Notes under the pieces: model-generated
The model's database searches: none
The model's input: the letters and a program-made list of their open reading frames with translations, nothing else
Told to the model about the DNA's origin: nothing
NCBI GenBank assembly: GCA_031416075.1
Contig: JANOSY010000009.1
Location: 1 to 46,983, forward strand
DNA from: Candidatus Tenderia sp.
GTDB taxonomy: Bacteria; Pseudomonadota; Gammaproteobacteria; Tenderiales; Tenderiaceae
Direction of reading: 5' to 3'
DNA length: 46,983 nt
In this document: one piece after another, positions 1 to 46,983 of the stretch
Layout of the letters: every line of letters begins with the position of its first letter
How positions within the stretch are numbered: position 1 is the first letter of the stretch
Program-made: the position numbers and the translations under genes

Positions 1-109
<109 letters not shown>

Positions 110-139
<30 letters not shown>

Positions 140-1006
140 CTCTCCAATCTGCTCGCCCATCTGCACAGCCTGTTCGCTGTGCAAGCCTGTCTTCCATGCC
201 ATCTGCCGGTTGGCAAACAGTAAAATGACTGTTGATCCCATATTGAAACGTCCCATTTCGGCCCCTTTTTCCAGCTTGATATGGGGCAGTGTGGTGGTGG
301 TGCTGTAATCCCAGTGTTGAAAGTGGCGGAACGTCCGGTTGCCAAAGTTTTCTGTCCAGACGGTTTCAATCCCCGCCACAAAAATGGCACCCACCAGAAT
401 TACGGCCATGGGACCGAACTCGGTCTCAAACAGTGTGACCAGCCGTTCGTTGCGGGCAAATAGTCCGGGGATGGCACGAGTGGTGGCAGGGCTGACGCTG
501 AAAAGCCGGCCTGGAATGTAGAGCATCTCTTTGAGTGTGCCGGTGAGTGGCATATGGATGCGGTGATAGTCACGGGGTGAGAGGTAAATGGTGGCAAACT
601 CGCCGTCTGCAAACAGGTCGTGCAGGGAACGCTGTCCACCTAGAAGCGCCATCAAACTGTAGTCATGTCCCTTGGCCTGGAAGATACGGCTATTCTCGAT
701 GCTTCCTAACTGGCTGATGGTGCCATCGACCGGTGAGGCGATGTCGTTGATGCCAGCTGCGATGGGACGGGCCTCCGGGCGCAGCGCACGGGTAAAAAAG
801 CTGTTGAAGTGTGGGTAGGCATTCAGGTCTTGCTCCTGTGCCAGTGTGATGTCGATGTTGAAGCGGTTGCTGATCAGCCTGATCATGGCATTTTTGAAGG
901 GGCGCCACTCGATACGCATGATGTAGTACATCAATCGGGAGAGCAGGTGGTGTGGCAGTGGGTGCTGGATCAGGGCCTGGAGGCGGTCGCGCAGTGACAA
1001 TGACAT
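110..1006 (-). CDS. psd: Phosphatidylserine decarboxylase proenzyme
   Basis: Motifs FNSFFTRAL, SPVDG, YLSPRDYHRIHMP and ARNER, plus the autocleavage motif RFNMGSTVILLF. Start placed at MSLSLRD (1006). The last 9 codons come from the IS end. Confidence 0.95.
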
Positions 1007-1093
1007 AAGTTCTCTGGGTTGCATGCTGTTGGGCTGGCGTATGCTACCGTAAAATGGGTGTAAATCCATAATCAAGATTTGGGTGGTGAGGTG

Positions 1094-1579
1094 ATGGAGC
1101 TGATAACACTGGCGCAGTCGGTAGGGGGGGCGTTGCAGCAGAGGGGATTGATGCTGGCGACGGCCGAGTCGTGTACCGGGGGTTGGGTGGCGCAGGTAAT
1201 GACGGCGCTGCCGGGCAGTTCACGCTGGTTTGAGCGTGGTTTTGTCACCTATAGCAATGCGTCCAAGTGCGAGATGCTGGGGGTGAGTGCAGTGACGTTG
1301 GCGCAACACGGCGCGGTCAGCGAGGCGGTGGTTGAGCAGATGGTGCTGGGGGCATTGCGCCACAGCCGTGCTCAGGTGGCGCTGGCCATCAGTGGGATCG
1401 CCGGTCCGGAGGGTGGCTCGCTGGAGAAACCGGTGGGTACACTTTGCCTGGCTTGGGGGGTGAAAGATGGTGCCGTCATCACGCGCCGTGTGCAGCAGCC
1501 TGGTGGGCGCGAGGCGGTGCGGCAGGTTGCGGTACAGCTTGCGTTGGAGGGGGTGTTGGCACTGCTGCAAGATGGGTGA
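1094..1579 (+). CDS. pncC: Nicotinamide-mononucleotide deamidase (CinA C-terminal family)
   Basis: ATAESCTGG, GSSRWFERGFVTYSN and SGIAGPEGG motifs; typical position before recA. Start is uncertain (1079 or 1094). Confidence 0.92.
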   Translation: MELITLAQSVGGALQQRGLMLATAESCTGGWVAQVMTALPGSSRWFERGFVTYSNASKCEMLGVSAVTLAQHGAVSEAVVEQMVLGALRHSRAQVALAISGIAGPEGGSLEKPVGTLCLAWGVKDGAVITRRVQQPGGREAVRQVAVQLALEGVLALLQDG

Positions 1580-1718
1580 CGGCAGCGCCGGTTTGTCTGC
1601 CCATTCACGGTGGGAGAAGGGCTAGGCCAGCTGTAACTATCTATGTGATAATGCCCGCCAGTGGATTCGGCCTCTGGCTGAATCGGATGTTTTAAGTCAG
1701 TTAACGAGGAAAATCCCA

Positions 1719-2774
1719 ATGGATGATAACAAGCGTAAGGCGTTGAGTGCGGCGCTGGGCCAGATTGAGCGTCAGTTTGGTAAAGGCTCCATCATGCGCT
1801 TGGGCGATGAGGGTGCACAACGGGATATCGATGTGATATCAACAGGTTCCTTGGGTCTGGATATCGCGCTGGGTATTGGTGGTCTGCCCCGTGGCCGTAT
1901 TATTGAAATCTATGGCCCGGAGTCATCGGGTAAAACGACGTTGACACTGCAGGTGATTGCCGAAGCACAAAAGCTGGGCGGCACGGCTGCGTTTGTCGAT
2001 GCGGAGCATGCGCTGGATCCGAACTATGCGGCTAAGCTGGGCATTAATATTGATGACCTGCTGGTCTCCCAGCCGGATACCGGTGAGCAGGCGCTGGAGA
2101 TCACCGACATGCTGGTCCGTTCCGGCGCGGTTGATGTGGTGGTGATTGACTCGGTTGCCGCGTTAACACCCAAGGCTGAAATTGAAGGCGATATGGGTGA
2201 TTCCCACATGGGGTTGCAGGCGCGCCTGATGTCTCAGGCGTTGCGTAAATTGACAGCTAACATTAAACGTTCAAATACGCTGGTGATCTTTATTAACCAG
2301 ATTCGTATGAAAATCGGTGTGATGTTTGGTAGCCCAGAGACCACGACTGGTGGGAATGCCCTTAAGTTTTACTCCTCTGTGCGTCTGGATATCCGTCGTA
2401 TCGGTGCCATCAAGAAGGGTGATGAGGTGGTGGGCAGTGAGACCCGTGTCAAGGTCGTTAAAAACAAGGTTGCGCCGCCCTTCAAACAGACCGAATTTGA
2501 CATCCTCTATGGTGAAGGTGTCTCCCGCGAGGGGGAGGTGATCGATCTGGGGGTTAAAGAGGGGATTGTGGATAAATCCGGTGCCTGGTACAGCTATGAT
2601 GGTACCCGTATTGGTCAGGGCAAGGATAACGTACGCGCCTATCTTAAAGAGAATCCTGTGATGGCCAAAGAGATTGAAGCTAAAATTCGCGACAAGCTGT
2701 TGGTTGCCGTAGTGGCCCCAAGTGTCGCGAATGAGACTGAGACTGAGACTGAGGTTGAGGCTGAAGAGGCCTGA
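1719..2774 (+). CDS. recA: Recombinase RecA
   Basis: Walker [47 protein letters not shown]; GAGGA ribosome-binding site. Confidence 0.99.
2733..2750 (+). repeat. In-frame (GAGACT)3 hexamer repeat in the acidic tail of RecA
   Basis: GAGACT x3 followed by degenerate GAGGTT GAGGCT, encoding [10 protein letters not shown]. Confidence 0.8.
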
Positions 2775-2783
2775 TCAGTTTGA

Positions 2784-3239
2784 ATGGCTGAGCGTGGGTT
2801 AAAAGAGTGCCGGGTAACAGCGATGAATCTGCTGGCCCGGCGTGAGCACTCCAGTCGTGAATTGCGTCAGAAACTACTCTCTCGTGGATATGAAGCTGAG
2901 GTGGTGGAGGTAGCATTGACTGCCTTGACCAGAGAGCGACTGCTCTCTGACGAACGGTTTGTGGAGAGTTTTGTACGCTCTAAGATCAGTGGCGGCCTTG
3001 GGCCGCTACGGCTACGTCAGGCGTTGCGCGATCACGATATCAGTAGTGATGTGATTGAGGCTTCGCTGCAGGGCCAGCCATGGTTACGGTTGGCAGCGGA
3101 GGTGCGGCAGAAGCGTTTTGGTGATGCACTGCCCGAAAGATATGAAGAGCGCGCCAAGCAGATGCGCTTTTTGCAATATCGCGGTTTTAGTACTGAGCAG
3201 ATCAGTGGCGCGATGAAACAACAGGATGAGTGGGAATAG
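2784..3239 (+). CDS. recX: Regulatory protein RecX
   Basis: [19 protein letters not shown] and RFLQYRGFS motifs; directly after recA. Confidence 0.95.
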
Positions 3240-3247
3240 AGATCAAA

Positions 3248-5872
3248 ATGAAGAGTGCAGAGATTCGCCAAGCCTTTCTGGAGTATTTTCAGACACGGGG
3301 TCATGAAATTGTTGCCAGTAGCTCGCTGGTGCCGGGCAATGATCCAACCCTGCTCTTTACCAACGCCGGCATGGTGCAGTTTAAGGATACTTTTCTGGGG
3401 TTGGAGCCACGGGCTTACAACCGCGCCACTAGCTCCCAGCGTTGTGTGCGTGCCGGTGGCAAACACAACGATCTGGAGAACGTCGGCTACACTGCCCGCC
3501 ACCACACATTTTTTGAGATGTTGGGCAACTTCAGCTTTGGTGACTACTTCAAACGTGAGGCGATTCAGTTTGCCTGGCAGTTCCTTACTCAGGAGCTGAA
3601 ATTACCGGCGGAGAAGCTTTGGGTCACCGTCTATGCAGATGATACCGAAGCTGCAGATATTTGGATCAAAGAGATCGGTGTTGACGCCAATCGACTTAGC
3701 CGTATTGGCGACAAGCCGAGTGGCAAACGTTACGACAGCGATAACTTCTGGTCCATGGGTGATACCGGCCCCTGCGGCCCCTGCACCGAAATTTTCTATG
3801 ACCATGGCCCTGATGTGGCCGGCGGCCCGCCCGGCACCCCCGACGAGGATGGTGACCGTTATATCGAGATCTGGAATCTGGTCTTTATGCAGTACAACCG
3901 CAGTGCTGATGGTGCCATGGCCCCGCTGCCCAAACCTTCCGTTGATACCGGCATGGGCATGGAGCGCCTGGCAGCGGTGTTGCAGGGTGTACACAGCAAC
4001 TACGAGATTGATCTGTTCCAGGCGCTGATCAAGGCCGCCGCCAAAGCGACCAATAGCAGCGATCTGCATAACAACTCACTCAAGGTGATTGCCGACCATA
4101 TCCGCTCCTGCTCATTCCTGATTGTGGATGGTGTGCTGCCCTCCAATGAAGGGCGTGGTTATGTGCTGCGTCGCATCATCCGCCGCGCCATTCGCCACGG
4201 TTATAAGCTTGGCATGGACCAGCCGTTTTTCCATCAGCTGGTGGCAACGCTGGTGCAGGAGATGGGGGCCGCCTATCCTGAACTGGCCAAGGCGCAGGCG
4301 CAGGTGGAGAAAATATTACGTCTGGAGGAGGAGCGTTTTGCCGAGACCCTGGATCAGGGCATGAAGATCCTTGAAGAGGATATCGCCAGCCTGATGGGTA
4401 AAGAGATCCCCGGTGCTACACTTTTTAAACTCTACGATACCTATGGTTTTCCTGCTGACCTGACGGCTGATATTGCCCGTGAGCGAGGGTTGACTATTGA
4501 CCAGGATGGTTTTGACAAAGAGATGCAGGCGCAACGTGAACGCGCCCGTGCCGCCAGTAATTTTGGTGCTGCCTATGTCACCAAAATTGATATTGATGCC
4601 GAGTGTGAATTTACCGGTTACGAACAGCTCGTTGTCGAGGCTGAGGTGGTAGCACTGTTTGCAGGCGATAGCGCGGTTGAGAGACTGGCTGTCGGCCAGC
4701 AAGGAATGGTGATACTGGCACAGACCCCTTTCTATGCTGAGTCGGGCGGGCAAGTGGGGGACCAGGGGCGGTTGATTGCCAGCGGTGTGGTGTTTGACGT
4801 CGCCGATACCCAAAAACAGGGACGCGGCCTGAATGCCCATATTGGTAAGGTGAGTCGCGGTACTATCAAATTGGGTGACAAACTGCAGGCTGAGGTTGAT
4901 GTGGCGCGGCGTCAGGCGATTGTGATTAATCACTCTGCCACCCATCTATTACATGCAGCATTGCGCCAGGTACTGGGTGACCACGTCACCCAAAAAGGGT
5001 CGCTGGTAAAACCTGACAGTCTCCGCTTTGACTTCGCCCATTTTGAAGCAGTGACGGCAGATGAGTTGCAGCAGGTTGAGCAGCTAGTGAACCAGCAGAT
5101 TCGCGCTAACAACGCAGTGGTCACCCGGTTGATGAATTACGATCAGGCGGTTGAGGTCGGTGCCATGGCGCTCTTTGGTGAAAAGTATGGTGACGAAGTG
5201 CGGGTACTGAGCATCGGTGATTTTTCAACGGAGCTGTGTGGTGGTACCCACGCCCAACGTGCCGGTGACATCGGTCTGTTTAAGATTGTGATGGAGGCGG
5301 GGACCGCTGCAGGCGTGCGCCGTATCGAGGCGCTGACCGGGGCAGGGGCGCTTAACCATATCGGTGAAACCGAAAAAAACCTGGGACAGATCGCCGGTCT
5401 GCTGCGTGGCACACGTGATGATGCTGCTACCAAGGTTGGTCAGTTGCTGGAACAGAACCGCAGACTGGAAAAAGAGCTCGACCAGCTCAAGGCCAAGCTG
5501 GCCAGCAGCCAGGGTTCAGATCTGGTAAGCCAAGCCATCGAGATCGGCGGTATTCAGCTGTTGGCGGCCAAGCTTGAAGGGGCCGATGCCAAGGCGCTGC
5601 GGGAGACCGTCGATCAGCTTAAAAATAAACTTGGCTCGGCGGTGGTGATTCTGGCCAGTGTTGTGGATGGCAAAGTGGTGTTGGCGGCGGGTGTCACACA
5701 GGATCAGACGGCGCGCCTGAAGGCCGGTGAGCTGGTGAATCACGTTGCTTTACAGGTGGGTGGCAAGGGCGGTGGTCGTCCCGACATGGCACAAGCCGGC
5801 GGCACCAATCCAGCGGCGCTGGATGCAGCCTTGGCCTCGGTTGAGACATGGATGCGTGAAAAAATCAGCTAA
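3248..5872 (+). CDS. alaS: Alanine--tRNA ligase
   Basis: [30 protein letters not shown], editing motifs HSATH and [22 protein letters not shown]. Start at MKSAEIR. Confidence 0.99.
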
Positions 5873-5945
5873 TTTTCCAAGGGTTGGGTGCATTTAAGCA
5901 TTTGTTAAAGTACTATTCCTAATATTCATCTGGAAGCAGGGTTAT

Positions 5946-7169
5946 ATGGCGTTAATCGTACAGAAATATGGTGGCACCTCGGTTGGCAATGTTGAACGAA
6001 TTGGCAATGTCGCTACCAAAGTGAAAGGCTGGCGTGACCAGGGGCACGATGTGATCGTTGTTGTCTCGGCCATGAGTGGTGAGACCAATCGTCTGGTAGA
6101 GCTGGCCAAGGCGACCCAGGAGACCCCGTCACCACGTGAGCTGGACGTGCTGTTGTCAACCGGTGAACAGGTCACCATCGCCCTGCTGGCCATGGCATTG
6201 GAGGCGCGTGGCTGTCCGGCCCGCTCCTATACAGGCTCTCAGGTCCATATTCGTACTGATAGTGCCTTTAATAAGGCGCGCATACTGGATATTGATAACC
6301 AACATGTTCGTGCCGACCTGGCACAAGGCCGGGTTGTTATCGTTGCCGGTTTTCAAGGCATTGATGAGGCGGGGAACATCACCACGCTGGGGCGTGGTGG
6401 CTCTGATACTACCGCCGTTGCACTGGCGGCGGCACTAAAGGCGGATGAGTGTCAAATCTATACCGACGTGGATGGTGTCTATACTACTGATCCACGGGTA
6501 GTGCCTGAAGCGCGTCGTCTTGAGCGTATTACTTTTGAGGCAATGCTTGAAATGGCCAGTTTAGGCTCCAAAGTACTGCAGATCCGCTCGGTTGAATTTG
6601 CCGGTAAATATAATGTACCCCTGCGGGTGCTCTCCAGTTTTGAAGAGGGTGAAGGCACCCTGATTACCTACGAGGAAGAGGGAATGGAAGAAGCGCTGAT
6701 TTCCGGAATCGCCTTTAATCGCGACGAGGCTAAATTAACGATTGTAGGTGTGCCTGATCAGCCAGGTGTGGCTTATAAGATTTTGGGCCCCATTGGTGAT
6801 GCCAACATCGAGATTGACATGATTATTCAAAATGTTGGTGTTGATGGCAGTACCGATTTTACCTTTACGGTGCACCGTAATGATTACAAAAAAGCGTTAG
6901 AGATTTTACAAAACAGCTCAATTGAACTGGGTGCACGTGAAGTCTCTGGCGATAACAAGATCGTTAAAATATCGTTGGTGGGTGTTGGGATGCGTTCTCA
7001 TGCGGGTATTGCCAGCACTATGTTTGGCACGTTGGCCAAAGAGGGGATCAATATTCGTATGATCTCCACTTCAGAGATAAAAATTTCTGTTGTTGTTGAC
7101 GAAAAGTATCTTGAACTGGGTGTAAGGGCGTTACACAGCGCCTTTGGACTGGATCAGGAAAGACCGTAA
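5946..7169 (+). CDS. lysC: Aspartate kinase (two ACT domains)
   Basis: [18 protein letters not shown] and [11 protein letters not shown] motifs; conserved alaS-ask-csrA order. Confidence 0.97.
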
Positions 7170-7368
7170 AATCATTGCGTTGCAGGTGTGGAACAGATCA
7201 TATAAGCGCTGTTTTCACCTGATAATATGCAGGCTATTGAAAATTTAGCTTTTTCTTTAGTTCTTCTTCCTCTTGTCGATAAGGTAAACAAGACAGGTGG
7301 AGAGCAGTCGGCCAAATGTTTTGCTTGGCTATAGGAGCCTGTGTGTTTGCGAGAACAAGGAGATCGCT

Positions 7369-7587
7369 ATGTTGATATTGACCCGTCGTGTGGGTGAAAC
7401 ACTGATAATTGGCGACAATGTTTCGGTGACAGTGTTAGGTGTTAAAGGGAACCAAGTTCGGTTGGGAGTGAATGCACCGAAGGATGTATCTGTTCATCGT
7501 GAAGAGATTTATCAGCGCATTCAGCAGGAGAAGGAAGGAGGTGATGTTTCCGTTGGTGGTAGTGGTGAACAGCTGTCAGAAGAGTGA
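7369..7587 (+). CDS. csrA: Carbon storage regulator CsrA/RsmA with an acidic tail
   Basis: [12 protein letters not shown]...[11 protein letters not shown]; AAGGAG ribosome-binding site at 7357-7362. Confidence 0.98.
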
Positions 7588-7733
7588 TTGTCTGCTTTTC
7601 CCTCAAAAAGTACTTTACCAATCAATCAAGTATAGGTATTCTTAGCCCCGCAAAACAAAGAGGGTGTCTGGCTCTTTTTGCAAAATCATAATGCTGGTTT
7701 TGTAGAAGAGTGCGTTATAATGGGCCCCATCAT

Positions 7734-7826
7734 GGAGAGATGGCCGAGTGGCCGAAGGCGCTCCCCTGCTAAGGGAGTATATGCTTAAAAGGCGTATCGA
7801 GGGTTCGACTCCCTCTCTCTCCGCCA
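7734..7826 (+). tRNA. tRNA-Ser(GCT)
   Basis: GGAGAGA/TCTCTCC acceptor stem, CTCCC-CT-GCT-AA-GGGAG anticodon arm, long variable arm, GGTTCGACTCC, encoded CCA. TATAAT lies at 7716-7721. Confidence 0.97.
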
Positions 7827-7838
7827 TATAAATCAGGC

Positions 7839-7867
7839 TTGACACTCATAGTCTGAATCGGGATAAT
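7839..7867 (+). promoter_or_regulatory. Sigma-70 promoter for tRNA-Arg
   Basis: TTGACA (7839-7844), 17-bp spacer, GATAAT (7862-7867), then a GC-rich discriminator CCCCGACC. Confidence 0.75.
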
Positions 7868-7883
7868 CCCCGACCTCAAATCA

Positions 7884-7960
7884 GCGCCCGTAGCTCAGCT
7901 GGATAGAGTACCTGGCTACGAACCAGGCGGTCGTACGTTCGAATCGTGCCGGGCGCACCA
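7884..7960 (+). tRNA. tRNA-Arg(ACG)
   Basis: GCGCCCG/CGGGCGC acceptor stem, TAGCTCAGCTGGATAGAG D arm, CCTGG-CT-ACG-AA-CCAGG, TTCGAAT, CCA; 77 nt. Confidence 0.97.
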
Positions 7961-7971
7961 TATAAAACAGT

Positions 7972-7997
7972 GGCCTACCAGAAATGGTGGGCTTTTT
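7972..7997 (+). terminator. Rho-independent terminator after the tRNA genes
   Basis: GGCCTACCA-GAAA-TGGTGGGCT stem-loop followed by a T run. Confidence 0.85.
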
Positions 7998-8158
7998 GTT
8001 TTTCACGCAGCGAAATTTTTGGCTTCTGCGGATGCAGCGTTCTTCTATATAAGTTGTATTCAAATTCTTGCTTTACCCCTCCCCATGTAAGATGTTTTCT
8101 GATTGTGGATGTTGTGTTATCTGCCTGTATGGTTCGTGGTTGATGTTAGTGTTGGCAT

Positions 8159-8185
8159 TAAAGTTAGCTATTCTGTTGCCGATGT
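8159..8185 (+). promoter_or_regulatory. Sigma-28 (FliA)-type promoter upstream of cheX-cheY
   Basis: TAAAGTTA-N11-GCCGATGT against the consensus TAAAGTTT-N11-GCCGATAA; 30 bp before the ATG at 8215. Confidence 0.75.
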
Positions 8186-8214
8186 TTTCATTACCAAAAA
8201 CACAACGAAGCGTG

Positions 8215-8748
8215 ATGGAATTTATGGAAATACAAGGTGTTCTTCCCGATAATATTCGTAATAAGATACTGTTGCCTTTTGTTGATGAGACGATTGCGAC
8301 TCTGCATACGATGGCTGACCTGGAAGGGAAAAGTGATCTGCTGAGTTATCGTGATCCACTGGATGTTTTTGTTTTTAAAGATTTTGCTGTTTGTATTGCG
8401 GCAAAAACAGCGGGCCGGTTCTCTGGCAAAATAATTATGAATTACGATGTTGAGACGGCTGTTGTTATTGGCAATAGAGTGCGGGCTAAGATGCTGGGGA
8501 CGGTTGAGGAATCTACTGTTCTGAATAATGATGTCCGGGAGGCGTTGGCTGAGTTCTCAAACACAGTGATTGGTCTGGCGACGCGCCATTTCAATGGTAC
8601 CGAATATAAAACAACGTTTGGTACACCGCTGTATCTTTTGAATAAGGAGGATGGCGAGTTTCTGTTGGAGGGTATCAAACAGATATTAACGGTGCCTATT
8701 GATATTGCAGGTGTTGGTCGTTTTTATTTTAGCTATCTGCTTAATTAA
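8215..8748 (+). CDS. cheX: CheX/CheC-family chemotaxis phosphatase
   Basis: N-terminal LPFVDETIATLHTMA and the ExxN motif EALAEFSNTVIGLA...TP; precedes a CheY-like gene. Start is 8215 or 8224, not the track's 8068. Confidence 0.78.
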   Translation: MEFMEIQGVLPDNIRNKILLPFVDETIATLHTMADLEGKSDLLSYRDPLDVFVFKDFAVCIAAKTAGRFSGKIIMNYDVETAVVIGNRVRAKMLGTVEESTVLNNDVREALAEFSNTVIGLATRHFNGTEYKTTFGTPLYLLNKEDGEFLLEGIKQILTVPIDIAGVGRFYFSYLLN

Positions 8749-8762
8749 GTAACAAGGTGTGA

Positions 8763-9149
8763 ATGATGTTAGATAAGAGTGCAAACATACTTGTTGTTGA
8801 TGATACGTTTATTATGCGCGAGTCGCTTAGACGTATCCTGGCAGGCATGGGGTATGACAATGTTATGCAGGCTGAGAATGGCAGAGAGGCGGTAAAGGCG
8901 GTTGAGGATGTCAGCCGTAGGATAGATGTGGTATTTCTTGATATCGTGATGCCTATCATGGATGGGAAAATGGCGTTGAAGAAAATTCGCGAAACAAATA
9001 AAACTGTTTCAGTGGTTATGTTGACTTCAGTGGCTGATAAGGACTCAATCATTGAGTGCAGTAAGCTTGGTATGACGAGTTATATTTTGAAGCCAATTAA
9101 TGCGGTTGAGGGGCCGGATATATTGAAAAGCATATTTAGAAAGCTCTGA
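8763..9149 (+). CDS. Single-domain CheY-like response regulator
   Basis: ILVVDD, phosphoacceptor FLDIVMP, MLTS and YILKP; 128 aa with no output domain. Confidence 0.92.
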   Translation: MMLDKSANILVVDDTFIMRESLRRILAGMGYDNVMQAENGREAVKAVEDVSRRIDVVFLDIVMPIMDGKMALKKIRETNKTVSVVMLTSVADKDSIIECSKLGMTSYILKPINAVEGPDILKSIFRKL

Positions 9150-9413
9150 GTGTCATTTTTGGTCTGATTTTCTCTCCGTTCTCTGTTGTAGGTTTGGCCA
9201 TCGCCCTGCATGGCCATCTGTCTTGATCTTTATGTGTTATCTCCTTGTATGCTGATCGTCGTGCGATTTTAAGGCATGGTGGTTGTTTTGATTTTTCAAA
9301 GTCCCTCATTGTGTGATCTGATTGAGATAGTGGCCTGTCGGCACTATTCTCCGTATGATTCTATTTTATAAGTGGTTCTGTTTCCCCTGTTGCCCGGATA
9401 GAAGGATGCTTTT

Positions 9414-11624
9414 ATGTTGCGTTTGACCGCACTGTTTGGTTTGTTGCTGCTGCCTGTTGTTGCGGGTGCTGCGTTGCATCATGACTTTCAGGTGACGGTG
9501 GAGTCGGGGGTTCAGCAGATTACGGTGGTGGATAGTATTGATTTGCCGGCGTCGGGCAGTTATGAGTTTTTGCTGAGTCAGGCATTTGATATTGATAAGG
9601 TTGAGGGGGGGACGGTGACGGCGCGCCCACGTCAGCCGCCCCCCCACGAACCGCCGGTGACGGGCCACAGTTTTGTATTGGATCAGCTCTTGCCTCAGCC
9701 GCAACGTGGAATCAGGCCTATTGATGGTAGCGGCTTGCGTTATGAAGATTATCCAGCCGGGGTGGTGATTTATCGTTTGCAGGCGCAGCAGTCTAAAGTG
9801 ACGTTGCATTATCGTGCCCGGCTTAAGCAGTTGCGTAATGATAAGGGAGGGGTTGTGTTGGGGTTTTCCGGTGATAACTCCCTGCCAGATGGCCTGTTTC
9901 TTGACCCGGCGGCGGCATGGTATCCACTATTGGGTGGGAGTGACGGGGGGTTGAGTTTTACTATGTCGGTGAGTGTGCCTGAGCAGTGGGCGGCGATTTC
10001 ACAGGGGCGACGGTTGTCTGAAGTGGTGGAGCGGGGGCGTAAGCAGGTGGTATGGCAGGAGCTGTTGCCGCAGCGGGGTATTTTTCTGATCGTTGGGCGT
10101 TATGTGAGTTATGCCGATGAGGCAAAAGGTGCCCAGGCACAGGTTTTTTTGCGTGAAGCTGATGATGGTTTGGCGAATGACTATTTGGCGCTGACACATC
10201 AATACATATCCTTTTACGAAAAATTGATTGGTGCCTATCCCTATTCGAAGTTTGCCTTGGTGGAGAGTTTTTGGGAGTCGGGTTTTGGTATGCCATCGTT
10301 CACTTTTCTTGGCCCGACGGTGATTCGTTTGCCCTTTATCCGCACAACGTCTTACCCCCATGAGGTGTTGCATAACTGGTGGGGTAATAGTGTTTATGTG
10401 GATTATAATTCGGGCAACTGGTCGGAGGGGTTGACCAGTTATCTGGCTGATTACCTGCTCGATGAACAGCGCGGCAATGGTGCCAACCATCGTCGTGAGG
10501 TGTTGCAGAAATACGCTGACTTTATTCGTGGCGATAACGATTTTGCATTGCGTCAGTTTACCTCCAGTGTGGAGGCGCAGGGGCAGGCGGTGGGGTATGG
10601 CAAGTCACAAATGCTGTTTCATATGTTGCGGCTTAAGCTGGGTGATGAGAAATTTATTGAGGCGTTGCGGCTTTTTTATCAGCAGTACAAGTTCAAAGTG
10701 GCCAGCTATGTGGATATCGAACGGGTTTTTTCTCAGGTATATGGTCAGAGTCTGGCGCTGTTTTTTGAGCAGTGGGTGCAGCGTCTGGGGGCACCGGAGC
10801 TGGCGATTGCTGAACCGCAGAGTCGGCAATTGGGGGCTGATGAAGGGGGTGGGTGGCGTATTGAGGGGGTATTGAAGCAGACGCAGTCGGGTATTCCTTA
10901 TTGGCTGGATGTACCACTTGCGGTCACTGTTGAGGGTGAGCAGACGGCACGTTATTTTACGGTGGCGATGGGTAGTAAGCGGCAACAGTTTGCTTTTGAT
11001 GTTAAGGCTAAGCCTTTGCGTATTGATGTGGATCCGGAGTTTGATCTGTTTCGCAGGCTCTCCAGCGAGGAGACCCCGCCTGTACTATCACAATCCTTTG
11101 GCGCAGAGCGAATGGTACTGGTGATGGCGGAGCGTGCCCCAGCGGCGTTGAAGCGGGCATGGCGGCAGTTGGCTAAAGAGTGGGGGGTGCCACTTAAAAG
11201 TGATAGTGATTTGAAGCAGTTGCCAGATGATCGTGCGGTCTGGTTATTGGGGTGGGATAACGATCTGTTGAACCAGATACAGCCCAGGCTTACCGATTAT
11301 GGTGCCATTGCGACGGAGACGTGGGCGATGTTGGCGGGCGAAAAATATCAGGCGGAGCGCGATTCAGTGGTGTTGGTCACCCATAATCCGGTGAATCCAC
11401 AACATTCGGTGGTTTGGTTTGCCAGTAATGCGGCTGATGCCGTGGCGCGTTATGGCCAGCGCTTACCGCATTATCGTAAGTACAGTTACCTGGTGTTTGA
11501 TGGCGAGCATAAAAATGTGCTCAAGGGGCAGTGGTCTCTCTCTCGCTCACCATTGAATGTGATACTGGAACCGGAGAGTACTGTGAAGGTGGTCTATCCA
11601 ACACGTTCCCCATTGGTTGAGTAA
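9414..11624 (+). CDS. Secreted M1-family zinc aminopeptidase
   Basis: Signal-peptide-like N-terminus, GFGMPS, and HEVLH-x18-E (HEVLHNWWGNSVYVDYNSGNWSEG). Confidence 0.88.
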   Translation: MLRLTALFGLLLLPVVAGAALHHDFQVTVESGVQQITVVDSIDLPASGSYEFLLSQAFDIDKVEGGTVTARPRQPPPHEPPVTGHSFVLDQLLPQPQRGIRPIDGSGLRYEDYPAGVVIYRLQAQQSKVTLHYRARLKQLRNDKGGVVLGFSGDNSLPDGLFLDPAAAWYPLLGGSDGGLSFTMSVSVPEQWAAISQGRRLSEVVERGRKQVVWQELLPQRGIFLIVGRYVSYADEAKGAQAQVFLREADDGLANDYLALTHQYISFYEKLIGAYPYSKFALVESFWESGFGMPSFTFLGPTVIRLPFIRTTSYPHEVLHNWWGNSVYVDYNSGNWSEGLTSYLADYLLDEQRGNGANHRREVLQKYADFIRGDNDFALRQFTSSVEAQGQAVGYGKSQMLFHMLRLKLGDEKFIEALRLFYQQYKFKVASYVDIERVFSQVYGQSLALFFEQWVQRLGAPELAIAEPQSRQLGADEGGGWRIEGVLKQTQSGIPYWLDVPLAVTVEGEQTARYFTVAMGSKRQQFAFDVKAKPLRIDVDPEFDLFRRLSSEETPPVLSQSFGAERMVLVMAERAPAALKRAWRQLAKEWGVPLKSDSDLKQLPDDRAVWLLGWDNDLLNQIQPRLTDYGAIATETWAMLAGEKYQAERDSVVLVTHNPVNPQHSVVWFASNAADAVARYGQRLPHYRKYSYLVFDGEHKNVLKGQWSLSRSPLNVILEPESTVKVVYPTRSPLVE

Positions 11625-11692
11625 GTTTGTGAGGAGCGCTCTAGGACGGTATCATTGGCACCCCATGAGTATGGTTGTTGAGTGAGGTTGCA

Positions 11693-12751
11693 GTGAGTAG
11701 ATACTGGAGTGAGTTGACCAGAGGGCTGGTGCCTTATGTGCCGGGTGAGCAACCCAAGATTCAGAATCTGATTAAGCTCAATACTAACGAGAACCCATAC
11801 CCACCTTCGCCCAAGGTGGTGGCGGCGATTGATGCGTTTGATAAAGCGCGGTTACGGCTTTACCCTGATCCCAACAGCGATATAGTGAAGTCGGCGCTGG
11901 CAGAATATTACGGTGTTGCTCACCAGCAGGTCTTTGTGGGTAACGGTTCTGATGAGGTATTGGGTTTCGCCTTTATGGCCTTTTTTAAGCAGGCCAAGCC
12001 GATTCTCTTTCCCGATATCAGTTACAGCTTTTACCCGGTCTACTGTGACCTGTTTGAGATTAAGTCGCAACGGCCAGCTCTAAGTGAGCGGTTTGAGATT
12101 CTGCTGGATGAGTACAGCAGTGATAATGGCGGCATTGTCTTTCCCAACCCCAATGCCCCCACGGGGCGGCTTGTCACTCTTGAAACCATTCGTGCATTGT
12201 TGCAACGTAATACAGAGTCAGTGGTGGTGATCGATGAGGCCTATATCGATTTTGGTGGTGAGTCAGCCATCCCGCTGGTACATGAGTTTCCTAACCTGCT
12301 GGTTGTGCATACCTTGTCAAAGTCGCGCAGTCTTGCGGGTGCTCGAGTTGGGTTTGCTATCGGCCATGCTGATCTGATTGAAGGGTTGGAGCGGGTGAAA
12401 AACTCCTTTAACTCCTACCCGCTCGATATGCTTGCGATGCAGGGCGCTGTGGCCGCTGTGCAGGATGTTGAGTACTTTGATGCTACACGGCAGAAGATTA
12501 TTGCTTCGCGTGAGTGGACAGTGGCTGAACTGGAACAGCTGGGTTTTGAGACTGTACCTTCCAGTGCTAACTTTATTTTTACCACCCATCCCCGCCATGA
12601 TACCGCGGGGATATTTGCGGCGTTACGGGAGAAGAGGGTGCTGGTGCGCTATTTTAATAAACCCCGTATCAGCCAGCATCTGCGGATCACCATCGGTACA
12701 CAGCAGGAGTGTGAGGCGTTACTGGCGGCGTTAAAAGAGATTCTGGTTTAA
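11693..12751 (+). CDS. hisC: Histidinol-phosphate aminotransferase
   Basis: [34 protein letters not shown] and the PLP-lysine motif [17 protein letters not shown] start after GAGG. Confidence 0.95.
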
Positions 12752-12817
12752 ACAGACGCCCCTTTGAGATCTGCTTAAATGTGAAAACGATATTTATTTA
12801 ATAAGGAAACAACAGCC

Positions 12818-14014
12818 ATGATCATTGAGCCAAAGACCCGTGGGTTTATCTGTACCACCGCTCACCCGGTGGGGTGTGCCGCCAATGTTGCAGAACAGAT
12901 TAACAAGGTAAAGGCTGGGGGCACTATTGTTAATGGTCCCAAAAACGTATTGGTGATCGGTGCCTCTACCGGCTACGGTCTGGCATCACGTATTACCGCA
13001 GCCTTTGGCGCGGGTGCGGCAACCATTGGTGTGTTTTTGGAGAAGCCTGCGACAGATAAAAAATCGGGTTCAGCCGGTTGGTATAACTCTGCCGCTTTTG
13101 AGCAGAGGGCTCACGATGCCGGACTCTATGCCAGGAGTGTTAATGGTGATGCCTTCTCCAATGAGGTGCGCGCCAAGGTCATTGAGATGATAAAGGCGGA
13201 CCTGGGCAAGATCGATCTGGTGGTCTACTCACTTGCTTCTCCCGTACGCAAAATGCCCGAGAGTGGTGAAGTGGTGCGTTCAGTGCTCAAGCCGATTGGT
13301 GATGTCTATCGTGCTATTGCGATTGACACTAACAAAGATCAGATTATTAACGCTGAAATTCCACCTGCCACAGAAGAGGAGATTGCCAATACGGTGACAG
13401 TGATGGGCGGGGAGGATTGGGAGCTGTGGATGGGCGCGCTGTTAGACGCCGGAGTGCTGGCGGAGGGTGTAAAGACCGTTTCGTACAGTTATATTGGCAC
13501 CGAAATTACCTGGCCGATCTACTGGCATGGTGCGCTGGGCAAGGCAAAAGAGGATATGGACCGTGCCGCAGCTGCTATCCGCAAGTCGCTCGCACCGTTA
13601 AACGGCAGCGCCAATGTGGCGGTATTGAAGAGTGTGGTGACACAGGCATCGGCGGCGATACCGGTCATGCCGCTCTACATCTCAATCTGCTTCAAAGTGA
13701 TGAAACAGAAAAATATTCATGAAGGGTGCCTGGAACAGATCGACCGTCTGTTCCGTAGCAGCCTCTACGCGACAGGCAATGCCATGCTGGATGAACAGCA
13801 GCGGATTCGTATGGACGACTGGGAGCTGCGTGATGAGGTGCAAAACAGCGTGAAGCAGCTGTGGCCAACCGTGACCACAGAAAACCTGTTTGAGTTGACC
13901 GACTATCAAGGTTATAAAAATGAGTTTCTGAAACTGTTTGGTTTTGGTTTCAGTGATATCAATTACCAGGCCGATGTGGATACTCTGGTGGCGTTTGAGC
14001 CGGTTACCCTCTGA
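12818..14014 (+). CDS. fabV: Enoyl-ACP reductase / trans-2-enoyl-CoA reductase FabV
   Basis: [40 protein letters not shown] and C-terminal LFGF. Confidence 0.96.
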
Positions 14015-14083
14015 GTTGGTTATGTAGAAGCGTAGGTTCAACCCGTTACTACCACCGATTGAATCTGCGCTGTTTGCGTAACC

Positions 14084-14090
14084 GATTAGG
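14084..14090. repeat. Left target-site duplication GATTAGG
   Basis: An identical 7-mer lies immediately outside the right terminal repeat (19195-19201). Confidence 0.88.
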
Positions 14091-14126
14091 TGTAGTAGTT
14101 CAGACTTGATATGACAGATGGTGTCA
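14091..14126 (+). repeat. Left terminal inverted repeat
   Basis: Pairs with 19159-19194. Confidence 0.9.
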
Positions 14127-14177
14127 GATGTTTTTTGTCACAAATGAGTGAATCCAACCTATTCGAGATAGGACAGG

Positions 14178-14202
14178 TGGCTGTTGTTGACCCGAAGCGG
14201 AC
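14178..14202. other. Putative left hybrid recombination site (TGGCTGTTGT-TGACCC-GAAGCGGAC)
   Basis: GAAGCGGAC (14194-14202) is the exact reverse complement of GTCCGCTTC (19125-19133) at the other end of avs4. Confidence 0.55.
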
Positions 14203-14273
14203 TTTATTCTTCAGCCCAATATAAACCTGTTTTTCGCAGCCAAGGGTAACAAACATACCTAGAGAAAGATTAA

Positions 14274-17200
14274 GTGATTAAGCCAAACTGGGATAATTTT
14301 AAAGCTAAGTTCAACGAAAATCCTCAAATGAATTTTGAGTGGTTATGCTACTCGCTGTTCTGCCAAGAATTCAAAATTCCCGCTGGTATTTTTAGATATA
14401 AAAATCAGTCTGGACTAGAGACCAATCCGATTACTACGGAGGATGAAGTAATCGGTTGGCAAGCAAAATTCTATGACACGAAGTTGTCGGATAATAAGGC
14501 TGACCTGATAGGAATGATTGAAAAAAGCAAGAATGCTTATTCAAGTTTGACCAAGATCATCTTCTACACCAATCAGGAGTGGGGGCAGGGAAAGAAGGTC
14601 AGAGATTCTAAGGCCAAAAAAGAAACTGATCAAAAAGCAAAAGGTAGCGAGAGTAGTAACGATTCCAAAATCAAGAAGGAAGTCGACCAGAAAGCGAAGG
14701 AATCCGGCATTGAAATAGTATGGAGAGGGGCTAGTTTTTTCGAATCGCCGCTTGTAACGGTCGAGAATGAAAATATCGCAAAGCACTTCTTCTGCCCTGA
14801 TAAAAGCATCTTTGACTTACTGGAAGAGAAGCAGAGACACGCGGAGAATGTGTTGCATGAAATTCAAACCGATATGGATTTCAACGACAAAAAGATTGAG
14901 ATAGACAGATATGATCTCTTGGATCGCCTACGTGAAAACTTGGATAAAAAACAGATTCTCATCGTAAGCGGTGTAGGGGGCGTTGGGAAAACAGCGGTTA
15001 TCAAGAAATTTCGTGAAAAAGAGGAAGGCAGTATTCCTTTTTATGTCTTTAAGGCTAGCGAATTCAACATGGATAGCATTAATGACCTGTTTAAGGAATA
15101 TAGCTTAGAGAGTTTTTCAGATGCTCACCGAGAGGAAACACACAAGGTCGTTGTCGTTGATTCCGCTGAAAAACTATTGGACTTGACCAACACCGATCCT
15201 TTCAAGGAATTCCTAACGGTTTTACTAAAAGATAATTGGAAGATCATTTTCACCACTCGAAACAACTATTTGGCAGACTTGATTTATGATTTTATTGATA
15301 TCTATAAGATTAGGCCGGGCAATTTCGGCATAAGCAATTTAGATCAGAAAGAGTTGGCGGCAATAGCACATACCAATGGTTTCAACCTTCCGGAAGACGT
15401 TAAGTTGTTGGAGCTAATCACGAATCCTTTTTATCTGAGCGAATATCTGAGGTTCTATACAAGTGAGACTATCGACTATGTGAACTTCAAAGAGAAGCTG
15501 TGGAGTAGGATAATCGTCAAAACGAACCCAGCTAGGGAACAATGTTTCTTAGCAACCGCTTTTCAGAGGGCCAGTGAGGGCCAATTTTTTGTCATCCCGG
15601 CCTGTAATGCGCAAAATTTAGATACATTAGTCAAGGACGGAGTTCTGGGTTATGAGACAGCCGGCTACTTTATTACGCATGACATTTATGAGGAATGGGC
15701 ATTAGAAAAGAAGATTGCCGTCGATTACATGCGCAAGGCGAACAACAAAGAGTTCTTCGAACTGATCGGTGAGTCGCTACCGATCCGCCGCAGTTTCCGG
15801 ACTTGGGTATCAGAACGTTTGCTGTTGGATGACCAGTCCATAAGGCAATTTAGTGCGGAAATTGTCCAGGGAGATGACATCTCCAAATTTTGGAAAGACG
15901 AGCTATGGATATCTGTCCTGCTTTCCGATCATTCAGGGACATTTTTTGAATTGTTCAAGGGAGATCTGCTTGACAACGATCAGAAGTTATTAAAAAGACT
16001 GACATTCCTGCTGCGACTGGCTTGCATGGAAGTTGACTACGACATCCTCAAACGATTAGGAGTCAGCGACTCGAATCTGCTTTCCATCAAATACGTGCTG
16101 ACCAAGCCAAAGGGAATGGGCTGGCAGAGCGCGATCCGTTTCATCTATGACAATCTAGACGGGATAGGTGTAAAAAATATCCACTTCGTACTGCCGGTGA
16201 TCCATGAATGGAACCAGAAGGTCAAAAAGGGAGAGACGACTCGATTATCTAGCCTGATAGCTCTCAAGTATTATCAATGGACCATTGAAGAGGATGTCTA
16301 TTTGTCTCGTGGAGACGATAAAGAAAATCTTTTGCAAACGATCCTCCATGGGGCTGCCATGATTAAACCTGAATTTGAGGGGGTTTTCGGAGAGGTTTTG
16401 AAAAACAGATGGAACAACCATCGAGCCCCCTATTACGATTTGATGAAAGCAATCCTGACCGACATGGATGCTCAGCCTGTCTGGATAACTCTTCCTGAAT
16501 ATGTCTTACAGGTGGCCGATCTGTTCTGGTATCGTCCGCCTCAAGAAAAAGGAGATCGTTACAGCCGGATGGATGTCGAAGATGAGTTCGGTCTCAGTAA
16601 ATCCCATCACGATTACTTCCCCGAAAGTCCGTATCAGACCCCCATCTATTGGCTACTACAGTCAGAGCTAAAAAAAACCATTGATTTCATTCTAGATTTT
16701 ACGAATAAGACAACAAAATGTTTTGCTCACTCGCGCTTTGCGAAAAATGAAATTGAAGAGGTTGACGTATTTATCGAAGAGGGTAAGTTTGTCAAACAAT
16801 ATATATGCAACCGGCTATGGTGTTCGTATCGAGGAACACAGGTTTCCACCCATCTGCTTTCGTCTATTCACATGGCCTTAGAAAAGTTTTTCCTTGAGCA
16901 CTGGAAAGATGTGGATTCTAAAATATTGGAAAGTTGGCTTCTCTATCTACTGCGTAATTCCAAATCAGCCTCCATTTCAGCGGTGGTGACGAGTATTGTC
17001 ATGGCCTACTCGGAGAAGACGTTCAATGTCGCTAAAGTACTTTTCCAAACAAAAGATTTCTTCGTTTTTGACATGAATAGATTGATTCTCGACCAATCGC
17101 AAAAGAGCTCACTTATCTCATTGAGGGATGGTTTCGGAGGTCCAAGTTACAATAATGATCTCCATGAAGAAGACAGAATAAAGGCTTGTGATGATCCGCA

Positions 17201-19037
17201 CAGAAAGAATTGTCTTGAGCACCTTGCTTTGAGTTACCAGTTTTTCAAAAGCGAAGGTGTAAGTGAGGAAGATGTTAAGGAAAGACAGCAGGCGCTCTGG
17301 GATATCTTTGACACATACTACAGTCAGCTACCGGATGAGGCCCAAGAGACTAAGGCTGACAAGACGTGGAGGTTCTTCTTGGCTCGGATGGACCGGCGGA
17401 AGATGAAGGTTACCACTGAAGAGAAAGAAGGGGGGATCGAGATATCTTTCAATCCTGAAATTGATCCTAAACTCAAGGAGTACAGCGAAGCGGCCCTCAA
17501 GAAGAGTTTTGAGCCGATGAGATACACTTCGCTGAAGTTATGGGCAAGCTATAAAAAGGACAAAGACGAACGCTACAAGCAGTATGGACAGTACGAGAAC
17601 AACCTTCAACTTGTTTTAAAAGAAACCAAGGAAATAATAGACAGGTTTAATGAGGGTGCAGATGAAAGTTTCCGTCTTTTCAATGGTGCTATACCAGCAG
17701 ATGTTTGCTCCATTTTGCTCATAGAGCATTTCAACCAGCTCTCCGAAGAAGAGAGGGACTACTGTAAAGATATCATCTTGGAGTATTCGCAGATTCCCCT
17801 GAAGCCTCATTACCGATACCAGATATCAGACGGAACTACGTCGGCTATTTCAGCCCTGCCAGTAGTGTTCAAGAACTATCCAATGGATAGGGAAATCGTC
17901 AAAGTAATTTTACTCCTAACCCTGTTTGATGATTACCCTGTCGGCATGGGAGGAGGCAGTTACTCCGTCTTTCCCAGCATGGCGATTCATAAATTATGGG
18001 ACGACCATTTTGATGATATGCAGTCTCTGCTAATTGGATATTTGATGTTTAAGCCAAAATACGAAGGGTTGAGGGAAAAACTACGTCAGGAGAGCTACGA
18101 AAAAGGAGTCTATGAGATTGACGAACAAAAGTTCAACGAGAATTTCTTCAATGAATATGAGCAAGGCCTGCAAAAGATCATCGAGAATACAATCTCCATA
18201 AATGATTTAAAGGATATGGAGCATACTGATCTATATATCTTAAACACGGGCTTTCAGTTGATTCCCATGAAGACGTCTAATGCTGTACATAAACAGCTGA
18301 TGTTGTCCATAGTCGCCATTTTTTCAACCAATCTATTATCCCGTGACGGGGAAGATAAAGTTGATTACTCCGTCCGCCATGCCTTCTTGGAGAAATTAGC
18401 TTATTCTGTACTAAATGCTTCCGAGCAGGATATTCCCGATTATTTGAAACCGTTTCTTGATGGTTTCAACGGTTCAGAGTCGATCGCGGATTTGTTCGAG
18501 AAATTTATTTCGGCTGAAGATCGATTGGATACTTATGATAAGTTCTGGCAAGTCTGGAGCTTATTTTTCGAGAAGATGGTTGCCCAGGGCAAGGATGGGG
18601 ATGGGCGCTGGTATACGGGAAAGATCATCAAGAGTTATCTGTTTGCGCAAAGCCCTTGGAAAGAAACAGCCACCGATTGGCACTCATTCAAAGATAGCAA
18701 CAGCCGTTTCTTCGCTGAAGTCGCCAAGAATATAGGTCATTGCCCCTCAACTTTGTATTCTCTGGCCAAATCTTTGAATAACGTAGCCAGTCGGTATCTT
18801 AATCCCGGCATAGCGTGGCTTTCTGGAATGTTGGCTTGTAACAAAGAATTATGGACAGCCAAACTGGAAGCCGACACTATTTATTACCTCGAAAGTCTGG
18901 TCAGGAAGTACATCTACAAAGAGCGTGAAAGAATTCGAAGGACAAAACAGTTGAAAGAAGAGGTCTTAGTAATATTGGAGTTCTTGGTTGAGAAAGGATC
19001 GGTTGTGGGTTATATGTCACGGGAGAATATTCTGTGA
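14274..19037 (+). CDS. avs4: AVAST type 4 anti-phage protein Avs4 (Mrr-like nuclease, STAND ATPase, helical/TPR sensor)
   Basis: 1587 aa. The N-terminus MIKPNWDNFKAKFNENPQ..FEWLCY..FRYKNQSGLET..IGWQAKFY matches E. coli Avs4 as I recall it (E49, Q63-x-K65). Walker A GVGGVGKT, Walker B VVVVDSAE, C-terminus GSVVGYMSRENIL. AT-richer than the flanks. Confidence 0.93.
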   Translation: MIKPNWDNFKAKFNENPQMNFEWLCYSLFCQEFKIPAGIFRYKNQSGLETNPITTEDEVIGWQAKFYDTKLSDNKADLIGMIEKSKNAYSSLTKIIFYTNQEWGQGKKVRDSKAKKETDQKAKGSESSNDSKIKKEVDQKAKESGIEIVWRGASFFESPLVTVENENIAKHFFCPDKSIFDLLEEKQRHAENVLHEIQTDMDFNDKKIEIDRYDLLDRLRENLDKKQILIVSGVGGVGKTAVIKKFREKEEGSIPFYVFKASEFNMDSINDLFKEYSLESFSDAHREETHKVVVVDSAEKLLDLTNTDPFKEFLTVLLKDNWKIIFTTRNNYLADLIYDFIDIYKIRPGNFGISNLDQKELAAIAHTNGFNLPEDVKLLELITNPFYLSEYLRFYTSETIDYVNFKEKLWSRIIVKTNPAREQCFLATAFQRASEGQFFVIPACNAQNLDTLVKDGVLGYETAGYFITHDIYEEWALEKKIAVDYMRKANNKEFFELIGESLPIRRSFRTWVSERLLLDDQSIRQFSAEIVQGDDISKFWKDELWISVLLSDHSGTFFELFKGDLLDNDQKLLKRLTFLLRLACMEVDYDILKRLGVSDSNLLSIKYVLTKPKGMGWQSAIRFIYDNLDGIGVKNIHFVLPVIHEWNQKVKKGETTRLSSLIALKYYQWTIEEDVYLSRGDDKENLLQTILHGAAMIKPEFEGVFGEVLKNRWNNHRAPYYDLMKAILTDMDAQPVWITLPEYVLQVADLFWYRPPQEKGDRYSRMDVEDEFGLSKSHHDYFPESPYQTPIYWLLQSELKKTIDFILDFTNKTTKCFAHSRFAKNEIEEVDVFIEEGKFVKQYICNRLWCSYRGTQVSTHLLSSIHMALEKFFLEHWKDVDSKILESWLLYLLRNSKSASISAVVTSIVMAYSEKTFNVAKVLFQTKDFFVFDMNRLILDQSQKSSLISLRDGFGGPSYNNDLHEEDRIKACDDPHRKNCLEHLALSYQFFKSEGVSEEDVKERQQALWDIFDTYYSQLPDEAQETKADKTWRFFLARMDRRKMKVTTEEKEGGIEISFNPEIDPKLKEYSEAALKKSFEPMRYTSLKLWASYKKDKDERYKQYGQYENNLQLVLKETKEIIDRFNEGADESFRLFNGAIPADVCSILLIEHFNQLSEEERDYCKDIILEYSQIPLKPHYRYQISDGTTSAISALPVVFKNYPMDREIVKVILLLTLFDDYPVGMGGGSYSVFPSMAIHKLWDDHFDDMQSLLIGYLMFKPKYEGLREKLRQESYEKGVYEIDEQKFNENFFNEYEQGLQKIIENTISINDLKDMEHTDLYILNTGFQLIPMKTSNAVHKQLMLSIVAIFSTNLLSRDGEDKVDYSVRHAFLEKLAYSVLNASEQDIPDYLKPFLDGFNGSESIADLFEKFISAEDRLDTYDKFWQVWSLFFEKMVAQGKDGDGRWYTGKIIKSYLFAQSPWKETATDWHSFKDSNSRFFAEVAKNIGHCPSTLYSLAKSLNNVASRYLNPGIAWLSGMLACNKELWTAKLEADTIYYLESLVRKYIYKERERIRRTKQLKEEVLVILEFLVEKGSVVGYMSRENIL

Positions 19038-19124
19038 TGCTAAGAATCAGCAGTATCCCACGAACAAGCACCATCAAAATAAAATGGAGGCAATAGTGGC
19101 ATTAATCTTCAGTTTATGTTGAAT

Positions 19125-19149
19125 GTCCGCTTCTGGCCGTACCCCGCCA
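19125..19149. other. Putative right hybrid recombination site (GTCCGCTTC-TGGCCG-TACCCCGCCA)
   Basis: The inner arm is complementary to 14194-14202. The 6-bp spacer TGGCCG resembles TGACCC, and the outer arm ends GCCA, complementary to TGGC at 14178. Confidence 0.55.
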
Positions 19150-19158
19150 TTCGAGATA

Positions 19159-19194
19159 TGACACAGCCTGTCAGGTCAAGTCTTAACTACTACA
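19159..19194 (-). repeat. Right terminal inverted repeat
   Basis: TGACACAGCCTGTCAGGTCAAGTCTTAACTACTACA, the inverted copy of 14091-14126. Confidence 0.9.
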
Positions 19195-19201
19195 GATTAG
19201 G
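19195..19201. repeat. Right target-site duplication GATTAGG
   Basis: Identical to 14084-14090. Confidence 0.88.
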
Positions 19202-19221
19202 CGAGTTGTGGTTCCGGCTCT

Positions 19222-19647
19222 CTACGCCAGTTTTTTCAGCTTACGCAGATACTCTTTTTCATCCGGCGCGGTACCGCTGCGCTGTGCCTGCCACATCATC
19301 TCCGCCAGACACTCCATCATCTGATGTTCTGCTTTATGCGGATCACCACACTGTTTAACAACCTTGCCATAGACTTCACGAATGCCATCAGGGCGATTAG
19401 TGCCCAGCTGTTCGTGAATGGCGATGTGCATCCCCATGTGCATAAAGGGGTTGGTGGCGCCCATCTCGGGTAGGTATTCACGGCCGAGTGCGGTGTCGCT
19501 ATCGATCAGTACTGACTGGTATTCAGGGTGCTGGCTGATGGTGTCGACGATGATCTTTTCCAGCGGTTCGAGCGGCTGATTATTTTGGGCCTTTTTCCAT
19601 GCATCGATATAGTATTGACGGAGGGAGTTGCGGTCATTGCCAAACAT
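19222..19647 (-). CDS. DUF1841-family protein
   Basis: MF...R..LRQYY.DAW.K, HPEY, NPFMHMGMHIAIHEQL and H.AEH.MMECL.EMMW; commonly found after nth. Confidence 0.88.
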   Translation of the reverse strand: MFGNDRNSLRQYYIDAWKKAQNNQPLEPLEKIIVDTISQHPEYQSVLIDSDTALGREYLPEMGATNPFMHMGMHIAIHEQLGTNRPDGIREVYGKVVKQCGDPHKAEHQMMECLAEMMWQAQRSGTAPDEKEYLRKLKKLA

Positions 19648-19648
19648 G

Positions 19649-20284
19649 TTAGTTATAAACCTTGTCTTTGAATTCGCACAGGTCCTCAATTATACACGCT
19701 TCGCACCTAGGTTTACGTGCAATGCAAACGTAACGCCCGTGCAATATTAACCAGTGATGAGCATTCAGTAGATATTCTTTGGGAATAAATCTTAACAGAC
19801 CCAGCTCGACCTCCAGCACATTTTTTCCTGGCGCAATTTTTGTGCGATTGGATATGCGAAAAATATGTGTATCTACAGCCAATGTTGGCTGTCCAAACGC
19901 AGTATTAAGAATAACATTAGCAGTTTTTCGACCGACACCAGGTAGTTTTTCTAATGCTTCACGGGTTTGGGGTATAACACTATGGTGTTCCTTGATCAGG
20001 ATTGTGCAGGTCTTGATCAGGTTTTCGGCTTTTGTATTAAACAGGCCAATAGTTTTAATGTACTGCTTTAACTCTTCAACGCCTAACGCCAGAATAGACT
20101 CTGGTGTATTTGCAACAGGGAAGAGTTTTGACGTTGCTTTATTTACCCCCTTATCTGTTGCCTGGGCTGATAGTAGCACAGCAACTAAAAGCTCGAATGG
20201 GGTAGTGTAGTTTAGTTCGGTGGTTGGGGCGGGGTTCTCTGCTTGTAGACGGCGAAAAATTTCAGTGCGTTTTTCTCTATTCAT
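19649..20284 (-). CDS. nth: Endonuclease III
   Basis: LLSAQATD, HhH motif LPGVGRKTA, AVDTH and the 4Fe-4S motif CIARKPRCEACIIEDLC. Confidence 0.98.
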   Translation of the reverse strand: MNREKRTEIFRRLQAENPAPTTELNYTTPFELLVAVLLSAQATDKGVNKATSKLFPVANTPESILALGVEELKQYIKTIGLFNTKAENLIKTCTILIKEHHSVIPQTREALEKLPGVGRKTANVILNTAFGQPTLAVDTHIFRISNRTKIAPGKNVLEVELGLLRFIPKEYLLNAHHWLILHGRYVCIARKPRCEACIIEDLCEFKDKVYN

Positions 20285-20371
20285 GGGTGGTGGCTAGCTG
20301 TTTGTCATATGGCATAGTATGGTGCCAGCAAGATGGACAGACGGCAAGCTCTTGGAGTGGGGGGGGTAAGT

Positions 20372-22789
20372 TTAGTTATTGGCAGAGGTTCGCTGATGTA
20401 ATGTGTTTATTATGGTATCTATTGCACGCTCGAATAGTGGCAGGGTCTCGATTGGTGAAGCTTGGTTGCTTCTGAAAAGTGCGGCCAGTTCGTTAAAAGA
20501 GAATTCGGCTACTACTTTGAATTTCCAATTGGTGAAACTACACTCACCTAAATAGTCGCTCTTCCATACCATGCGCAAATGCTGATTTTTTCCATCTTTA
20601 TTGGTAATATTAAGCCATTGTCCCATTTTTAATTCTAATGTTTGTTGCCAAAATTTATCGTCAACCAGTGGCTCAACCTTTTTATGTGGTGTGGTGGTAA
20701 TGGTGATTTCATCAGTCTCTTCACTGGTGCCATTAGTATCAAAGGTCTTATGCATGCTTGTTATGGTTACAACGTCATCTATGTCGAGAATTGGCGTATT
20801 TAACATCTCTTCTAGTTTATTCATTTTATTAAGTTGAATCTGCATTTCAGTAAGAGCGGTATCGATTTCATTTATTTCATGTGCTTCTGACGAGGTTGCA
20901 TGGCCACATTTGATGTGGACTCTGTTTTTGGAAACAGGGATGTTTTCACCGCGCATGCTTGCTATATGACACTCTTCTAAACCAGATAGAAGATCATCCA
21001 TATCTTTTTTATCTAAATTGATGGAGCTTAAACCATCTTGCAATGTTATTAAAAGTTCAAGAAGGATATTGGCGAGACTTTTCTTGTCGGATTCCGTTTT
21101 TTTTGGCTCTATAGACCAAATCAAAAGATCAATAAACCGAAGTTGCTCTTTCCATAGGGCGCTATCATCACTACCATTTAAGTAAGTATTCACCATGACT
21201 TGTCGCCATGGTCCGGAGATTATCTCGTATACAGGTTTTGGGATTTCTTTATCTTTTATTCGACTGGCAATACACTCCATTACCCAGGCGTTGGTTAATT
21301 TGTGTTTTTCACGTGATTCGAATAGCTTCTGATTTTTATCTTGAGCCTTTTTGTCTTGATGAATGGATAAATTATAGAAGCGATCAAACTCTATAATAAG
21401 ATCATCGAACAAATTTAAGTTATCGTTAAAACTATTTGTTATCCGACTAACAATGTAATCTATTTTTTGTAATAGAGGGCTGCTTTCTATGCGAGTGTCA
21501 TCATCGACGCCTATGGCGGCTTGTGCCATTTTATTTAGTAATTGGCGTGCGGGATGCTGTTTTTTGCTAAAGAACTCATTGTCACTAATGGCTACTTTTA
21601 GAATAGGTATCTGTAATCTTGAAAGAAGTGCTTTTGCTATGGATGATAGATTTTTGTCATCGAGTATGAAATCAAAAATCATTGCCACAATATCGATAAT
21701 TTCATTATCAATAGTGCTGACAAGATTTAACTTTCCATTTGATATTGACGTTTTTATTTCTAATGAAAGAGCCTCTTTTAACTGTTCTATGGATTCAAAT
21801 GCCCCAAATCTGGAGTCCCGCATTTGAATTGACGATAATGCATTGACAATATCTATAGGGTCTATATGCGGCACGGAAGTATTGTTGTTTGTATTGTATC
21901 CGGAGGATATTATCTGCTTGTTTGTTAGTAAGTTTTGTAGCGTCCCAATGAGTTTCTCATCGTTGATGTGATTGTAACCAGCCCCATTGTCCAGGGATTG
22001 TGATGTGGGTGATGGCGTGGGTGAAAAAGAACCATCTTTATGGTGTTCTAATGGGTATGATCGGTCACTTCTTCTCGCCTGAGATAGTGGTCTTATGGCC
22101 ATTTTTAGATGTGGAAGCACATCTGATTTTATGAAAAGAATATTGACCTCTTCATAGAGATGAGAAGTGTTTGATGTGACATATTTATCATACAATTTAT
22201 AGATGATCAGTTTTATACTGGTTTCTACATTAAAATTCTTTATAGATTCACGAAATGCTTCACAAATTTCCTTAGGTGATAGTGGTAGATCTTCCATGTG
22301 GATAGCTTTGGTCGGATCTAATGCAGAGAATCGTTGTTCAATGGCATATAGCTCCCGAGCAAGTCGATTGTTGACTTTGGCGACAGTAGAGCTAACAGCT
22401 AATGACTCCTCCAGGTCAGACTCATTGACTAATGACATAGAATCTATGCTCTTGTGCTCACTCGCAGTTGAAACGTTATGATTTTCTGGCTTAAGGAGTT
22501 TTTTGAATCCGGTTTCGATATATTGGCTGAATCTGTTTTCAATAACTTCTCGTTGCATACGTAATTCGCGCATAGCATCAAAATAGCTGCTTTGGAGTAC
22601 GTTGCTTTCTGCTTTATCGGCAAGCTCAAACAGTGTGTCGTCGGCATTATCCAGCATGCGTTTAAGAAGTGTTGATAAATAACGCAACGTAATTGTGCGT
22701 GTTTCATCAATCAACAAATGATATTTTTTTCGATCACTTTCTGATGTTAAAGAGTTTAGAGGGACCACGTTGTTATCGTGAAGGGCCAT
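20372..22789 (-). CDS. DUF1631-family protein
   Basis: DDTLFELADKA..YFDAMRELR, LSRLQIPILKVA..FF....HPARQLLN, C-terminal GQW and PLFERA; 805 aa, AT-rich. Confidence 0.85.
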   Translation of the reverse strand: MALHDNNVVPLNSLTSESDRKKYHLLIDETRTITLRYLSTLLKRMLDNADDTLFELADKAESNVLQSSYFDAMRELRMQREVIENRFSQYIETGFKKLLKPENHNVSTASEHKSIDSMSLVNESDLEESLAVSSTVAKVNNRLARELYAIEQRFSALDPTKAIHMEDLPLSPKEICEAFRESIKNFNVETSIKLIIYKLYDKYVTSNTSHLYEEVNILFIKSDVLPHLKMAIRPLSQARRSDRSYPLEHHKDGSFSPTPSPTSQSLDNGAGYNHINDEKLIGTLQNLLTNKQIISSGYNTNNNTSVPHIDPIDIVNALSSIQMRDSRFGAFESIEQLKEALSLEIKTSISNGKLNLVSTIDNEIIDIVAMIFDFILDDKNLSSIAKALLSRLQIPILKVAISDNEFFSKKQHPARQLLNKMAQAAIGVDDDTRIESSPLLQKIDYIVSRITNSFNDNLNLFDDLIIEFDRFYNLSIHQDKKAQDKNQKLFESREKHKLTNAWVMECIASRIKDKEIPKPVYEIISGPWRQVMVNTYLNGSDDSALWKEQLRFIDLLIWSIEPKKTESDKKSLANILLELLITLQDGLSSINLDKKDMDDLLSGLEECHIASMRGENIPVSKNRVHIKCGHATSSEAHEINEIDTALTEMQIQLNKMNKLEEMLNTPILDIDDVVTITSMHKTFDTNGTSEETDEITITTTPHKKVEPLVDDKFWQQTLELKMGQWLNITNKDGKNQHLRMVWKSDYLGECSFTNWKFKVVAEFSFNELAALFRSNQASPIETLPLFERAIDTIINTLHQRTSANN

Positions 22790-22865
22790 ATTATGAGTTC
22801 GGTACTCCCATTTCGTTATGAATTAAAGATTTCTGATTATCATGTTAGATGGTATGTATGGTCAT

Positions 22866-22887
22866 AACTGTGATGTTCATCTCAATT
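22866..22887. promoter_or_regulatory. CRP/Vfr-like binding site upstream of the DUF1631 gene
   Basis: AACTGTGATGTTCATCTCAATT, i.e. TGTGA-N6-TCTCA, against the consensus AAATGTGA-N6-TCACATTT. Confidence 0.5.
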
Positions 22888-22936
22888 ATATGAGTACCAA
22901 TAGGGTGCTTTGGAGAAGTAGCAGCCATATATGATC

Positions 22937-22964
22937 ATATCGGCTCAATATTGAGGTGACTTGA
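22937..22964 (-). promoter_or_regulatory. Possible sigma-28 promoter for the DUF1631 gene
   Basis: Minus strand TCAAG-N15-GCCGATAT; the spacing is one base longer than canonical. Confidence 0.45.
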
Positions 22965-23194
22965 GTGATAGATGTTCTTGTTGAACGGCTCTTGCGGAGG
23001 GAGATTGTGACTGTAGATTGCATTTCATTATTTAACAGCATTGTAATTAATGCTGCTTTCCTTAATTTGCATTATAAAACATGTTGTTGTAACTATTTTG
23101 TTCTATTTTTTAGATCATATGAGATTGATTGTTGAACCTCGGGTCGTGATCGATGGCGTAGAATGCACCTTGTTAGGTATGCCTCTTGAGACGA

Positions 23195-26100
23195 TCACGT
23201 TGGTTTTTTGTACTCTGATGGAGGTATGTTATTTGTATGCAATGGTGGCTCATTTGAGATGTGCGGCACAGCCTCTCTAATTTCTTCTATGGCTTTTGAG
23301 AGGGCATTTATTCGCATGGTATCCTCTTTTGGCATGCCTTTTTTAACAATATTTTCCAGGCGCTCTTTTTCAGAGTTCAATTTTTTTGATAATGATTCAA
23401 TTTCTTTTGAGTGTGTGGACGATTTTGAGGATTGTTTATAATATTTTAGTAATGTAATCATTTGTGGGATATCGTTGGGGCTGTTTAGTGTTATTTTTCT
23501 GAGATAGTCTCCAGCAACTTCAAGATCATTTTTAGAAATGGCTAAAAGTTTCCATTTTTTATATTCATCATTCTCAGATGGAAGGGAGTAAAGTGCCTTT
23601 ATATTATTTGTTCGGTATAGTATTTGAGCGTATGTTTCATTTTTTATTGAGCTATCCTTTATATTGTTAAGCGACTCAAATGCCAAGTCGAGTTGGTCAT
23701 TTTTTGTTAGCAGAAGTGCGTGTTGTTTGTGTGTTCTGTCGGGCCATTCTTGATATTTATTGTATAAATTTATGGCTGTTTTGAAGTCGTAATCGTGCCA
23801 TGCGATTTCATAATCTATTCCTCGTGCTAGAACGGGTGCTATGGTTTTTAATTGATTGGATGCTTTTTTAGCGAGATCGATATCATTCCAGGAGATATAG
23901 TAATTTGCCTGTAAATACAGCTTATAAATTGCATCCTCTCCGAGATATGGAAGTAAATCTAATTTGAAATTATCTCGTAAAAACTGATAAGGATCTTCCT
24001 TTCCGTCAGGCTGTTTTGTTAATGCCGACAGTCTGACTTCTGAAATAATATTTGTGTCGGTATTGGAGGGTGATCCCGCAGATGCTGAAAGCGCTTCATC
24101 CCGAGACAGTGCAAAATACCAGAGGAGATCGGCGGGCTCATGTATGTCATGGATGCTCAGGGTGTTTTTTATTTTATCTTGTGACAATATTTTAGATATT
24201 CTATCGTAATCAAACGTGATTGGTTGTGTGGAGCCTATCAATATCAGGTCTCCTGTGTGGAGATTGGCAAAGCTCAATCCGTACGGATATACATTATAGA
24301 AGGCCTGAAATAATGATTGTAGAGTAGTGACATCCATTTTGAATAGATTAACCCACTGTCCAAAAACGCCGCCTTTGTTTAGTCTTGATTTTGTGATCTC
24401 CCAGAACTGCCTGGTGAATACATTGGCAGCACCAGCAAGCCAGGGATGTGATGGCTGTGCGACGATTAGGTCATACGTTTTGTTTTCTATTAACAGGGTG
24501 TTTCTGGCGTCGTTAAAGTTGATTTTCACACGGGGATCTTTAAGGGCTGGGATTTCACCGGTGTATAGTTGGCGGTCAGCTTCGATAACGGTTGGTTCTA
24601 ATTCCACAACTCGTATGGATTCTATGTCTGTTAATGTTAGTGCCCGTGTTGTTGTTCCGCCTCCAAATCCGACAACGAATGCAGATTTTGGGTTCTCATG
24701 CAGTATGTATGGAATTATTCCCAGTAGCGATTCAGTGAGCATGGTTTTATTTTGGTCGCTCATGTGTATCAAGGACTCATTTAATCCGTTGCTTTGGAGT
24801 TTTGCAATGGTTTTGTCATAAGTCACAAGGCTGACAATCCCCGCTTTTCCCTCTTTTATGAATATAAATTCGGGTTTCTTCCCACTGATAACATCATCAT
24901 CCCATTGATAGCCGATGGATGCGATGAGTTCCTTGTAGTTTAAATGGGGGGTTTGAATTGCAAGAATGAGTGCTGCGGCTACGGAGACGGAGATGGCTAT
25001 TTTTTTATTTAATTCTGTGATGGATCCTAAAAATAACATGGAGAGCAGCAATGTTCCGCTAGCCATTATGGTTAATAGTGCATCTGTTCCATATTCTGGG
25101 ATGAAAAAAAATCCGGCAAATATAGCGCCAAAAATACTGGCGACTGTATTGATAGAGTAGGCCTTTCCAACGCGTGTACGAACTGCTTTTAAAGTTCCGC
25201 AGTATAGTTTTAAATTTAAAGGAAAGAGTGCTCCGAGTATAAAGGTGGGAATGAATAGCATCAGGAATATGATTAAATATTTTGTAATATTGTTTAATGA
25301 TTGTACGCTTGTGTAGTGATTAAGGTATTCATATATGTCTGGAATTAGGCTGAACCCAACTCTGGTTAGTATTAAGGAAGAACCAAGTAGGAGTAGTCCT
25401 ACAGACATCCATAGTTGTGGATTTCTAATTTTTTCCAGGTGATTTTTGATTGCCCATGATCCAGCAGTGATGCCGCTCAGAAAGACAGTTAATATCGCTG
25501 AAAAACCGTAAATTGTTGTGCCCGTAAAAACAGATAGATATTTTGTCCAGCCTACTTGTGTGGCGATGGATATAAATCCAGTGGCTGCTAATACAATGAT
25601 GGCCTTTGTTCTGTCTTTGTTATGCGCTTCATCAACTTCAAGATGCTCATCTTCTTTATCTTTATTATTTGTGGTGATGGTTCGGGTGAATTTTTTATTG
25701 GCATATATTGCAACAATGGCTATTATCATGTTCAGTGAAAAGGCTATATATATAGCGCCATCCAGTCCCCAGTTGGGAATCAGCACAAAGCCTGTTAGGA
25801 AAGCCCCCAAAACTGCACCTGCTGTGTTTAAGCTGTATAGTTGGCTTATGCGTAATCCAATCTCATTTTTATTTCTAATGAGTATTGATGCCATGACAGG
25901 AAACGTTGCCCCCATGCACATGGTAGGTATTGATAAGAGAAGTAATGTTGCTGCAAATTTCAGGCTGATCTCTGTGCCTATGGCGGGAAGTATTGCCATC
26001 AGACTGTCAAGGTGAAGCAGTATTGGTAGCAGTAATAGACCGCTAACGCCTATTAGTAGCTCAAGGATAATGTAGGGGGTAAGACTATTGATTCTATTAC

Positions 26101-26284
26101 GGGTGATCTTCTCGGCTAAATAACTTCCTAGCGCCATTCCAAGAAAAAATGCGGCGAGTACGGTGCTGATGGATGCGCTGGTTGACCCCATGCTCAACCC
26201 TAATAATCTAACCCATGTAACCTGATAGGTTAAGCTGGCAATTCCTGATAGAACAAGGAAGCTGGCAGTGAGTATGAAATTCAT
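23195..26284 (-). CDS. Fused multi-pass membrane / spermidine-synthase-like protein with a helical C-terminal extension
   Basis: Two repeats of a membrane module (YQVTWVRLL..MGST..; LYSLNTAGAVLG and AYSINTVASIFG). A SAM/dcSAM-binding fold follows (VVGFGGGTT, VELEP, DAR, AQPSHPW). Confidence 0.85.
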   Translation of the reverse strand: MNFILTASFLVLSGIASLTYQVTWVRLLGLSMGSTSASISTVLAAFFLGMALGSYLAEKITRNRINSLTPYIILELLIGVSGLLLLPILLHLDSLMAILPAIGTEISLKFAATLLLLSIPTMCMGATFPVMASILIRNKNEIGLRISQLYSLNTAGAVLGAFLTGFVLIPNWGLDGAIYIAFSLNMIIAIVAIYANKKFTRTITTNNKDKEDEHLEVDEAHNKDRTKAIIVLAATGFISIATQVGWTKYLSVFTGTTIYGFSAILTVFLSGITAGSWAIKNHLEKIRNPQLWMSVGLLLLGSSLILTRVGFSLIPDIYEYLNHYTSVQSLNNITKYLIIFLMLFIPTFILGALFPLNLKLYCGTLKAVRTRVGKAYSINTVASIFGAIFAGFFFIPEYGTDALLTIMASGTLLLSMLFLGSITELNKKIAISVSVAAALILAIQTPHLNYKELIASIGYQWDDDVISGKKPEFIFIKEGKAGIVSLVTYDKTIAKLQSNGLNESLIHMSDQNKTMLTESLLGIIPYILHENPKSAFVVGFGGGTTTRALTLTDIESIRVVELEPTVIEADRQLYTGEIPALKDPRVKINFNDARNTLLIENKTYDLIVAQPSHPWLAGAANVFTRQFWEITKSRLNKGGVFGQWVNLFKMDVTTLQSLFQAFYNVYPYGLSFANLHTGDLILIGSTQPITFDYDRISKILSQDKIKNTLSIHDIHEPADLLWYFALSRDEALSASAGSPSNTDTNIISEVRLSALTKQPDGKEDPYQFLRDNFKLDLLPYLGEDAIYKLYLQANYYISWNDIDLAKKASNQLKTIAPVLARGIDYEIAWHDYDFKTAINLYNKYQEWPDRTHKQHALLLTKNDQLDLAFESLNNIKDSSIKNETYAQILYRTNNIKALYSLPSENDEYKKWKLLAISKNDLEVAGDYLRKITLNSPNDIPQMITLLKYYKQSSKSSTHSKEIESLSKKLNSEKERLENIVKKGMPKEDTMRINALSKAIEEIREAVPHISNEPPLHTNNIPPSEYKKPT

Positions 26285-26707
26285 AAAAAATCCCCGTTGT
26301 ATAAGATTGTTTTTATTTTTGACGGTGATGAGTTAATAACCATCGATGCCATTATTTTTATTGATATTCGATTAAGCATTTATTAAATTTATTATTTAAT
26401 TCTATTCTTATATTTCCATTGTGTTCTCAGCGGTGACTATTATCAACGATGCTTAAAGTGTGTTTTTTATGGGTGTGCCTTTGGTATGGGGTGGGAAGTT
26501 GTTTTTTTAGTTATGTCTATTTATTACGGCGGATATTAGTTGTTTTATTTTTGTGGGCTATTAATATTTTTTTAATGATTTTTGTGTGAGTCCGGGTTTG
26601 GATGGACGTGACTGTTGGTGGGGTAATGGTTGTCATCACAAATACGGTAATCGAGGGATTGGTTTGCAGCATAGGGGGCTATGCTGCAGTTGTCATGGTG
26701 TGAGGTG

Positions 26708-27415
26708 TTACGCGGTGGCCGTGTTGTTTTCTGGGCTGGCGGGGCCGTTGTTTGTTTTTGGTTGTAATGCCGCTTGGCGTTTGTTGCGATCATCAATGAG
26801 ATTTTTAACGGCGATGATCAGCCCCAGGCCGATGAAGGCGCCGGGTGGCAGGATCGCCAGCAGGAAGCCGTGGTAGTTGTCGACCAAGGTGATGGTGAGG
26901 TGGTTGCCCAACTCCCCAAACATCATCTGCGCCTGTGCGAGCATGGTGCCGTTGCCGAGTATTTCGCGGATGGTGCCGAGCAGTACCAGCACGGCGGTGA
27001 AGCCGAGTCCCATGGTCAGGCCATCGAGCGCGGCGCGGTCGGGGCTATTTTTGAAGGCGAAGGCTTCGGCGCGGCCAAGCAGGGCGCAGTTGGTGACGAT
27101 CAGTGGCACAAAGATACCGAGGATCTTGTAGAGCTCATGGAACCAAGCGTTCATCGACAGTTCAATAACGGTCACTACCGAGGCGATGATCATCACAAAA
27201 ACCGGAATGCGCACCTCTGGTTTGACAATGTTGCGGATCAACGAGACCAGCAGGTTGGAGAAGACCAGCGCCAGGGTAGTGGCGAGCCCCAGCCCCAGGC
27301 CATTGACGGTGGAGGTGCTGACGGCCAGCAGCGGGCAGAGACCGAGGATCTGCACCAGACCGACATTGTTGCTCCAGAAGCCGTCACGGCTGATCTCACT
27401 GTAACTTTTACTCAT
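26708..27415 (-). CDS. rnfE: Rnf/Rsx electron transport subunit E
   Basis: [26 protein letters not shown] and ILPPGAF; start MSKSYSE. Confidence 0.96.
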
Positions 27416-28064
27416 GGCGGTTACTCTCCTCTGGACCCTTCGCGGGCGTGACGGGTGCAAACAGCAGGTCGCGATGACCATTATAGTAGGTCAGGGCGTG
27501 GTGTACGGCCTTTACAATGGCGCGTGGTGTGATAGTAGCGCCGGTATTGCTGTCGAAGGCGCCGCCATCCTTTTTTACCTGCCACTGCTTTTCATCAGGA
27601 TTGGTGAGGGAACGGCCAGCAAACTGTCTGATCCAGTCGGAGCGTTCTGCTTCGATGTAATCACCTAACCCGGGAGTCTCTTTATGGCTGACCACGCGCA
27701 CGCCAGCCAGTTCGCCGTTATAACGAATCGCTACCAATAGTTTGATGGTGCCGCTGTAACCGTCCGGTGCCTCGGCGGCGATGATGACGGCGATGGGTTC
27801 GTCGCCCATGCGTGCACGATAGACCGGCAGCGGTTTTTTGCTGCCCAGCCAGTCGCGTGATTCGACATTGATGGCATCACTGTAGAGATCATTATCGTGC
27901 AGGCTGGGGGGAATCAGTTCGTGCAGTTTCTCAACACGTGCGGCCTTTTCATTGGCCTCGACCTGCTCACGGGTGCTGTCGTAGATGAAACCCACCGCAC
28001 CCGCGCAGAGAATGGCAAAGCCACCGAGGATGGCGGCAGCGGTGGACATCTGTTTACCGACCAT
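27408..28064 (-). CDS. rnfG: Rnf/Rsx subunit G
   Basis: [15 protein letters not shown] and the FMN-attachment motif TGATIT. Confidence 0.96.
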
Positions 28065-29100
28065 CGGAACCTTTCCTGTGGCCAAAGACTGTTGGTTTGG
28101 TGTAGTGGTCGATGGTCGGGGCGGCCATGTTCATCAGCAGTACCGCAAAGGCCACTGCGTCGGGGTAGCCACCCCAGCTGCGAATGATGTAGGTGAGGAT
28201 GCCGACCCCGGCGCCAAACCAGAGTCTGCCCTTGATGCTGGTGGCGCCGCTGACCGGATCGGTGGCGATGAAAAATGCACCCAGCATCGCCCCGCCGCTA
28301 AACAGGTGGAAGAGTGGCGAGGCGTGGCGGGTCGGTTCAACAGCAAAAAAGAGCAGCGCCATCAGCGCCAGCGTGCCGAGCATCGCCACGGGCACGTGCC
28401 AGCTGATCACCTTTTTGTAGATCAGCCAGAGGCCGCCGCCGAGAATGGCGAGGTTGATCCACTGCCAGCCTGTGCCTCCCATGGCACCAAAGAGGGGGCT
28501 GGCGCTGATCTGGTCGATGTTCTGGCCAAGTTTCAGCTGTGTCTTGAGCGTGTCCAGCACTGTCGCCGAGGTGAGGCTGTCCAGTGACATGCCCGCCGGC
28601 AGCGCACCACTAAAGATCCATGTCAGGCTCTGGCCGAGGCCGAGATCCTGGTTGCTCAGACTGAGCGGTGCCGCCCAGGTGGTCATCTCGCGCGGGAAGG
28701 AGATCAGCAACATCACATAACCGACCATGGCGGGGTTGAAGGGGTTGAAACCGAGGCCGCCGTAAAGGTGTTTGCCAAAGACCAGGGCAAAGGCGGTGCC
28801 GATCACAATCAGCCACCACGGCGCCAGGGGCGGTATGGCGATTCCCAATAACAGTGCCGTGACCAAGGCGCTGCCATCTTTGAGAAACGGGGTGATGGGG
28901 TGGCGGCGCAGTCGCAACATGACCGCCTCAGTTGCCAGCGCTGTAATGGTGGCCAGTAGCAGGTTGATGATCACACCCCAGCCAAACAGCCAGGCGTATG
29001 CGGCGATGGCCGGGATCAGGGCGTAGACCACCCGCAGCATGACGACAGATAGGCCGTTGGCACCATGGGTGTGGGGGGAGCTGGAGGTGTTGAGATGCAT
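28054..29100 (-). CDS. rnfD: Rnf/Rsx subunit D
   Basis: SSPH, KHLYGGLGFNPFNPAMVG, the FMN site TSAT, ATDPVS and GGYPD. Confidence 0.96.
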   Translation of the reverse strand: MHLNTSSSPHTHGANGLSVVMLRVVYALIPAIAAYAWLFGWGVIINLLLATITALATEAVMLRLRRHPITPFLKDGSALVTALLLGIAIPPLAPWWLIVIGTAFALVFGKHLYGGLGFNPFNPAMVGYVMLLISFPREMTTWAAPLSLSNQDLGLGQSLTWIFSGALPAGMSLDSLTSATVLDTLKTQLKLGQNIDQISASPLFGAMGGTGWQWINLAILGGGLWLIYKKVISWHVPVAMLGTLALMALLFFAVEPTRHASPLFHLFSGGAMLGAFFIATDPVSGATSIKGRLWFGAGVGILTYIIRSWGGYPDAVAFAVLLMNMAAPTIDHYTKPTVFGHRKGSDGR

Positions 29101-29113
29101 GGCTATCTGATAT

Positions 29114-30766
29114 TTACTCGGCTTCTTTGCTGTTGGCGGTAGTGGTGGCGTCCAGGCGGTCACGGCGGGCATCGGCCTCATCTACCAGTCGCTGCTGCGC
29201 GGGGGTAAGCGCGGTGGTGTTTTTGGGCGGCTCCTGCTGTAGTTCTTTTTTGGCCTGGGCCCGCTCTAGGGCGGCTTGAATGGTCGCCTGTTTGTCGGCC
29301 TCGCCGTTGTCACCGCTGCCAGCCTTCTCTTGCACGGCGGCCCGTTTCTGCGCCAGTCGTGCCTCTTTCTCAAGCTCTTCACGCTCGATGCGGGTCAGAC
29401 GGAATTCGTGGCGCTTGCGTGCCTGGTCGGCCTTCTCTTTCTCACGCTCCTGGGACCAGATCTCGGTCTTGGCAAAACGGTAGTAGTGCACCAGTGGGAT
29501 GTTGCTGGGGCAAACATAAGAGCAGCAGCCACATTCGATGCAGTCAAAGAGGTCATACTCTTGCGTCTTGTCAAACTCCTTGGCACGGGCGTGCCAATAG
29601 AGTTGTTGTGGCAGCAGCTCCACCGGGCAGACTTCAGCGCAGGCGCCGCAACGGATGCAGGGCATCTCCAGGGGCGGCGGCTGATCCGGTTTACGGGTCA
29701 CCAGAATGCAGTTGCTGGTCTTGATGATTGGTATGGCCGTACTGTGCATGGCAAACCCCATCATCGGCCCGCCGATGATGACACGCTCGATGTCTCCGGT
29801 TGTCCCGCCACACTGCTCGAGTAGATGCTGAATCGGGGTGCCGATGGGCACCTCCAGATTGCGCGGCTCTTTTATGCCGTCGCCAGTGATGGTGATGATG
29901 CGTGATACCAACGGCTGGCCATGGCTGATGGCGCGATGGATGGCGTAGGCGGTGGCGACGTTTTGGACGACGACGCCGATTTGGGCTGAGAGACCGTCGC
30001 TGGGGACCTCCTTACCGGTGAGTACCTTGACGAGCTGTCTTCCATCACCTTGGGGGTAGCGGGTCGGCACGGCGACCACCTCGATCCCGATTTCGTTGGC
30101 GGCGGCCTGACACATGGCGGCGATCGCCTCGGGTTTGTTGTCCTCAATGGCAATCAGTACCTCGCGGGCCTGGAGCGCATGGCGCATGATGTTGATGCCG
30201 GCGACGATCTCGCTGGCGCGTTCACGCATCAGCATATCGTCGCAGCTGATGTAGGGTTCACACTCAACACCATTGAGGATCAGGGTGTCGATCACCTTGC
30301 CGGTGGGGTTGAGTTTGATAAATGTCGGGAAACCGGCACCGCCGAGGCCGACAATACCGGCCGCCCGTACCAGATTGCGTAGGTGGCTTGGCTCGATGTC
30401 GGAGTAGTGGCGCTCATCGAGCTGCTGGTTCAGCCAGCGATCTTCGCCATCCGGGGCGATAACAATGCAGGGGGCGCTCAGCCCGGATGGATGGGGGATG
30501 GGGCGCTCTTCAATGGCGATGACGGTGCCGGAGCTGGAGGCGTGCACCGAAGCGCTGACGTACCCCTGGGCACGGGCAATCTCCTGTCCCTTGAGCACAT
30601 ACTGCCCCACCGTAACAACGGGTTCGGCGGATTGGCCAATGTGCTGGTGCAGTGGTATCGCCAGTTCAGCGGCGATGGCGGCCTGGGCGATGGGGTGCCG
30701 GGTCGATAGCTCCTTGTGCTGAGGTGGGTGGATGCCGCCGTGAAAATTCCAGAGTTGGCGGCTCAT
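29114..30766 (-). CDS. rnfC: Rnf/Rsx subunit C
   Basis: [22 protein letters not shown] and two 4Fe-4S motifs ([24 protein letters not shown]), with a charged tail. Confidence 0.97.
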
Positions 30767-31317
30767 GCCTTGTTGGCCTCGGTCTGTTGTTCTGGGTAGG
30801 ACCATTTCCAGTTAAAGATCTCCTGTGGTACTACTTCCATGGTGATGCAGTCCACTGGGCACGGCTCAAGGCAGAGTTCGCAGCCAGTGCATTCGGCCTC
30901 GATAATGGTATGCATCTGTTTGGCAGCGCCGAGGATGGCATCGACCGGACAGGCCTGGATGCAGAGGGTGCAGCCGATGCAAGTATTTTCGTCGATGATG
31001 GCGACCATCTTTGGCTTCTCTGCGCCCACTTCGGCGTCGAGCGGGATCGGCTCACGGCCCAGCAGGTCGGCCAGGGCGATGATGGTGGTCTGGCCGCCCG
31101 GCGGACAACGGTTGATATCCGCCTCGCCCCTGGCCATCGCCTCGGCGTAGGGGCGGCAGCCGGGAAAGCCACACTGGCCACACTGGGTCTGCGGCAGCAG
31201 GGCGTCGATTTTTTCGGCCAGTGGATCGCCTTCAACCTTAAAACGGACGGCGGCAAAGCCGAGCAGCAGACCAAAAATCAGCGCCAAGGCAGTGAGAGCT
31301 ATTACAGCAGTTAACAT
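30763..31317 (-). CDS. rnfB: Rnf/Rsx subunit B
   Basis: [26 protein letters not shown] and [12 protein letters not shown]. Confidence 0.97.
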
Positions 31318-31320
31318 GAT

Positions 31321-31902
31321 TTAGCCCTTCACCAAGCCTGTAAAGCCCATAAACGCCAGGGACATCAAACCAGCGGTAATCAATGCAATCGCAGGGCCGC
31401 GAAAAGGGAGGGGTACGTCAGCGACAATGATCCGCTCACGCATCGCGGCAAACAGGATCAGCACCATGGAAAAACCGACCGCCGCACCAAAACCGTAGAG
31501 TGCAGACGAGATAAAACCGAAATCCTGCTGCACGTTGAGCAGTGCCACGCCCAATACCGCACAGTTGGTGGTGATGAGAGGCAGAAAGATCCCCAGTACC
31601 TGATATAACACAGGGCTGGTTTTATGCACCACCATCTCGGTGAACTGCACTACCACGGCAATTACCAGAATAAAGGTGATGGTGCGTAGGTACTCCAATC
31701 CCAGTGGTGCCAGCATATAGGTATTGGCTAGGTAGCTACAGACGGAGGAGAGCGTCAGCACAAAGGTGGTCGCCAGCGCCATACCGGTTGCCGTCTCTAG
31801 TTTTTTAGAGACCCCCATAAAAGGGCAAAGCCCCAGAAATTTTACCAGGACAAAGTTATTTACCAGCACAGTGCTGATCAGTATCAGAGCGTATTCGGTC
31901 AT
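31321..31902 (-). CDS. rnfA: Rnf/Rsx subunit A
   Basis: [19 protein letters not shown] and [13 protein letters not shown]. Confidence 0.97.
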
Positions 31903-32072
31903 CTCTCTCTTCTGGTTGGTGAGTCAGCTATATGATCAATAAGACGCACAGTGCGGCCGGTTGGTGCAATGTTGGGTTTATCACCACGAGCGGCCATCCT
32001 AGGCTTCCTATATCACAAATTCAACACTGAATTTATATATGATATAGATCCTGGTTATATACGATGCGGTGC

Positions 32073-32098
32073 GTAACAGCGGTTTTAACCGCTGTTAC
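32073..32098. terminator. Perfect 12-bp inverted repeat overlapping the metG stop codon
   Basis: GTAACAGCGGTT-TT-AACCGCTGTTAC. There is no clear U tract, so it may be a stabilising hairpin instead. Confidence 0.5.
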
Positions 32099-34158
32099 TT
32101 CACCTTCATACCCGGTTGTGCGCCAGCGTGGGGCTCCAGAATCCAGAACTCCTCACCGCCGGGGCCGGCAGCCAATACCATCCCCTCTGACAGACCAAAG
32201 CGCATCTGGCGCGGCGCAAGGTTGGCCACCATGACCGTCAATTTGCCCTCCAGCTGTTCGGGAGAGTAGGCGGACTTGATGCCGGCAAACACATTACGGG
32301 TCTTTTCCTCGCCGATATCCAGGGTGAGCTGTAACAGTTTGTCAGCCCCTTCAACATGATCCGCCTTGACGATGCGGGCGATACGTAGATCAACCTTGGC
32401 AAAATCATCGTAATTGATCTGTTCCATCTTCACTTCCTTGGTGGCCTGTTCTTTGGGTGGAGTTTTATTCGGGGCAGAGGAGGTTAGCTGCGGCTTGAGG
32501 GTGTTCACACTCTCCGCCAGTAGCGCGTCAATCTGCTTTTGCTCGATACGTGTCATCAGATGCTGGTAAGCATTGATCTGCTGGTCCAGCAACAGCGTGG
32601 TAGCGTCATCCCACTGTAGCGGAGCAATGTGTAGAAACGCCTCAATCTGGCTGCTCAGTCGTGGCAATACCGGCTTTAGATAGAGTGTTAACAGGCGGAA
32701 GGCGTTGATCAGGGTTGTACAGACCTGCTGCAACTCATGTTCTCTGCCCGGCTCCTTGGCCAACACCCAGGGTTTGGTCTCATCCACATATTCGTTGGCG
32801 ACATCGGCCAGGGCCATGATCTCGCGCATCGCCTCACTGAACTGGCGATTCTCGTAGAGCTCGGCAATCTGTGGCTGTCTGTTTTGAATGGTGGTCAGCA
32901 GTGTAGCGCCCGCGTCGTCCAGTGTTGCACACAGCTGCCCATCAAAGCGGTTTTTGATAAAACCGGCCGAGCGTGAGGCAATGTTGATATATTTCCCTAC
33001 CAGATTGCTGTTAACCCGGGCAGCAAAGTCCTCAACGTTCAGATCAATATCCTCAATCCGGTCGCTCAGTTTGGCGGCAAAGTAGTAGCGCAAATATTCA
33101 GGATTAAGATGGTTCAGATAGGTGCGGGCCATAATAAATGTCCCACGGGATTTAGACATCTTTTGGCCGTTCACGGTGAGAAAGCCGTGCACGTTGATCT
33201 TGGTCGGGGTGCGATGGCCAGAGAACTTCAGGGTCGCGGGCCAGAACAGGGCGTGAAAATAGAGGATATCCTTGCCAATAAAATGGTAAATCTCCGTATC
33301 GCTCCCCTCACGCCAGTAACTGTCAAAATCCAGCCCCTTTAGGGCGCAGAGATTTTTGAAGCTCGCCATGTAACCAATCGGCGCGTCGAGCCAGACGTAG
33401 AAATATTTGCCTGGCGCATCAGGGATCTCAAACCCAAAATAGGGGGCATCGCGGGAGATGTCCCAATCCTTCAGTCCCGACTCAAACCACTCGCTGATCT
33501 TGTTAGTAGCCTCTGCCTGCAGCGGTGGTTGCTGGTTTTCCAGTAACCACTGCTTGAGGAAACTTTCGCACTCACCCAATTTAAAAAAGTGGTGTTCCGA
33601 CTCCTTCAAGATGGGCGTAGCGCCAGAGATAGCCGAGTAAGGGGCAATCAGATCAGTAGGCGCATAGGTGGCACCACATACCTCACAAGAGTCACCATAT
33701 TGATCAGCCGCCTTACATTTGGGACAGCAGCCCTTGATAAAACGGTCCGGCAGAAACATCTGTTTTTGCGGATCATAGAGCTGCTCAATGGTGCGAATGT
33801 CAATCAGTCCAGCGGCCTTGAGCTTGCGGTAGATATCCTGGGATAATTCGCGGTTCTCCTCCGAATTGGTGGAGTAGTAGTTGTCAAACGCGATGTGAAA
33901 ATCGGTGAAATCCCCCAGATGTTCGCGGTGAACACGTTCAATCAGAGCCTCCGGCGTGATCCTCTCCTGCTCGGCACGCAACATAACCGGTGTGCCGTGG
34001 GTATCATCAGCGCAGACATAGTGACACTCATGGCCACGCATCTTCTGAAAACGGACCCAGATATCCGTCTGAATATACTCAACCAGATGGCCCAGATGGA
34101 TTGAGCCGTTGGCATAAGGAAGGGCGCTGGTAACCAGAATTTTGCGTTGTGCGGCCAT
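32095..34158 (-). CDS. metG: Methionine--tRNA ligase with C-terminal tRNA-binding domain
   Basis: ALPYANG, HLGH, zinc-knuckle cysteines, KMSKS and FAKVDLR. Confidence 0.99.
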
Positions 34159-34229
34159 GGGGTGACGACTGTTCTCGATGACGTTGAAGAGCGTGAAGTA
34201 TACCTCAACTTAGCCATCCGGACGGCCTG

Positions 34230-34262
34230 AAAACGCCATCTGCCAGATTATGGCAGATGGCG
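34230..34262 (-). terminator. Rho-independent terminator of the 34276-35235 gene
   Basis: CGCCATCTGCCA-5 nt-TGGCAGATGGCG 12-bp stem, followed by TTTT on the minus strand. Confidence 0.8.
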
Positions 34263-34275
34263 AGGACTGCTTTAA

Positions 34276-35235
34276 TTAGAAGTTAGGGACGTTAACAGTA
34301 GGGTCGGAGAATGCGGCCCAGTTTGTGCTGTAAATATCGTAGACGGACGTTTCGTAGGTGTAGGTGCCGTTACTACCAACAGGGCCGTTACCAAAATTGT
34401 AAATATACTTACCTGCATTCATGTTGGATTTTTGGCTGCTGGTATTTATGTCGAAATCGGTGAGGATCTCGTTTGTCTGGGTGTCCGTAATAAGCAAGGT
34501 ATTGGTCATTGGGGCACCGGTGATCTGGGCCTCTGCGCCGAAATAAGTAAGTGCACTCATGTCCAGCACAAAATTACTTGATATGCCACTTCCGTTAACA
34601 GTCTGGGTTATTTTAGGCTTGTTATCAACGTTGGCCTTGAGTGTTTCCTGTGCGAAGCCGACGCCTTTGACGGTCTGTCTGAAAACAACCCTGTTAGGCG
34701 TGGTCGTGCCGTTGCCTGAGATCGAACTTTGAGATAATGGGTCATAAAAGACCCCGGTAACTGAGGGGTTTAGAATCCCTGAATTTGGCGGGGTAGCATC
34801 GATCCCGCCATTAAGCTCTCCGTAACTGGCGGTCATTCTATAGCCTTTGAACCAGAAGGTATTGGCCGTGGAGATGTAGCTCTCCTGGCTGAAGTCGCTA
34901 TTGGGGTCGCCGACTAACGTATGGTAATAATAGGCCTTAGTAACAGGATCCTGCGCCAGCTCCATTAAAAAGGGTGTCTTGTCGGGGTCATATTTACGAG
35001 GAGCTGCGTCGTGGTTTCCACGGATGCAGTATTCATCTGCGCTATGTTGGCACGTGACGAAAGTTTTGAGCTCTACGTTATTAGGGTCGGGTTTGACGGC
35101 GGGCAGGAAATTCAGCTCAAGCTGAGCACTGGCCATGGGGGTAAACCCCATCGCTATTAAAAGCAACGCCGTAACCACAGCCCTTGGTTGTAATGATTGT
35201 ATCTGTTGATTATCCATGTGCCCCCACAGCTCCAT
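34276..35235 (-). CDS. Hypothetical exported protein
   Basis: 319-aa ORF with a hydrophobic stretch and an ASA|Q cleavage-like site; Asn/Thr/Ser/Gly-rich mature part; own terminator. No family recognised, and the start may be at MDNQQ. Confidence 0.75.
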   Translation of the reverse strand: MELWGHMDNQQIQSLQPRAVVTALLLIAMGFTPMASAQLELNFLPAVKPDPNNVELKTFVTCQHSADEYCIRGNHDAAPRKYDPDKTPFLMELAQDPVTKAYYYHTLVGDPNSDFSQESYISTANTFWFKGYRMTASYGELNGGIDATPPNSGILNPSVTGVFYDPLSQSSISGNGTTTPNRVVFRQTVKGVGFAQETLKANVDNKPKITQTVNGSGISSNFVLDMSALTYFGAEAQITGAPMTNTLLITDTQTNEILTDFDINTSSQKSNMNAGKYIYNFGNGPVGSNGTYTYETSVYDIYSTNWAAFSDPTVNVPNF

Positions 35236-35487
35236 TGCTGAGTTTATTTGTACATCAGCCTACCCTTTACTATGAGTATCACGATTACACTTACGCTTCA
35301 AGTGGGTAAAAGTAACGTAATAGTCGAAGGTGATCTGTATTGTAGTGCGTTTTGGCACGGTAGTTTAATTCTCTGGTGGTTGAGGTGTAAAGTTTTTACA
35401 CTGTTTTACCTAGACGGAGTCCGTTATTATAGTTGATTGGATTGCTTGGTTATTTGGTTGGTATGGTTTTATTTGGGAGTGAATGGC

Positions 35488-36579
35488 ATGTCTGACGTTA
35501 CGCGGTTGGTGATAGAGGAGGCTATTAAAGGGGTGTTTGATCCGTACCTTGGTCAGGATCTGATCAGTGCCGGGGTGGTGAAGGATGTGACTGTACAGAG
35601 GGGAGTGGTGAGTGTGGCTATTGTCATGCCCTATCCTGCTAAGGGGTATGTTGCGACGCTGGCACGGCAGCTGGAGGCGGCGATTGGCCCGGTGGCTGGG
35701 GGCTGTGAGATTGCTGTTTCGATCACCCATGAGGTGGTGGCGCGTTCGGTGCAGCGCGGCGTGAAGTTGATGGATAATGTGAAAAATATTATTGCCGTTG
35801 CCTCGGGTAAAGGTGGGGTGGGCAAGTCGACAACGGCGGTCAATTTGGCTTTGGCACTGGCCCAGGAGGGCGCTCGGGTTGGGTTGCTGGATGCGGACAT
35901 TTATGGTCCGAGCCAGCCGCAGATGCTGGGCATTAAGGGGCGTCCTGACTCTAAAGACGGCAAAAGCATGGAGCCGTTGGAGAATTACGGTATTCAGTCG
36001 ATGTCGATCGGTTATCTGATTGATGTGGATTCGCCGATGATCTGGCGTGGCCCGATGGTGACCCAGGCGCTGGAGCAGTTGCTGCGTGAGACTAACTGGC
36101 GTGATCTTGATTATCTGGTGATCGATTTGCCGCCAGGTACGGGGGATGTGCAGCTGACGCTGTCGCAAAAGATTCCGGTCAGTGGTGCGGTGATTGTGAC
36201 AACGCCCCAGGATATTGCCCTACTGGATGCACGCAAGGGTTTGAAGATGTTCGAAAAGGTGGATGTGAATGTGTTGGGTGTGGTTGAGAATATGAGCACC
36301 CATATTTGCAGTAGCTGTGGTCATGAAGAGCACATTTTTGGTAATGGCGGTGGCGCTCGTATGGCGGAAGAGTACGGTATTGAGCTGTTGGGTTCACTGC
36401 CGCTGGATATCTCTATTCGTGTCGATGCGGACAGTGGTAAGCCCAGTGTGGTGGCCGATCCTGAGGGGGTGATTGCCCAGGCGTACTGTGAAATTGCCCG
36501 CAAGGTGGCGGCTAAGCTGGCCAAAAAGGCTAAGGATTTCAGCCACAAATTTCCCAATATTGTCATTCAGAACAGCTGA
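35488..36579 (+). CDS. apbC: Fe-S cluster carrier ApbC/Mrp
   Basis: SGKGGVGKST, DADIYGPS, WRGPM, DLPPGTGD and ENMS..CSSC. Confidence 0.97.
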   Translation: MSDVTRLVIEEAIKGVFDPYLGQDLISAGVVKDVTVQRGVVSVAIVMPYPAKGYVATLARQLEAAIGPVAGGCEIAVSITHEVVARSVQRGVKLMDNVKNIIAVASGKGGVGKSTTAVNLALALAQEGARVGLLDADIYGPSQPQMLGIKGRPDSKDGKSMEPLENYGIQSMSIGYLIDVDSPMIWRGPMVTQALEQLLRETNWRDLDYLVIDLPPGTGDVQLTLSQKIPVSGAVIVTTPQDIALLDARKGLKMFEKVDVNVLGVVENMSTHICSSCGHEEHIFGNGGGARMAEEYGIELLGSLPLDISIRVDADSGKPSVVADPEGVIAQAYCEIARKVAAKLAKKAKDFSHKFPNIVIQNS

Positions 36580-36662
36580 TGGTGGGCGGCGTCAGGTGAC
36601 TGTTGCCGCCAATTTCTCTACAATGTGGCGCTTCTTTGGCCAGTCAAGCGGATGTTTCAGCG

Positions 36663-37229
36663 ATGAGTATTAAATCGGATAAGTGGATTCGCCGCATGGC
36701 GGATCAGCATGGAATGATCGAGCCGTTTGAGCCGGGCCAAGTGCGTGAGGCCAATGGCCAGCGCATTGTCTCTTATGGGACCTCCAGTTATGGGTACGAT
36801 GTGCGTTGTTCTGATGAGTTTAAGATATTTACCAATATCAACTCCGCCATTGTTGATCCTAAAAATTTCGATTCCAACAGCTTTGTGGATGTGAAGGCTA
36901 ATGTCTGCATTATTCCACCTAACTCTTTTGCCTTGGCACGGACAGTGGAATATTTCCGTATACCTCGTAGTGTATTGACGATTTGCCTTGGTAAGTCGAC
37001 CTACGCCCGTTGTGGCATTATCGTCAATGTTACACCGCTGGAGCCGGAGTGGGAGGGGCATGTGACGCTGGAGTTCTCCAATACAACGCCGCTGCCCGCC
37101 AAGATCTACGCTAACGAAGGTGTGGCGCAGATGCTGTTTTTTGAGTCGGATGAGGTGTGTGAGGTCTCTTATGGCGACCGTGGTGGTAAATATCAGGGGC
37201 AGACCGGGGTGACGCTGCCCCGCACCTGA
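36663..37229 (+). CDS. dcd: dCTP deaminase
   Basis: [33 protein letters not shown] and KYQGQ. Confidence 0.97.
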
Positions 37230-37255
37230 TGGTCATTCTAATAAGTAATAGTGTG

Positions 37256-38008
37256 TTAGGGGACGTTGGCAGCGACAGGGATTGGAATGGGGATACCTGA
37301 CAGGTTGACCAGTTTCAAAAGTGCGCTGCCGCGTTCGTCATGTTGTTCGATCAAGACCGGTAGGTAGTTGAGTTTTTTGGCGCACCAGAGCGTGGTGGTG
37401 CGGGTGCCGGTGGTCTGTAGTTTGAGGGTCTCAAACTCGCCTAATGCCGTTTGGATGCGCTCTTCCCCGACTATTTCAAACGTAGTTATTTTTGCGGTGC
37501 CGTCATCGATAACGTTGTACTCCAGTTTTGTCCGCTTCCCTTGTTGCAGATCATTGACCAGCGCGAGCTGGTAGAGCAGCTTATCCTGTGAGCCGTTGGT
37601 GAGCACGAGTTTCCATGGCTCTTTGTTGGTCACGTCGGTGACCCGTCTGTTTTTCCAGTCAAAGACCAGCTTGAGGTGACGCTCTTTTTTACTGTCGCCG
37701 GAGCGGTCATAAGAGTAGATGAGTGGGCGCAGTTGCTGGTTCTCGTAACGCCATTCGCTACGCTCAGTCAGTACTGATTTGGTGAACCAGTGGGCATAAC
37801 CGACTGCTTTGGAGCTGGATTCATAGACGTAGCTGCCATCCCCTTTGGGATAGAGCTTGCGGGTCATTTCGGCGAGGGCTAAGGGGCCAACACTGAGGCT
37901 GTAGGTGGCATCGAATTTCTCTGGCAGTCCGGCGGCATTGCCACAGTTAAGGATAGTTAAAAGGGTGAGGGTGGCGGCTGCGATGAGTTTCTGGAGTGGC
38001 CTGTTCAT
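37256..38008 (-). CDS. DUF3108-family exported protein
   Basis: Signal peptide, F.ATY, QDKLLYQL, GEE.I.TALG.F.T and LWCA..LNYLPV; typical position after purN. Confidence 0.82.
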   Translation of the reverse strand: MNRPLQKLIAAATLTLLTILNCGNAAGLPEKFDATYSLSVGPLALAEMTRKLYPKGDGSYVYESSSKAVGYAHWFTKSVLTERSEWRYENQQLRPLIYSYDRSGDSKKERHLKLVFDWKNRRVTDVTNKEPWKLVLTNGSQDKLLYQLALVNDLQQGKRTKLEYNVIDDGTAKITTFEIVGEERIQTALGEFETLKLQTTGTRTTTLWCAKKLNYLPVLIEQHDERGSALLKLVNLSGIPIPIPVAANVP

Positions 38009-38661
38009 AAGAATTTTTTTTCAAGTTGGGTAATCGGTTGGTTGTCGAGCAGTGCCTGACCATCGCGGAGGGTGAGTCGCCCGTCGGTATACCACTTGAT
38101 GGCCTGTGGGTAGATGATGTGCTCTTGGGCTTGTGCTCGTTCTGTCAGTGTGTCGGTATTGTCGTCTCTGAGAATGGGGAGGGTGGCGCGGATGATGACC
38201 GGGCCGCCATCCAGTTCCGGCGTGACAAAATGGACACTCACCCCGTGCTCTTTAACACCTGAATCGAGGGCGCGCTGGTGGGTATTTAGCCCCTGAAAAT
38301 TGGGTAATAACGAGGGGTGGATATTGATGAGCCGCCCGAGATAGTGGTTAACAAAGGTGGAGGTCAATATCCTCATAAACCCAGCAAGTACGATGAGTGT
38401 TGGGTGATAGCCGTCGATGAGTTGCTCCAGCTCAATCTCAAAGCTGCGACGTTCTTTGAAGTCGTTGTGGTTGACGATATGGGTGGGTATGCCTGCGGCG
38501 CGGGCGCGCTCCAGCCCCGGGGCGGTGGGGCGGTTACTAATGACCGCCCGTATCTCCGCGTTGATCTCGCCGCTGGCACAGCTATCGATGATGGCCTGCA
38601 GGTTACTGCCGTTGCCGGAGATGAGGACAATCAGCGGTTGTGGGGGGATTGCCGCGGCCAT
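38005..38661 (-). CDS. purN: Phosphoribosylglycinamide formyltransferase
   Basis: ISGNGSNLQA, LAGFMRIL, NIHPSLLP and LDGGP. Confidence 0.98.
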   Translation of the reverse strand: MAAAIPPQPLIVLISGNGSNLQAIIDSCASGEINAEIRAVISNRPTAPGLERARAAGIPTHIVNHNDFKERRSFEIELEQLIDGYHPTLIVLAGFMRILTSTFVNHYLGRLINIHPSLLPNFQGLNTHQRALDSGVKEHGVSVHFVTPELDGGPVIIRATLPILRDDNTDTLTERAQAQEHIIYPQAIKWYTDGRLTLRDGQALLDNQPITQLEKKFL

Positions 38662-39719
38662 TACTGGATGGTGACAAGGTGGTCGCTACCGGCGGCGTTC
38701 TGGATGGTGCCGATCTGCCAGGCGGTCTCGCCGTGTTGGCGCAGGCATGCCAGGGTGGCATCGACATCGGCGGCAGCGATGATAACGGTCATGCCAATGC
38801 CGCAGTTAAAGGTGCGGTGCATCTCATCGCTCTTGACGTTGCCCTGCTCCTGCAGCCAGTCGAAGATCGGCGGGCGCTGCCAGGTCTGGCTATCGAGCGC
38901 TGCCATGCACCCTTCAGGCAGGACGCGTGGGATGTTTTCCAGCAGGCCGCCGCCGGTGATGTGGGCCATGGCGTGCACGTCCACTTTAGTGAGCAGATCG
39001 AGCAGGGGTTTGATGTAGATGCGGGTGGGGGTGAGCAGGGTCTCGCCTAAGCTGCTGTCGCCAAAGGGATCGCTGAGTTTGGCACCGCTGATGTCGATAA
39101 TTTTACGCACCAGTGAGTAGCCATTGGAGTGGGGGCCGGAGGAGGCGATGCCGATGATGGCGTCACCCGCCTTGACCTTGCTGCCGTCGATGATATTGGC
39201 TTTTTCAACCACGCCGACACAGAAACCGGCCAGATCGTAATCTTCGCCGTGGTACATGCCTGGCATTTCGGCGGTTTCGCCACCGATCAGGGCGCAACCG
39301 GCCTGTACACAACCGTCGCCGATACCTTGGACAACGGCGCTGGCGTTGGCCACGCTCAGCTTGCCGGTGGCGTAGTAGTCGAGGAAAAAGAGCGGCTCAG
39401 CCCCCTGTACAATCAGGTCATTGACACACATGGCCACCAAATCGATGCCGATGGTGTCGTGTTTACCCATCTCCATGGCCAGTTTGAGTTTGGTACCCAC
39501 GCCATCGGTGCCGGAGACCAATACTGGCTGGCGGTAGCGGTCGACAGGCAGTTCAAACAGGGCACCAAAACCACCCAGTCCTGAGAGTACGCCAGGACGG
39601 CGGGTGCGGGCGGCAACGGGTTTGATGGCCTCCACCAAGGCGTCTCCAGCGTCGATGTCGACACCGGCATCACGGTAGCTTAAAGAGGTTCTGTTTTTTG
39701 AATCGGGAGAGTTGCTCAT
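38661..39719 (-). CDS. purM: AIR synthase
   Basis: [37 protein letters not shown] and TFNCGIG. Confidence 0.99.
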
Positions 39720-39921
39720 GCTGTTAGTTCGCTCTTTCGTTATCTGCTGACGCCAAGACGGTGTATTATTTTAAAGGAAGTTGAGTGGTACGGCGACTCC
39801 TAAAGCGTCGCTTGACCAAAACCGGGTATTATCCAGGGGTTGTGGGCTGTTCCTGATGGTGGTGGGAGGGGCGGGTTTTCAAACTGCTGTTTTTGAGGTT
39901 GCTGGAGTGTTTTTGTCTGTG

Positions 39922-40983
39922 ATGAAGAGTTTAATAACCAGAATTGGCCTGTTTTGTCTGCTGTGGGTGTTGGCGTTGCCGGGGCAGACGGGTGAGGCGG
40001 TGGGGCTTTATGAGGCCGAGGTGCCTGTTAAAGGGCAGGGCAGCGATGAACGATTGGCGGCCTATGCCGCGGCGATGGCTCAGGTGGTTGTTAAGCTTAC
40101 GGGGGATCGTGGTGCACCGCAGTCGCCTCGTCTGTCGAGGGTAATGGCCTCAGCCCAGAAATGGGTCCAGCAGTATAGCTACCGGGCGCAGGAGGCGGCT
40201 GCACTGCGGGCGGAGGGGTACTCCCGCCTGCTGCTGGTGCAGTTTGATGAGCGCTCTTTGAGTCAGGCGCTGGTGGCGGCTGCGGTACCGCTGTGGGGGC
40301 GGAACCGGCCCGATATGATGGTCTGGCTGGCGCTGGAGGATGGCCCGTCACGGACGTTGTTGGCGGCTAATGATGGTACGGAGTTGGCGTTGGCGCTGGC
40401 GACCCATACCCGTCGCCGGGGTTTGCCGTTGGTATTGCCGACGGCAGGGGAGCAGATGGGACTGAGTTTTGCTGATGTCTGGGCGGATGCCCGCCAGCCG
40501 ATTATGAACAGCTCTAAACGTTACGGTGCCAATGCGGTGCTGGTGGGGCGTATTAGCCGTCTTGCCAACGGTAGCTGGCAGGGGCGCTGGAGCCTCTACC
40601 AAGGGGAGGATATTCAGCGTTGGTCTGGTGACGAGGTGGAGCAGGTGGCTGTGGTAGCGAGTGGTGTGGATGGTGCGGCGGACCGTTTTGCCCAGCGTTA
40701 CGCCCAGCTCCTGACAACCGGCACCGCCAATCAGGTGGCGCTGCTGGTGACCGATGTAACAACACTGGCGGCCTATGCCCAGGCACAGCAGTATCTGCTC
40801 TCGCTGGATCTGATCACTAAGGTTCAGGTGACCAAAGTGCAGGGCAGTGAGGTGCTCTTTACCCTGGATGTGCGCGGTGATGCCAGCGGCATTGATAGTG
40901 TCATTAACCTGGGTGGAATCCTGCGGCGCTCCACGGCCGTGCGTGCAGATAATCAGACCTTGGTTTATCAACTGCTGCCGTAA
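39922..40983 (+). CDS. DUF2066-family exported protein
   Basis: Signal peptide, LY.AEVPV, VKLTG, W..NRP...VWL and RRGLPL.LP; divergent from purM as is typical. Confidence 0.85.
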   Translation: MKSLITRIGLFCLLWVLALPGQTGEAVGLYEAEVPVKGQGSDERLAAYAAAMAQVVVKLTGDRGAPQSPRLSRVMASAQKWVQQYSYRAQEAAALRAEGYSRLLLVQFDERSLSQALVAAAVPLWGRNRPDMMVWLALEDGPSRTLLAANDGTELALALATHTRRRGLPLVLPTAGEQMGLSFADVWADARQPIMNSSKRYGANAVLVGRISRLANGSWQGRWSLYQGEDIQRWSGDEVEQVAVVASGVDGAADRFAQRYAQLLTTGTANQVALLVTDVTTLAAYAQAQQYLLSLDLITKVQVTKVQGSEVLFTLDVRGDASGIDSVINLGGILRRSTAVRADNQTLVYQLLP

Positions 40984-41555
40984 TGTTTGCACCCAAAGAT
41001 ATCCCCAACCTGCTGAGTATTGCCCGCATCCTGCTGAGTCTGCCGGTGGCGTGGCTGCTGCTGAACGAACGTTTTAGCGAGGCGCTGTTGCTCTTTTTTA
41101 TCGCCGGGGTGTCGGATGGGCTGGACGGTTATCTGGCCAAACGGTTTGGCTGGCGCAGCCGTCTCGGTTCTATCCTTGATCCGCTGGCGGACAAGACGCT
41201 GCTGGTTACCTCCTTTCTCTGTCTCGTCTGGGTCGGCCTGATTCCATTCTGGCTGTTGGCGCTGGTGATGGGGCGCGATCTGGTGATTGTCTTGGGTGGT
41301 TTGGCCTTCCACTGGTTGATTGGTCGTTACGAGCTGGAGCCCACCTGGGTCAGCAAGCTCAACACGCTGTTGCAGATTACCCTGGTGCTGGCGCTAGTGC
41401 TCTCCAACGGCCTCTACATCTTGCCGGATGCGCTACTGGTTGGGCTGCTCTATGGCGCCTGCTTGACCACGATTTTGAGTGGTATCGATTATATATGGAC
41501 GTGGGGGCGTAAGGCATATCACGCCCGCCATCCAGGTGAAGGAAAGAGCTCATGA
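40983..41555 (+). CDS. CDP-alcohol phosphatidyltransferase family protein
   Basis: IPNLLS..R and SDGLDGYLAKR.....LGSILDPLADK. Confidence 0.93.
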   Translation: MFAPKDIPNLLSIARILLSLPVAWLLLNERFSEALLLFFIAGVSDGLDGYLAKRFGWRSRLGSILDPLADKTLLVTSFLCLVWVGLIPFWLLALVMGRDLVIVLGGLAFHWLIGRYELEPTWVSKLNTLLQITLVLALVLSNGLYILPDALLVGLLYGACLTTILSGIDYIWTWGRKAYHARHPGEGKSS

Positions 41556-42646
41556 GTGATTCGCAAAAATGGTTATTGCTGCTCGGCGTAGCGCTGCTGA
41601 TTGCGCTGCTCTATGCGCTGGGGCCGGTGCTGACACCGTTTTTGGTGGCGGCAGGGCTGGCCTATCTTGGTGATCCGTTGGCCGATCGTCTGGAGGCGCG
41701 CGGACTCTCCCGTACCATGGCGACTGTGGTTGTTTTTGCCGGCATGGGTCTGGCCGTGCTGTTGGTGGTGGCGGTAGTGGTGCCGCTGTTGCAGCAGGAG
41801 CTGGTCGTGCTGGCGAAAAAATTGCCCGGTTATATCGACTGGCTGCAGCAGATCGCGCTGCCGTGGCTGCAGGCGCAGTTCGCCAGTGATTTACCCGTGC
41901 TGGATCTGGCGCAGCTCAAGCAGATCATCATCAGCCACTGGCAACAGGTGGGGGGGGCGGCTGCCAGTATCTCTGCCCGCGTGATGAGTTCGGTGACGGG
42001 CTCCGGCCTGGCGCTGCTCGGTTTTTTTGCCAATCTGGTGCTGATCCCGGTACTTACTTTTTACTTGCTACGCGACTGGGATGTGATGAAGGGGCTTATC
42101 CATCAACTGATCCCGCGCCGTTACGAACCGCGCGCCGTGCATCTGGCCCGTGAGTGTGACGTGGTGCTGGGTGGTTTCATGCATGGCCAGCTGCTGGTGA
42201 TGGCGGCGTTGGGGGTGGTCTACTCCGTTGGCCTGTGGCTGGCGGGGCTCGACATGGCGCTGCTCATCGGTATGATTGCCGGGTTGGTCAGCTTTGTCCC
42301 TTATCTCGGTTTCATTATCGGTGTGGTGCTGGCGGGCATCGCCGCCATCGTGCAATTTCAGGAGCTCATACCGCTGCTCTACGTGTTGCTAGCGCTTGGT
42401 GTTGGCCAGATGCTCGAATCCTTTGTGCTGACGCCCTATCTGCTCGGCGACCGCATCGGTCTGCACCCGGTAGCCGTGATCTTTGCAGTGATGGCGGGCG
42501 GTCAGCTGTTCGGTTTTGTCGGGGTGCTGCTGGCGCTGCCAGCCACCGCTGTACTCATGGTGATAGTGCGGCAATCCATAGAGTACTACCTCGATAGCCA
42601 GGCCCAGAATGGCATTATTAAACAGAGTGGTGATATTAAAAAATGA
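41552..42646 (+). CDS. AI-2E family transporter (PerM-like)
   Basis: LTPF..A..LAYL.DP, FYLLRDW, FVPYLG and LTP.LLGDRIGLHP. Confidence 0.92.
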   Translation: MSDSQKWLLLLGVALLIALLYALGPVLTPFLVAAGLAYLGDPLADRLEARGLSRTMATVVVFAGMGLAVLLVVAVVVPLLQQELVVLAKKLPGYIDWLQQIALPWLQAQFASDLPVLDLAQLKQIIISHWQQVGGAAASISARVMSSVTGSGLALLGFFANLVLIPVLTFYLLRDWDVMKGLIHQLIPRRYEPRAVHLARECDVVLGGFMHGQLLVMAALGVVYSVGLWLAGLDMALLIGMIAGLVSFVPYLGFIIGVVLAGIAAIVQFQELIPLLYVLLALGVGQMLESFVLTPYLLGDRIGLHPVAVIFAVMAGGQLFGFVGVLLALPATAVLMVIVRQSIEYYLDSQAQNGIIKQSGDIKK

Positions 42647-43365
42647 GTTCCAGGGCGCCAACACCCGTAGTGCAACAGCTGGCCCTGCGCATGTGGCTGC
42701 GAGAATCGGCCACCTTTGCTAATTACGTCTATGGCAGCAACGGCCAGGTGGTCACCTCGTTGCAGCAGGCCTGTGGCGGGGGTGCCGAGCGCTTCATCTA
42801 TCTTTGGGGCAGCAACAGCGTCGGCAAAAGCCACCTGCTGCAGGCCGCCTGTCATGCCGCCACGGCGGCGGGAGAGGGGAGTGTCTATCTGCCACTGAGT
42901 GAACCCGGTCTGGTGCCAGAGATGCTGGACGGGCTGGAGCAGATGGCGGTAGTGGCGGTCGATAATCTTGACGCCATAGCCGGTAATCGTGGCTGGGAGA
43001 CCGCGTTGTTTCACCTCTACAATCGCATCCGTGATCAAGGCCACGGTGTGCTGCTGGTGGCCGCCAACCAGCCACTGCCGGCACAGCCATTGACACTGCC
43101 CGACCTGCACTCACGTCTGGCGTGGGGATTGGTATTTCAGCTCCACAGCTTGAGTGACGCCGAAAAGTTGGCAGCGTTGCAACAGCGTGCCGATCAGCGC
43201 GGTTTTGAGTTGAGTGAAGAGGTGGGGCGCTACCTGTTACGCCATTATCAACGTGATATGACGGCGCTGTTTGAGTTGTTGGAGCTGCTCGATCAACGTT
43301 CCCTGGCGCAGCAGCGCCGCCTCACCATCCCGTTTGTTAAAGAAGTGATAGGAACCGAATCATGA
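42643..43365 (+). CDS. hda: DnaA regulatory inactivator Hda
   Basis: Clamp-binding motif [29 protein letters not shown] and LTIPFVK. Confidence 0.95.
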
Positions 43366-44207
43366 GCCAGCCCCAAATCCCGCCCCAGCCCAAAACAGTT
43401 ACCGAAAATGTCCGCACCGCTCTGGTGGAGGATATTGGCAGCGGAGACCTCACCGCCGCATTGATCCCTGTTGATGCCCAGGCTGAAGCCTACGTGATCA
43501 CCCGCGAGGCGGCGGTGGTCTGTGGTCGCCCCTGGGTTGACGAGGTATTTCGTCAGCTTGATACGCGGGTGCAGATCGAATGGCAGGTGCAAGAGGGCGA
43601 TTGGGTCACGCCAGATCAGGAGCTATTCCGTCTGCGCGGCAGCGCCCGGGCGCTGCTCACCGGTGAACGCACCGCGCTCAATTTTCTGCAAACACTCTCT
43701 GGTACCGCCACTGAGGCACGGCGCTGGGCCGAGCTTGTCGCCGACCTGCCGGTCAAAATTCTCGATACCCGCAAGACCCTCCCTGGCCTGCGCGACGCAC
43801 AAAAATATGCCGTGCGTTGCGGCGGCTGCCACAACCACCGCCATGGCCTTTATGACGGTGTGTTGATCAAAGAGAATCACATCCACGCCGCCGGTTCCAT
43901 CACCCAGGCCGTCACCAAGGTGCGTCCCTACGCCCAAGGCAGACTGGTAGAGGTCGAGGTGGAAAACATTAACGAACTGCAAGAGGCGCTGGCAGCAGGC
44001 GCCGACATCATCATGCTCGACAATTTTACGTTAGAGCAGATCCATCAAGCCGTCGCCATCAACCGTGGCAAGGCCAACCTCGAAGTCTCCGGCAACGTCT
44101 CGCTCGAAACAGTACGGAGACTGGCCGAGACCGGCGTTGATTTCATCTCCACCGGCGCGTTGACCAAACATCTGCGCGCGGTTGATCTGTCGATGCGGTT
44201 TGTTTGA
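43362..44207 (+). CDS. nadC: Quinolinate phosphoribosyltransferase
   Basis: [33 protein letters not shown] and IMLDNF. Confidence 0.98.
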
Positions 44208-44215
44208 CGTAAATC

Positions 44216-44914
44216 ATGGCCCAAATTTTAATCGTTGAGGATGAGCCTGCAATAGCTGATACGTTGATCTATGCGTTGCAGCAAGAAGGTTTTGCCACGG
44301 TCTGGGTGAGTCTTGCAGGAGCGGCGCTGGAGTATGTTCAGAAAAATCCCGTTGATCTGGTTGTGTTGGATGTGGGGTTGCCGGACATCAGTGGCTTTGA
44401 GGCGTGCAGGCGTCTGCGCCGTTTCTCCGATGTCCCCGTTATCTTTCTCACTGCGCGTGGGGACGAGGTGGATCGAATAGTGGGGCTGGAGATAGGGGCT
44501 GATGACTATGTGGTAAAACCTTTTAGTCCACGTGAAGTAGCTGCGCGGGTGAGAGCCATACTCAAACGTATTTCCCCTCCTGATCAATTGCCGCTGCCAG
44601 ATACTGGTTCATTGATTGGAAATCTATTCCAGATAGATCATGAGCGTTTTCAGATTCGCTTCCGTAACCAACCGCTCAACCTGACTCGCCATGAGTTCCG
44701 ACTGTTGCAGGCATTGCTGTCTCAGCCGGATAGGGTGCTGAGTCGTGAGCAGCTATTGAATGCTGTGGGTGTAACAGTGGAGGCGGGTTACGAACGTAGT
44801 ATTGATGGCCACATTAAAAGTCTGCGTGCCAAGTTGAGAGAGATTTCGGTCGATGCCGAACCCATTCAGACTCACCGTGGATTTGGTTATAGCTACAGCC
44901 CGGCGCACAGCTGA
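44216..44914 (+). CDS. creB: Two-component response regulator CreB
   Basis: OmpR-type, with VEDEPAIADTLIYAL, LDVGLPD and PIQTHRG; directly upstream of creC. Confidence 0.9.
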   Translation: MAQILIVEDEPAIADTLIYALQQEGFATVWVSLAGAALEYVQKNPVDLVVLDVGLPDISGFEACRRLRRFSDVPVIFLTARGDEVDRIVGLEIGADDYVVKPFSPREVAARVRAILKRISPPDQLPLPDTGSLIGNLFQIDHERFQIRFRNQPLNLTRHEFRLLQALLSQPDRVLSREQLLNAVGVTVEAGYERSIDGHIKSLRAKLREISVDAEPIQTHRGFGYSYSPAHS

Positions 44915-46338
44915 TGCCATTGGGTATTCGCATTTTTCTGGTCTATTTTCTGTTCGTTGGCTTGAGTGGCTATTTTATGTTGAGCACGGTGATGGATGAG
45001 ATTCGTCCGGGAGTGCGCCAATCTACCGAAGAGACACTGGTAGATACGGCCAACCTGCTCGCACTCATACTGCGTGAAGAGATTAAAACGGGCACACTTA
45101 GTCAAAGTAGATTTCCCGCCCTGATGGCGCTTTATGGACAACATCAGGTACAAGCCAATATCTGGGGTATACACAAAACCGGAATTACTAACCGCATTTA
45201 TGTCACTGACCGCAACGGTATTGTGCTGCTGGACTCCAGTGAGCAGGCGGTGGGAGAAGATTACTCTCGTTGGAATGATGTTTACCTGACGCTGCATGGT
45301 CAATATGGGGCGCGTTCAACCCCCGCAGTATTGGGCGATGAGAGTACCACCGTGATGTATGTGGCCGCGCCAATCGTAGATGAGGGGGAGATTATCGGTG
45401 TGGTATCGGTGGCCAAGCCCAACAGTAGTCTGCAACCCTATATTGATCGCTCACAACGGCGGTTGAGTTGGCTGGGAGGCGGTCTGGTTGTTCTGGGTTT
45501 GCTGGTTGGTGGTCTGCTCTCCTGGTGGTTAAGTGGCGCATTACGCCGAATGACGGCGTATGCCGAGGCGGTGAGCAATGGGCGGCGTGCCGAGTTACCC
45601 ACGTACCGTGGGAGTGAGCTGGCGCAATTGACAGTGGCACTGGAGAACATGCGTGTCCAGTTGGAGGGTAAGGCCTATGTTGAGCGTTATGTACAAACCC
45701 TGACCCATGAACTGAAAAGCCCGCTGGCTGCCATTCGTGGTGCGGCGGAATTGTTGCAGGGGGATATGCCTCATGAACAACGTAACCATTTTATTGCCAA
45801 TATTGATGATGAAAGTAGACGTTTGCAGCAGTTGATTGAGCGTTTGCTGAATCTGGCGCTGGTGGAGCAGCGTCAGGTGCTGGAAGAGCATGTCGAGATA
45901 CCTCTATATGAATTGGCTGATGAGCTGATTCAGTCACAGTCGGCGCGTATTCTTAATGTTGGTCTGACGGTAGAAAATAGAATTCCAAAGGGTCTGTCTG
46001 TTTGTGGCGAGCGCTTTCTGTTGCGCCAAGCAGTGGCAAATTTACTCGATAACGCCATTGACTTTAGCTCTCCGGGTGGTTTGATCTGTTTTAGCGCTGA
46101 GCGCCGTGATAAAGAGTTGATAGTGGCGGTTATTAACCAAGGAACACAGATCCCTGATTATGCACTGCCGCGCCTGACAGAACGTTTCTACTCTCTGCCT
46201 CGTCCTGCCACGGGTCGTAAAAGCACGGGGCTTGGATTGAATTTTGTGCAGGAGGTGGCTGATCTGCATGGGGGGAGTCTAATAATTCACAATAGGGTAG
46301 ACGGGGTGGAAGTGCAGTTGATACTGCCAATGGCTTAA
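44914..46338 (+). CDS. creC: Sensor histidine kinase CreC
   Basis: GEDYSRWNDVYLTL.G.YGARS, YVE.YV..LTHELKSPLAAI and ERFYSLPRP....KSTGLGL. Confidence 0.95.
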   Translation: MPLGIRIFLVYFLFVGLSGYFMLSTVMDEIRPGVRQSTEETLVDTANLLALILREEIKTGTLSQSRFPALMALYGQHQVQANIWGIHKTGITNRIYVTDRNGIVLLDSSEQAVGEDYSRWNDVYLTLHGQYGARSTPAVLGDESTTVMYVAAPIVDEGEIIGVVSVAKPNSSLQPYIDRSQRRLSWLGGGLVVLGLLVGGLLSWWLSGALRRMTAYAEAVSNGRRAELPTYRGSELAQLTVALENMRVQLEGKAYVERYVQTLTHELKSPLAAIRGAAELLQGDMPHEQRNHFIANIDDESRRLQQLIERLLNLALVEQRQVLEEHVEIPLYELADELIQSQSARILNVGLTVENRIPKGLSVCGERFLLRQAVANLLDNAIDFSSPGGLICFSAERRDKELIVAVINQGTQIPDYALPRLTERFYSLPRPATGRKSTGLGLNFVQEVADLHGGSLIIHNRVDGVEVQLILPMA

Positions 46339-46351
46339 ACACTGCACAAAC

Positions 46352-46378
46352 TTCACGGAAAGATCACCAGTTCTCCAC
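46352..46378 (+). promoter_or_regulatory. cre-tag-like CreB binding repeats upstream of creD
   Basis: TTCAC (46352), ATCAC (46363) and TCCAC (46374) at 11-bp spacing; the consensus is TTCAC-N6-TTCAC. Confidence 0.65.
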
Positions 46379-46445
46379 ACACCACGCATCAACCTCTCAC
46401 ACTACTACATCACACTCTCCTTACATTACATAGAAGGAGAAAGTT

Positions 46446-46865
46446 ATGAATCGTACCCTCGCAATAAAACTCGGCACTATCGCACTATTGATGGTTTTGC
46501 TTATGCTTCCGTTAAGCATGATAGATGGCCTGATTAATGAACGTCAGGCTCAACGTGAACAGGTCGTTCGGGAAATTGCCCGTAGCTCCAGTTATAGCCA
46601 GACAATTACCGGGCCATTGCTGGTGGTGCCCTACCATAAGAAGGTGCGTGAATGGAAAGTAGATCCGAAAACTCAAGAGAGATTTCTGGTGGAGAATGAA
46701 GTTGGTGGGAGGCTCTACTTCCTGCCAGAGATATTTGAGTTGGCTGGTGACGTGAAGACTGAGCTGAGAGCCCGTGGAATCTATGAAGCACGTCTTTATC
46801 ATGCTGACAGTCAGATCAAAGGCCATTTTGAGTTGCCAATGCAACTAGTGTACTGTAACAAATAG
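46446..46865 (+). pseudogene. creD: Inner-membrane protein CreD, truncated by an IS insertion
   Basis: CreD N-terminus (LI.ERQ, QTITGP.LVVPY, YFLPE, RGIYEA.LY) but only 139 aa, against roughly 450 aa for full CreD. The tail LVYCNK* is read from the IS end. Confidence 0.88.
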
Positions 46866-46983
46866 TGTGATCATATATAATAGCGCTACTCCTTCCTTAT
46901 TTTCTGGTGCGCTGACTATGCCTGTCCCCGTTGCTATCTCACTCACAGAAGAAGAACGCCAAGAATTTCATCGCTGTTGTCGT
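46846..46983 (+). mobile_element. Probable IS630-family insertion sequence, left end; runs off the window
   Basis: CreD similarity stops at CTAG (46845-46848), a known IS630-type target. GTGTACTGTAACAAATAG... follows, then a new ORF. Confidence 0.7.
46918..46983 (+). CDS. Probable IS630-family transposase, N-terminal fragment (partial)
   Basis: MPVPVAISLTEEERQEFHRCCR resembles the I-x-L-T-x-E-E-R-x-x-L start of IS630 transposases. Only 22 codons are visible. Confidence 0.65.
   Translation, partial: MPVPVAISLTEEERQEFHRCCR

What the first reader, a model, noticed from the sequence alone, without database searches (positions are those of the whole stretch)
14084..19201. Avs4 defence gene packaged in a transposase-less TIR element with an intact 7-bp target duplication
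Seen in sequence: GATTAGG|TGTAGTAGTT...AACTACTACA|GATTAGG. The 36-bp terminal inverted repeats (30 of 36 identical) enclose 5104 bp whose only real ORF is an intact avs4, with no transposase or integrase. Established: Avs4 is a STAND-family pattern-recognition nuclease activated by phage portal protein, and TIRs plus a TSD are the signature of DDE transposition. Inference: this is a non-autonomous defence mini-transposon mobilised in trans, probably by an IS481-family transposase. The right end in one frame reads CQVKS*LL, resembling IS481-type ends as I recall them. The unmutated TSD points to a fairly recent insertion into the fabV-DUF1841 intergenic space.
Basis: partly seen in the sequence, partly recalled or inferred. 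Interest (0 to 1): 0.9.

Follow-up and report, generated by a model that had tools for sequence, protein, structure and literature searches.

The report
Transposase-less IS481-type cassette carrying avs4
A phage-defence gene (avs4) sits in a small transposon-like cassette that has insertion-sequence ends but no transposase of its own, and a sister species holds a different defence gene inside the same ends at the same spot.

Summary
GATTAGG flanks a 5104-bp element (14091-19194) on both sides. Its inverted ends match at 30 of 36 positions (32 of 39), and its only real gene is an intact, full-length avs4.

The IS481 guess also holds. The terminal 26 nt match the ends of autonomous 1.2-kb insertion sequences at 23-25 of 26 positions. 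One of those transposases passes NCBI's IS481 model, and three copies carry perfect 7-bp duplications. One congener has an empty fabV-DUF1841 site. This is a mobile insertion cassette, a known kind of element.

- No cognate transposase was found in this genome or in any of 17 genomes of its family, so the element is stranded for now.
- A sister species (about 96% identical flanks) has the same ends and both GATTAGG copies, but a different cargo, an HNH-STAND protein. At least one cargo therefore arrived without a new transposition, and the intact duplication does not date avs4's arrival.

Two more elements with this end type carry a DUF2971 gene and an AbiU2 gene. In all four, cargo begins at a shared inner motif. 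I rate it a new variant of a known kind, of moderate interest.

The parts
14084..14090 (.). Left copy of the 7-bp target-site duplication, GATTAGG
   Evidence: Read directly. It is identical to 19195-19201. G003 has the same 7-mer at the same place.
14091..14129 (+). Left terminal inverted repeat. Its first 26 nt (14091-14116) are the IS481-type terminus TGTAGTAGTTCAGACTTGATATGACA.
   Evidence: pair I1 (39 nt, 82%). It matches both ends of the autonomous IS in L060 at 24 of 26 positions and the G144/G120 ends at 25 of 26.
14161..14183 (+). Subterminal segment ATTCGAGATAGGACAGGTGGCTG. It repeats, in direct orientation, the subterminal part of the right end (19149-19168), so it is an inward-facing partial end inside the left end.
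   Evidence: Read by eye; the first 16 nt match at 14 of 16. No tool scored this repeat. It accounts for the left end being about 42 nt longer than the right end.
14189..14202 (+). Inner boundary motif GACCCGAAGCGGAC. Homology with G003 stops here and cargo begins.
   Evidence: pair I19 (14191-14205 with 19122-19136, 87%). One search lists the motif. One search shows G000 and G003 identical up to 14192 and unrelated after the motif.
14274..19037 (+). avs4, intact, 1587 aa: N-terminal nuclease region, STAND NTPase (Walker A GVGGVGKT at residue 233), long C-terminal sensor
   Evidence: full-length match to PDB 8dgf_A, 'ATP-binding protein Avs4', also 1587 aa; 72% identity with no gaps to an E. 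coli plasmid Avs4.
19125..19138 (-). Inner boundary motif, inverted copy (GGCCAGAAGCGGAC on the minus strand)
   Evidence: (I19). Homology with G003 resumes here.
19156..19194 (-). Right terminal inverted repeat. Terminus on the minus strand: TGTAGTAGTTAAGACTTGACCTGACA.
   Evidence: pair I1. It matches the L060 IS ends at 23 of 26 positions.
19195..19201 (.). Right copy of the 7-bp target-site duplication, GATTAGG
12818..14014 (+). fabV (enoyl reductase), left flank; not part of the element
   Evidence: PF12241 3.3e-109, plus PF12242 and PF07055.
19222..19689 (-). DUF1841 gene, right flank; not part of the element
   Evidence: PF08897 4.2e-57.

Best explanation
Window 14091-19194 is a mobile insertion cassette (MIC). 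It is a non-autonomous derivative of an IS481-family insertion sequence that keeps the ends a transposase recognises, has no transposase gene, and carries a single passenger gene, an intact avs4.

Shown: the ends, the 7-bp duplication, the lack of a transposase, the identity of the cargo, an empty site in a congener, and autonomous relatives with the same termini and the same duplication length.

Inferred: an IS481-family DDE transposase supplied in trans bound the 26-nt termini, cut at the TGT/ACA tips, and joined the element to staggered cuts 7 bp apart in the fabV-DUF1841 spacer, producing the GATTAGG duplication. This happened in an ancestor shared with species G003, after the split from G001.

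The cargo was later exchanged inside the resident ends in at least one lineage (Avs4 in G000, an HNH-STAND protein in G003). The most likely route is homologous recombination with another cassette of the same family, using the 70-115-bp end modules as homology arms. I therefore cannot say which of the two cargos came in with the transposition.

The element is now stranded, because no cognate transposase is assembled in this genome or its family.

By homology to EcAvs4, the protein should act as a STAND pattern-recognition receptor that recognises phage portal protein and oligomerises to activate its N-terminal nuclease. That function is taken from the family and was not tested here.
For: Termini and duplication:
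- The terminus pattern is found only at the two ends of the element, against 0.01 matches expected.
- Autonomous copies with near-identical 26-nt termini are L060 (G197:C24, 1200 bp, duplication CCTTATC), L050 (Roseibium plasmid, 1201 bp, ACTGATC) and L084 (Burkholderia glumae plasmid, 1215 bp, GCTCAAA). L058 (G188) is frameshifted and its duplication matches at 6 of 7.
- The L060 transposase scores 279.7 bits on NF033577 against a 224 cut-off. The plasmid copies are annotated 'IS481 family transposase'.

History of the IS in this lineage:
- G000 holds solo ends of both IS end types at C84:17742 and C92:47518, and a more diverged terminus at C93:51170.
- G003 holds a 363-bp remnant with both ends and the first 50 residues of the transposase, 82-92% identical to plasmid-encoded proteins that PGAP names IS481 in 12 of the 15 listed rows.

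Insertion rather than native sequence:
- G001 (same genus, 82-85% identical flanks) has the two genes about 60 bp apart with no repeat.
- GC is 0.38-0.46 inside the element against 0.50-0.54 in the upstream flank.
- Avs4 was found in 1 of 401 sampled genomes of the class, the window's own.

No transposase inside.

A cassette family:
- The same end type (terminus, then CAGnnnGTGTCA, then an inner motif GRCCnnnAGCGGnC) bounds other cargo.
- G003, same site: a 950-aa HNH-STAND protein (PADLOC PDC-M68A 4e-24, HNH effector models).
- G007, another site: a DUF2971 protein (PADLOC PDC-S31 6.3e-27).
- G034, inside a predicted prophage: HEPN_AbiU2 at 1.2e-24 plus an MtlR-like ORF.

Cargo identity.
Against: - No IS481-family transposase passes the cut-off in G000 (best 86.9 bits). 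A tblastn with the cognate-type protein found nothing. None of 17 genomes of the family passes the cut-off. Trans-mobilisation is therefore not possible with what is assembled. These are draft genomes or MAGs in which repeats are often lost, and the smallest contig of G000 is 2061 bp, so a 1.2-kb IS on a contig of its own could be missing.
- Only one copy exists per genome (3 of 17 genomes, one element each). No second Avs4 cassette at another site with another duplication was found, so movement of this cassette as a unit is not shown.
- The G007 element has no duplication.
- G003 has the same ends and duplication with another cargo, so at least one cargo did not arrive by transposition into this site.
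- In E. coli the homologous avs4 (74.6% DNA identity, 357 of 5426 genomes) sits beside an integrase module with no such repeats.
- Beyond the first 26 nt the cassette ends do not resemble either end of the autonomous IS. No autonomous IS with cassette-type ends was found; the tblastn over 23 fetched loci was blank.
Confidence: 0.8

Rival explanations
1. avs4 never transposed into this site. The IS481-type frame (ends plus duplication) was already resident with another cargo. avs4 replaced that cargo by homologous recombination, or by some unknown cassette exchange at the inner motif. The frame now works as a fixed swap site for defence genes rather than as a transposon.
For: - G003 has the same duplication and ends with a different cargo.
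- The left junction and left end are 100% identical between G000 and G003 over about 200 nt (13993-14192), while the flanks average 95.5-97%. Identity collapses exactly at the inner motif on both sides.
- A soil metagenome contig (run X6) holds an avs4 about 96% identical, preceded by the same motif variant ACCCGAAGCGGAC, with different sequence further upstream (table 7). This rests on a single contig and 30 letters.
- No cognate transposase was found in the family.
- G003's right repeat has lost the conserved GACTTGA core through a 6-bp insertion.
Against: It cannot be told which of the two cargos is the original. Avs4 may be the ancestral cargo and the G003 gene the newcomer, in which case avs4 did transpose in. 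A donor cassette with matching ends is needed, and none was found: there is one element per genome. This reading complements the main one rather than excluding it, because the frame itself still needs a transposition.
Confidence: 0.4
2. The 7-bp direct repeats are the core of an attachment site. The element is a small integrative cassette moved by a site-specific (tyrosine or serine) recombinase encoded elsewhere, not by a DDE transposase.
For: The same site is occupied in two species with different cargo, as at an att site or integron. In E. coli, avs4 travels with integrase genes.
Against: - There is no tRNA or RNA gene at the site. The Pfam-scanned neighbours are housekeeping genes (nth, DUF1631, rnf), and none is a recombinase.
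- Related insertion sequences with the same termini have 7-bp repeats of unrelated sequence (ACTGATC, CCTTATC, GCTCAAA). That is what staggered-cut duplication gives and what an att core does not.
- The E. coli avs4 flanks have no such repeats.
Confidence: 0.03
3. The repeats are chance, or a native palindromic feature of the fabV-DUF1841 spacer, and avs4 simply lies between them.
For: None beyond the fact that G003 keeps the repeats without avs4.
Against: None of 100 shuffles gave two terminus matches. G001 has no repeats at this site. The termini match those of IS481-family insertion sequences in other phyla and classes.
Confidence: 0.01

Closest known systems
Mobile insertion cassettes (MICs), as defined by ISfinder/ISsaga. 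Examples: the qnrS2 cassette of Aeromonas IncU plasmids and the Tn3-type cassettes carrying effector genes in Xanthomonas.
   Same: No transposase, inverted repeats of an IS family at both ends, passenger gene(s) in between, a target duplication, and presumed activation by a cognate transposase in trans. Sources: passages of PMC3129680; search listing and start of the abstract only for PMC5444012 and PMC4337579.
   Different: The ends are IS481-type and the passenger is an anti-phage gene. No paper in the searched library holds both 'mobile insertion cassette' and 'anti-phage' (0 papers). Cargo begins at a conserved inner motif, and cargo differs at one and the same insertion in two species.
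Autonomous IS481-family insertion sequences of about 1.2 kb with TGTAG...CTACA termini: L060 in G197, and copies on a Roseibium plasmid (NZ_CP114790.1) and a Burkholderia glumae plasmid (NC_012723.1)
   Same: The first 26 nt of the ends match at 22-25 of 26 positions, and the duplication is 7 bp. Termini are TGT...ACA. IS481 members are reported to give duplications of 2-15 bp, mostly 6 (passages of PMC10045372).
   Different: There is no transposase. Beyond nucleotide 26 the cassette ends are unlike either IS end. Both cassette ends are of one type (CAGnnnGTGTCA, then the inner motif), whereas the two IS ends differ from each other.
EcAvs4 (PDB 8DGF) and the avs4 genes of E. coli and Salmonella
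   Same: Same length (1587 aa). Full-length match to the PDB chain (2640 bits). 72% identity without gaps to an E. coli plasmid copy, with a Walker A motif present. It passes the NCBIfam equivalog model.
   Different: The vehicle differs. In the two E. coli loci examined, of 372 matching records, avs4 follows a site-specific integrase plus two hypothetical genes and precedes an AbiGi-like gene, on a plasmid and on a chromosome, with no IS481-type repeats.
Defence genes as cargo of autonomous transposons (for example Tn7-like elements), and integron cassettes
   Same: Single defence genes are carried as exchangeable cargo of a mobile frame, and different cargo occurs at one site. This comparison is recalled from the literature; no paper was read for it.
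   Different: There are no transposition genes, no integrase and no attC-type sites. The frame consists of two IS481-type ends.

Membership tests
IS481-family derived non-autonomous element (MIC) | Termini TGT...ACA with terminal inverted repeats | tested here: met
   TGTAGTAGTT...AACTACTACA, 32 of 39 positions paired. The TGT...ACA signature for IS481 relatives is from passages of PMC10045372.
IS481-family derived non-autonomous element (MIC) | Ends match those of an autonomous IS whose transposase is a member of the IS481 family | tested here: met
   The left end matches the L060 ends at 24 of 26 positions and the right end at 23 of 26. The L060 transposase scores 279.7 bits on NF033577 against a 224 cut-off. 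The similarity is confined to the first 26 nt.
IS481-family derived non-autonomous element (MIC) | Target duplication of the same length as that made by the cognate IS | tested here: met
   7 bp here. The three autonomous copies have perfect 7-bp duplications and a frameshifted fourth matches at 6 of 7.
IS481-family derived non-autonomous element (MIC) | No transposase gene, intact or decayed, between the ends | tested here: met
   (ORFs); the six-frame IS481-model scan lists no match inside the element; tblastn gave no hit in the whole genome. The non-coding parts are only 183 and 157 bp.
IS481-family derived non-autonomous element (MIC) | Evidence of mobility: an empty site, and copies at other sites with other duplications | tested here: inconclusive
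   An empty site exists in G001, but its spacer is too diverged to show a single GATTAGG. Cassettes of the same end type occur at other sites in G007 and G034, but without a duplication or with one end missing. There is one copy per genome. Four public runs showed no joint across the element.
IS481-family derived non-autonomous element (MIC) | Mobilised in trans by a cognate transposase | not testable with these tools
   No cognate transposase in G000 or in any of 17 family genomes. This needs a transposition assay.
Avs4 (AVAST type 4) | Passes curated full-length family models | tested here: met
   NF041815 equivalog: 2107 bits against a 1500 cut-off, residues 5-1587. PADLOC Avs4: 2359.8 bits, model positions 1-1570 of 1570.
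Avs4 (AVAST type 4) | STAND NTPase core with an intact Walker A motif | tested here: met
   GVGGVGKT at residue 233. Weak nSTAND1 and nSTAND6 Pfam hits at residues 212-362, below the Pfam cut-offs.
Avs4 (AVAST type 4) | N-terminal nuclease with catalytic residues in place | tested here: inconclusive
   The N-terminus aligns without gaps to the solved EcAvs4 chain and to an E. coli copy and reads ...EDEVIGWQAKFY..., with Q63 and K65. That these are the catalytic residues is recalled, not checked in a paper.
Avs4 (AVAST type 4) | Activated by phage portal protein; protects against phage | not testable with these tools
   Recalled for EcAvs4. The 8DGF entry name says only 'ATP-binding protein Avs4'. 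No fold or complex job was run.

The most novel reading that the evidence does not exclude
The 70-115-bp end modules are a reusable frame. They define a family of IS481-derived, transposase-less cassettes specialised for small anti-phage cargo of one or two genes, in which the cargo is exchanged at a fixed inner motif (GRCCnnnAGCGGnC, inverted at the two cargo boundaries). The exchange mechanism would be something other than transposition of the frame, giving allele-like diversity of immune receptors at one chromosomal site (Avs4 in one species, an HNH-STAND protein in its sister species). The motif would then be a recombination or capture site of a new kind, not merely the inner edge of a transposase-binding end.
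Probability: 0.2. Interest if true: 0.75.

Novelty: new variant of a known kind. Interest (0 to 1): 0.55.

Why it matters
Defence genes are known to travel on mobile elements, but mostly on self-sufficient ones such as prophages, integrative elements and Tn7-like transposons. Here a complete single-gene immune receptor, Avs4, sits in the smallest possible vehicle: two IS481-type ends with no transposase. All four elements I found with this end type carry defence-type cargo (Avs4, HNH-STAND, DUF2971/PDC-S31, AbiU2). Two sister species hold different STAND receptors in the same frame at the same nucleotide position. If this is general, such cassettes would be a cheap route for moving and swapping single-gene defences in core-genome spacers. 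Annotation pipelines do not report them, because nothing in them looks like a mobility gene. The case also gives a concrete, testable pair of transposon ends and cognate transposase for an IS family whose mechanism is little studied. For this one locus, though, the element is a recognisable member of a described class (MIC) and appears stranded, so the surprise is moderate.

Tried and rejected
- Cognate IS in the source genome: the full ends are unique in G000. Fuzzy searches found only three solo IS-type termini. The rve-type transposases that do exist in G000 read, by eye, as IS3, IS30, IS630, IS6 and Mu/TnsB-like proteins. Only the IS6 fragment was scanned. All score below the IS481 cut-off.
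- Wider survey for cassettes. The genome-contig scan gave 2 stretches. L052 was not examined further. L053 is a single end near a contig end.
- The metagenome scan gave 10 stretches. Eight showed a single cassette-type terminus in my fuzzy search and L071 a variant one. No partner end was found in any. Neighbouring genes were mixed (GGDEF-EAL, PEP-CTERM, DUF2806, MtlR-like, other transposases), and only one had a weak PADLOC hit (BrxA, 8.6e-5). These loci neither support nor contradict a defence bias. Only 1 of the 10 (L073) has the inner motif.
- The viral scan gave 1 contig, whose displayed end sequence, motif spacing and ORF pattern match the G034 locus.
- Class-level hits in G111 and G256 to inner parts of the left end lack any terminus and are probably chance.
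- Reads. Run X3, from another study, has a contig that bridges the left junction with no differences. No run gave a joint across the element, no empty-site contig of this species appeared, and many bins had no cover. Contigs drop rare variants, so this says nothing about excision.
- A loose end in run X2 at 19226 reads like the G001-type spacer of a related species.
- E. coli and plasmid searches found avs4 homologues but no repeats.
- No Rfam family scored above threshold and there is no tRNA at the site. No sigma-70-like promoter or terminator was found in 13950-14400.
- The inner motif is not a genome-wide repeat: 20 loose matches against 19.5 expected. One other place, C17:109087, resembles the inner 31 nt of the right end at 25 of 31 positions, with no terminus beside it.
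- The CQVKS*LL frame cue was set aside as not being a test.
- I could not show an empty site with a single GATTAGG. The only empty relative, G001, has a spacer too diverged to align. G004 and G002 have other sequence next to DUF1841 and fabV at contig ends.
- No structure, complex, protein-atlas or large protein-database search was run, because the cargo is a known family.
- Supplementary files of papers were not consulted.


Full report
**1. The observation**

The sequence is as described. GATTAGG lies at 14084-14090 and again at 19195-19201. Between them the element starts TGTAGTAGTT and ends AACTACTACA. It is 5104 bp long (14091-19194). The repeat finder reports the arms 14091-14129 and 19156-19194 as 39 nt at 82%, and the first 36 nt match at 30 positions. 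The 19-nt terminus pattern occurs only at these two places in the window. Shuffles predict 0.01 matches, and none of 100 shuffles gave two.

The only long ORF inside is 14274-19037 (+), 1587 aa. It is Avs4 on four counts:
- the PADLOC Avs4 model scores 2359.8 bits over its whole length;
- the NCBIfam equivalog NF041815 scores 2107 bits against a cut-off of 1500;
- it matches PDB chain 8dgf_A, also 1587 aa, end to end;
- it is 72% identical, with no gap, to an E. coli plasmid Avs4, and has Walker A GVGGVGKT at residue 233.

The flanks are fabV and a DUF1841 gene, followed by nth and the rnf operon, so this is core genome. GC is 0.38-0.46 inside the element and 0.50-0.54 in the upstream flank.

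**2. What the ends are**

The full ends are unique in the source genome G000, but related 20-nt termini occur at three other places in it.

A same-genus genome, G003, holds a 363-bp remnant bounded by such termini. It still encodes the first 50 residues of a transposase. That fragment is 82-92% identical to proteins encoded on plasmids that PGAP names 'IS481 family transposase' in 12 of the 15 listed rows.

I found three intact autonomous copies with near-identical termini:

| Copy | Length | Duplication |
|---|---|---|
| L050, Roseibium plasmid | 1201 bp | ACTGATC |
| L060, G197 (another family of the same class) | 1200 bp | CCTTATC |
| L084, Burkholderia glumae plasmid | 1215 bp | GCTCAAA |

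A frameshifted copy in G188 has a duplication matching at 6 of 7 positions. The L060 transposase passes the IS481 model (279.7 bits against 224).

The left end of the avs4 element matches the L060 ends at 24 of 26 positions, and the right end at 23 of 26. The literature passages I read give TGT...ACA termini for IS481 relatives and duplications of 2-15 bp, mostly 6, for the family (PMC10045372).

**3. Is it an insertion?**

In G001 (same genus, flanks 82-85% identical), fabV and the DUF1841 gene are about 60 bp apart with no repeat. That spacer is too diverged to show a single GATTAGG.

Avs4 was found in 1 of 401 sampled genomes of the class, the window's own. In E. coli a homologue (74.6% DNA identity over the gene only) occurs in 357 of 5426 genomes, on chromosomes and plasmids. 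In the two loci I examined it lies next to a site-specific integrase and an AbiGi-like gene, with no such repeats. So the gene is horizontally mobile and uses different vehicles in different hosts.

**4. No transposase**

Nothing inside the element resembles a transposase. No IS481-family transposase passes the cut-off anywhere in G000 (best 86.9 bits) or in any of the 17 genomes of its family, which is also the whole order as held here.

G000 does keep solo ends of both IS end types, so the IS was once in this lineage. These are draft assemblies, and a 1.2-kb repeat could be unassembled. With that caveat, the element is stranded at present.

**5. The unexpected part**

G003 has flanks 95.5-97% identical to G000. 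It has the same GATTAGG on both sides and the same ends, but between them a 950-aa gene instead of avs4. That protein has an HNH nuclease N-terminus and a STAND-type P-loop (PADLOC PDC-M68A 4e-24 and HNH effector models; weak nSTAND3 and nSTAND5 Pfam hits). It is another Avs-like receptor architecture.

Homology between the two species runs through the left end without a single difference up to 14192. It collapses at a motif, GACCCGAAGCGGAC (14189-14202), and resumes at the inverted copy of that motif (19125-19138).

Because G001 is empty, it does not make the repeats native. It does mean that the frame and the cargo have separate histories. At least one of the two cargos entered an already inserted frame, so the intact duplication says nothing about when avs4 arrived.

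G003's right repeat has also lost the conserved GACTTGA core through a 6-bp insertion, which suggests an old and decaying insertion.

**6. A small family**

The same end type consists of the terminus, then CAGnnnGTGTCA, then the inner motif. It bounds two further elements:
- a 1050-bp element in G007, between a rhomboid gene and an EamA gene, carrying a DUF2971 protein (PADLOC PDC-S31 6.3e-27) and lacking a duplication;
- an element in G034, inside a predicted Mu-like prophage, carrying HEPN_AbiU2 (1.2e-24) and an MtlR-like ORF, with the outer right repeat missing.

So 4 of 4 elements with this end type in genomes carry defence-type cargo. Four is a small number, and two of the four share one insertion. 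The pattern occurs in 3 of 17 genomes of the family, once each.

Public collections added only single ends with mixed neighbours. Both ends of a cassette are of the same type and differ from both IS ends beyond nucleotide 26. The left end of the avs4 element also contains an inward-facing partial copy of the subterminal segment (14161-14183).

**7. Reads**

Contigs of four public runs were laid on 13500-19800. A run from a different study bridges the left junction with no differences. No run gave a joint across the element. Contigs drop rare variants, so this does not bear on excision.

A soil run holds an avs4 about 96% identical. Its contig carries the same motif variant just upstream and then different sequence. 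This is one contig and 30 letters, so it is a lead only.

**8. Verdict**

The element is a mobile insertion cassette of the IS481 family with avs4 as passenger. That class of element is described (PMC3129680 passages; listings). I found no paper that joins it to anti-phage genes (0 papers; nothing relevant).

| Claim | Status |
|---|---|
| Anatomy of the element | shown |
| Family of the ends | shown |
| Duplication length shared with autonomous copies | shown |
| Empty site in a congener | shown |
| Cargo identity | shown |
| Transposition in trans | inferred |
| Route by which cargo was swapped | inferred |
| Avs4 function | inferred |

The most novel reading is that the frame serves as a swap site for single defence genes through the inner motif. 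It is not excluded, but it rests on four elements. I rate the finding a new variant of a known kind, with interest 0.55.

Noticed in passing
G000 contigs outside the window: C84:17742 (+), C92:47518 (+), C93:51170 (-): Solo IS481-type termini with no partner end. The one on C84 lies about 350 bp from a truncated IS6-family (DDE_Tnp_IS240) ORF next to earP. The one on C92 lies between a KAP NTPase gene and a cluster of T6SS Tle1-like and DUF2931 genes. The one on C93 lies next to mscL.
   Followed up: partly
L023 (G004:C147:1-420) and L024 (G002:C266, after fabV): In two more congeners the fabV-DUF1841 interval differs again. G004 has, next to DUF1841, unrelated sequence that by eye contains a roughly 15-bp hairpin flanked by AACAAGG-type repeats. 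G002 has other sequence after fabV. Both lie at contig ends. The interval may be a hotspot for insertions.
   Followed up: no
L085:1801-1844 (Legionella geestiana plasmid NZ_CP038272.1): A 44-bp palindromic mini-element made of two IS481-type termini back to back (TGTAGTAGTTCAAAC...GTTTGAACTACTACA), with no gene and no duplication.
   Followed up: no
L054 (G144:C35) and L055 (G144:C14): Tandem and nested arrays of IS481-type termini, up to six within about 800 bp, with no transposase hit.
   Followed up: no
G000:C17:109087 (-): A 31-nt stretch matching the inner part of the right end, including the boundary motif, at 25 of 31 positions. There is no terminus beside it. It may be a relic of another cassette.
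   Followed up: partly
L076 and L077 (E. coli plasmid pSJ_82 and a chromosome): E. coli avs4 lies in the same five-gene block on a plasmid and on a chromosome: site-specific integrase, two hypothetical genes, avs4, and an AbiGi-family gene. This suggests a different mobile unit for the same defence gene.
   Followed up: no
window 20500-23000: GC drops to 0.35-0.39 over the DUF1631 gene (20372-22789, -) just beyond nth, although this gene is shared with G003 at least up to 21010.
   Followed up: no
L019:11064-14029 (G000:C93): A PAS-GGDEF-EAL protein appears split. The first ORF ends within the EAL domain (profile positions 4-111) and the next ORF carries positions 119-235. This is a likely frameshift or sequencing error.
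   Followed up: no

Follow-up and report, generated by a model that had tools for sequence, protein, structure and literature searches.

An avs4 defence gene bounded by paired 28-bp dyads of a proteobacterial site family inside a transposase-less IS481-like element

How does a single anti-phage gene come to lie inside an element that has no transposase of its own, and what sets its borders there? The window analysed here, a stretch of 46,983 nucleotides from Candidatus Tenderia sp. (genome G000), carries between a fabV-type enoyl reductase gene and a DUF1841 gene an element of 5.1 kb (14091-19194) with IS481-like inverted ends, no transposase and a 7-bp target duplication, whose two copies, GATTAGG, were read directly from the sequence at 14084-14090 and 19195-19201. 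The left terminal inverted repeat (14091-14129, plus strand) starts with TGTAG and pairs over 39 nt, with 82% complementarity, with the right one (19156-19194). It is followed by a subterminal pad with repeated TGTCAG/TGACAG-like motifs (14130-14176, plus strand), which is identical in a sister species (G003) and partly common to a left-type end in G007. At the other side, the right pad and terminal repeat together occupy 19151-19194 on the minus strand, as defined by the inverted pairing and by comparison with G003; right-type ends with the same core were found in G003 and twice in G047. The only ORF of more than 100 aa inside the element is avs4.

Over its terminal 26-29 nt, the element shares 88-93% identity with the termini of IS481-like copies in G003, all of them degraded, and an N-terminal fragment of these copies matches features annotated as IS481 family transposase. 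A Pfam search with the parent-transposase fragments gave an HTH_29 match only, which does not type the family. With its inverted ends, its target duplication and no transposase, the outer tier is a non-autonomous IS481-family derivative. No second copy of the element ends was detected in G000, and the related elements in G047 and G007 have no clear target duplication. That a transposase moves the loaded unit, as originally proposed, is plausible only: the insertion in G000 and G003 is one and the same, and a search of five relatives (G003, G012, G001, G014 and G047) turned up no intact parent IS. Beside a solo element end in G001, the neighbouring ORF encodes a histidine kinase. As in mobile insertion cassettes and cargo MITEs, IS-related inverted ends (here of the IS481 family) and a target duplication enclose one passenger and no transposase; transposase-less IS derivatives carrying passenger genes have reportedly been studied among IS231-derived elements. 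The present element differs from them in that the passenger is not fixed, the cargo differing between sister species, and in that it sits in an internal slot with recombination-type sites.

The cargo gene avs4 (14274-19037, plus strand) encodes 1587 aa, and residues 1-1587 align with positions 1-1570 of the 1570 positions of the PADLOC Avs4 model (E = 0). Its GC content is 0.38-0.46, as against 0.50-0.54 in the flanks. A search of 400 sampled genomes of the class at E = 1e-50 detected no close homologue, and avs4 genes with 72% amino acid identity are found on plasmids of E. coli and Salmonella. The inner arms described below, for which a check beside close avs4 homologues had been proposed, were missing from the one E. 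coli plasmid locus inspected (72% amino acid identity). In a run from another study (X6), avs4 at 88-99% identity was still joined to ...CCCGAAGCGGAC.

Just inside the two ends, the original prediction had placed the sites TGGCTGTTGT-TGACCC-GAAGCGGAC (14178-14202) and GTCCGCTTC-TGGCCG-TACCCCGCCA (19125-19149), and all its strings and coordinates are present in the sequence. The two spacers (14188-14193 and 19134-19139) are 4946 bp apart, leaving 158 bp as the remainder of the outer element. One correction is needed: each site is a complete 28-bp dyad of 11-6-11 architecture. The A-type site (14177-14204, minus strand) comprises a degenerate outer arm (14177-14187), the spacer TGACCC and the inner arm GAAGCGGACTT (14194-14204), and was assigned by its match to the family consensus. 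The B-type site (19123-19150, plus strand), an exact match to the search pattern, comprises the inner arm ATGTCCGCTTC (19123-19133), the spacer TGGCCG and the degenerate outer arm TACCCCGCCAT (19140-19150). By eye, the outer arms match the family arm at 7/11 and 6/11 positions, so that the better-conserved arm of each site is the one on the cargo side. The left site, with the arm AAGTCCGCTTC and the spacer GGGTCA, belongs to a minor A-class variant (5/166 sites). The A site lies 5′ of the gene and the B site 3′, with their spacers on the same strand.

By chance, zones of about 100 and 60 nt should share about 0.02 perfect inverted matches of 9 nt (about 6000 position pairs/4^9), and GAAGCGGAC occurs only 12 times in the 3.49-Mb genome, both strands counted. 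Stronger evidence than this arithmetic is the match to the site family, the breakpoints in G003 and the junction-spanning contigs. The repeat consensus that both sites match was derived independently, from at least 120 other loci. Contigs from other runs cross the two junctions without difference (X3 over 13935-14451 and X2 over 18954-19264), and the nesting can therefore not be put down to the assembly of this metagenome-assembled genome.

In the sister species G003, this element occupies the same chromosomal position, flanked by the GATTAGG duplication as in G000, and holds a different cargo, a nuclease-STAND gene of 950 aa. On the left, the two alleles are identical over 134 consecutive columns, from the flank through the spacer TGACCC. 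Just past the spacer, GA in G000 corresponds to TT in G003 (14194-14195), AGCGGAC is common to both, and similarity then stops. On the right, identity resumes from 19124, at TGTCCGCT, with one T/C difference within the inner arm. A contig of run X3 likewise matches the window from 19133/19134 onwards and has different letters before (one contig, 51 loose letters). The cassette boundary thus falls at the spacers, where it had been predicted, and avs4 stands as a nested cassette bounded by recombinase-type sites within a transposase-less element with terminal inverted repeats. The swap documented in this pad concerns one site pair in one genome pair, and the difference between G000 and G003 could also have arisen by homologous recombination between the conserved ends.

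G003 alone among 61 relatives shares the pad. The empty element that was anticipated was found neither in these 61 relatives nor in two metagenome scans: a scan for the pad core gave no match, and a looser pattern gave five, consisting of the two G047 elements again and three chance matches. Since in G001 the two flanking genes are separated by a different spacer without the element and the contig of G004 breaks between these genes, beside other low-GC DNA, no exact empty site can be read. Neither a circle junction nor an empty pad was present among the Logan contigs of X2, X3, X5 and X6, which is uninformative because contigs drop rare forms; stretches lacking cover in these runs carry no weight either.

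The search pattern ATGTCCGCTYCTGGCCG retrieved at least 120 loci, most of them proteobacterial, and the family extends across Alpha-, Beta- and Gammaproteobacteria. We defined it by the arm consensus ATGTCCGCTTY adjoining a TGGCCG- or GGGTCR-class spacer. Over the 119 matches listed, the conserved pattern of the downstream arm is RNNGCNGMC, and 64/120 loci among the matches listed have more than one site. When the arms alone were searched, the spacers of the 166 sites were TGGCCG/CGGCCA in 105 cases, GGGTCG/CGACCC or GGGTCA/TGACCC in 50 and another hexamer in 11. The background of the 16-mer pattern is about one match per genome, similar to that of the reversed control, and only counts of at least 4 are meaningful; with a loose regular expression, G000 gave 15 matches as against 26 for the control. 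In the complete genome G061, there were 68 pattern matches and a single one for the reversed control. About 60 of these 68 are concentrated in a single array of about 45 units, which spans 38 kb and consists of small ORFs of lower GC. Its polarity is uniform on a reading of the map: all B spacers are TGGCCG and all A spacers CGACCC on the same strand. One cassette that is duplicated within the array has an A spacer at one border and a B site at the other. The A-gene-B arrangement of the window recurs in locus L120 and in many units of this array, in which B-gene-A and A-gene-A combinations are also present.

The same sites accompany related element ends. Of ten such ends inspected by eye in G000, G003, G007, G034 and G047, seven bear a canonical-spacer site directly inside the terminus, two a spacer with one variant base and one no site. 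This bears on the reading of the 9-bp match as a subterminal repeat belonging to the parent IS, its innermost transposase-binding site, which would mark the edge of the sequence involved in transposition. The pad does contain several short repeats (TGACAG, TGTCAG) typical of transposase-binding regions, and the outer arm GTGGCTGT also occurs in the end of a degraded IS481-like copy. The IS481-like copies of G003 nevertheless have neither the inner arms nor the spacers, the same sites occur at the at least 120 loci of the pattern search without such inverted ends, and G000 and G003 have different inner arms in an otherwise identical pad. The explanation is largely refuted and we regard it as highly improbable; the finding that the sites do not belong to the parent IS agrees with the original prediction.

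A more serious alternative, which we still consider unlikely, is that the dyads are REP-like palindromes with a structural or regulatory role, or serving an HUH enzyme, that were swept into the element ends. The G000/G003 cargo difference would then have resulted from RecA-dependent recombination between the conserved ends of about 110 and 70 nt, and the end of allele similarity is by definition the end of the conserved part. Many family members are indeed near-perfect 28-nt palindromes lying between genes, and the three most site-rich sampled genomes and the G061 array have no small recombinase. Such an origin accords poorly with the distribution of the sites, which are clustered in few arrays rather than spread genome-wide, with the uniform polarity of the G061 array and with the dominance of two spacer hexamers (155/166 sites). 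REPs are typically species-specific, and here one sequence is conserved in several classes of Proteobacteria. Moreover, the sites of the window fold no better than shuffled sequences (z-scores of -0.6 to 0.0), eight site-rich loci gave no match in Rfam, and a tyrosine recombinase is the only non-core gene that recurs beside the sites.

The original prediction mentioned similar motifs beside accessory genes in other proteobacteria, and the pattern search found them in many. An enrichment next to defence genes was not borne out. Among 150 of the 184 between-site ORFs, chosen at random from intervals set by a loose site expression and in part due to chance, only two match known defence ATPases in PADLOC, and no PADLOC family is matched by more than two of the ORFs. 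Their Pfam assignments are of mixed functions (three GNAT, two LysR and two AAA_21/AAA_15). The array cargo of the site family is not defence-specific.

This cargo, with its GNAT acetyltransferases and many proteins without assignment, resembles that of integrons, and the sites could in principle be divergent attC sites, or partners of attC, handled by integron integrases, the arrays being attC clusters without integrase. Ordinary-looking hairpins end 4-20 nt before the B site in L111 (twice), L150, L060, L089 and once in the G061 array, which we take to resemble the attC of class-1 cassettes, and the GTTGAAT overlapping the right inner arm of the window fits the GTTRRRY core. The region after avs4 (19038-19150) contradicts this: it has no RYYYAAC partner and no attC-like fold (z = -0.58 and -0.18 on the two strands), so that the original exclusion of attC sites holds. 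In addition, the G003 cassette has only about 45 nt after its stop codon, most B sites of G061 lack a preceding GTT core by eye, the double-stranded 11-6-11 architecture is different, and the contig of the window encodes no tyrosine recombinase (PF00589). An attC origin is in our opinion quite improbable.

The recombinase that recurs beside the sites is a protein of 207 aa in which only PF00589 is matched and in which R, K, H, R, H and Y are invariant in 8/8 aligned members. Its gene adjoins sites in 8 of about 120 site loci. A site lies within 200 nt downstream of 8 and upstream of 4 of 16 full-length copies, compared with 17/820 random 200-nt windows, a count that is not independent because 8 of the 16 loci came through the site pattern. 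The strict test, with 12 loci obtained by protein search, gave a downstream site in 4 and an upstream site in 1. Around the recombinase gene, the gene-side arms are similar and the outer arms variable, and the recombinase could be just another passenger cassette. No NCBIfam model reaches its cut-off with this protein (the integron integrase model scores 22 bits against a cut-off of 265), and among solved structures the nearest in sequence are XerD and XerH (E = 1e-5 to 6e-4). Like the FimB/FimE-type invertases, it has about 200 aa and consists of the catalytic domain only, with no N-terminal core-binding domain, and the NCBIfam model for tyrosine-type DNA invertases matches it weakly (E = 3.7e-4, 20 bits against a cut-off of 222). 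It differs from these invertases in that its sites flank whole genes in arrays and there is no promoter switch. The 207-aa family may be covered in the supplementary tables of a published classification of tyrosine recombinases (PMC8138268).

The enzyme had been predicted to be encoded elsewhere, and no tblastn match to the 207-aa recombinase was obtained in G000 at E = 1e-3; it is also absent from G003. The six PF00589 matches of G000 are all on contigs other than that of the window. The recombinase is missing from the three most site-rich of 400 sampled genomes, G171 (42 matches), G030 (52) and G154 (13), whose arrays have no small PF00589 gene beside them, and no tyrosine recombinase lies within about 90 kb of the 38-kb array of G061. 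The proposed co-occurrence of sites and recombinase is thus seen as adjacency at the level of loci and is weak at the level of genomes (2/10 site-rich genomes on a reading of the listings).

Another reading has the host XerC/XerD as the enzyme acting on genuine recombination sites, as for the dif modules of Acinetobacter, with the 207-aa protein as a passenger. Dif-type sites have the same 11-6-11 geometry, and G000, G171, G030 and G154 each encode two PF00589 proteins of Xer size, among them genomes without the small recombinase. The arms, compared by eye, are nevertheless unlike the proteobacterial dif consensus, and the small recombinase is strongly enriched beside the sites. We judge the involvement of Xer improbable.

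We therefore favour, as the probable reading, that two mobile systems are nested and that the avs4 cassette is swapped at A/B tyrosine-recombinase core sites, with the 207-aa protein as candidate enzyme. Of the two-tier organisation originally proposed, the architecture of the inner tier is shown (nested sites, swap in G003), and its recombination chemistry is what we infer. The 28-bp dyads would serve as core sites, class A with the spacer YGACCC (GGGTCR on the other strand) 5′ of the gene and class B with TGGCCG 3′ of it, and strand exchange within the spacers would swap the cassettes. In such an exchange, the cargo-side arm would travel with the cargo, and the spacer and outer arm would remain with the pad. 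The best candidate for the enzyme is the widespread 207-aa tyrosine recombinase, itself apparently borne as such a cassette; as it is not encoded in G000, it would act in trans, or the exchange would be historical. A single crossover releasing a circle of 4946 bp, as first envisaged, is doubtful because the two spacers belong to different classes with only 4/6 bases in common, and a lambda- or Cre-type enzyme would not tolerate such a mismatch in a direct A-by-B reaction. The likeliest route would be recombination of like sites, A with A and B with B, in which a donor array or circle takes part; this would be a natural equivalent of recombinase-mediated cassette exchange (RMCE). Engineered RMCE with heterospecific lox/FRT sites likewise uses a two-site landing pad with common arms and different spacers, in which cassettes bearing that pair of sites could be exchanged with no excision step, as A/B cassettes may. 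The former is a laboratory design, while exchange at the A/B sites is deduced. No natural counterpart of RMCE was found in the portions of the literature covered.

Compared with integron cassettes and attC arrays, the A/B arrays likewise contain single, mostly promoter-less accessory genes in uniform orientation between conserved repeats, with a tyrosine recombinase implicated and arrays often lacking the enzyme. The A/B sites are in contrast double-stranded dyads with two spacer classes, while attC sites are folded hairpins with RYYYAAC/GTTRRRY cores; the candidate enzyme is below the integron-integrase cut-off and itself cassette-borne; and, in place of an attI-intI platform, the slot described here lies inside a MITE-like element. 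With regard to pdif modules, pdif sites alternate in orientation, whereas the A/B polarity is uniform. The A/B arms and spacers also have different sequences, the family is chromosomal across Alpha-, Beta- and Gammaproteobacteria, beyond Acinetobacter plasmids, and a small non-Xer recombinase is associated with its sites. The likeness lies in the 28-bp 11-6-11 flanking sites and in modules shuffled between replicons, most of which have no adjoining dedicated recombinase (PMC6449649, PMC13141974).

In the main article texts searched, exact site strings of 13-17 nt occurred in no paper, and 11-mers only in unrelated primers. The accessible parts of the literature on integron-like arrays, dif modules and cassette exchange contained nothing on the A/B system, and this family of gene-cassette boundaries is, within that literature, apparently undescribed. 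More tentatively, we suggest the possibility of a second, integron-independent cassette system of proteobacteria, with heterospecific A/B sites, a cassette-borne 207-aa enzyme and like-site exchange, whose pads would have been captured by IS481-type MITEs as reloadable slots, here for anti-phage genes.

If the A/B dyads are recombination sites, they would mark a large unannotated pool of mobile cassettes in Alpha-, Beta- and Gammaproteobacteria, one genome holding a 38-kb array of them, with an enzyme and a site that would set them apart from both integrons and Xer-dependent dif modules. The motif offers a simple flag for accessory-gene boundaries in annotation, and translated A/B repeats may, we presume, explain a class of spurious short ORFs. 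Two naturally heterospecific 28-bp sites together with a compact 207-aa recombinase would be a useful tool for cassette exchange. In the window, the slot is nested in a transposable shell, and one chromosomal position carries different anti-phage genes in sister species.

The outer element spans positions 14091–19194 of the window (5104 bp). It ends in 39-nt terminal inverted repeats, 82% complementary, and the 7-bp direct repeat GATTAGG can be read on both sides of it. Its sole substantial ORF, avs4 (14274–19037), is a full-length match to the PADLOC Avs4 model and is poorer in GC (0.38–0.46) than the flanks (0.50–0.54). A trans-2-enoyl-CoA reductase (fabV-type) gene adjoins the element on one side and a DUF1841 gene on the other; endonuclease III and DUF1631 genes lie farther out. 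Re-reading of the sequence confirmed every string and coordinate of the original prediction, which placed avs4 between two halves of a palindromic recombination site; the sizes of 4946 bp (circle) and 158 bp (emptied element) follow from spacers at 14188–14193 and 19134–19139. The left site is of class A (11-6-11 dyad, spacer YGACCC, or GGGTCR on the other strand), with a minor spacer variant, and the right site of class B (11-6-11 dyad, spacer TGGCCG). Both have a degenerate outer arm and a cargo-side arm that matches the consensus. Contigs of other sequencing runs bridged both element-cassette junctions with zero differences, indicating that the nesting does not stem from the metagenomic assembly. 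A 20-nt repeat, GATATGACA...TGTCAG (14108–14127 and 19155–19174, 80% identical), and a ATTCGAGATA motif occur in both pads, the element sequence outside the cargo, in direct rather than inverted orientation, so the two ends are not simple mirror images.

A different cargo was found in another species of the genus (G003), where the element, here 3.3 kb long, sits at the identical chromosomal site between copies of the same duplication, and a 950-aa gene replaces avs4. In the product of this gene, PADLOC recognises an N-terminal nuclease region (PDC-M68A, 4e-24); matches to STAND NTPases are weak. On the left, 134 successive columns are identical between the two species, covering flank, duplication, inverted repeat, pad and spacer TGACCC; GA in the window then faces TT in G003, followed by a common AGCGGAC, after which similarity stops. 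On the right, similarity is absent up to TGTCCGCT, beyond which a single T/C difference falls within the inner arm, and spacer TGGCCG and pad agree. At either end, then, what varies is confined to the cargo side of the spacer, as the predicted boundary requires. A single contig of run X3 represents a further variant, following the window from 19133/19134 on with different letters before. Run X6, which belongs to another study, has avs4 (88–99% identity) still attached to ...CCCGAAGCGGAC. The position of the cassette boundary is observed in one allele pair and one contig.

We infer that a tyrosine recombinase exchanges strands within the spacers. Two of the six positions differ between the A and B spacers. 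We therefore consider a single A-by-B crossover, as proposed to free the 4946-bp circle, less probable than exchange between like sites, although an integrase tolerant of spacer heterology is possible. A donor carrying A-cargo-B would recombine with the pad at like sites; such an exchange would keep pad and spacers and swap arms and cargo, matching the comparison of the two species. That the sites are REP-like palindromes and the cargo was exchanged by homologous replacement is a possible but rather unlikely alternative.

The terminal 26–29 nt of the element recur at 88–93% identity in six relatives (G003, G012, G001, G014, G034, G044), frequently at contig ends. In G003 the same ends enclose degraded insertion-sequence copies, whose N-terminal fragment hits plasmid-borne features that carry the annotation IS481 family transposase. 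IS481 elements make target duplications of variable length. Related ends were found at other loci with an LmuB-like ATPase (G047, 4.4 kb, with one solo end besides), with a DUF2971 gene (G007, 1 kb), and, as a single end, ahead of an AbiU2-type HEPN gene and others (G034). This indicates that the element family has moved, and four of five IS481-ended elements carry defence-type cargo. No second copy of the ends was found in the window's genome (G000), nor an intact parent IS in the five relatives searched. It is extremely unlikely that the dyads are subterminal repeats of such an IS, a reading the original prediction had named against itself: the IS copies lack the sites, which are widespread where the inverted ends are absent. 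In the fabV-DUF1841 interval, G004 has unrelated low-GC DNA next to a contig break (contig C147, 1–400; L055), and G001 (contig C167; L051) has a different spacer with a GC-rich hairpin and no element; this position may be an accessory-DNA hotspot in the genus.

Scanning one genome per species with the pattern ATGTCCGCTYCTGGCCG gave at least 120 loci. By our own arithmetic about 140 chance matches are expected in the whole collection; the matches are nevertheless not chance, because the arm that follows is conserved as RNNGCNGMC (119 of the matches listed). Many of those listed are near-perfect 28-nt dyads, and a handful lie inside a conserved coding gene. A second class has a GGGTCG spacer between the same arms. 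Searching with the arms only returned 166 sites, of which 105 had TGGCCG/CGGCCA, 50 GGGTCG/CGACCC or the one-base variants GGGTCA/TGACCC, and 11 others, counts biased to class B by how the loci were found. The architecture and the two spacer classes are observed features. Some counts take in loci of two genomes flagged unpublished (G162, G328), on which no conclusion depends. Elsewhere in G000 there is a single further good B-type site (contig C17, around 109074, outside the window; arm, TGGCCG, second arm ATAGCCGCC); it borders a 2-kb stretch of GC 0.37–0.40 near other short CCCCA-rich repeats, and no partner A site was found within 9 kb of it.

The candidate enzyme is a 207-aa protein matching PF00589 alone, encoded by the only non-core gene that recurs among the site loci listed. 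R, K, H, R, H and Y, which we take to be the standard catalytic residues, are invariant in the 8 aligned members. No NCBIfam model reached its cut-off. At least 8000 protein clusters match the 207-aa protein (E = 1e-10 or better), named just "integrase", and further copies lie on Acidovorax, Paraburkholderia and Pseudomonas plasmids. The nearest solved relatives are XerD and XerH (E = 1e-5 to 6e-4). That the host Xer is the enzyme is very improbable. The gene adjoins sites in 8 of about 120 loci among the matches listed. A site lies within 200 nt downstream of 8 of 16 full-length genes and upstream of 4 of 16, against 17 of 820 random windows; for 12 copies found independently of the pattern, a strict test gave 4 and 1, and more have variant sites by eye. 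Against a simple link between sites and recombinase, the gene is missing from G000, G003 and the three most site-rich of the 400 sampled genomes. With an A-class spacer upstream, a B-class spacer downstream, steady gene-side arms and variable outer arms, the gene looks, from sequence, like a cassette itself. On the Pseudomonas aeruginosa megaplasmid pPUV-7 (L220, 5377–7650) it lies beside an IS1182-family transposase, flanked by a 14-nt inverted repeat including a spacer-like CGGCCG/CGGCCA, indicating that the cassette travels on large plasmids too. Directly upstream of another copy (L159, about 1000–1140), a short reading frame seems at its N-terminus to begin like an integron-type integrase, which would fit the interruption of a larger integrase gene.

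More than one site was present in 64 of 120 loci among the matches listed, and in five genomes the 16-mer pattern occurred 68, 43, 16, 8 and 4 times (reversed control: 1, 1, 2, 0 and 1). The complete genome G061 holds about 60 matches between 2,772,794 and 2,810,770, with about 45 junctions between small ORFs of lower GC than the array-flanking genes and no 207-aa-like recombinase nearby. By reading of the map, polarity is uniform, all B spacers being TGGCCG and all A spacers CGACCC on one strand. A typical junction consists of a B dyad, a linker of 4–40 nt and an A dyad; A-only and B-only junctions also occur. One cassette is duplicated (97.6% over 460 bp) from A spacer to B site; another duplicate has its start at a B site, but one of its copies ends away from any site. 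Similar clusters were found in G171 and G030. About 4 kb beyond the last site of the G061 array, a DUF4062 gene and a SIR2-like gene (2,814,572–2,818,022; L180, 2572–6022) look defence-related.

No Rfam family matched the 8 site-rich loci compared, and neither the site strings nor such arrays were found in the literature searched, although an earlier description may exist. Among known systems, integron cassettes and the dif modules of Acinetobacter come nearest; the dyad family departs from both in its site, in its candidate enzyme and in being nested within a MITE-like shell. Ordinary-looking attC hairpins end 4–20 nt ahead of a B-type dyad at L111 (two places), L150, L060, L089 and in the G061 array (near position 47040 of joined coordinates), but the window shows no attC fold, and an attC-related system is very improbable. 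The integron and dyad cassette systems may occupy common arrays, or one of them may be a target of the other. The anticipated enrichment of defence genes beside the sites was not borne out: array cargo is mixed and largely unannotated, and the site family is therefore not defence-specific.
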